A stretch of DNA of 33,900 nucleotides from contig JBGAQA010000076.1 of NCBI GenBank assembly GCA_044220955.1, forward strand, positions 1 through 33,900, in the 5' to 3' direction. This document shows, piece by piece, positions 1 to 33,900 of this stretch. Position 1 is the stretch's first letter. Every line of letters starts with the position of its first letter. Position numbers and translations under genes: made by a program. The stretch is from Sandaracinaceae bacterium. GTDB lineage: Bacteria > Myxococcota_A > Polyangia > Polyangiales > Sandaracinaceae. The notes beneath the pieces were generated by a model that did not search any database, had not been told where the DNA came from, and was given only the letters and a program-made list of their open reading frames with translations.

Positions 1-2
1 GC

Positions 3-671
3 CTCTTCGGCCCCGCGCTGCTCGTCCCGCTGCTCACCGTGCTCGTCGCCCTGGGCGGCGAGCGCATCCAGGTCGGTGGCCATCGCCTCTTCGACGGCAC
101 GTCGATGACGCTCGTCGGCGTGGCCTTCGCGAGCCTGATCGCCGGCGTCGCGGCGCTGCGGGTCACGCGAAGCCCGCCGCGCGCGGCCATCACCGAGGGC
201 GCGCGCCTGCTCGACGCCATCGGCTGGGCCGCTCTCTTGCCGATGCTGCTCGCGACGCTCGGCGGCGTGCTCACGGCCACCGGCGTCGGCGCCTCCATCG
301 CGCACCTCGCGAGCGCGGCGCTGCCCGTCGACGACCGGCTGCTCTGCGTCGTCGCGTTCGGCGTCGGGATGGCCGCCTTCACGATGATCCTCGGCAACGC
401 CTTCGCGGCGTTCCCGGTGATGGCGGCCGGCATCGGTCTGCCGCTGCTCGTCGTGCGCCACGGCGCCGATCCCGCCGTCGTGGGCGCCCTCGGCATGCTC
501 AGCGGCTACTGCGGCACGCTGCTCACGCCGATGGCCGCGAACTTCAACGTCGTGCCGGCGGCGCTGCTCGAGCTCGACGACGCCAACGGCGTCATCCGAG
601 CGCAGGTCCCGACCGCGCTCGTCCTGCTCGCGACGAACCTCGCGCTGATGTACGCGCTCGCGTTCCGGTAG
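3..671 (+). CDS. DUF979-family integral membrane protein (5'-truncated by window edge)
   Basis: Frame is open from base 3 (LFGPALLVPLLTV...). Multiple hydrophobic segments and family-typical motifs GNAFAAFPVM and GMLSGYCGTLLTPMAANFNVVPAALLEL. Confidence 0.8.
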   Translation, partial: LFGPALLVPLLTVLVALGGERIQVGGHRLFDGTSMTLVGVAFASLIAGVAALRVTRSPPRAAITEGARLLDAIGWAALLPMLLATLGGVLTATGVGASIAHLASAALPVDDRLLCVVAFGVGMAAFTMILGNAFAAFPVMAAGIGLPLLVVRHGADPAVVGALGMLSGYCGTLLTPMAANFNVVPAALLELDDANGVIRAQVPTALVLLATNLALMYALAFR

Positions 672-734
672 GCGGCTCGCTCGGACACGTGTTGCCGATG
701 TAGTCACGCGCGACCACGACGATCCCGCGCTCGG

Positions 735-771
735 TTGACGCGCCGGATCCGGCGCCTCGATACTCGCGCCC
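735..771 (+). promoter_or_regulatory. sigma70-like promoter with palindromic spacer, likely leaderless
   Basis: TTGACG (735-740), 18 nt, GATACT (759-764), 7 nt, ATG 772. Perfect 16-bp palindrome GCGCCGGATCCGGCGC at 740-755. Confidence 0.5.
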
Positions 772-1647
772 ATGAGGGCTCTGCTCTTGCTCGGCGCTCT
801 GCTGCTCGCCGCGTGCCAGTCGGCTGCGGCACCCGGCGCCAGCTGCGCGCGCAGCAGCGAGTGTCCGTCCGGGCTGGCGTGCGCCTACGGGCGCTGCCGC
901 AGCCAGTGCCTCACCACACGCGACTGCGCTGCCGGCACCGAGTGTCTCCGCGACGCCGCGGGCAACGGTGGCTGCGCGCTGCCCGTCGTCGACACCTGCG
1001 AGCGCGTCACCCTCCCGTGCGTCGAGGGGCTCGTCTGCGTGGGCGCCACGTGCCGTCAGTCGTGCGCGACGCTCGGCTGCGCGCCGGGCAGCACCTGCCG
1101 CGGAGGCCTCGAGCCGGTGTGCGTCGCCGACGACCTCGACGGCGGCACGCGCGCAGACGTCGGTCCGCGCGACGCCGCCGGGGGCGACGCCGCGCCCACG
1201 CCGCTCTGCGAGGGCGACGGCGGGACCTGCGCGCTCGGCACGTGCGCCGACCCGATCCCGGCCGAGTGGGGCCGGACCTACGTTGGCACGACCGTCGGCG
1301 GTCCCTCCGAGCTGAACAGCGCGGGCGAGGGCGCGTGCTTCGTCGGCAGCGAGCGTCCCGAGCGCGTGTACGCGCTGCCGGCGCAGCCGGGGGACGTGAC
1401 GATCACGCTCGACTCGCCGACCGACCTCGCGCTCTACGTGCGCGGGACGAGCATGCCGTGCGACGTCGCGCAGGAGCTCACGTGCGTCGATCTCGCCAGC
1501 GGCGACCAGTCGGAGATCGTCACGGGCCAGCTCTCCGCGAGCACGGGGACGGTGTACGTCGTCGTCGATGGATGCGAGAGCACGTGCACGCCGGCCGCGA
1601 CGGGGGCGGGCGACGCGTACAGCATTCACTTCGCCATCACGCCCTGA
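772..1647 (+). CDS. Cys-rich secreted lipoprotein with C-terminal beta-sandwich (PPC-like) domain
   Basis: Lipobox LLLAAC, Cys-rich N-terminal half, DGG/DAA linker, C-terminal PERVY...DLALYVR...VYVVVDG...YSIHF pattern typical of PPC-like domains. Confidence 0.7.
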   Translation: MRALLLLGALLLAACQSAAAPGASCARSSECPSGLACAYGRCRSQCLTTRDCAAGTECLRDAAGNGGCALPVVDTCERVTLPCVEGLVCVGATCRQSCATLGCAPGSTCRGGLEPVCVADDLDGGTRADVGPRDAAGGDAAPTPLCEGDGGTCALGTCADPIPAEWGRTYVGTTVGGPSELNSAGEGACFVGSERPERVYALPAQPGDVTITLDSPTDLALYVRGTSMPCDVAQELTCVDLASGDQSEIVTGQLSASTGTVYVVVDGCESTCTPAATGAGDAYSIHFAITP

Positions 1648-1672
1648 TCCACCGCAGGGCCCGGCGAAGCCG

Positions 1673-3223
1673 TCAGCGCCAGCGCACGAGGAGCGGGTCG
1701 GGGTGCGGGACGGTGTCGAAGCTGCCCTGCCCGAGCTGACCGACCTCGTTCTGGCCCAGGCAGTACACGTCACTGCCCTGGAGCATGCAGGTGAAGAAGA
1801 GGCCGACCGCGACCTCGCGCACGCCCGTCTGCGTGCCGAGGCGGACGGGCTCGCGCGTGTCGCCCGAGATGCCGGGGACGCCGTCGCCCCAGCACCAGAC
1901 CGAGCCCTGCGCGTCGAGCGCGCACTGCGTGCTCTCGATCGACGTGCCGAGGTGCGTGAAGCGCACGCCGGTGGCGCGCGCGACGGCCTGCGCAGGACAG
2001 GCGGAGCCGGCCGCGAGCGGAACGCAGCCGACGGGCGGCACGACGCCCGCCATCCGGCCCCAGCACCACACCGCGCCGCTGTCGCGATCGAGCGCGCACG
2101 CATGGTGACGACCTGCGCGTACTTCTTCCATCGTCGTCGGCAGGCCGGGCACCGCGATCGGCGTGCTCGAGCCCGCGAGCATCCCGGCCGGCGTCGTGTC
2201 CCCCAGCTCGCCGTACGAGTCGTCGCCCCAGCAGAGCACGCTCGTGCCCATGAGACCGCACGCGAAGTGCTCCCCTGCGGTCAGGCCGGTGAGACCCCGC
2301 ACGACGGAGACGGGCACGGCGAGCTCGTGCATCGCGGCGTCCGCACCGAGCTCGTGATGCTGGTTCGGGCCCCAGCCGTACTCGCGGCTCGGGTGGATCG
2401 AGATCACGGCGTCGCCGGAGACGAGCACGTCCGTCGCCGTCGCGGGCAGGGCGCCGCCGCTCTCGAGCTGCACGGCGCGCGCGGGCGCCCCGATCGGCAC
2501 GCTCGTCACGCCGAGCAGGTTCGTCCAGCCCGCGCCCCAGCAGACGACCTCACCGGTCGAGATCGCGCAGGCGTTGTCCCGACCGACGGACATGCGCTCT
2601 GCGACGAGCGGACCGCGCGTGGCGTCGCCGTGGATCGCCCCGAGGCGCGCAGGCAGCGCCGTGCAGCTCTCCGGACCGCAGGGATCGAGCGTCTCCTGCC
2701 CGTTGTACGGGCCGCCCCAGCACCAGACCTCGTCGTGCACGGTGCGCGCGCACGCGTAGGCCGCGCCGGCGAAGATCTCCTCGACGGGATCGCACGCGGG
2801 ACCGTGGCAGTCGGCGTCGAGCGGCACGTCCGCGTCGCTCGCACCGCCGTCGCCCTCGGGCGCACGCACGCAGCGGGCGCGGCCGTCGCTGCCGGGCGAG
2901 CAGAGCGCGTCGCTCGGACACTCGGCCACCGTCGTGCACGGGTTGGCGCACGCGCGATCGATGCAGGCGAGCTCGCTCGGGCAGGGCGCGCTCGGGCCGC
3001 ACCCCGGGTCGTCGTCGAGCGTGCAGGCGCCGCCCGCCGCGAGCACGACGCACGTGGAGCCGATCGGACAGTCGCGGTTCTGCACGCACTGCGGGCGACA
3101 TCGACCGAGCGAGCACGTGAGCGGCGCCGCGCAGTCGCTCGCGCGCGCACAGGCCGCGCCCGAGGTCGCGGGCGTCTGGCACCCGGCGAGCACGACGAGG
3201 CCGGCGAGGGCGGCGAGGCGCAT
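1673..3223 (-). CDS. Cys-rich lipoprotein with RCC1/BLIP-II-like repeat beta-propeller (516 aa)
   Basis: True start is ATG 3223 (MRLAALAGLVVLAGC, lipobox) inside the 1346-aa track ORF. Repeats such as AGAAYACA..VWCWG, AGEHFACG..VLCWGDDSYGELG, GQNEVGQLG. Confidence 0.85.
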   Translation of the reverse strand: MRLAALAGLVVLAGCQTPATSGAACARASDCAAPLTCSLGRCRPQCVQNRDCPIGSTCVVLAAGGACTLDDDPGCGPSAPCPSELACIDRACANPCTTVAECPSDALCSPGSDGRARCVRAPEGDGGASDADVPLDADCHGPACDPVEEIFAGAAYACARTVHDEVWCWGGPYNGQETLDPCGPESCTALPARLGAIHGDATRGPLVAERMSVGRDNACAISTGEVVCWGAGWTNLLGVTSVPIGAPARAVQLESGGALPATATDVLVSGDAVISIHPSREYGWGPNQHHELGADAAMHELAVPVSVVRGLTGLTAGEHFACGLMGTSVLCWGDDSYGELGDTTPAGMLAGSSTPIAVPGLPTTMEEVRAGRHHACALDRDSGAVWCWGRMAGVVPPVGCVPLAAGSACPAQAVARATGVRFTHLGTSIESTQCALDAQGSVWCWGDGVPGISGDTREPVRLGTQTGVREVAVGLFFTCMLQGSDVYCLGQNEVGQLGQGSFDTVPHPDPLLVRWR

Positions 3224-3312
3224 GCGGGGAGCGTACGTCAGGGGCAGCTCCTCGCCAGATCGCGTTTCCGCGTGCCCGTGATCCGGCGGTGGCCTGCTCC
3301 CGCGCGGCGTGC

Positions 3313-4593
3313 TCACCCGAGCTGCACGGCGAGCGCGCGGAGCGCGGGGGCGACGTCGGCGAGCTCCGGATCCTCGGCCAGAGCCAGGAAGGGCGCGCCT
3401 CGGATGCCGAGATAGCTCGTGTAGGAAGCGACGTACGGCGCACCGACCGCGCGGACGCTGCGTGCATACGCGCGTAGCGCCCGCGGATCGTCGGCCTTGC
3501 GCAGGAGCGCCGGTCCCGCGAGCGCGAGGCTCTTCCCCTTCAGCTCGGAGAGGTCGTACGCGAGGTCGAGCCAGCGTGGATCGCGCTTCGGAACGTCCAC
3601 GAGCCCGTGCTCTCGCACCCAGCTCGACGCGAGCAGCGAGTACGAGAGCACCAGGAAGATCGCCTGCACCCACGGGTCCTCGAGCGCCGGATCGCTGCGC
3701 ACGCCTTCGCACAGCGGAAGCAAGCGGTCGTAGGCCGTGGTCGGGTGGAGCTTGATGCAGGCCGCGACGCACCTCGTCTGGTAGCCGGAGGGACCGCTCC
3801 GCGGCTTGGTCGGATGGCGCAGCACGGTGCCGCAGCGATCGACGAGCGCCTGCAGCGCCGCCGGGTCGTCGTAGGCGAGGAGCACGTCGGCGGCCGTCCC
3901 GCACACGTCGGCGGCAGGGTGATCGAGCCAGCGCGCGAGCGCCGGGATCGCATCGGGGCGCTTCTGCGCACGGAGCGTGTGCAGCGCCTCCTCGACCCCG
4001 CGCCAGGTCGCTCCCTGGAGCTTCTCCTTCCACGGATCGCCGAGCAGGCGCGCGACCCTCGCCACGGGGTCTTCCGGCGATGTCGCCGCCTTGCGTGCGC
4101 CCTTGGACCTCTTCTTCGGCGCGGCGACGACGTCGCCTTCGAGCACGCGGTAGTCGTCGCTCGCGTACGCCGTCTTCGCTCGTTCCGCATCGAGCCGCCG
4201 GAGCACGGCGCGCTCCGCATCGAGCACGAGCTCGAACGCGAAGTCGCCCTCGGCCCCCGCCGTCGCGAGCAGGACGAAGCGCCCTCGCCCGCCGTGGGCC
4301 GCCGCGGTCGCGAGCACACGGGTGAGCGACCAGGCCTCGTCGCGGAACGCGTCCTGCCCGACGTCGAAGCGGACCTCGACGGCCGTGTCCGTCCTGCGCG
4401 CGCTCCGGTGGGCGCCTCGTGCCGTCCAGCCGGCGATCCACTCGCCTGCGGAGCTCTCCACGCCGTGCTCGTCGGGCAGCTCCGCCGGGGGCGGGGGCAG
4501 GACGTCCGCCGGGGGCACGGCGTCGCGCCAGTGCGCGAGCGCGTCCGCCGAGGGGAAGGTCATCCTGCCGAAGCCGCCCGCGTTCCAGCCCAC
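3313..4593 (-). CDS. hypothetical protein with C-terminal HEAT-like helical repeats
   Basis: 426-aa ORF with ordinary composition. Helical segments like DAIPALARWLDHPAADVCGTAADVLLAYDDPAALQAL resemble HEAT repeats. Start codon uncertain. Confidence 0.6.
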   Translation of the reverse strand: MGWNAGGFGRMTFPSADALAHWRDAVPPADVLPPPPAELPDEHGVESSAGEWIAGWTARGAHRSARRTDTAVEVRFDVGQDAFRDEAWSLTRVLATAAAHGGRGRFVLLATAGAEGDFAFELVLDAERAVLRRLDAERAKTAYASDDYRVLEGDVVAAPKKRSKGARKAATSPEDPVARVARLLGDPWKEKLQGATWRGVEEALHTLRAQKRPDAIPALARWLDHPAADVCGTAADVLLAYDDPAALQALVDRCGTVLRHPTKPRSGPSGYQTRCVAACIKLHPTTAYDRLLPLCEGVRSDPALEDPWVQAIFLVLSYSLLASSWVREHGLVDVPKRDPRWLDLAYDLSELKGKSLALAGPALLRKADDPRALRAYARSVRAVGAPYVASYTSYLGIRGAPFLALAEDPELADVAPALRALAVQLG

Positions 4594-4641
4594 GTCGTCG
4601 ATCCGAGCTCTCGCATACCACAGAGGGGGTGGACGCGAGGC

Positions 4642-6981
4642 TCAGCGCCGACGCCGTACGAGCAGCGCGAGCGCCGCGAGCACGCTGATGCCCAGCGCGC
4701 TGCCGCTCCGGCCGTGGCCGACGGAGCAGCCGCCGGTGAGCGCGGTGCTCGCGGCGTTGGTCTGCGCCCGGCCGCCCGCGAGGCGGATGGTCGCGGCGCG
4801 GGCGCCCTCGCCGAGGCCGGAGGCGTCGTTCCACATCGGGGTGATCCACACGTGGTCGAAGCCGTTGCCGGTCGAGAGGTAGCAGCGCAGGCCGTCGCTC
4901 GCGCGCGCGCAGAGGTCGGCGCGGGCGTCGCCGTCCACGTCGGCGAGGCGGATCGAGCGGTAGTACGCGGCGCTCGTCCAGCCGCGCGCGTCGTCGAGCA
5001 CGGGGCCGAGCACCTCGCGGTCGAAGCCGCGCTCGCCGAGGAGCCAGCAGTGCACGCCCGTGCTCTCTCTCGCGCACACGTCCATGCGGCGGTCGCCGTC
5101 GAGGTCGGCCATGCGCAGCGTCGTGTACACGCCGCGCTCGCTCCAGCCGTCCGCGTCGGTCATCGCGGGGCCCGCGAGCTGCTGCCCGAAGCCCGTGCCG
5201 GTCGAGAGCGCGCAGCGGAAGCCGTCGGGCGTGCGCGCGCAGAGGTCGGCGCGGTGGTCGGCGTCCACGTCGAGGAGGCGGATCGTGCTCCAGTAGGCGA
5301 GCGCGTCGAAGCCGGTCGCGTCGCTCCAGCGCGGGCCGAGCACGCGCGCGCCGAAGCGCTCGCCCTCGCTCAGCCAGCAGTCGACGCCGTCCGCGCCGCG
5401 CGCGCACACGTCCGTGCGTGCGTCGCCGTTCACGTCGCCGAAGCGCACCGTGCCCCAGTGGATCACGTCGCCGAAGCCGGCCGCGTCCGAGAGCGCCGCG
5501 AGCGTGACGAGGCGGTCGAAGCCGTGACCGGTCGAGAGCCGGCACGCGAGCCCTGCCGCGTCGCGCGTGCACACGTCGATCGCGCCGTCGCCGTTCACGT
5601 CGGCGAGCTCGAGCGTGGTCGTGCCCGCCGAGATCGCCGGGCCCTCGATCGACTCGCCGAAGCCGCCCTCGATCGAGCGCCAGCAGCGCAGCGTCCCGCC
5701 CTCGTCGGCGCACACGTCGGCGCGATCGTCACCGTCGACGTCGGCCATGCGGACGAGCGCGCCGTGCACGACGTCGTCGCCCGTCATCACCGGGCCCGCC
5801 ATCGCCTGCGAGAAGCCGTGCCCGTCGCTCGTGAGGCAGGTGAAGCCCTCCGTCGTGCGCGCGCACGCGTCCGCGCTGCCGTCGCCGTCGACGTCGGTCG
5901 AGAGCGTCGGGCCGTAGATGCCGGGGCCGAGCAGCGCTTCCTCGCGCTCGCACACCTGCTCCTCGTCGCTCGCGCCGTCGCAGTCGTTGTCGCGCGCGTC
6001 GCAGAGCTCGGCCACCGGATCGACCGAGCCGGCGCAGCTGCCCCAGTCGCCGGCGTGGCAGGTCTGCGTGCCGGCGACGCACTCGCCCACGTCCGTGCCG
6101 CAGCGGCGCTGGAGGTCCTCGTCGACGCCGCCCTGGCAGTCGTTGTCGATGCCGTCGCAGACCTCGGCCGCGCCCGGGTGCCGGCGCGCGTCGTGGTCGT
6201 CGCAGTCGACGCCCTCCGGCGATCCGTCGCCGTCCGCGTCCACCACCACGTGCGCGTTCGCGAGCGCCGTGAGGTCGGCGAGCGAGCCGTTGAACACGTT
6301 GCGGTCCACGCGCCCGCCGATGCCGGGCACCGAGCCGCTCGACGTGTACTGCCACATCAGCCAGTCGTGCCAGCGGTCGTTGATGTTCGGGCACGACGCG
6401 CTCGTGTACTGCGCGTGCCAGAGCGCATAGCCGTTGTTCGGGAAGTACGAGCTCGCGACGTAGGGATCCCAGTAGTAGCGGCCCGTGTAGATGATCGGGC
6501 GGCGGCCGGTGCCCGCCTCCACGCGGTCGGCCCACTGGCGGATCCGCGCCGTGTACGTCGCGGGCGAGACGCCGGGCGAGGGCGCCTCCACGTCGCAGGT
6601 CACCGGCAGATCGCCCGGGCCGAGGCGGCCGACGGCGGCGACCACGATGTCGGCCTGGGTGTTCACGTCCTGTTGCGGCTCGAAGAACTGGTACGCGCCG
6701 CGGATCAGGCCCACGCGGCGCGCGTCGTCCCAGTTCGACCGGAAGTACCGGTCCCGGTAGGTGCCGTCCCCGATCCGCACGATCGCGAAGCGGATGCCCG
6801 AGCCCGCGACCGCGTCCCAGTTGATCGAGCCCTGCCACGAGCTGACGTCGATGCCCTGCACGGTGGGCCCGTGCGCGCAGATCGTGACCTCGCCCTCGGC
6901 GGCCGCCGCCTCGTCGAGCGGCGCGCAGCCGGCCGAGGCGGCGGCGGCGAGCGCGAGCGTGACGAGGGCGAGGCGGCGCAT
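4642..6981 (-). CDS. GH25 lysozyme (muramidase) lipoprotein with Cys/Asp-rich repeats, FG-GAP/VCBS-like repeats and MYXO-CTERM-like tail
   Basis: SD AAGGAG upstream. Lipobox SAGC. GH25 motifs GIDVSSWQG, RGAYQFF, DVE, WQYTSSGSVPGIGGRVDRN. DCDD..HPGAAEVCDGIDNDC repeats. About 7 (L/M)ADVDGDxRAD(L/V)CAR repeats. C-terminal GGCSV..hydrophobic..RRRR. Confidence 0.88.
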   Translation of the reverse strand: MRRLALVTLALAAAASAGCAPLDEAAAAEGEVTICAHGPTVQGIDVSSWQGSINWDAVAGSGIRFAIVRIGDGTYRDRYFRSNWDDARRVGLIRGAYQFFEPQQDVNTQADIVVAAVGRLGPGDLPVTCDVEAPSPGVSPATYTARIRQWADRVEAGTGRRPIIYTGRYYWDPYVASSYFPNNGYALWHAQYTSASCPNINDRWHDWLMWQYTSSGSVPGIGGRVDRNVFNGSLADLTALANAHVVVDADGDGSPEGVDCDDHDARRHPGAAEVCDGIDNDCQGGVDEDLQRRCGTDVGECVAGTQTCHAGDWGSCAGSVDPVAELCDARDNDCDGASDEEQVCEREEALLGPGIYGPTLSTDVDGDGSADACARTTEGFTCLTSDGHGFSQAMAGPVMTGDDVVHGALVRMADVDGDDRADVCADEGGTLRCWRSIEGGFGESIEGPAISAGTTTLELADVNGDGAIDVCTRDAAGLACRLSTGHGFDRLVTLAALSDAAGFGDVIHWGTVRFGDVNGDARTDVCARGADGVDCWLSEGERFGARVLGPRWSDATGFDALAYWSTIRLLDVDADHRADLCARTPDGFRCALSTGTGFGQQLAGPAMTDADGWSERGVYTTLRMADLDGDRRMDVCARESTGVHCWLLGERGFDREVLGPVLDDARGWTSAAYYRSIRLADVDGDARADLCARASDGLRCYLSTGNGFDHVWITPMWNDASGLGEGARAATIRLAGGRAQTNAASTALTGGCSVGHGRSGSALGISVLAALALLVRRRR

Positions 6982-7022
6982 GAGCAGGCTCCTTCAGCGG
7001 TGAGGATCGACGCGGGAGGCGA

Positions 7023-8450
7023 TCACCTCAGCCAGTGGAAGAGGGGGAACGTGTTGGTCGCGGTGCCCGCCAGGCCCGTGGCCGCGTGGCGAGCGACGGT
7101 CGCGCTGCTGAGCGCGTGGTCGTACACGGCGACCTCGTCGATCGAGCCCTCGAACGTCTGAGCGGCGCTCATCGCGACGGCGGGGCGGTGCCCCACGTAG
7201 AGCTGCCCGTCGACGAGCAGCGGGCCCGTCATGCCCGTCGCACCGACGCGGTGGCCGTCGAGGTAGAGCGCGCCGTTCGCACCGTCGTAGGTCGCGACCA
7301 CGTGGTGCCACTCGTTCGCGGTGATCGCGCCTGCGTCGCTCATGATCGAGTGCGCGGCGCGGGTCGAGTCCACGAGGTTCGCGTAGATCTTGTCGCCCGC
7401 GTCGAACTGCCAGACGTGGGGGCCGTAGTGCATCCCGTCGTGCAGCTCGAGGATCGGGTGCTTGGCGCTCACGTCGTCGGGGTGGAACCAGCACTCGAGC
7501 GAGAGCTCGTCGGTGTCGGTCAGCGCCGTCATCGCCGCGACGCGCACGTAGCCGCCGTCCGCGAGGTGGATCGCGCCGTTCGTGTCGTGCTGCACCGCCC
7601 CGTGCGGGTCGCGTGTCGTGGCGCCGACGAGCTCGCCGTAGTGGCCGTTGCCGCTCAGGTCCGCCGCGCGCGCGCCGCTCGTCTCGCCGAGGCGCAGGTA
7701 CACGACCGGCTCCGAGGCCTGGATGACGTCCTCGTAGCTCGCGGCGAGCGGGCGCAGGTCGGCGGGCAGCACGCCGCAGGTGCCGTCGCAGTGGCGGCTG
7801 CTGCACTCGAGGTCGCCCCCGCAGGCCCAGCCGTCCGAGCGGAGCGGGCGGCAGCTGCCCCACACGCCGGGCTGCCAGTGCGCGGGCAGGTCGCAGAACT
7901 GGCTCGCGCCGCAGTCGAACGCGTGCGAGCACGAGGCGTCGGCGCGCCGCTCGCAGACGCCCTGCGTGCTCCCGTCGGCGCGCAGGTAGAGGCGGCACGC
8001 GTTGCCCGTCTCGCACGAGAGCGCCGAGGTGCGCAGCGCGCCCGCGCTCAGGTCGTGCGGCGTGCAGTCGGCGCCCTGCGCGCCGGTGCCCGAGAACATC
8101 GCGGTGAACGCGGCGTAGTCCACCGGGCTCTGCCAGCACGCCTGCCCCTGCGCGCGCAGCGCCGCGACGAAGCGGCCGGCCGCGAGCGGGTCGTAGCCGA
8201 GGCGCGGGTCGTCCACGAGCGGGCGCACGCGCGTGCGGCAGGCGCTCGTCTGCGTCGTCACGCAGTCGCGCGGGTGCGAGTCCGGGAAGCAGTGCTGGTC
8301 GGCGCTGCAGATCGTGGTCGCGATCTCGTCGCAGAGCGCCTCGGCGTCGACCGGCGTGCCGGGCGCGGCGCCGGCGCACGCGGCGAGCGAGAGCGCCAGC
8401 GCGGACAGGCCGAGCGCGGAGCGAACGAGTGGGTGGGAGATGCGGGTCAT
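7023..8450 (-). CDS. Cys-rich lipoprotein with LamG/concanavalin-like jelly-roll domain (475 aa)
   Basis: Start ATG 8450 with SD GAGGTG. Lipobox SLAAC. C-terminal PVVYLRLGE..ADLSGNG..WHHVVATYDG..LYLDG..FEGSIDEVAVYDHALS is a LamG-like signature. Confidence 0.85.
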   Translation of the reverse strand: MTRISHPLVRSALGLSALALSLAACAGAAPGTPVDAEALCDEIATTICSADQHCFPDSHPRDCVTTQTSACRTRVRPLVDDPRLGYDPLAAGRFVAALRAQGQACWQSPVDYAAFTAMFSGTGAQGADCTPHDLSAGALRTSALSCETGNACRLYLRADGSTQGVCERRADASCSHAFDCGASQFCDLPAHWQPGVWGSCRPLRSDGWACGGDLECSSRHCDGTCGVLPADLRPLAASYEDVIQASEPVVYLRLGETSGARAADLSGNGHYGELVGATTRDPHGAVQHDTNGAIHLADGGYVRVAAMTALTDTDELSLECWFHPDDVSAKHPILELHDGMHYGPHVWQFDAGDKIYANLVDSTRAAHSIMSDAGAITANEWHHVVATYDGANGALYLDGHRVGATGMTGPLLVDGQLYVGHRPAVAMSAAQTFEGSIDEVAVYDHALSSATVARHAATGLAGTATNTFPLFHWLR

Positions 8451-8610
8451 GGGGCTCACCTCGACCGCTCCGAAGGGCAACGCCAGTGCCACCCAGGGCA
8501 GAGGTGCGGAGCCGCCCGCTGAGGCGTCCAGATCGCGATCCGCGCCCCGAACGGGCCAGCCAGACCGTGCGCGGCCGCGCGCGGCGTTCAAGAACTGGTC
8601 ACCGCTCGAA

Positions 8611-8650
8611 AGCCCTCTCCCCGCTCGCGGTGAGGGGCTGGGTGAGGGGG
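8611..8650. repeat. REP-like palindromic element (intergenic copy)
   Basis: AGCCCTCTCCCCGC-TC-GCGGTGAGGGGCT-GGGTGAGGGG: imperfect hairpin plus GGGTGAGGG tail. A related copy lies at 28735-28772. Confidence 0.65.
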
Positions 8651-8702
8651 GCGCGAGCCAGGCCTTGCTCCCGCCCGCTCCTCAGATACTGTCGGCGCCG
8701 TC

Positions 8703-9635
8703 GTGCCGCGTCCGTTCCGGGATCACCGCTTCCTCTTCGTCGTGGGAAAGGGAGGCGTGGGGAAGACCACGGTGGGCGCCGCGATCGCCGTCGCCGCCGC
8801 GAAGAAGGGCAAGCGCGTGCTCTTCGCGATGTGCAACGCGAAGGAGCGCCTCTCGTATCTGCTCGAGGTGCCGCCGATCGGGCAGGAGAACATCCGCACG
8901 ATCCCGAACCTCGACGCGGTGAACATGACGCCGGCGGCGGCCCTCTCCGAGTACGGGCTGATGGTCCTGCGCTCGCGGACGCTCTACCGCGCGGTCTTCG
9001 AGAACGACATCGTCGGGGGTCTCTTGCGCGGGACGCCCGGGATGGAGGCCTGGTCGATGCTCGGCAAGGCGTTCTTCCACACGAAGGAGACGCGCGAGGA
9101 CGGCTCGCCGCGCTACGATCTGGTGATCGTCGATGCGCCGGCGACGGGCCACGGGCTCGAGATGCTGCGCGTTCCGCGCGTCATCACCGACGTGGCGCCG
9201 CCGGGGCTCTTGCGCCGGGAGGCAGAGAGCGCGGTCGAGCTCTTCCGCGATCCGCTGCGCTCCGGCGTGGTGATCGTGACGCTCGCCGAGGACATGCCCG
9301 TGAACGAGTCGCTCGAGCTGCACGCGGCCGTGACCAAGGAGCTGCACCTGCCGGTGGCCGGGCTGGTGGTGAATCAGGTGCTGCCGCGCCTCTTCTCGCC
9401 GAGGGAGCGCGACGAGGTGTTCGCCCTCGCTGGCAAGGCCCCGGCGGGCACGCCGCTCCACGGCCTCGCGCTTGCCGGCCGGACGCGCGCGGCGCGCGAG
9501 ACGATCCAGGAGCAGAGCCTCGCTCGCCTGACGAGCGCGCTGCCGAACGTGCCGCGCACCGCGCTCCCGATGCTGTTCACGCCGGAGTTCCGCCGCGCGC
9601 AGATCGACGCGCTCTCGGAGCCCTTCGCCGCATGA
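8703..9635 (+). CDS. ArsA/GET3-related single-domain P-loop ATPase
   Basis: Deviant Walker A GKGGVGKTT, YDLVIVDAPATGHG (switch II), TLAEDMPVNE, VVNQV. Confidence 0.88.
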   Translation: MPRPFRDHRFLFVVGKGGVGKTTVGAAIAVAAAKKGKRVLFAMCNAKERLSYLLEVPPIGQENIRTIPNLDAVNMTPAAALSEYGLMVLRSRTLYRAVFENDIVGGLLRGTPGMEAWSMLGKAFFHTKETREDGSPRYDLVIVDAPATGHGLEMLRVPRVITDVAPPGLLRREAESAVELFRDPLRSGVVIVTLAEDMPVNESLELHAAVTKELHLPVAGLVVNQVLPRLFSPRERDEVFALAGKAPAGTPLHGLALAGRTRAARETIQEQSLARLTSALPNVPRTALPMLFTPEFRRAQIDALSEPFAA

Positions 9636-10192
9636 GCACGCCGCGACTGCCGAGGCGGGGCAAGCGGGGCGGCGACGGCGGCGCGCCGCCTGCGCACCCG
9701 CTCGAGCGCGCCATCGAGCAGCTCTACACCGCGGGCGCGACGCCGCGCCTGGTGATGGACGCGCGCCGCGTGGACGTGGTCGTGCCGGACTTCGTGCGGG
9801 CCCGGTGGGGCGCGCAGCTCGTGATCGATCTCGACGCGAGCTACCCGCTCGACCTCGCGTACGACGCGGACGGCGTGCACGCGAGCCTGGCGTTCTCGGG
9901 CGTCGTCACGCGCTGTACGTTCGGCTGGGCCTCGATCTATCGCGTGATCGATCGCGCGAGCGGCCGCGGCATCGAGGTCCCCGCGCACCAGCCGCCCGCC
10001 GAGCTGCCGCCCGAGCTCGCGTACGTGATGGACGAGCCGAGGCCGGTGACCGAGGTCGTCGAGTCGAAGAAGCCCACGCTCGCGGCGGTGCCGGCCGCAG
10101 CGCCGAAGAAGGATCCGGCGCCGGCATCGACCACGAGCGACGAGGCCGCCAAGGCGCGCCGCGCGAAGTTCCGCGTCATCGACGGCGGGTGA
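9632..10192 (+). CDS. sspB: SspB-like ClpXP adaptor (stringent starvation protein B family), 186 aa
   Basis: ATGA overlap with the ATPase stop. DARRVDVVVP..DLAYDADGVHASLAFSG..CTFGWASIY core, disordered Pro/Ala tail and C-terminal FRVIDGG resembling a ClpX-binding tail. Confidence 0.7.
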   Translation: MSTPRLPRRGKRGGDGGAPPAHPLERAIEQLYTAGATPRLVMDARRVDVVVPDFVRARWGAQLVIDLDASYPLDLAYDADGVHASLAFSGVVTRCTFGWASIYRVIDRASGRGIEVPAHQPPAELPPELAYVMDEPRPVTEVVESKKPTLAAVPAAAPKKDPAPASTTSDEAAKARRAKFRVIDGG

Positions 10193-10198
10193 GCCGAG

Positions 10199-10759
10199 CT
10201 ACCGAGCGGGAGCGTCGCCGAGCGTCCCATCCATCGCGGCCAGGCGACGCTCCGCCTCGGCGTAGAGGGCCACGAACGTCGCCGGGTCGTGCGCGACGCC
10301 TGCCGCCTCGGCGTGAGGTCGCAGCCACGCGATCGCATCCGTGAGCCGGTCGAACGACGCGATCGGCGCGCGTGGACGTGCCAGGAGCGTCACGGCCAGC
10401 GTCGCGGCGCGCATCGCGGCGGCGCGCACGCCGCCGAACTCGAGCACGTGGGCGCTCGCGATGATGGACCGGTCCAGGACGCGCAGGGTCTCCGAGAGCT
10501 CGCCGGTGTTGGAGTCGAACCCGACGCCGAGCGGGAAGCGCGGCGAGAGCCGGTACGCCGTGAGGCAGACCAGCCCCTTCGGGTGCTCCGCGAGGCCTCG
10601 CTCGAAGCCGGCGCGGAGCTCCGCGAGGACCGCCCCGTGGAGCGGTGCGCGCCGGATCCCCACGACCGTCCCCGCGCGCCCGAGCAGCACGCCCTCCGGT
10701 CGCTCCGAGAGCACGATCGTGCCGTCCGCGCTCAGAGGGGCCCCGACGATCTCGGACAT
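10199..10759 (-). CDS. hypothetical protein (possibly SpoIIAA/STAS-SEC14-like fold)
   Basis: 186-aa ORF with ordinary composition. C-terminal PIASFDRLTDAIAWL resembles the end of SpoIIAA-like domains. Confidence 0.55.
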   Translation of the reverse strand: MSEIVGAPLSADGTIVLSERPEGVLLGRAGTVVGIRRAPLHGAVLAELRAGFERGLAEHPKGLVCLTAYRLSPRFPLGVGFDSNTGELSETLRVLDRSIIASAHVLEFGGVRAAAMRAATLAVTLLARPRAPIASFDRLTDAIAWLRPHAEAAGVAHDPATFVALYAEAERRLAAMDGTLGDAPAR

Positions 10760-10807
10760 GGAGGTCCGCGAGAGTAGTCGTGCCCGGGCGACGCGTCACG
10801 CGGAGCG

Positions 10808-10844
10808 TTGACGCGCGCACACCACGACGCGCAGCCTGGATCTC
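10808..10844 (+). promoter_or_regulatory. putative sigma70-like leaderless promoter
   Basis: TTGACG (10808-10813), 18 nt, CAGCCT (10832-10837), 7 nt, GTG 10845. Same geometry as the promoter at 735-771. Confidence 0.4.
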
Positions 10845-11486
10845 GTGCAGACCACGCGGGCGTCGCTCGTGGTGCTCCTCGTCCTGCTCGCGTCCTGTGA
10901 CGCGAGCAGCGGCGTGTGCTCGACCAGCGCGGACTGCGGCGATGGCTTCGTGTGCAGCTTCGCTCTCTCGGGTCGGCCGACGTGCTCTTCGCAGGGTCGC
11001 TGCGTGGAGCTCTCACGCTGCTTCGGTCAGAGCGTCTATTTCCCGACGACCGCCGTCGATCCCGACACCTTCGGCTTCGGAATGTGCGGGTGCGATGGCC
11101 GAGCCGTGCAGGGCAACTGGTTGTGTCCCTCGGTCCCCATCGTCGCGTTCGGCCTGGCCACCTGCACGTGCACCGGCGCTCCGGTCGACGACCTCCACGC
11201 GGGTCCGCGCGGGACCGATGAGCCGTGCCAGGTGTCCGGGAGCTTGCAACCGGGCGGCTTCTCCCCGGCACGTTGCTGCGACTGCAGCCTGGCCGTCCCG
11301 CGCTCGAACGTCTGCGGCATGGCCTCGGGCGAGCGCCTGCCAGACGGGTGCTGCAACTGCTTCCGGGCCGCGTCTCCCGACCCGACCGGTCGCTGCGTCC
11401 CTCCCGGGGGTGTGTACCCGGCCGGTGCGCCCTGGTGCTGTCCGATCGACGCGGTCGATGCGGGCGCCGCTGCGGACGCCGGATGA
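10845..11486 (+). CDS. small Cys-rich lipoprotein
   Basis: Lipobox LLASC, very high Cys content, C-terminal DAGAAADAG. Confidence 0.65.
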   Translation: MQTTRASLVVLLVLLASCDASSGVCSTSADCGDGFVCSFALSGRPTCSSQGRCVELSRCFGQSVYFPTTAVDPDTFGFGMCGCDGRAVQGNWLCPSVPIVAFGLATCTCTGAPVDDLHAGPRGTDEPCQVSGSLQPGGFSPARCCDCSLAVPRSNVCGMASGERLPDGCCNCFRAASPDPTGRCVPPGGVYPAGAPWCCPIDAVDAGAAADAG

Positions 11487-12442
11487 TCCGCGCTGGACTC
11501 GCGATCGCTGGACTGGTCGCCCTCGTCGCGACGGCGGCGGAGGCGCAGACCGCCCCCGCAGCCGCGCCCCGGGCCGTGACCATGCCCGCGTACGGTCGTG
11601 TTCGGGTGTCGGTGGGCTGGGACGGCGTGTTGCACACGGGCAGCGACACCGTGGTCGCGATCTCTGCGGGCTTCGGGCCGACCGCCTACCCGCTGACGTT
11701 CGTCTCGTGGTCCAACGTGCTGACAGGCAGCGTCGACACGGGCGATGCGCTCTTCCGGGCCGTCGTCCCGCAGACATACCTCGTCATCGACGGTCCGCCT
11801 GTCTCGCCCGTCGGTGGAGATCAGGCGGAGCTCGGCAACGTCGAGCTCGAGGGTCTCGCGAACGTCGACGTCGGGGCCGAGCATCGCTTGCTCGTCGGCG
11901 GTGGGGTTGCGCTCCCCACGGCGACCGATCAAGGGCGCGGGGCCCAGTTCCGCCTCGTGGCGTGGGAGACGAGCTTTCGTGACGCTCCGCTCTGGGTCGA
12001 CCAGGCGCTGACGGTGTGGCCCACTCTCGACTATCGGTTCGCGATCCCTTGGCTCTGGGTGAGCGCGCTCGTGACCGTCCCCGTGTTCTTCCCGCTCGCC
12101 GGCGACGGGGGCCCTCAGCCCCTGTCGCGCGGGCGCGTGGAGGTGATGGTCGAGGTCGATGCCGCCGCCGCGCTCCGGATCCTCGACACCGTGGACGTCG
12201 GCGTCGCCTTCCTCGCCTGGACCTTGCCGACGGGAGCCGACCGCGATCCCCGCTCGCCCCCGTGGATCGACCTCGCACAGACCGCGCTCACGCTCAGCGT
12301 GCGGAGCGATCCGCTGCTCGACGCGCCGGTCTTCGGTGGTGCCGAGATGATCTTCGACCTCGACGGACGCTGGGGCCCGACGGGCGCGCCCGGCAAGCTC
12401 TGGGGGCTGCACGCGTTCTTCGGCGGCCGACTCGACCTCTGA
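11483..12442 (+). CDS. secreted, probable outer-membrane beta-barrel protein (319 aa)
   Basis: ATGA overlap with the upstream stop. Signal peptide MIRAGLAIAGLVALVATAAEAQ, alternating hydrophobic strands, GNVELEG and GVALPTA segments, C-terminal WGLHAFFGGRLDL. Confidence 0.6.
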   Translation: MIRAGLAIAGLVALVATAAEAQTAPAAAPRAVTMPAYGRVRVSVGWDGVLHTGSDTVVAISAGFGPTAYPLTFVSWSNVLTGSVDTGDALFRAVVPQTYLVIDGPPVSPVGGDQAELGNVELEGLANVDVGAEHRLLVGGGVALPTATDQGRGAQFRLVAWETSFRDAPLWVDQALTVWPTLDYRFAIPWLWVSALVTVPVFFPLAGDGGPQPLSRGRVEVMVEVDAAAALRILDTVDVGVAFLAWTLPTGADRDPRSPPWIDLAQTALTLSVRSDPLLDAPVFGGAEMIFDLDGRWGPTGAPGKLWGLHAFFGGRLDL

Positions 12443-12497
12443 CGCAGCCCGCGTCGCCGGTCGCTCGAAGCGGATCCGGGGGACCTCGAGCCGCGTC

Positions 12498-12878
12498 TCA
12501 GACCTCGATCAGCGCGAGCGTCGGGTCGAGGCGCCGGAGATCCGCGGCGTCCGACGTGGCGATGACGTGACCGCGGGCTCGCGCGCAGAGGACGACCGAG
12601 GCGTCGATCACGTCGTCCGTGCGGCGGACGCCACACAGCTGCCCCGCCTCCCTCGCTGCGCGTGCGTCCAGCGGAACGAGCTCGACGGCCTGCGAGTCGG
12701 CGACCAGCCGGGCGAGCGCGACCTGGCGCGCTCCGTCGCGCCACACCTGACCGAGCGAGCCCGCCGGCAGTGCGAGCCGCGCCCTCTTCTCTCTCGCGCG
12801 CTTGATCAGGACAGCCATGCGCCGGTCGCCCTTCTCGAGGGCGATGAGCGCACCGGCGTCGAGCGTGAGCCCGCTCAT
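12498..12878 (-). CDS. PIN-domain (VapC-like) toxin, 126 aa
   Basis: Start ATG 12878 overlapping the antitoxin stop. LTLDAGALIA, DVIDASVV and IATSDAADL carry the conserved PIN acidic residues. Confidence 0.85.
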   Translation of the reverse strand: MSGLTLDAGALIALEKGDRRMAVLIKRAREKRARLALPAGSLGQVWRDGARQVALARLVADSQAVELVPLDARAAREAGQLCGVRRTDDVIDASVVLCARARGHVIATSDAADLRRLDPTLALIEV

Positions 12879-13123
12879 CGCCGAGGCTTCTCGCGGAGCC
12901 CGAGCGCGGCGTCGGCCCAGGCACGCTCCGCCCGCGTCATCGGCCCGCCGCTCGCCGCGAGCATCTCGTCCAGCATCGCGGCCAGCGCGTCGTTCTCTGC
13001 CTGGGCCGCGACCGCCTTCGCGACGTACGCGCTCACGGACGTCGCGCGGCCACGTCGAACCTGCTTTCGCGCGTGCGCGACGAGCGGCTCCGGGAGACTG
13101 ATCGCGATCTTGGCGACGGTCAT
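12875..13123 (-). CDS. ribbon-helix-helix antitoxin (VapB-like), 82 aa
   Basis: MTVAKIAISLPEPLV..VRRGRATSVSAYVAKAV fits an RHH pattern. Directly upstream of and ATGA-coupled to the PIN gene. Confidence 0.8.
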   Translation of the reverse strand: MTVAKIAISLPEPLVAHARKQVRRGRATSVSAYVAKAVAAQAENDALAAMLDEMLAASGGPMTRAERAWADAALGLREKPRR

Positions 13124-13141
13124 ACCGCGCAGGATACCGCG
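13121..13141 (-). promoter_or_regulatory. TA operon -10 box with overlapping direct-repeat operator
   Basis: Minus strand CGCGGTATCCTGCGCGGTATG: CGCGGTAT occurs twice, TATCCT lies 7 nt before the ATG. Confidence 0.55.
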
Positions 13142-13182
13142 TGGCAGCCCGCGTGGCCACGGCGCGGACGGCGACGGACGGC

Positions 13183-13905
13183 TCAGCCGACGACGCCGAG
13201 CGCGCCGCGGCAGTACGGGCAGATCGCGGGCTGGCCGGGCGCGAGCACGACGGAGACGGGCGCGCTGCAGCGCGGGCAGGTCCCCGCCCACTGCCGTCCT
13301 GCGTGGGTGACCGCGTTGCCGCTCAGGATCACGCCGGGCTCGAGGTCGAGGCGCGCGTGGATCAGGCCCCGCTCGACGGCGTCGAGCGCGATCGCCTGCG
13401 CCATCTCGTCGCTCGTGCCGAGCTGCTGGGCGAGGGTGGCAATCGGCAGCCGCGCGTGCGTGTCGCAGAGCGCCTGCACCCGCGTGAGGCGGCGGTTGCG
13501 CCAGAAGAGCCACCCGGTGAGCGCGTACAGCGCGAGGCTGGGCAAGATGCAGACGACGGTGTTGCCGAGGATGCCCTCGCCGAGGTGCCAGGCTGCGTCG
13601 GGCGAGATGTCGCTCGCGCTCACCATCGCCTGCATGGCGATGAAGAGAGCTCCCACCAGCACACCGAAGGTCGCGAGGATGCCGGTCAGGATCGGGCCGG
13701 TGTTGCTCACGCGCGTGCGCGGCGGAGGGAGCGCGGCGAGGCTCGCCAGCGTTCCCGGCGCCGAGACCGGCGGCAGCGGCACGAGCGGTGCGACCAGCGG
13801 CGTCGGGCCGGGGCGCGGAGGCGGGTGCGCGTAGGATCCCCGGCGCTGGGCGACCGCGGCGCGGACGCCGACACCGACGATGAGCCGCAGCAAGCCCAGG
13901 GCCAC
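13183..13905 (-). CDS. membrane protein with winged-helix/PCI-like segment and C-terminal zinc ribbon
   Basis: Likely GTG start at 13905 (TACCGT 6 nt upstream). Two TM helices, LPIATLAQQLG..AVERGLIHARLD, and CPRC..CPYC. Confidence 0.65.
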   Translation of the reverse strand: MALGLLRLIVGVGVRAAVAQRRGSYAHPPPRPGPTPLVAPLVPLPPVSAPGTLASLAALPPPRTRVSNTGPILTGILATFGVLVGALFIAMQAMVSASDISPDAAWHLGEGILGNTVVCILPSLALYALTGWLFWRNRRLTRVQALCDTHARLPIATLAQQLGTSDEMAQAIALDAVERGLIHARLDLEPGVILSGNAVTHAGRQWAGTCPRCSAPVSVVLAPGQPAICPYCRGALGVVG

Positions 13906-13964
13906 GGCCCGACGGTAGCACGCGCTCGATCCGTTCGAGGCGATCAGGCTATCCTGCCTCGGGG

Positions 13965-14363
13965 ATGAGGCGGCACTCGAGAGCACGTGGCGTGGCGCAG
14001 CGAGCGCGGGTGATCCCGGCGCTCCTGTTCGCGCTCGTGTGGCTGCTCGGCTACGAGGTCGTCCCCTTCGCGCACCAGGCGATGCACGCGCACCTCGGCG
14101 CGCACTCGCACGCGAGCGAGGCGCACTGCCACGGCACCTTCTGCCACGGAGACGACGAGGCGCAGCGCCACGGCCCGGCCTCGCCCGACGAGCACGGGCA
14201 GGGCAGCCTCGAGCACCGCGGGGTCGCCGCGCTCGCGCACGAGATCACGATCTTCGTGCCCGAGCTCATGCTCGCGGGAGAGCAGCCGCTCGACGCGGTG
14301 CACGTGGCACGCGTCTCGAGCTTCGAGCGCTGCTCGCCGCCGGCGCGCGGCCCTCCGGTCTGA
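13965..14363 (+). CDS. His-rich DUF2946/CruR-like leader protein with C-terminal RGPP arrest-type motif
   Basis: N-terminal hydrophobic helix, 14 His including HAHLGAHSHASEAHCHGTFCH, ends PPARGPPV*. Sits directly upstream of a TonB-dependent receptor. Confidence 0.75.
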   Translation: MRRHSRARGVAQRARVIPALLFALVWLLGYEVVPFAHQAMHAHLGAHSHASEAHCHGTFCHGDDEAQRHGPASPDEHGQGSLEHRGVAALAHEITIFVPELMLAGEQPLDAVHVARVSSFERCSPPARGPPV

Positions 14364-14391
14364 ATTAGGCGGCCTGCACCTCCGCGATCCT

Positions 14392-14518
14392 CCGGGATCC
14401 CGCTCGCGCAGCGCGCGGACGCCGCTCCGAAATCGGCTCCGCGCGTGAGGACGCGCGCGCTCGTCGCTGCCACCTCCCTCGGCAGCGTGGGCGCGCGGCC
14501 CGCGCACGGGGATCCCGG
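14392..14518 (+). promoter_or_regulatory. structured intergenic RNA between leader ORF and TonB receptor
   Basis: CCGGGATCCC (14392-14401) pairs with GGGATCCCGG (14509-14518), enclosing hairpins 14412-14445 and 14454-14497. Confidence 0.5.
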
Positions 14519-14562
14519 GGAGCGCGCCTCGTCTGGCGTCCGTCCCCGATCGGTTCCCCGCG

Positions 14563-16833
14563 TTGGAAGCAAGGCGTTGGCTCTTGGCGATGTGCATCGC
14601 GCTCGCGATGAGGGCCGAGGTGCGCGCGCAGAACCAGAACGGGAGCGAGAGCGGGAGCGAGAGCGAGAGCGACGGCGACCTCGACGACGACCTCGACGAC
14701 GACGACGACATCGTCTACTCCGCCACCGGCACGGTCGACGCGCGCATCCACGACGCGAGACCCGCCGCGGCGTCGGACTACCGGCTCTCCATCGAGCCTT
14801 TCCGCGCCGTCCCGCGCGCGTCGGCCGAGAGCCTCCTCTCGCTCGCTCCCGGCGTGTTCCTGGTCAACCACGCGGGCACCTATCACTCGAGCACGATCTA
14901 CACGCGCGGCTTCGACGCGGGCGAGGGACAGGACCTCGAGATGCTCGTCGATGGGATCCCCATCAACGAGGTCTCGAACGTCCACCAGCACGGCTACGCG
15001 GACTCGAACTTCCTGATCCCGGAGCTCGTCCTCGCCGTTCGCTTCACCCAGGGCCCCTACGCGCCCGCGCAGGGCGACTTCGCCGTCGCCGGCACCGCCG
15101 AGTACCTGCTCGGGCCCGCGCAGCGCGGCATCACGCTCCGCGGCCAGTACGGGATGTTCGATACGCGGCGCTTGATGCTCTCGTGGGCGCCGGTGCAGGC
15201 GCGGCAGGGCAGCTTCGTCGGGGTCGACCTGCGCGACTCCGCAGGCTACGGCGCGAACCGCTCGTCGGCGAGCGCCGCGCTGAACGGGCGGCTCGAGCTC
15301 GAGCTGAGCCACGACCTCTCGCTCCACGTCTTCGGCGCCGCGCAGCTCGCCCAGTTCGCGTCCGCGGGGGTCGTGCGCCAGGACAGCGTCGATCTGCGCC
15401 GGCTCTCGTGCGCGCCGAGCTTCGATCCGCAGTTCTTCTGCACCGAAGATCCGAGCCAGGGCGGCCAGAGCCAGCGCGCGCTGCTGTCCGCCGGGCTCAC
15501 CTGGCGCGGCAGCCACGCGCGCTTCGACGTCCTGCTCTACGGCGGCTACCGCTCGCTGCGCGTTCGCGAGAACTTCACCGGCATGTCGCGCGACATGCGC
15601 GGCGACGGGCAGGACGAGCAATACCAGGTCGCCACCGTCGGGCTCACGGCCCGCTATCGTTTCGAGGGCGAGATCCTCGGGCGCATGCAGCAGTTCGAGA
15701 TCGGCGTCTCCGCGCGCCACGACTCGGGCGTGACACGCCAGCTCCGCGTGCGCGCATTCACCGGTGTGCCCTACGCGGCGACGTTCGACGACGACATCCA
15801 CGTCACGCGCGTCGGGGCGCACCTCGGCGGGGACCTCTCGCTCGCCGACTGGCTCTCCCTGCACCTGGGCGCCCGCGCCGACGTGTTCGCGTTCGGCGTC
15901 GTCGATCACGCCTTCCCCGCGAGCGACGGGACGGGCGCGCGCTTGCCCGAGCAGGCGACCGACGCGTTCGGCGTCGTGCTGCAGCCGCGCGGCACGCTGC
16001 GCGTCCGTCTCGCGGAGCTCGCGCCCGCGAGCGAGCGCGGTGCATCGTCGTTCGAGTGGCAGACGAGCGCGGGCGTCGGCACGCGCAGCTCGGACGCGGC
16101 GCGCCTCTCCGAGGGCGAGCTCACGCCCTTCGCGCAGGTGATCTCGGCCGAGACCGGCCTCGTGCTCACCTCGCACGCCGATGCCGACCTCGACGTCGAC
16201 GCGCGCGCGGTGGGCTTCCACACGCACGTCGACCACGACCTCGTCTTCGATCCGGCCGCTGCGCGCAACGTCGATCAGGGAGCGACGAGCCGCCTGGGCG
16301 TCTCGGCGTACCTGAACGTGCGCGCGTGGCAGTGGCTCTCGGCCGCCGCGAGCTTCTCGTACACCGAGGCGTACCTCGACACGCCGGGCTACACCGACTT
16401 CGTCTCGAGCACGCGCCTGCCCTACGTGCCGCGCTGGGCCTCGCGCCTCGACGCCGCGGGCACGCGCTCGATCCAGATCGACGGTGAGTCGGTCGCGATC
16501 ACCATCGGCGCCGGCGTCGGCTGGCTCGGGGAGCGCCCGATCCCCCTCGGGCAGGTCGCGCCGCAGGTGCTGCTGCTCGACGCGCAGCTGGCCGTCGAGT
16601 GGCGCGGCGTCGAGCTCGCCGTGATCGGTCAGAACCTCACCGACGCGCGCTGGCAGTCGAGCGTGTTCAACCAGGTGTCCTGGTTCGACGCGTCGCTGCC
16701 CGAGAGCCGCACCCCGGAATTCACGTTCGCGGCGGGCCCTCCGCTCTCGATCACGGGCCGCCTCACCGTCCGCCTCGACGAGACGGCGATCTTCGCGGGC
16801 TCGCCCGCGCCTGCCACGGAGCCTGCTCGATGA
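14563..16833 (+). CDS. TonB-dependent outer-membrane receptor (MxcH-like plug family)
   Basis: Signal peptide and acidic N-terminal linker. Plug motif LLSLAPGV..IYTRGFDAGEGQDLEMLVDGIPINEVSNVHQHGYADSNFLIPELV..GPY..GDFAVAG. C-terminal QNLTDARW..GPPLSITGRLTVRL. Start is TTG 14563 or ATG 14590. Confidence 0.92.
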   Translation: MEARRWLLAMCIALAMRAEVRAQNQNGSESGSESESDGDLDDDLDDDDDIVYSATGTVDARIHDARPAAASDYRLSIEPFRAVPRASAESLLSLAPGVFLVNHAGTYHSSTIYTRGFDAGEGQDLEMLVDGIPINEVSNVHQHGYADSNFLIPELVLAVRFTQGPYAPAQGDFAVAGTAEYLLGPAQRGITLRGQYGMFDTRRLMLSWAPVQARQGSFVGVDLRDSAGYGANRSSASAALNGRLELELSHDLSLHVFGAAQLAQFASAGVVRQDSVDLRRLSCAPSFDPQFFCTEDPSQGGQSQRALLSAGLTWRGSHARFDVLLYGGYRSLRVRENFTGMSRDMRGDGQDEQYQVATVGLTARYRFEGEILGRMQQFEIGVSARHDSGVTRQLRVRAFTGVPYAATFDDDIHVTRVGAHLGGDLSLADWLSLHLGARADVFAFGVVDHAFPASDGTGARLPEQATDAFGVVLQPRGTLRVRLAELAPASERGASSFEWQTSAGVGTRSSDAARLSEGELTPFAQVISAETGLVLTSHADADLDVDARAVGFHTHVDHDLVFDPAAARNVDQGATSRLGVSAYLNVRAWQWLSAAASFSYTEAYLDTPGYTDFVSSTRLPYVPRWASRLDAAGTRSIQIDGESVAITIGAGVGWLGERPIPLGQVAPQVLLLDAQLAVEWRGVELAVIGQNLTDARWQSSVFNQVSWFDASLPESRTPEFTFAAGPPLSITGRLTVRLDETAIFAGSPAPATEPAR

Positions 16834-17621
16834 GACACGCACCTCTTCTCTTCGCCGCGCTCGCGATCACCGGAGCGAGCTTCGCCGCTTGCGGGGTCAC
16901 GCCAGGGCGCGCGATCGCGGTCACCTTCACCGCGGAAGGCGCCCTTCCCGACTTCGAGACGGCCGCGGGCTGGCGCGTCCACCTGACCCAGGCGTGGATG
17001 TCGATCGGTCCGATCTACGTGCTCGCTCCGGCCGCCCAGACCGCGCGGCTCGATCGACTTCGAGCCCTGGTGCTCCCGATCGCGCGCGCGCACGGCGGTC
17101 ACGACGACTTCGCGGCGCTCGCCGTGCGCGCGGAGTGGCTCGACGAGCGCGTCGTCGACCTGCTCGGAGGTCCGGTCGTGCTCGGCGAGGGAGATGGCAG
17201 CGCGGGCCAGGCCGAGTCCACGACCGTCGAGCTCGCGGTCCCCGCGGACGCGGCGGGACCCACGCGCGGGCACGTCGCGTGGGTCGCGGGCGTCGCGACG
17301 CCGCTCGCGGGAGGCGCGGAGGTCGCCTTCGAGGGCGGCCTCGACGTCGCGCCGGACACGGTCGGCAGCGCGGTCGAGTCGGTCGCGAGCGCGTTCGCCA
17401 TGGACGCGAGCGGAACGCTCGCGCTCTCGATCCACGCGGACGGCCGAGGCGGCGCTGCCCCTTCGTGGCTGGAGCAGGCCCACTTCGACCGTCTACCGCT
17501 GCCCGCGACGGGCACCGTCCGCTCCCTCGCTCCGGGGACGCAGCCTTACGTCGCGTGGTATCTCGCCGCGCGCGACGCCGCCGCGTTCCGCACGGCGTAC
17601 GCGCCGGGGGCCGAGCCATGA
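16830..17621 (+). CDS. lipoprotein with HGGH motif, TonB-receptor associated (263 aa)
   Basis: ATGA-coupled to the receptor. Lipobox FAAC, FETAAGWRVHLTQAWMSIGPIY, IARAHGGHDD. Confidence 0.75.
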   Translation: MRHAPLLFAALAITGASFAACGVTPGRAIAVTFTAEGALPDFETAAGWRVHLTQAWMSIGPIYVLAPAAQTARLDRLRALVLPIARAHGGHDDFAALAVRAEWLDERVVDLLGGPVVLGEGDGSAGQAESTTVELAVPADAAGPTRGHVAWVAGVATPLAGGAEVAFEGGLDVAPDTVGSAVESVASAFAMDASGTLALSIHADGRGGAAPSWLEQAHFDRLPLPATGTVRSLAPGTQPYVAWYLAARDAAAFRTAYAPGAEP

Positions 17622-18535
17622 GCCGCCTCCTCGCGCTCGGTCTCGTCGTCGTCGCGGGGTGCGGCAGCCGAGGCGCCGCGGGGACGCTGCGGATCGCGGC
17701 GAGCGGCGAGCAAGCGGCCGTGGACGGCTATCCCAGCTCGACCGGTGTCGCGTTCGTCGATGGCTGGACCTTGGCCTTCGACTTCGTCCTGGTCTCGCTC
17801 GATGCCCTCTACGTACGTCGCGGCGGCACCGGGCCGACGCTCGAGGCGGACGCCGTCGTGGTCGATCTCCACGACGCCGTCCGACAGGATGTCTGGACGT
17901 TTCCCGCGCTACCCGCCCAGCGCTACGAAGACGTAGGCTACGAGATCGCAGCTCCGACGGCGTCGAGCCGACCCATCGGATCGGTCACGGACGTGCAGAT
18001 CGCGACCATGGTCGCCGGCGGCGTGACGTACTGGCTGCATGGTACGGCGCGCCACCCCGATCACCACGACGTGGTCCTCGACCTCCGGATTCCGACCCAC
18101 GCGGCGATGAGCCGCTGCACGAGCGCGACGGACATGGCCCAGGGTCTCGTCGTCACGCCGAGCGGCACGGCGGACCACACGGTGACCTTCCACCTCGATC
18201 ACGTGTTCTTCGACTCGGTCGTCCTGCCCGAGCCGCACCTGCGCTTCGAGGCGTACGCGGCCGCCGCCGGCGGCGACTTCGTCGTCACCTGGGACGAGCT
18301 CGCCTCTCAGCCGCTCGCGAACCTGCACGACATCGACGGATCGCCCCTGACGGAAGGCGGCCGGCAGATCTTCTACGACCCCGGATCGACGCCGCTCGCG
18401 GTCCAAGACCTTCGTTCGTTCGTCTACCACCAGGCCACCACCCTCGGTCACTTCGACGGCGACGGGCACTGCGACTACGTCTGCGTCGACGCCAGTGGCA
18501 CCGCCCAGCCGGGCTGCCCGGCGCCCGCGCGTTGA
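17618..18535 (+). CDS. lipoprotein, putative metal-binding, TonB-receptor associated (305 aa)
   Basis: ATGA-coupled. Lipobox VAGC, FVDGWTLAFD, TFHLDHVFFD, LGHFDGDGHC. Confidence 0.75.
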   Translation: MSRLLALGLVVVAGCGSRGAAGTLRIAASGEQAAVDGYPSSTGVAFVDGWTLAFDFVLVSLDALYVRRGGTGPTLEADAVVVDLHDAVRQDVWTFPALPAQRYEDVGYEIAAPTASSRPIGSVTDVQIATMVAGGVTYWLHGTARHPDHHDVVLDLRIPTHAAMSRCTSATDMAQGLVVTPSGTADHTVTFHLDHVFFDSVVLPEPHLRFEAYAAAAGGDFVVTWDELASQPLANLHDIDGSPLTEGGRQIFYDPGSTPLAVQDLRSFVYHQATTLGHFDGDGHCDYVCVDASGTAQPGCPAPAR

Positions 18536-18561
18536 GGAGCCCGCGTGCGCCGGACCCCCGA

Positions 18562-19113
18562 TCAGCGGCGCACCGGGTACTTGCTCAGCTTCCGCTGGAG
18601 CGAGCGCCGGTGGACCCCGAGCAGGCGCGCCGCCTGGGACACGTTGCCGCCGCAGTCGGTGAGCACGCGCTGGATGTGCTCCCACTCGATGCGCGCGAGG
18701 CTCGGGACGACGTCGGGCAACGCGAGCGGCGCGGCGCCGGGCGGCTGATCCTTGCGGGCGAACGCCGCGAGGATCTCGTCCACGTCGGCGGGCTTGCTCA
18801 GGTAGTGCGTGGCGCCGAGCCGCACGGCCTCGAGCGCGGTCGCGATGCTGCCGTAGCCCGTGAGCACGACGACGTTGGTGGAGGGATCGATCGCGATGAG
18901 GTCCCGCACGAGCTCGAGCCCCGAGCCTCCGGGCATGCGCAGGTCGACCAGCGCCAGCTCGGGGCTCTCCACGCGGGCGAGGGCGAGGGCCTCCGCGGGC
19001 GAGGGCGCCTGACGTACGTCGTAGCCGCGCTGGATCAGGGCGCGCCCGAGACGCTCGCGAAACGTGTCGTCGTCGTCGACGATCAGGATGGAGACCGACT
19101 CGGACAGGATCAT
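18562..19113 (-). CDS. regA: RegA/PrrA/ActR-family response regulator (183 aa)
   Basis: ILIVDDD, LVDLRMPGGSGL, LTGYGSIATALEAVRLGA, YLSKP and Fis-type HTH SLARIEWEHIQRVL..GNVSQAARLLGVHRRSLQRKL. Start ATG 19113 overlaps the kinase stop. Confidence 0.92.
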   Translation of the reverse strand: MILSESVSILIVDDDDTFRERLGRALIQRGYDVRQAPSPAEALALARVESPELALVDLRMPGGSGLELVRDLIAIDPSTNVVVLTGYGSIATALEAVRLGATHYLSKPADVDEILAAFARKDQPPGAAPLALPDVVPSLARIEWEHIQRVLTDCGGNVSQAARLLGVHRRSLQRKLSKYPVRR

Positions 19114-20372
19114 GGGCTCACCTCCTCCACCGCGACGTCGGGCAGACGGACCGTCACGCGCGTGCCGCGCCCGAGCGTCGAGTCGATCGCCAGCGAGCCA
19201 CCGAGCTGGCTGACGAGCGTGCGGGCGAGGAAGAGGCCCAGGCCCATCCCCCGACCGGGCGGCTTCGTGGTGAAGAAAGGCTCGCCTGCGCGCGCGCGCG
19301 CCTCGGGGCCCATGCCCTCGCCTCGATCGACGACGTCGATCACGAGCGTTCGGCCCGATGCATCGAGCGAGAGCTCGATCCGCCCGTCCTGGCCGCTCGC
19401 GTCGAGCGCGTTTCGCGCCAGGCTCGCGATCACCTGCTCGAGCGCGCGGCGTGGGACGCGGACCTGGCGCTCGGGTGTCGTACAGCGCACGTCGATGCGC
19501 GAGAGGAGCGGCTCGCCCAGATCGCTCAGGCTCGTCGCGAGCTCGCCGATCCGCGTCGGCTCGGCGGCCTCGCCTCGGAGCTCGCCGGAACGAAGCGAGA
19601 GGCGGTCGAGGACGGCGCGGCTGCGCTCGACCTCGCTCCGGACCAGGCGCGCGTCGTCGCGCAGGCTGGCGAGCTCGGGGCGGTCGGCGAGCGCGCGCTC
19701 GAGCTCCGCGGCGACCGTCTTGATGGTGGACAGAGGCGTCGCGAGCTCGTGCGCTGCGCCGGCGGCGAGCGTGGTCAGGCCGAGCAGGCGCGCCGTCTTC
19801 GCCGCGTTCTCGCGCTCGATCGCGAGCGCCCGTGACACCCGGGTCACGAACGCCGCGATCAGTAGCGCCGCGACGGTGAAGGCGAACCACATCCCCTGCA
19901 GGTGCAGCGAGAACGACGCGTCCCCACCGCCTCCACCGTGGTGGTGCGCGTGCGGATCGGCCGGCGCGACGAAGAAGAGCAGGCCGTAGCCGGCGGCCGC
20001 GAGCGCGACGGTCGCCCACGTGTACGCGCCCGGCACGACGACGGCCGCGAGCGTGACGTAGACGAGATACACGATGCTGAACGGGTTCGAGGGCCCACCG
20101 GCGAGCGCGAGCGCGACGGTGAGCAGCACCGTGTCGAGCAGCAGCATCGGGCCGATCGCCTCGCGGCGGGGCCAGCGCGCGAGCGCGGCGTTGGTGACGA
20201 GCGCGAGCGCGAGGATCCCGAGCAGCGGCGCAACCGGCAGCGCGAGGTGGAGCGCGAGCGTCGCCACCGCGAGCGCGGCCCCCTGAGCCAGCACCGCGGC
20301 CCAGCGCAGCCGCACCACCGACGCGACCTCGCTCACGGCCTCGTCATCGTACGTCGTCGCGCGGCCGGCCAC
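19110..20372 (-). CDS. regB: RegB/PrrB/ActS-family membrane sensor histidine kinase
   Basis: LRW near the N-terminus, about 6 TM helices, GGPSNPF motif, HLQGMW, H-box AAGAAHELATPLSTI, NALDA, DRGEGM, GEPFFTTK, GMGLGLFL. Confidence 0.9.
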   Translation of the reverse strand: MAGRATTYDDEAVSEVASVVRLRWAAVLAQGAALAVATLALHLALPVAPLLGILALALVTNAALARWPRREAIGPMLLLDTVLLTVALALAGGPSNPFSIVYLVYVTLAAVVVPGAYTWATVALAAAGYGLLFFVAPADPHAHHHGGGGGDASFSLHLQGMWFAFTVAALLIAAFVTRVSRALAIERENAAKTARLLGLTTLAAGAAHELATPLSTIKTVAAELERALADRPELASLRDDARLVRSEVERSRAVLDRLSLRSGELRGEAAEPTRIGELATSLSDLGEPLLSRIDVRCTTPERQVRVPRRALEQVIASLARNALDASGQDGRIELSLDASGRTLVIDVVDRGEGMGPEARARAGEPFFTTKPPGRGMGLGLFLARTLVSQLGGSLAIDSTLGRGTRVTVRLPDVAVEEVSP

Positions 20373-20445
20373 GGTGGGGCCCCATAGCAGCCGGCTCGAG
20401 GCGCGGCCCTCGCTGCGACGATTCGCCGCACGGGCCGCCTTTCCC

Positions 20446-22350
20446 TCACTCGCTCTCTTCTTCGCGCGCGAGGCGACGAACGGTCAGCTCGATGCGCGCG
20501 CCGCCCTCGAGGACGAACTCGGTCGGCACCTCGCTGCGCACGTGCGAGGCGATCTCGCGCACGCGGTCGCCGTCGCCCGTCTGCTGGAGGGCGTCGATCA
20601 CCGACATCGGCAGCGACGTCGCGACGTGTCCGGGCGTGCGCAGGCCCCGACCGGGCAAGCGGAGCGAGAGCACCACCGAGCGCGTGTCGTAGCGTCGACG
20701 GATCGACTCGAGCACGTCGTGCAGATCGTGCGGCTCCGGGCGCTCGGGCTCCACCTCGCGGCCCGGCTGCACGAGGAGCGAGATCGAGTCTCCAGCGGCG
20801 CTCTCCGGAACGTGCACGCTCGTCGTGATCGTGCGCTCCTCGCCGTCCCAGGGGCGGAGCACGACGCGTACGGGCACGTCCTGTCCGGGGTCGACCTCGG
20901 TCGAAGCCACGCTGGCGTCCACGATCTCCGCCGTGCGGTGCTCGAAGCGGAGCGAGAGCTCGATCTCGACGCCCACGAGGCGCGTGTCCTCGAAGGGGTT
21001 CGCGTACGCCGCCTCGACGAGGTCGAAGGCGCGGATCTGCGAGAGCGCGCTCGTCTGGTGCGCTCCCGTCGCGCTGAAGCCGTGGTCGACCACCTCGACG
21101 GGACTGGCGACACCCTCGAAGCGAACGCGGCTCGTGGCCTCGAAGGTGACGTACTCGGAGTCGCCGGCCACGCTCTTGACGGCGCTCTGGATGCTCGTCG
21201 AGAGCAGCGTGCCCGTCGCCGAGCGGTGGCTCGCGAGCTCGAAGTTCCACTCGCTTCGTTCGGTGTCGGGGATGCCGGTGAGGTGCAGGCGCACGGGGAT
21301 CATCGGCGCCTGCATCGACGTGTCGACGACGATCGCGGCCTGGCGGTCCTGCACGAGCGTGCCCAGCGGCGCGATCGGCTCGGCGATCTTGAACGAGCGC
21401 TGCACGGTCGAGAGGATGTGCAGCACGCGCGCCACGGCGGTCGGATAGCCGACCTCGCCGATCTCGAGCATCGGGTGGCCGAACGCGACGAGCCGCTCAC
21501 CCTCGACGTGCGTGACGGTGCCGATGACGGTGCTGGAGATGTCGCCGCGCGCGAGCGTGACGGCGAGCCCCCCACCGTCGACGAAGCGCGGGGGTGCGCT
21601 CGGCGGCGTGCTCATGGTGCCGGTCCCGCCGGCCTGGAGCACCTCGATCCCCAGCGGCGCGTACGCCTGCGCGAGCATCGCGACCGCGGCGTCGTCGAAC
21701 CCGCCGACGAGCATGGGCGTCGAGGCGGGCATCCACGTCGAGCCCGCTGCGTCCGGTGAGGTGGGCATCACGTGGCGGGCCATGTCCTCGAGCGCGGCGA
21801 ACGCCGACGCGCGGCGGTCGCCGAGGTAGGGCGTGATCCCGCCGAGGGGCCGTCCGCGCCGCCCGCGCGTCGCCGCGCCCTCACCCGCCGGCGTCGTCGG
21901 CACGGGCGTCGCGCCGGGGAACGAGGTCGGCCGGGTCGGGCGCCGCATCTCGCGCAGCATGTTCGCGATCGGCGTGACGCCCGCGTACGGATGTCGTCCG
22001 AAGGGCCAGCCGTACGAGTAGGCGCCGAGCAGGCGATCGTCGATGAAGATGGGGCTGCCGCTCATCCCGCCGACGGTGTTCGCGTCCTCGAGGATCGGGT
22101 GCTCGCAGTGGACGATGACCAGATCCTGATCGGGCCGGAAGCCGTGCAGCACGTCGACGATCTCGACCTCGAAGCGCTCCGGGGTGGTGCCGCGGAACAC
22201 GGTCAGCCCGTAGCCGCGCATCCCGGGCTGGAGCTCGCTGACGTCGATCGTGTCCGAGGGCGCGCGCACCTGTCCGGCCGCGACCCACGCCGCGAGCCAC
22301 GTCGCGATCGCGATGCCGCCGAGCCAGACCGCGCGCGGTCGAGTCTTCAC
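20446..22350 (-). CDS. SpoIVB-type (S55) peptidase domain protein
   Basis: Signal peptide, PGMRGYGLTVFRGT, GGMSGSPIFIDDRLLGAYSYG, GTVTHV..AFGHP. Confidence 0.88.
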   Translation of the reverse strand: MKTRPRAVWLGGIAIATWLAAWVAAGQVRAPSDTIDVSELQPGMRGYGLTVFRGTTPERFEVEIVDVLHGFRPDQDLVIVHCEHPILEDANTVGGMSGSPIFIDDRLLGAYSYGWPFGRHPYAGVTPIANMLREMRRPTRPTSFPGATPVPTTPAGEGAATRGRRGRPLGGITPYLGDRRASAFAALEDMARHVMPTSPDAAGSTWMPASTPMLVGGFDDAAVAMLAQAYAPLGIEVLQAGGTGTMSTPPSAPPRFVDGGGLAVTLARGDISSTVIGTVTHVEGERLVAFGHPMLEIGEVGYPTAVARVLHILSTVQRSFKIAEPIAPLGTLVQDRQAAIVVDTSMQAPMIPVRLHLTGIPDTERSEWNFELASHRSATGTLLSTSIQSAVKSVAGDSEYVTFEATSRVRFEGVASPVEVVDHGFSATGAHQTSALSQIRAFDLVEAAYANPFEDTRLVGVEIELSLRFEHRTAEIVDASVASTEVDPGQDVPVRVVLRPWDGEERTITTSVHVPESAAGDSISLLVQPGREVEPERPEPHDLHDVLESIRRRYDTRSVVLSLRLPGRGLRTPGHVATSLPMSVIDALQQTGDGDRVREIASHVRSEVPTEFVLEGGARIELTVRRLAREEESE

Positions 22351-22384
22351 GCCGGCGAGCTTAGCCGATCGGTCGAGCGCGTGG

Positions 22385-24145
22385 TCACGGCTGAGGGATC
22401 GCAGTCAGCAGGCACACGCGGTCCGGCGAGCAACCGGCGAGCGAGAGGGTCGTCGTCACCGACGCGGTCTCGTCGTACACGAGGATCGAGTCTGGCGGCG
22501 GCCCGTCCTCGTCGACCGGGACGAGCACGACTCCGGGCACCGGACCGAGCGCGTCGCCGTCCGGCAGGTGCGCGAGCCCCTGCCCCGTGTAGCGGACGTA
22601 CGCCGCGACGTCGGGCGTGTCCGTCTCGTCGAGCTGGATCACGTACGCGGGCTGCGTCCGCATCAGCTCGATGATCAGCTCGGCTCGGATCACGCGCGGC
22701 TCGTGGGCCGGGGCGACGGCCACGAGCGGCTCGCCGGTGAGGTCGCGCTGCTCGAGCGACATGGGCAGCGCTCCCAGATCGCGCGCGCCCATGAACAGGC
22801 GCACGTCGGGGTCCGGGGAGCTGATCATCACGGTGAGGGCCGGAGCCGAGCTCGGCGTCGGCATCATCGGTGCGCGCGTCGCCGGTGCGACGGTCCCGGT
22901 CGGGCTCGCGGTCGGGAGCGGAGCGCTGCGACGCGCGAAGTAGACGGCCGCCACGATCGCCACGATCGCCACCGCGCCGATGACGACGAGCAGGGCCGAG
23001 AGCACGACGATCGCGATGCGCCTCGTGCGAGACCCCGGCGCGCTCGGCATCGGCACGGCGCGGCTCTGCGTGGCCGGAGGGGGCGGCGCCGAGCTCGCGT
23101 CGGCGACGCGCTGCAGCGCCACGGCGGCCGGCATCACCAGCGGCATCGACATGCGCTCTTCGGTCGACGGCTGCGCGGCGGGCTGATCGGGCTCGGCCAT
23201 GGCCCAGCCCTTCTCGGGGAAGAGCCACGCGACGAGGCGCGCGAGCTGCGGACGTCCGTAGCCGGCGGCCATCTCGTGCAGCAGCTCGCGTAGCTCGAGG
23301 CTGAGCTGCTGCGCGCTGGGCATGCGCTGCTCGCGATCGAGCGCGAGGCAGCTCAGGACGAGCCGGTCGAGGCGCTCCGGAACGCGGTGGTTGTGGTGCG
23401 AGGGGGGCTCGAAGAGCCCGGACTGCAGGAGCTGCGCGGCGCGCCCCGGATCGTCGGGCGGGATGAGCGAGCGTAGCGTCAGCATCTCCCAGAGCATCAC
23501 GCCGAGCGAGAAGATGTCGGCGCGGGCGTCGATCGTCTCACCGCGCGCTTGCTCCGGCGCCATGTAGCTGATCTTGCCGATGCTCACGCCGCTCGCCGTC
23601 TTGAGCACGTTGTCGGCCGCCTTCACGAGGCCGAAGTCGCTCACCTTCACCGCGCCCTCGTTGCTGACGAGCACGTTCTGCGGGCTCACGTCGCGGTGCA
23701 CGATCCCGAGCGGCGTCCCGTCGTCGTCCTTCTTGCGGTGCGCGTGGTCGAGGCCCTGGGCGGCCTCGGCCCCGATGAACAGCGCCGCTGCGAGCTCGAG
23801 CTGTCGCTTTTGATCCACCAGGCGCTGCAGGATCTGGGAGAGCGAGACCCCCTCGACGAACTCGAGGACGAGGTAGGGCTCGGGATCGATCCCGAAGTCG
23901 ATGACCTGCACGAGGTTCGGGTGGTCGAGGCGGGCGTTGGTGCGCGCCTCGGCGGCGAAGCGCTCGAGGAGCGAGGGATCTCGCCGGTATTGCGGGAGGA
24001 TCCGCTTGATCGCGACGCGCTTCTTGAAGCCGGCCTCGCCGACCCGCTCGCCACGGAACACGGTCGCCATGCCGCCATGGCCCAGCTTCTCGAGGAGGCG
24101 GTACGGCCCGATGCTCTCCGGGACGCCCGCGACGGAGGCGGTCAC
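22385..24145 (-). CDS. membrane-anchored Ser/Thr protein kinase (Hanks type)
   Basis: LGHGGMATV, VAIKRI, IVHRDVSPQNVL, DFGL, YMAPEQ, DIFSLG, then one TM helix and an extracytoplasmic C-terminal domain. Confidence 0.95.
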   Translation of the reverse strand: MTASVAGVPESIGPYRLLEKLGHGGMATVFRGERVGEAGFKKRVAIKRILPQYRRDPSLLERFAAEARTNARLDHPNLVQVIDFGIDPEPYLVLEFVEGVSLSQILQRLVDQKRQLELAAALFIGAEAAQGLDHAHRKKDDDGTPLGIVHRDVSPQNVLVSNEGAVKVSDFGLVKAADNVLKTASGVSIGKISYMAPEQARGETIDARADIFSLGVMLWEMLTLRSLIPPDDPGRAAQLLQSGLFEPPSHHNHRVPERLDRLVLSCLALDREQRMPSAQQLSLELRELLHEMAAGYGRPQLARLVAWLFPEKGWAMAEPDQPAAQPSTEERMSMPLVMPAAVALQRVADASSAPPPPATQSRAVPMPSAPGSRTRRIAIVVLSALLVVIGAVAIVAIVAAVYFARRSAPLPTASPTGTVAPATRAPMMPTPSSAPALTVMISSPDPDVRLFMGARDLGALPMSLEQRDLTGEPLVAVAPAHEPRVIRAELIIELMRTQPAYVIQLDETDTPDVAAYVRYTGQGLAHLPDGDALGPVPGVVLVPVDEDGPPPDSILVYDETASVTTTLSLAGCSPDRVCLLTAIPQP

Positions 24146-24224
24146 GGCGGGCAGGTTATCACGCAGGGCGCGGCCGCCGACCCTCTTGTGTCCGAGCCCG
24201 AGATCCGACTAGGCTCCGCCCGCC

Positions 24225-24728
24225 ATGAGTGAATTCGACGCCCGCCTCGATCGCGACGCTGCCGTCCTGCGCCGCGCCCAGTCGATCAACGCGAACCCGA
24301 GCTACATCCTCGACTTCATCGTCTGTGCGATCTTCCTCGTGGTCGGGATCCTGACGCTCGTCGTGTCGAGCATGCGCGACGGCACCGAGAGCGACCTCGA
24401 CACGAACGCATACCCATGGGTCGGCTGGGCGGTGTTCGCGGCCATCGTCGTCGGAACGGTGATCGTCCAGCGCGTGCCGTACGGCGAGAACGTGCCGATC
24501 GCCTTCGCCGTGATCGCCGCGATCATCGTCGGCTTCATCGCCGTCTACGTCGCTGCCGTCCCCGGCTGGGTGACGCTCGGCGTCGTGGCGCTCGGCGCGG
24601 TGCTCGTCCTGGCGACGCCGAACGGCGGGAACTTCATGCTGATGGGCATGGCCGTGCTCTCGCTCGGCGCCGGGCTCGTCACGATATGGGCGGCCGCGCT
24701 CGCCATCTTCGGCGGCGGCGGCGAGTAG
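24225..24728 (+). CDS. hypothetical integral membrane protein
   Basis: 167 aa with about 5 hydrophobic helices. TAGGCT 9 nt upstream of the ATG. Confidence 0.7.
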   Translation: MSEFDARLDRDAAVLRRAQSINANPSYILDFIVCAIFLVVGILTLVVSSMRDGTESDLDTNAYPWVGWAVFAAIVVGTVIVQRVPYGENVPIAFAVIAAIIVGFIAVYVAAVPGWVTLGVVALGAVLVLATPNGGNFMLMGMAVLSLGAGLVTIWAAALAIFGGGGE

Positions 24729-24794
24729 CGAGCCGAGTCGAGTAGCGAGCGCTGTCCCGCTCGGGCATCATCGTCGTCTCCGAGGAGACGCGCG

Positions 24795-26366
24795 ATGAGC
24801 ACGACCCACGTCACGAGCGGCAACGGCAAGGGCACGAACGGGCACGGCGCCACGTTCGAGAAGCGCTCGCCCGTCACGAGCGAGCGGCTCGCCGAATTCC
24901 ACGTCTCGAGCGAGGCCGAGGTGAAGGCCGCCGTCGCCCGCGCCCGCAGCGCGCTGGAGAGCTGGCGGCAGACGACGCTGGAGCGGCGCATCGAGCTGCT
25001 CCTGCGCATCAAGGAGGTCGTCCGGACCCACGGGGAGCAGTACGCGCGCAAGATCAGCGAGGACACGGGCAAGCCGCTCGTCGACTCGCTGCTGACCGAG
25101 CTGATGAGCGTCCCGCTCTTCCTCGACTACTACAAGGCCACGGCGCCGAAGGTGCTCGCCCGCAAGAAGGTGCCGGGCTCGATCCTCTTCCCGGGCAAGA
25201 CGAGCTACGTCGAGCACTTCCCGGTCGGGGTCGTCGCGATCATCAGCCCCTGGAACTTCCCCTTCCAGCTCTCGATGGTGCCGATCGTCTCGGCGCTCAT
25301 CGCCGGCAACACGGCGGTGCTGAAGCCGAGCGAGGTGACGCCCATCACGGGCGAGATCATCCGCGAGATCTTCCAGCGCATCGGGCTGCCGACCGGCGTG
25401 CTCGAGGTGGTGCAGGGCGACGGGTCCACGGGCGCGGCGCTCGCCGAGGCCGACGTCGACAAGATCTTCTTCACCGGGTCGGTCGCGACGGGCCGCAAGG
25501 TGATGGCGGCGGCGGCGAAGAAGCCCATTCCCGTCGAGCTCGAGCTCGGCGGCAAGGACGCGTTCATCGTCTGCGCGGACGCGCACCTCGAGCGCGCCGC
25601 GAAGGCGGCTGCCTGGGGCGGCCTCGTGAACTGCGGGCAGATGTGCACCTCGGTCGAGCGCATCTTCGTCGAGGCGAAGGTGCACGATCGCTTCGTCGAG
25701 CTGCTCACGCGGGAGGTCGAGAAGGTCACCGTCGGCGGTCCGGACGAGCACGCCGACATGGGGCCGATGACGATGTCACGGCAGATCGACGTCGTGGAGC
25801 GGCACGTCGCGGACGCGCTCGAGAAGGGCGCGAAGATCCTCACCGGTGGCCGGCGCCTCGATCGCCCGGGCCAGTTCTACGCGCCCACGCTCCTCACCGG
25901 TGTGCGCGCGGACATGGAGATCTATCGCGAGGAGACCTTCGGCCCCGTGCTGCCCGTCGTGAAGGTCGACTCCATCGACCAGGCGCTGCGCATGGCCAAC
26001 GAGCACCAGTACGGCCTCGTCGGCAGCGTCTGGACGAGCGACGTCGACAAGGGCATCGCCATCGCGTCCAAGATGGAGTGCGGTCAGGTGAACGTGAACG
26101 ACGTCGTCGTGAGCGTCGGCAACCCCAAGCTCCCCTTCGGTGGGGTGAAGAACAGCGGGTTCGGCCGCTACCACGGCCCCGAGGGCCTCCTCGCGTTCTC
26201 GCACCAGAAGGCCATCATGGTGGATCGGGGCTACCTCGAGACCGAGCCCTTCTGGTTCCCGTACAGGAACAAGTACGACGGCATGCGCGACCTCTTCCAC
26301 GGGCTGCTCGGTGGCAGCGTGCCCAAGGTCTTGCGCGGGTTCCTCCGGCTGCGCCGGAGCGGATGA
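24795..26366 (+). CDS. aldehyde dehydrogenase family protein
   Basis: SD GAGGAG. ISPWNFP, KPSE, FTGSVATG, ELELGGKD, GQMCTS (catalytic Cys), EETFGP, PFGGVKNSGFGR. Confidence 0.95.
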   Translation: MSTTHVTSGNGKGTNGHGATFEKRSPVTSERLAEFHVSSEAEVKAAVARARSALESWRQTTLERRIELLLRIKEVVRTHGEQYARKISEDTGKPLVDSLLTELMSVPLFLDYYKATAPKVLARKKVPGSILFPGKTSYVEHFPVGVVAIISPWNFPFQLSMVPIVSALIAGNTAVLKPSEVTPITGEIIREIFQRIGLPTGVLEVVQGDGSTGAALAEADVDKIFFTGSVATGRKVMAAAAKKPIPVELELGGKDAFIVCADAHLERAAKAAAWGGLVNCGQMCTSVERIFVEAKVHDRFVELLTREVEKVTVGGPDEHADMGPMTMSRQIDVVERHVADALEKGAKILTGGRRLDRPGQFYAPTLLTGVRADMEIYREETFGPVLPVVKVDSIDQALRMANEHQYGLVGSVWTSDVDKGIAIASKMECGQVNVNDVVVSVGNPKLPFGGVKNSGFGRYHGPEGLLAFSHQKAIMVDRGYLETEPFWFPYRNKYDGMRDLFHGLLGGSVPKVLRGFLRLRRSG

Positions 26367-26368
26367 TC

Positions 26369-27067
26369 TCAGCGCGAGGTCGGCTTGCCGCGGAGCTCCT
26401 CCGCCATGGCCTCGTCGATCCTCGCGATCTTGACCGTCGTGCGCGCGCTGCCCTCGCGCGGCGTGCGCAGGACGGCCTCGGCCTCCTGCGAGCTCAGCGC
26501 GGCCACGCGCGCCGTCTGGCGGCCCGTCGGGCTCGGCTCCGGGGGCGTCGGCGTCGGGGTGCGCGCCGGCGGCGGCGTGCGCCTCGTGGCGGCGGCGGTC
26601 GGCGGCGTGTGGGTCGCGTGCATCGGCGGCGGCGGGACCGAGCTCGGCGCGCTCCGCGCCGATGGGAGCGCCGTCGAGCTCGAGCGCTGACGCGCGAGCC
26701 ACCGGTGCCCCTCGGCGACGGCCGTGAACGCGCGCACGGGCAGCCGCTCCGAGAGCGCCGTCATGTTCACGCGCGCGATCATCATCTCGTCGCGCAGCAC
26801 GAAGCCGATCATCTCGAACGCGCGCTGCGAGCGAATCCAACGCCACATCGCCGCGCGCGCGTCACCGCCCTGGTCGTCGCCGCGCGCCTCCGACCGAGCG
26901 TCGACGAGGAGCCGGCGGAGGTGGAAGCGCTGCGAGGCGAGCTCGAGCTCGGACACGTAGCGCAGTACCTCCTCGCCGCTCGTGAGCGTGCCGTGCTCCA
27001 CCACGAGCAGGTAGTCCGCTCGCGCCGTCAGCGAAGCACTTCCGTTCGTCAGCTCGATGGTCGACAT
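26369..27067 (-). CDS. hypothetical protein (SpoIIAA-like N-terminus, Pro/Thr-rich tail)
   Basis: Likely start ATG 27067 (MSTIELTNG). RRLLVDAR..VRAFTAVAEGHRWL followed by a low-complexity tail. Confidence 0.55.
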   Translation of the reverse strand: MSTIELTNGSASLTARADYLLVVEHGTLTSGEEVLRYVSELELASQRFHLRRLLVDARSEARGDDQGGDARAAMWRWIRSQRAFEMIGFVLRDEMMIARVNMTALSERLPVRAFTAVAEGHRWLARQRSSSTALPSARSAPSSVPPPPMHATHTPPTAAATRRTPPPARTPTPTPPEPSPTGRQTARVAALSSQEAEAVLRTPREGSARTTVKIARIDEAMAEELRGKPTSR

Positions 27068-27198
27068 CACCAACCGATCCGAGCGGGAGAGTAGCCGACG
27101 CACAGCCGGCTCGTGCCCGCAATTGACGCGTCTCTTCTCGACGGATCATTCCAAGTTGCCCGGACGAGCCCGCGCCACGAGCGCGCTATGCTGCGCTC

Positions 27199-27726
27199 GT
27201 GGTCACCCTCGTCGTGCTCGCCGTGACGCTGATCGTCGTGGCGCTCGCCGTGCTCTCGACGCGGCGGAGCCCGCCGGGGTTCCCCCCTTCGCGCGACGTG
27301 CCTGGGGTCCGCTCGGCGCTGGTCTTCGAGCGCCTCGCGGGCGACGTGCTCGACGATGGCGAGAGCGCGCCCGACCCGGCGCTGCTGGATGCGATCGCCC
27401 GGAGGCTGGAGCAGGTCGGTGCGGAGCCCGGCTCCTGGCGCGCGGAGCGCGAGGGCACCGTCGAGCTCGCGGGGCTGATGCTCGGTGACGCGTTTCTTCT
27501 CACGCTCGGTCCGGTCTCGCGCATGCGCTGGCAGCTTCACGTGTACGCGCAGCCGCTCGGCGGGCCGCGCTACGTCGCGCCGCCGCGCACCGACAGCATG
27601 AAGACCGTGATGCGCGCGATCGATCACGCCGTGCGAGCGCTGCCCGACGTGCACGTGATCGGCTGGCAGAGCCGGCAGGACGCCTTCCACGGTGAAGAGG
27701 CGTACGCCGAGTCGCCGGTCGATTGA
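27199..27726 (+). CDS. hypothetical protein with N-terminal membrane anchor
   Basis: N-terminal hydrophobic helix. TATGCT 6 nt before the GTG. Confidence 0.65.
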   Translation: MVTLVVLAVTLIVVALAVLSTRRSPPGFPPSRDVPGVRSALVFERLAGDVLDDGESAPDPALLDAIARRLEQVGAEPGSWRAEREGTVELAGLMLGDAFLLTLGPVSRMRWQLHVYAQPLGGPRYVAPPRTDSMKTVMRAIDHAVRALPDVHVIGWQSRQDAFHGEEAYAESPVD

Positions 27727-27781
27727 TCGCGGCCCGCCCGCGCGCATTGATCACGGAGCGATCGAGCGCCATAGAAGCGCC

Positions 27782-28714
27782 ATGAGCGAAGTCGTGGACG
27801 GCGCGCTGCGTGCGCGCATCGAGGAGATCCTCGGATCGGGCAAGGTCGTCCTCTTCATGAAGGGGAGCCGTCGCGCGCCCGCGTGCGGCTTCTCGTCGCG
27901 GACGGTGGACGTGCTGGACGAGCTCTTGCCGGACTACGTGACGGTCGACATCCTCGCCGACGAGGCGCTCCGCGAGGGGATGAAGGTCTACGCGAGCTGG
28001 CCGACGTTCCCGCAGCTCTACGTGGACGGGAAGCTGATCGGCGGCGCCGACATCGTCACCGACATGCACGCCGCCGGCGAGCTCGCCGCGGCCGTCGGGA
28101 CGAGCGGACCGATGTCCGTCGAGACGCCAGAGGTGATGCTGACCGAAGCGGCGATGGAGGCCTTCGTCTCCTACGCGGAGACCACGCCCGCGGCAGTTCG
28201 TCTCGAGATCGATCGTGCGTTCGACGCCGTGCTCGACCTCGCGCCCGCGCGCCCGGGCGACGTCATCCTCGACATGGGCCGTGTCGTGCTCGCGATGGAT
28301 GCGGCGAGCGCGCGCCGCGCCGACGGCATGACGATCGACTTCGTGCGCACCAAGACCACCGAGGGCTTCAAGATCGAGAACCCGAGCGCACCGCCCAAGG
28401 TGCGCCCGCTCTCGGTCGAGGCGCTCAAGGCCATGCTCGACGCCCGGAAGCCGATGCTACTGCTCGACGTCCGGACCGAGGACGAGCGCGAGATCGTGAA
28501 GCTCGAGGGCTCCGTGCGCTTCTCGGCGGACGATCCCGAGATCCTCGACGAGGTCGATCGCGCGATGCCGATCGTCCTCTACTGCCACCACGGGATCCGC
28601 AGCCGCGCCGCTGCCGAGCACGTGATCCGGCTCGGCTTCCGCGAGGTGCACGACGTCACCGGCGGGGTCGAGGCGTGGGCGCAGCGCGTCGACCCGCGCG
28701 CGAAGCGGTACTGA
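27782..28714 (+). CDS. grxD: Grx4 monothiol glutaredoxin fused to HesB/IscA-like and rhodanese domains (310 aa)
   Basis: VVLFMKG..PACGFS, WPTFPQLYV..GGADIV; middle domain LTEAA..IDFV..GFKIENP; C-terminal LLDVRT..YCHHGIRS..GGVEAW. Start ATG 27782. Confidence 0.9.
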   Translation: MSEVVDGALRARIEEILGSGKVVLFMKGSRRAPACGFSSRTVDVLDELLPDYVTVDILADEALREGMKVYASWPTFPQLYVDGKLIGGADIVTDMHAAGELAAAVGTSGPMSVETPEVMLTEAAMEAFVSYAETTPAAVRLEIDRAFDAVLDLAPARPGDVILDMGRVVLAMDAASARRADGMTIDFVRTKTTEGFKIENPSAPPKVRPLSVEALKAMLDARKPMLLLDVRTEDEREIVKLEGSVRFSADDPEILDEVDRAMPIVLYCHHGIRSRAAAEHVIRLGFREVHDVTGGVEAWAQRVDPRAKRY

Positions 28715-28715
28715 C

Positions 28716-29618
28716 GTGCGTCGCCGCGTGATCTCCCTCTCCCACCTCGTGGGAGAGGGCCCGGGTGAGGGCCTCTTCGCGCTGACGGTCATCCTGTGCG
28801 TCATCGCTGGCTGCGACTCGGGGCAGGGGCGCGCCGACGCGGGCGCGACGGATGCGCGCGCGGCCGTGGACACCGGGCGCGCGGACGCGGCCACGGGCGG
28901 GGATGGGGGCGGGGACGCGGGCGCGGGCGAGGATGCGGGCGCGGGCGAGGATGCGGGCGCGGGCGTCGACGCCGGCGCGGGCGTGGACGCGTTCGTGTCG
29001 AGCGACGCGTTCGTGTCGAGCGACGCGTTCGTGTCGAGCGACGCGTTCGTGTCGAGCGACGCGTTCGTGCCGAGCGACGCTGGGCACGACGCTTTCGTCT
29101 CCACGGGCGGCTGCGTCTCGGGCGCGACCGGCACGCGCGCCGTGCGCTTTCGCTGGCGCGGCTCGGGCCCGGGCTCGACCGCGTACGTCGACTACCAGGT
29201 CAACGAGCTGCCGGACACCTCGCCCTGGCACGTCTCGGCGGCGAGCCGATCTTTCTCGTACACGCCCGTCTTCGACGACACCTTCCTCGGCGAGGGCGGC
29301 CTCGACCTCGAGGGCACCGCGTTCATCGACGTCGAGCTGAGCACCCTCGGGCTCGCGTCGGCGTCGAGCGTGACGATCGCGATCTACGGCCGCTCCTTCG
29401 CCACGACCACGAGCGGCAGCTTCCACTGGCAGACGTTCCACGGAACCGGCAGCGCCCCGACCAACCTCGTCGCGAACAGCGCGCCCTACGAGTGGTACCT
29501 CGCCGACGCGACGAGCGAGCTGCCCGCGGGCGATGGCGCGACGCTGCTCCGCATCTATCCCGGGCCGTCCTCCGGTGCGCTCATCGTCAGCCGTGTCGAG
29601 ATCTGCTTCACGGAGTGA
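28716..29618 (+). CDS. lipoprotein with tandem-repeat linker and C-terminal beta-rich domain
   Basis: Lipobox IAGC, DAGAGE/DAFVSS repeat linker, globular C-terminal domain. Starts 1 nt after the grxD stop. Confidence 0.7.
   Translation: MRRRVISLSHLVGEGPGEGLFALTVILCVIAGCDSGQGRADAGATDARAAVDTGRADAATGGDGGGDAGAGEDAGAGEDAGAGVDAGAGVDAFVSSDAFVSSDAFVSSDAFVSSDAFVPSDAGHDAFVSTGGCVSGATGTRAVRFRWRGSGPGSTAYVDYQVNELPDTSPWHVSAASRSFSYTPVFDDTFLGEGGLDLEGTAFIDVELSTLGLASASSVTIAIYGRSFATTTSGSFHWQTFHGTGSAPTNLVANSAPYEWYLADATSELPAGDGATLLRIYPGPSSGALIVSRVEICFTE
28735..28772. repeat. REP-like palindromic element (within CDS 5' end)
   Basis: Perfect 11-bp stem CCCTCTCCCAC-CTC-GTGGGAGAGGG followed by CCCGGGTGAGGGC. Related to 8611-8650. 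Confidence 0.7.
28914..29075 (+). repeat. coding 18-bp tandem repeat array (9 units of two types)
   Basis: 4 x DAGAG(E/V) at 28914-28985, then 4 perfect GACGCGTTCGTGTCGAGC plus 1 variant (DAFVSS/DAFVPS) at 28986-29075. Confidence 0.9.
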
Positions 29619-29635
29619 GCGTCCGCGCAGCGCGG

Positions 29636-31498
29636 TCAGAAGGGCATGCCGAGCGGCACGAAGTCCATGCCGCCCGGGACCATGTAGCTCGTGTAGCTGC
29701 CGAAGCCGTACACGTAGAGCCCGAAGAGGTGGTCGCCGCGGATCGCGTGCGAGCCCGCCGAGATGCGGATCTGGCCCGTCGCCATTCCCGTCGCCGTCGA
29801 CTGGGTCAGCATCCCGGTGATCGGCGCGTCGTCCAGGTACACCTGTCCGCCCATCGGGATCGCGACGCCGATGTAGCTCTGCGAGTACGTGTCGGGCGCG
29901 AGGATCTCGTAGCTTCGCCGGTACTGGGCCGTGGGCACGACGAGCGACATCGCCGGGTCGCCGACCGCGAAGGGACTGCGGCCGATCGTGTCGAAGCCCA
30001 GGTAGTTCTGTCCGACGAGGAAGAGCGCGCCGAGGATGGGGCCGTCCGCGCGCGCCCACACGTCCTGGTCGACCTCGTGCTCGGTGTACTCGCCGCGCGT
30101 CAGGTCCACGGCGTCGGTGCCGTCGCGCAGCGGCGGGTCGAAGGTCACGTGGGCGGCGCCGCCGACCGCGACGATTCGCAGGATGTTCGGCTCGCCCATG
30201 CGGATCGGATGCGTGACGGGCACGAAGAGGTCGTTCGCGAGCGACTCGACCGGAAAGATCTGCTCCTCGACGTGGTCGCAGGCCCAGCGGTTGTAGGGGA
30301 CGAACGTGCAGTCGTGACCGCTGTAGACCGCGACCCGCTCGCTGGAGACGATCTCGGTCCCCGTCAGGTCGTAGTCGCGACCCGGGTCGCAGTACGTGAC
30401 CGTCGTCGTGCCGCGCATGTCCATGTCGGATACACCCGGGCACGCCCCCGACGGGTCCGCGCTCTCGAGGACGAGCACGTCGCCCACCGCGAGCGCGAAG
30501 TCGTGCGACTCACCGGGCGCGAGGGCCGGGACGGCGCCGTCGCTCGAGGGGAGCGTGTGCGCGCTCGAGCGCACCGTCACGGCGATCGCGTGATCCTCGG
30601 CGTTCACGATCGCGACGAAGCCGGGCGAGGCGCCGCGCATGGGCGCCATCCCGCTCTCGACGCGGTCGAGCACGTGCGTCGGGCGCGACACGACGAGGTA
30701 GCTCCCGGTGAGCACGTGCACCGGCAGGAGCAGCGAGGCGTCGTTCGTGTAGGAGAAGCAGCCGTCCACGGGGTCGGTCGACGTGCACGTCGGGCTGCTC
30801 TGGTAGCGCAGCGGGTTGAACTGCGTGAGCGTCACCGGGACGTCCGAGACGACGTGGTAGGCGCCGTCGGGCACGAGCACGGAGGCCGGCGCGCCCGCCG
30901 TGCCGCGCAGCGCGTCCACCCAGGGCAGCTCGCGGATCGCGAGCGCGCCCGGGGGCACCACCAGCTGCTCGATCACGTCGGTCGAGTGCAGGATGGTCAC
31001 CTGCGCGTCCACGAGCTGCGGGTTCGCGATGACCACCGCGTACTGGAACGCGGGGTTCAGCTCCGAGTTCGGCAGCACGGTCGGGTAGTAGTCGCAGCCG
31101 ATGTACGAGTGGTCCGTGACGGCCTGCTCGCAGAGGTTCACGCAGCCGGCCTGGCTGCAGTGCTCGCCGATCGAAGGGTCGCACGTCGGCCCGGGCATCC
31201 GCGCCGTGCCCTCGATGTTGCAGAGGCTCACCATCTCGCCCGTGCAGGTCACCTGCGCGGGGACGCACGTACGACAGCCGAGGCCGGGGGCGCAGATCTG
31301 GCCGGACGCCGCGCAGTCCGTCTGCGAGGTGGCGTGTCCCGCGCCGTCGCACGTGGCGAGCTCGGTGCCGTAGCAGACCATCCCGGCGGGCTGCGCCGTG
31401 CAGGGGTTCGACCCCGCGTCGCGCAGCGTCCCCGCGTTCGGGACGCGATTGCAGCCGGCGATCGCCGCGAGCGCGAGGAGGCCGAGCGAGACGCGCAT
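29636..31498 (-). CDS. lipoprotein with IgGFc-binding protein N-terminal domain (620 aa)
   Basis: Start ATG 31498 (MRVSLGLLALAAIAGC). SYIGCDYY, FSYTNDASLLLP, DLTGTEI, ACDHVEEQIFP, GDPAMSLVVPTAQY, YGFGSYTSYMVPGG. Confidence 0.88.
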   Translation of the reverse strand: MRVSLGLLALAAIAGCNRVPNAGTLRDAGSNPCTAQPAGMVCYGTELATCDGAGHATSQTDCAASGQICAPGLGCRTCVPAQVTCTGEMVSLCNIEGTARMPGPTCDPSIGEHCSQAGCVNLCEQAVTDHSYIGCDYYPTVLPNSELNPAFQYAVVIANPQLVDAQVTILHSTDVIEQLVVPPGALAIRELPWVDALRGTAGAPASVLVPDGAYHVVSDVPVTLTQFNPLRYQSSPTCTSTDPVDGCFSYTNDASLLLPVHVLTGSYLVVSRPTHVLDRVESGMAPMRGASPGFVAIVNAEDHAIAVTVRSSAHTLPSSDGAVPALAPGESHDFALAVGDVLVLESADPSGACPGVSDMDMRGTTTVTYCDPGRDYDLTGTEIVSSERVAVYSGHDCTFVPYNRWACDHVEEQIFPVESLANDLFVPVTHPIRMGEPNILRIVAVGGAAHVTFDPPLRDGTDAVDLTRGEYTEHEVDQDVWARADGPILGALFLVGQNYLGFDTIGRSPFAVGDPAMSLVVPTAQYRRSYEILAPDTYSQSYIGVAIPMGGQVYLDDAPITGMLTQSTATGMATGQIRISAGSHAIRGDHLFGLYVYGFGSYTSYMVPGGMDFVPLGMPF

Positions 31499-31515
31499 GG
31501 GGCGATGGTAGGCCA

Positions 31516-31917
31516 TCATCCGCGCTCGCGCGCGCTGCCGGCGCACTCGCTCGCTGGGTCGGGGGTGATCTCGGAGCGCAGCGAGTCCACGTGGGCGAGC
31601 CACTCGCCGATCACGTCGTCCGGCGCTCCGTGCGCGACGAGCGTCTGGCGCAGGAGCTCGCGGCGTCGCGCGAAGTGCCCGCCGAAGATGCGGTGCGCGG
31701 CGTGCGCGGCTCGCAGCGGCCGGCCGCCGTACACGACGCCCCCGCCGAGGTGCTCGGCCGCGTGCTCGTACTCGCGCTGGGCCAGGCGCGCGCGGTCCAC
31801 CTTCGCGAAGAAGAAACCGATCATCACGTCGCTCGTGGTGCGCGCGACGAAGTCGTCGATGATGCGGCGCAGCGTCGGCTCGCCGCCGAGGCGCTCGAAC
31901 GCGGTTCGCTCGGTCAC
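31516..31917 (-). CDS. group 1 truncated hemoglobin
   Basis: AFERLGGE..IIDDFV..DVMIGFFF..HLGG..YGGRPLRAAHAAHRI..HF. Start is GTG 31917 or 31935. Confidence 0.88.
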   Translation of the reverse strand: MTERTAFERLGGEPTLRRIIDDFVARTTSDVMIGFFFAKVDRARLAQREYEHAAEHLGGGVVYGGRPLRAAHAAHRIFGGHFARRRELLRQTLVAHGAPDDVIGEWLAHVDSLRSEITPDPASECAGSARERG

Positions 31918-31976
31918 CCCGACGTGATGCGGCACTCCGGCGCCGAAGGCAATCCGCCCTCTGGTATGCTCCCGCC

Positions 31977-33113
31977 GTGATGCGGCCCTGGCTCCTCGCG
32001 TCCTCGATCCTGGCCTTGGCGGGCTGTGGCGGTGCGGCCACGGAGACGACGGTCACCACGACCCCCACGGCCTCGGCCGCGATCGACCCCGAGGCGGTGC
32101 GCGAGTTCCAGGCCGGCGTGCGCGAGATGGAGCACACGTCGCGCGCCGCCGATCGTCGAGCGCGCGAGCACTTCGAGGCGGCGCTCGCGGTCGACGCGGG
32201 GCTCTGGGAGGCGCACTACCAGCTGGGCGTGCTCGACCGGCGCGCGGGCGATCTGCAGGCCGCCGCCACGCAGTTCGACACGGCGCACACGACGGCGCCC
32301 GACGCCGAGGAGGTGCTCGTCGCGCTCGCCGAGGTGCGGCACGCGCTCGGTGACGCGGGCGCGGCGGCGGACCTCTTGCGCGCGTACGTCGCGGCGCACC
32401 CGGACGAGATCCCGGCACGCGTCTCGCTCGCGACGATCTTGCGCGAGCGCCAGGACTACGACGGAGCGCTCGAGCAGGCGCGCGAGGTGCTGATCCGCCA
32501 GCCCGCGAGCGCGCGCGCGCTGGCCGAGGTGGGCCGGGTGTACCGCGCGCGCGAGCAGTACGACGTGGCCGAGCTGGTCATCCGCAAGGCGCTCGACCTC
32601 GGCGACACCGCCGAGCTGCGCAACGACCTCGGTCTGGTGCAGCTCGGGCGCGGCGACACGCAGGCGGCGTTCGAGGAGTTCGATCGCGCGATCGCGCTCG
32701 ACGCGAGCTACGCGCCGGCACACCTCAACCAGGGCTCGGTGCTCCTGCACGCCGGCGACTACGCGGGCGCCGCGGCCCACTACCAGGCGGTGCTCGACGC
32801 CGACCCCGACAACCTCGACGCGCGGGTCGCGCTCGGTATCGCGCTGCGCGGTCAGGGCCACAACGAGGAAGCGCGCCGCGCCTACCAGGCCGTCCTCGAC
32901 GCGCAGCCGACGCACGCGGCGGCGCTCTACGACATGGGTGTCTTGCTCGCCGAGTTCCTCGACGACCGCCCGCACGCCCGCGAGCTCTTCCAGCGCTACC
33001 TCGAGGTCGCCCCGAGCGGGGCGCCGCAGCGCCAGACGGCGCAGAACTACGTACAGGACATCGGCGCCGAGATGGCGCCGAGCGCGCCGAGTGGCTCCTC
33101 CAGCGGTTCGTGA
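31977..33113 (+). CDS. tetratricopeptide-repeat lipoprotein
   Basis: Lipobox LAGC and multiple TPR units ([40 protein letters not shown]). Confidence 0.88.
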
Positions 33114-33125
33114 CATGGTCGGCCG

Positions 33126-33662
33126 ATGGCGCACGGCGACGACCACGACCACGACCACGAGCACGACGAGAACTGCGACCACGATCACGAGGGCGAAGAA
33201 GCAGAGCTCGATCCGAGCTCGCCGCGCGGCCAGCTCAACGAGCTCCTGAACGGCGCGGTCGAGGTCGCGGTCGAGCTGCTCGCCGAGCACGGCGAGTTCG
33301 ATCCATTCGCTCTCGCGCTGCGCACCGACGGCGAGGTGCTGCACCTCGGCTCGGACGGCGGCGAGGCCCCCGTGGATGGCGAGGGCCTCGACCCCGACGC
33401 GGTGATCGCCAGCCTGCGCACCTCGCTCAAGGAGCGGAAGGACGACCTCGTCGCGATCGCGATCGTCGCCGACGTCACGCTCGAGGACGAGGACTCGCAG
33501 GCGACGACCGCCGCGATCGCGATCTCCATGGAGCACCTCGTCGAGGAGCCGGTCTCGTGCTTCCTCCCCTACGAGATCGACGAGAAGAACGAGGTCGGCC
33601 TCGCCGATCTCGTCGGCGAGCCGGGCGAGCGCCACGTGTTCCCGGCGCCGATCGCGAACTGA
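33126..33662 (+). CDS. acidic hypothetical protein with N-terminal His/Asp-rich tract
   Basis: [22 protein letters not shown] followed by a globular domain ([22 protein letters not shown]). Stop overlaps the thyA start (TGATG). Confidence 0.7.
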
Positions 33663-33900
33663 TGCAGGCCTACCTCGATCTCCTCCGTGCAATCCGCGAG
33701 CGCGGCACGAAGAAGGGCGATCGCACGGGCACGGGCACGCTCTCGCTCTTCGGCGCGCAGCTGCGCGTGAACCTGGACGAAGGCTTCCCGCTCCTCACGA
33801 CCAAGAAGGTCCACTGGAAGTCCATCGCGCACGAGCTGCTCTGGTTCCTGCGCGGCGAGTCCAACGTTAAGTACCTGCGGGACCACGGCGTCACGATCTG
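33662..33900 (+). CDS. thyA: thymidylate synthase (3'-truncated by window edge; absent from ORF track)
   Basis: Manual translation: [79 protein letters not shown]. Confidence 0.97.

Follow-up and report, generated by a model that had tools for sequence, protein, structure and literature searches.

The leader locus and its surroundings

The window, by which we mean the whole analysed stretch of 33,900 nucleotides from a Sandaracinaceae bacterium (contig JBGAQA010000076.1), contains a small, histidine-rich open reading frame that precedes the genes of a TonB-dependent receptor and two lipoproteins. The features are listed below, with the evidence for each in brackets.

13950..13955, forward strand: possible -10-like hexamer TATCCT, 9 nt 5' of the ATG (sequence)
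13965..14363, forward strand: leader ORF, predicted arrest peptide, 132 aa (sequence, homologs, conservation)
14013..14069, forward strand: hydrophobic segment, about residues 17-35, with W26-x-x-G29-x-E31-x-x-P34 (hydropathy, conservation)
14073..14147, forward strand: N-terminal His cluster H37, H41, H47, H49, H56, H61 (alignment)
14193..14216, forward strand: HGQGSLEH (H77-H84), candidate ruler-set sensor (invariant His pair, fixed register)
14217..14345, forward strand: 43-residue spacer, kept in length and free in sequence (homolog comparison)
14346..14357, forward strand: RGPP motif, with predicted P-site Pro130 (14352-14354) and A-site Pro131 (14355-14357) (stall geometry of PMC12992588)
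14364..14562, forward strand: GC-rich intergenic region in which neither a terminator nor an Rfam match nor a Zur-type box was found (scans, fold z -0.65)
14563..16833, forward strand: TonB-dependent receptor of the His-rich-plug clade (Pfam Plug and barrel, plug alignment)
16830..17621, forward strand: lipoprotein 1, 263 aa, with an internal AxA-H[PG]G and an ATGA overlap with the receptor (alignment, no Pfam match)
17618..18535, forward strand: lipoprotein 2, 305 aa, MbnP-like fold, ATGA overlap (AlphaFold2, alignment)

The initial annotation had described an ORF of 132 aa with a basic N-terminus, a single hydrophobic segment, 14 His, the core HAHLGAHSHASEAHCHGTFCH and an RGPP at 14346-14357 that is followed by Val and then TGA, with a TonB receptor downstream; all of this was confirmed, and the receptor matches both the Plug and the barrel models above the Pfam cut-offs. 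The hydrophobic segment, about residues 16-35 by this count, reaches a Kyte-Doolittle peak of 1.97. AlphaFold2 places a helix over residues 5-44 and predicts coil past residue 70 or so, in a model that offers no usable tertiary fold (pTM 0.48). A TAnnnT sequence lies just 5' of the start in the window and in L038, L039, L041, L003 and L053, and a sigma-70 scan found no full promoter; if TATCCT were to serve as a -10 element, the transcript would be leaderless or very short.

Several other genes surround the operon on the reverse strand. A divergent membrane protein (13183 to about 13906), with a winged helix that gave a PCI match and a C-terminal CxxC..CxxC ribbon, starts about 60 nt from the leader, an adjacency that is not kept in homologs. 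Overlapping ORFs at 12498-13160 look, by inspection, like a toxin-antitoxin pair, the antitoxin being of the ribbon-helix-helix type and the toxin having a PIN domain. At 18565-20372 a RegB/RegA-like pair converges on the end of the operon; its regulator consists of a receiver and a Fis helix-turn-helix domain, and the RegB-like sensor kinase was judged by inspection.

A conserved leader family in Myxococcota

The leader ORF is coding, as its GC3 is 0.94 and dN (0.18-0.37) is lower than dS (0.50-0.71) in comparison with each of five close homologs. Of the 9,641 coding-like ORFs in the host genome, 9 carry R[AG]PP no more than 12 residues from the stop codon, and the leader has the top coding score among them, which is more than chance would give.

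A word-seeded search recovered 24 homologs. A profile search run against 1.84 billion representatives returned 135, of which 133 were new. Among the genomic loci, L106 and L177 are not true leader matches and were excluded from the counts. The named records of the family come from Sandaracinaceae, Polyangiales, Nannocystaceae and other Myxococcota; one member (L066) belongs to Paraliomyxa miuraensis, a cultured myxobacterium. It is present in 48 of 301 genomes of the order (a tally that includes the unpublished genome G123) and in 25 of 401 genomes of the phylum, and is single-copy in the host genome. When all GTDB genomes were scanned with a DNA pattern, 79 matches were obtained: the 32 in records labelled Myxococcota or delta comprised 31 in-frame matches and 30 genuine members, and the 47 in other records comprised 14 in-frame matches, as many as expected by chance, and a single genuine member. 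The leader ORF is genuine and is a member of a family of Myxococcota.

Across 93 aligned members, P34, H37, H41, H77, H84, R128, P130 and P131 are invariant (100%). Other positions of the hydrophobic segment are strongly conserved (W26 in 91%, E31 in 86%), as are the remaining histidines of the N-terminal cluster (H47 98%, H49 97%, H56 87%, H61 92%); the spacing of this cluster from the arrest site varies while the residues themselves are conserved. C55 is kept in 22% of these homologs and C60 in 17%, and judging from the alignment this Cys pair is clade-specific.

The arrest motif and its exchanges

Conservation of the C-terminal motif, on which the initial annotation had staked its reading, extends well beyond the close relatives: R[AG]PP stands within 12 residues of the end in 114 of 133 new distant homologs, as RGPP in 89 and RAPP in 25. 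The motif codons vary synonymously over 56 loci (L108 was dropped). The 24 close homologs end in RGPP (20), TGPP (3) or RAPP (1), always in the same register. According to PMC12992588, RGPP stalls the ribosome with Pro in both the P and the A site, and its arrest is the most robust among such motifs.

A sister family, carried by Archangium-labelled and other Myxococcales metagenome-assembled genomes, aligns to the leader family with an hhalign probability of 96.9%. Its 37 endings are QAP in 34 cases, GAP in one and QAPP in two, and its spacer is 43 residues long in 36 of 37; H77 can be absent. At the DNA level, Q[AG]P followed directly by a stop codon was found in 14 of 14 loci (11 QAP, 3 QGP), and where the contig allows, these loci precede the same receptor or lipoprotein clade. 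Since Q[AG]P is followed by the stop codon at the same register, the stop codon takes the place of the A-site Pro. The endings would comprise a set for elongation arrest (RGPP, RAPP, TGPP, QAPP) and one for termination arrest (Q[AG]P-stop). QAPP, NAP-stop and NSP-stop have been reported to arrest ribosomes in vitro, with TGPP among the listed motifs (PMC10987492). This exchange is the strongest evidence that a positioned stall is the conserved property, and we regard it as very likely that the leader is a functional arrest peptide.

A histidine pair at a fixed distance from the predicted stall site

In the initial annotation, a spacer of about 45 residues was thought to run from the poly-His/CxxxxC core to the motif, so that the core would be the element whose distance is set by the ribosomal tunnel. 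Such a spacer does not start at the core, because H61 and C60 lie 66 and 67 residues before R128; the residue that lies 43 before it is H84. The distance between the HCHGxxCH core and the arginine varies from 61 to 80 among homologs, and the two cysteines are retained in the minority noted above. The expectation of a conserved spacing between R[AG]PP and histidine thus holds for H84 (43 in 24 of 24 close homologs) and fails for the core. Among the 114 motif-bearing matches, His is found at -51 in 97 and at -44 in 102, and at the leader loci the spacing is typically 43-44. As a control for profile selection, we took the 27 matches whose single best stretch ended before position 100; of these, 17 carried the motif and were of sufficient length, and R-x-P-P followed 43-44 residues later in 17 of 17. 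Because the spacing from H84 is fixed and that from the core is variable, the ruler-set element is HGxxSLxH, and its pair H77/H84, rather than the HCHGTFCH core, is the candidate sensor. The CxxxxC sensor was ruled out by its clade-specific cysteines and variable spacing.

HGxxSLxH occupies a position close to that of the CXXC in CruR and in DUF2946 matches of the host phylum. Membership in DUF2946, for which an HMM search had been suggested as a check, was not borne out: the leader scores 13.9 bits (E 0.095, residues 21-131) against a PF11162 gathering score of 23.7, and none of 136 homologs exceeds that score (20 at E <= 0.1, the best at 20.8 bits). Alignment with hhalign to a 7-sequence DUF2946-like alignment gave a probability of 11.5% over just 49 C-terminal columns. 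CXXC is absent from the leader and from the 133 distant homologs, and none of the 114 motif-bearing homologs has a Cys between -38 and -62. Membership in this family was rejected on the Pfam cut-off and the missing CXXC.

The downstream operon

The operon was evaluated at 54 of 57 distinct leader loci, three being too short downstream. The first gene after the leader encodes a member of the receptor clade in 43, a lipoprotein in 8 and another protein in 3, which indicates by gene order that the leader stands first in a conserved operon whose other genes encode a TonB receptor and two lipoproteins (51 of 54). Seven loci (L058, L061, L066, L074, L108, L175, L176) are rearranged, so that leader and receptor gene lie on opposite strands; in five of them the leader stands at the head of the lipoprotein genes, and in two a receptor is present on both sides. 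At L045, a paralog of the leader precedes an outer-membrane barrel of the MetA-pathway type (PF13557) and not the receptor.

The receptor start in the window is uncertain (14533 CTG, 14563 TTG, 14584 TTG or 14590 ATG), so the gap between leader and receptor is about 170-225 nt depending on the start chosen. The plug domain follows the pattern ..RGFDA.....D....H.HGY.D..F.IPE. A search of PDB sequences gave a weak match to the colicin I receptor alone, and no OprC-type match was found.

Lipoprotein 1, whose alignment and profile contain a first row in the wrong frame, has a conserved internal hydrophobic stretch together with AxA-H[PG]G, reminiscent of a signal-peptidase site whose cleavage would leave His at the N-terminus; the mature receptors of the QAP-stop family likewise start with His. 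The model of lipoprotein 2 (AlphaFold2, pLDDT 95.2) resembles the fold of MbnP (7l6g), with a Z score of 10.0 and an rmsd of 3.6 over 192 aligned residues at 11% identity, the next structure having a Z of 6.1. MbnP is also found at Foldseek rank 2 (E 0.014) and is the nearest named atlas cluster (0.90, at a low recognition score). The two differ in that lipoprotein 2 has no Pfam MbnP match and no WxW, and carries conserved HxDH and GHxxGxGHC motifs. WxW is the copper site of MbnP.

The composition of the operon bears on a reading in which the arrest peptide monitors membrane targeting or Sec pulling, by the logic of SecM and ApdP, and its histidines are incidental. RAPP/RGPP peptides are indeed best known as Sec/YidC monitors in the literature consulted, and the membrane helix of the leader is conserved, yet no sec or yidC genes lie downstream and such a monitor would not need invariant His at a fixed register, which makes it improbable here.

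A second class of leaders was observed before paralogous receptors (L348, L360, L370, L372, L388, L389, L391, L392, L396 and L398; L188 and L190-L192). These start with a hydrophobic stretch, often contain HxxCxEHGELVH, have a His/Cys patch some 50 residues before the C-terminus and finish in APK[TNSQA]SPP, a candidate new arrest motif. In Bacteroidota, small hydrophobic ORFs rich in His or Cys often lie ahead of the receptor clade; they end in xPP (FQPP, PTPPP, YPPP) and not in RGPP (L199, L202, L209, L210, L213, L219, L229, L233, L235, L240, L256, L261).

The metal

The palindrome TGCAAC-N3-GTTGCA is the predicted Zur site before znuABC in Desulfovibrio (PMC545781). A box with at most one mismatch to it precedes 6 of 82 leaderless receptor loci, and with at most two mismatches 13, related loci being counted separately; 69 of the 82 have none. 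None of 10 leader loci and none of 92 coding controls has it at one mismatch or fewer; a single two-mismatch site lies inside a leader ORF. Among 20 loci examined for Fur-family neighbours, five of them picked for that proximity, 10 have a Fur-family gene beside the receptor/lipoprotein clade (one of the 10, L169, being a leader locus) and 14 have boxes. Boxes also flank CobW_C, DUF1826 and WD40 genes (L436, by Pfam) and a COG0523-like gene (L440, by inspection), types that have been linked to Zur (PMC2770081). It speaks against zinc that the Fur-family gene of L433 and L438 has CusF and a heavy-metal P-type ATPase as neighbours. A Myxococcota subfamily of Fur-family proteins has boxes at or near its own gene (L378, L379, L429, L430, L433, L434, L437, L438, L441) and is, by this arrangement, a candidate myxobacterial Zur.

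With a profile built from 13 foreign boxes, the best site in the 7.5-Mb host genome (C122:70465, score 19.2) precedes a leaderless paralogous operon, a receptor with two lipoproteins at C122:70353-74700, and the score in the window is at most 2.4 across 13400-14700. Also against zinc are the 69 leaderless loci that have no box and the host assembly, 88% complete, in which neither ZnuA nor a Zur-like gene was found. Zinc is the best guess on an indirect ground, namely that the leaderless relatives of the receptor adjoin a Fur-family repressor and predicted Zur-type boxes. A His-dependent metal response of the leader seems likely, and zinc as the main signal has a somewhat better than even chance of being correct.

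The same arrest switch might instead respond to nickel or cobalt, for which the all-His ligand set would be suitable. HupE/UreJ_2 and NiCoT-like genes adjoin the receptor clade in Bacteroidota (8 and 2 neighbouring ORFs, respectively, over 80 loci), a NicO/UreH-like gene was recognized by inspection in a boxed cluster (L440), and NikR_C was not found in the host. However, the box fits the predicted Zur site and not a NikR site, the boxed clusters contain CobW_C and DUF1826, and no nickel or cobalt marker was present among 126 neighbour proteins scanned, mostly at leader loci, so that we consider this signal unlikely.

Copper would be expected if the leader were a diverged CruR that binds Cu(II) through His in place of CXXC. 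The similarity to DUF2946, sub-threshold as it is, runs over the full length; the fold of a downstream protein is that of MbnP, MauG/MbnH-like peroxidase genes are located near L049 and L180, and MbnPH-like genes occur in CruR operons (PMC9426467). Against copper are the count of CXXC motifs (0 of 133 homologs), a receptor without an OprC-type match, a second lipoprotein without WxW and the Zur-type boxes of the sister operons. The 126 neighbour proteins scanned include MauG-like genes near two loci and one DUF1775; the other copper families of the CruR type are absent from them. Continued copper sensing is a rather remote prospect.

The output step

CruR acts through Rho-dependent transcription termination (PMC9426467), an output that the analogy drawn in the initial annotation would extend to the leader. 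In the host, the Rho model matches other ATPases alone (77 bits against a cut-off of 509), and the Rho RNA-binding domain was not found in 31 of 31 relatives. Rho was not found in any of 36 same-order leader carriers, complete genomes included; overall, it is present in 7 of 46 carriers and was not found in 39, while 95 of 151 genomes of the phylum score above the cut-off. Because of the 39 carriers in which Rho was not found, the output of CruR probably cannot apply to the leader, and this part of the analogy is not sustained in the host lineage. Counting the leader-carrying genomes of the host's family or its sister family, several of them complete, Rho was found in 0 of 35. Haliangium has been listed as lacking Rho in PMC11347177, and Sandaracinus, which appears there in the dataset table only and failed the conservative filter, is uninformative; the loss of Rho may be lineage-wide and extend beyond the published case. 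As Rho appears to be missing, the output would have to be Rho-independent.

No intrinsic terminator was detected in the leader-receptor region, and the intergenic sequence folds no better than shuffled versions. A riboswitch or other known RNA was rejected, as no Rfam match exists across 13500-19000. A C>G skew was set aside as a rut signal, since with a Pro-rich spacer and no Rho found it carries no information. Occlusion of the ribosome-binding site was evaluated, with guessed starts, at 26 related loci retained by a filter for a plausible Shine-Dalgarno sequence and a gap no longer than 135 nt, and showed a weak trend (ddG 1.96 against 0.95 kcal/mol for shuffled sequences, p=0.056, n=26); in the window, neither occlusion nor an anti-Shine-Dalgarno role of the stall codons found support.

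These results, with no clear RNA switch and no Rho found, would suit a small membrane-anchored protein that binds metal as a chaperone or store for the receptor, its C-terminal motif causing a minor pause without regulatory output, and the N-terminal His cluster, invariant at a free distance from the C-terminus, would fit such a role. What such a protein leaves unaccounted for is a spacer fixed in length and free in sequence, a motif whose variants all belong to known arrest motifs, some with a stop codon at the A-site position, the predicted coil beyond about residue 70 and the depletion of RGPP in Myxococcota proteomes (bias 0.29); it thus has little probability.

A model for the leader and its wider meaning

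The explanation that we prefer, and consider probable, is that the leader is a metal-responsive arrest peptide, most likely for zinc, that controls a metal-import operon. When the metal is scarce, the ribosome would remain stalled at Pro130/Pro131 and the operon would be expressed. H77 and H84, just outside the tunnel at 46-53 residues from the P site, would bind the metal when it is available, probably joined by H37, H41, H47 and H49 behind the membrane helix; metal-driven folding would then pull the nascent chain free, and expression would drop. The output is the least certain step and might consist of local RNA remodelling at the receptor start, protection of the mRNA or another Rho-independent route.

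A more ambitious proposal, which we hold tentatively and at less than even odds, is that a ribosome-based zinc sensor replaces Zur, the folding of a nascent chain with a cysteine-free His ruler releasing elongation or termination arrest. The leader would then control, without Rho, the importer that stands under a Zur-type operator in other myxobacteria, through an output new to metal leaders; if Rho is truly absent, that output differs from the one used by CruR. The leader family provides a natural comparative set, with an invariant His pair, a fixed ruler, five interchangeable endings and sister operons under a Zur-type operator, which makes it possible to ask whether zinc can be sensed by a nascent chain and how metal binding is turned into a pulling force.

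Comparison with known arrest leaders

RAPP/RGPP upstream ORFs before TonB receptors are a published class (PMC12992588), and the leader has its defining properties: fewer than 300 aa, a localisation signal, a near-C-terminal RGPP and a downstream gene of an enriched class, here a TonB receptor. The QAPP, TGPP and xAP-stop endings of the leader and sister families also occur in PMC12992588 and PMC10987492, which, in the parts consulted, describe the class in statistical terms or report tests on examples that are linked to Sec or come from Streptomyces; His/Cys metal sites have been proposed for two Streptomyces RGPP/RAPP members (PMC12992588). The passages and supplements of these two papers that were searched do not describe the His-ruler family, the Zur-box interchange or the Rho-less hosts, and nine supplementary files of PMC12992588 gave no match for the family motif or for Sandaracin/Polyangi; the remaining lists of that paper may contain members of the family. 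Literature searches, weighted toward open-access papers, returned no paper on it.

The tested metal-sensing arrest leaders CruR and CutF rely, as described, on cysteines and copper. CruR (Bp2923, DUF2946/PF11162) heads the cruR-bfrG operon and has 45 residues between its CXXC and the arrest motif (PMC9426467), and its arrest has been toeprinted (PMC12992588). It shares with the leader a small size, an N-terminal hydrophobic segment, a C-terminal RAPP-type motif, metal ligands, putative in the leader, whose distance from that motif is fixed (45 intervening residues in CruR, 43 in the leader) and a long intergenic region followed by a TonB receptor. In contrast to CruR, the leader lacks CXXC and has a His pair with a second His cluster, it precedes a receptor of another clade with MbnP-like lipoproteins and Zur-type links, and Rho, which CruR requires, was not found in most carriers. 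The sequence of the membrane helix is conserved in the leader family and dispensable in CruR; the initial annotation had credited CruR with the use of a membrane-targeting segment, whereas its export signal is dispensable according to Roy et al. and it is CutF that requires its signal. The comparison thus supports the idea of a CruR-like arrest leader in a myxobacterium with His in place of CXXC, probably sensing a metal other than copper, but not the CxxxxC part of the proposed sensor.

CutF of Rhodobacter capsulatus (bioRxiv 10.1101/2025.02.05.636593) resembles the leader, as modelled here, in being an exported leader with metal-dependent stalling, and its Rho-independent control through an mRNA stem-loop is the nearest model for the output step. 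It differs in its CxxxC and PPP motifs, its sensitivity to EF-P and its logic, in which the metal induces stalling and a detoxifying enzyme; the leader would act on an importer, and the occlusion test did not establish a conserved stem-loop of this kind. New relative to both systems are the cysteine-free fixed ruler, the exchange of elongation for termination motifs, the alternation with a Zur-type operator, and hosts in which Rho was not found.
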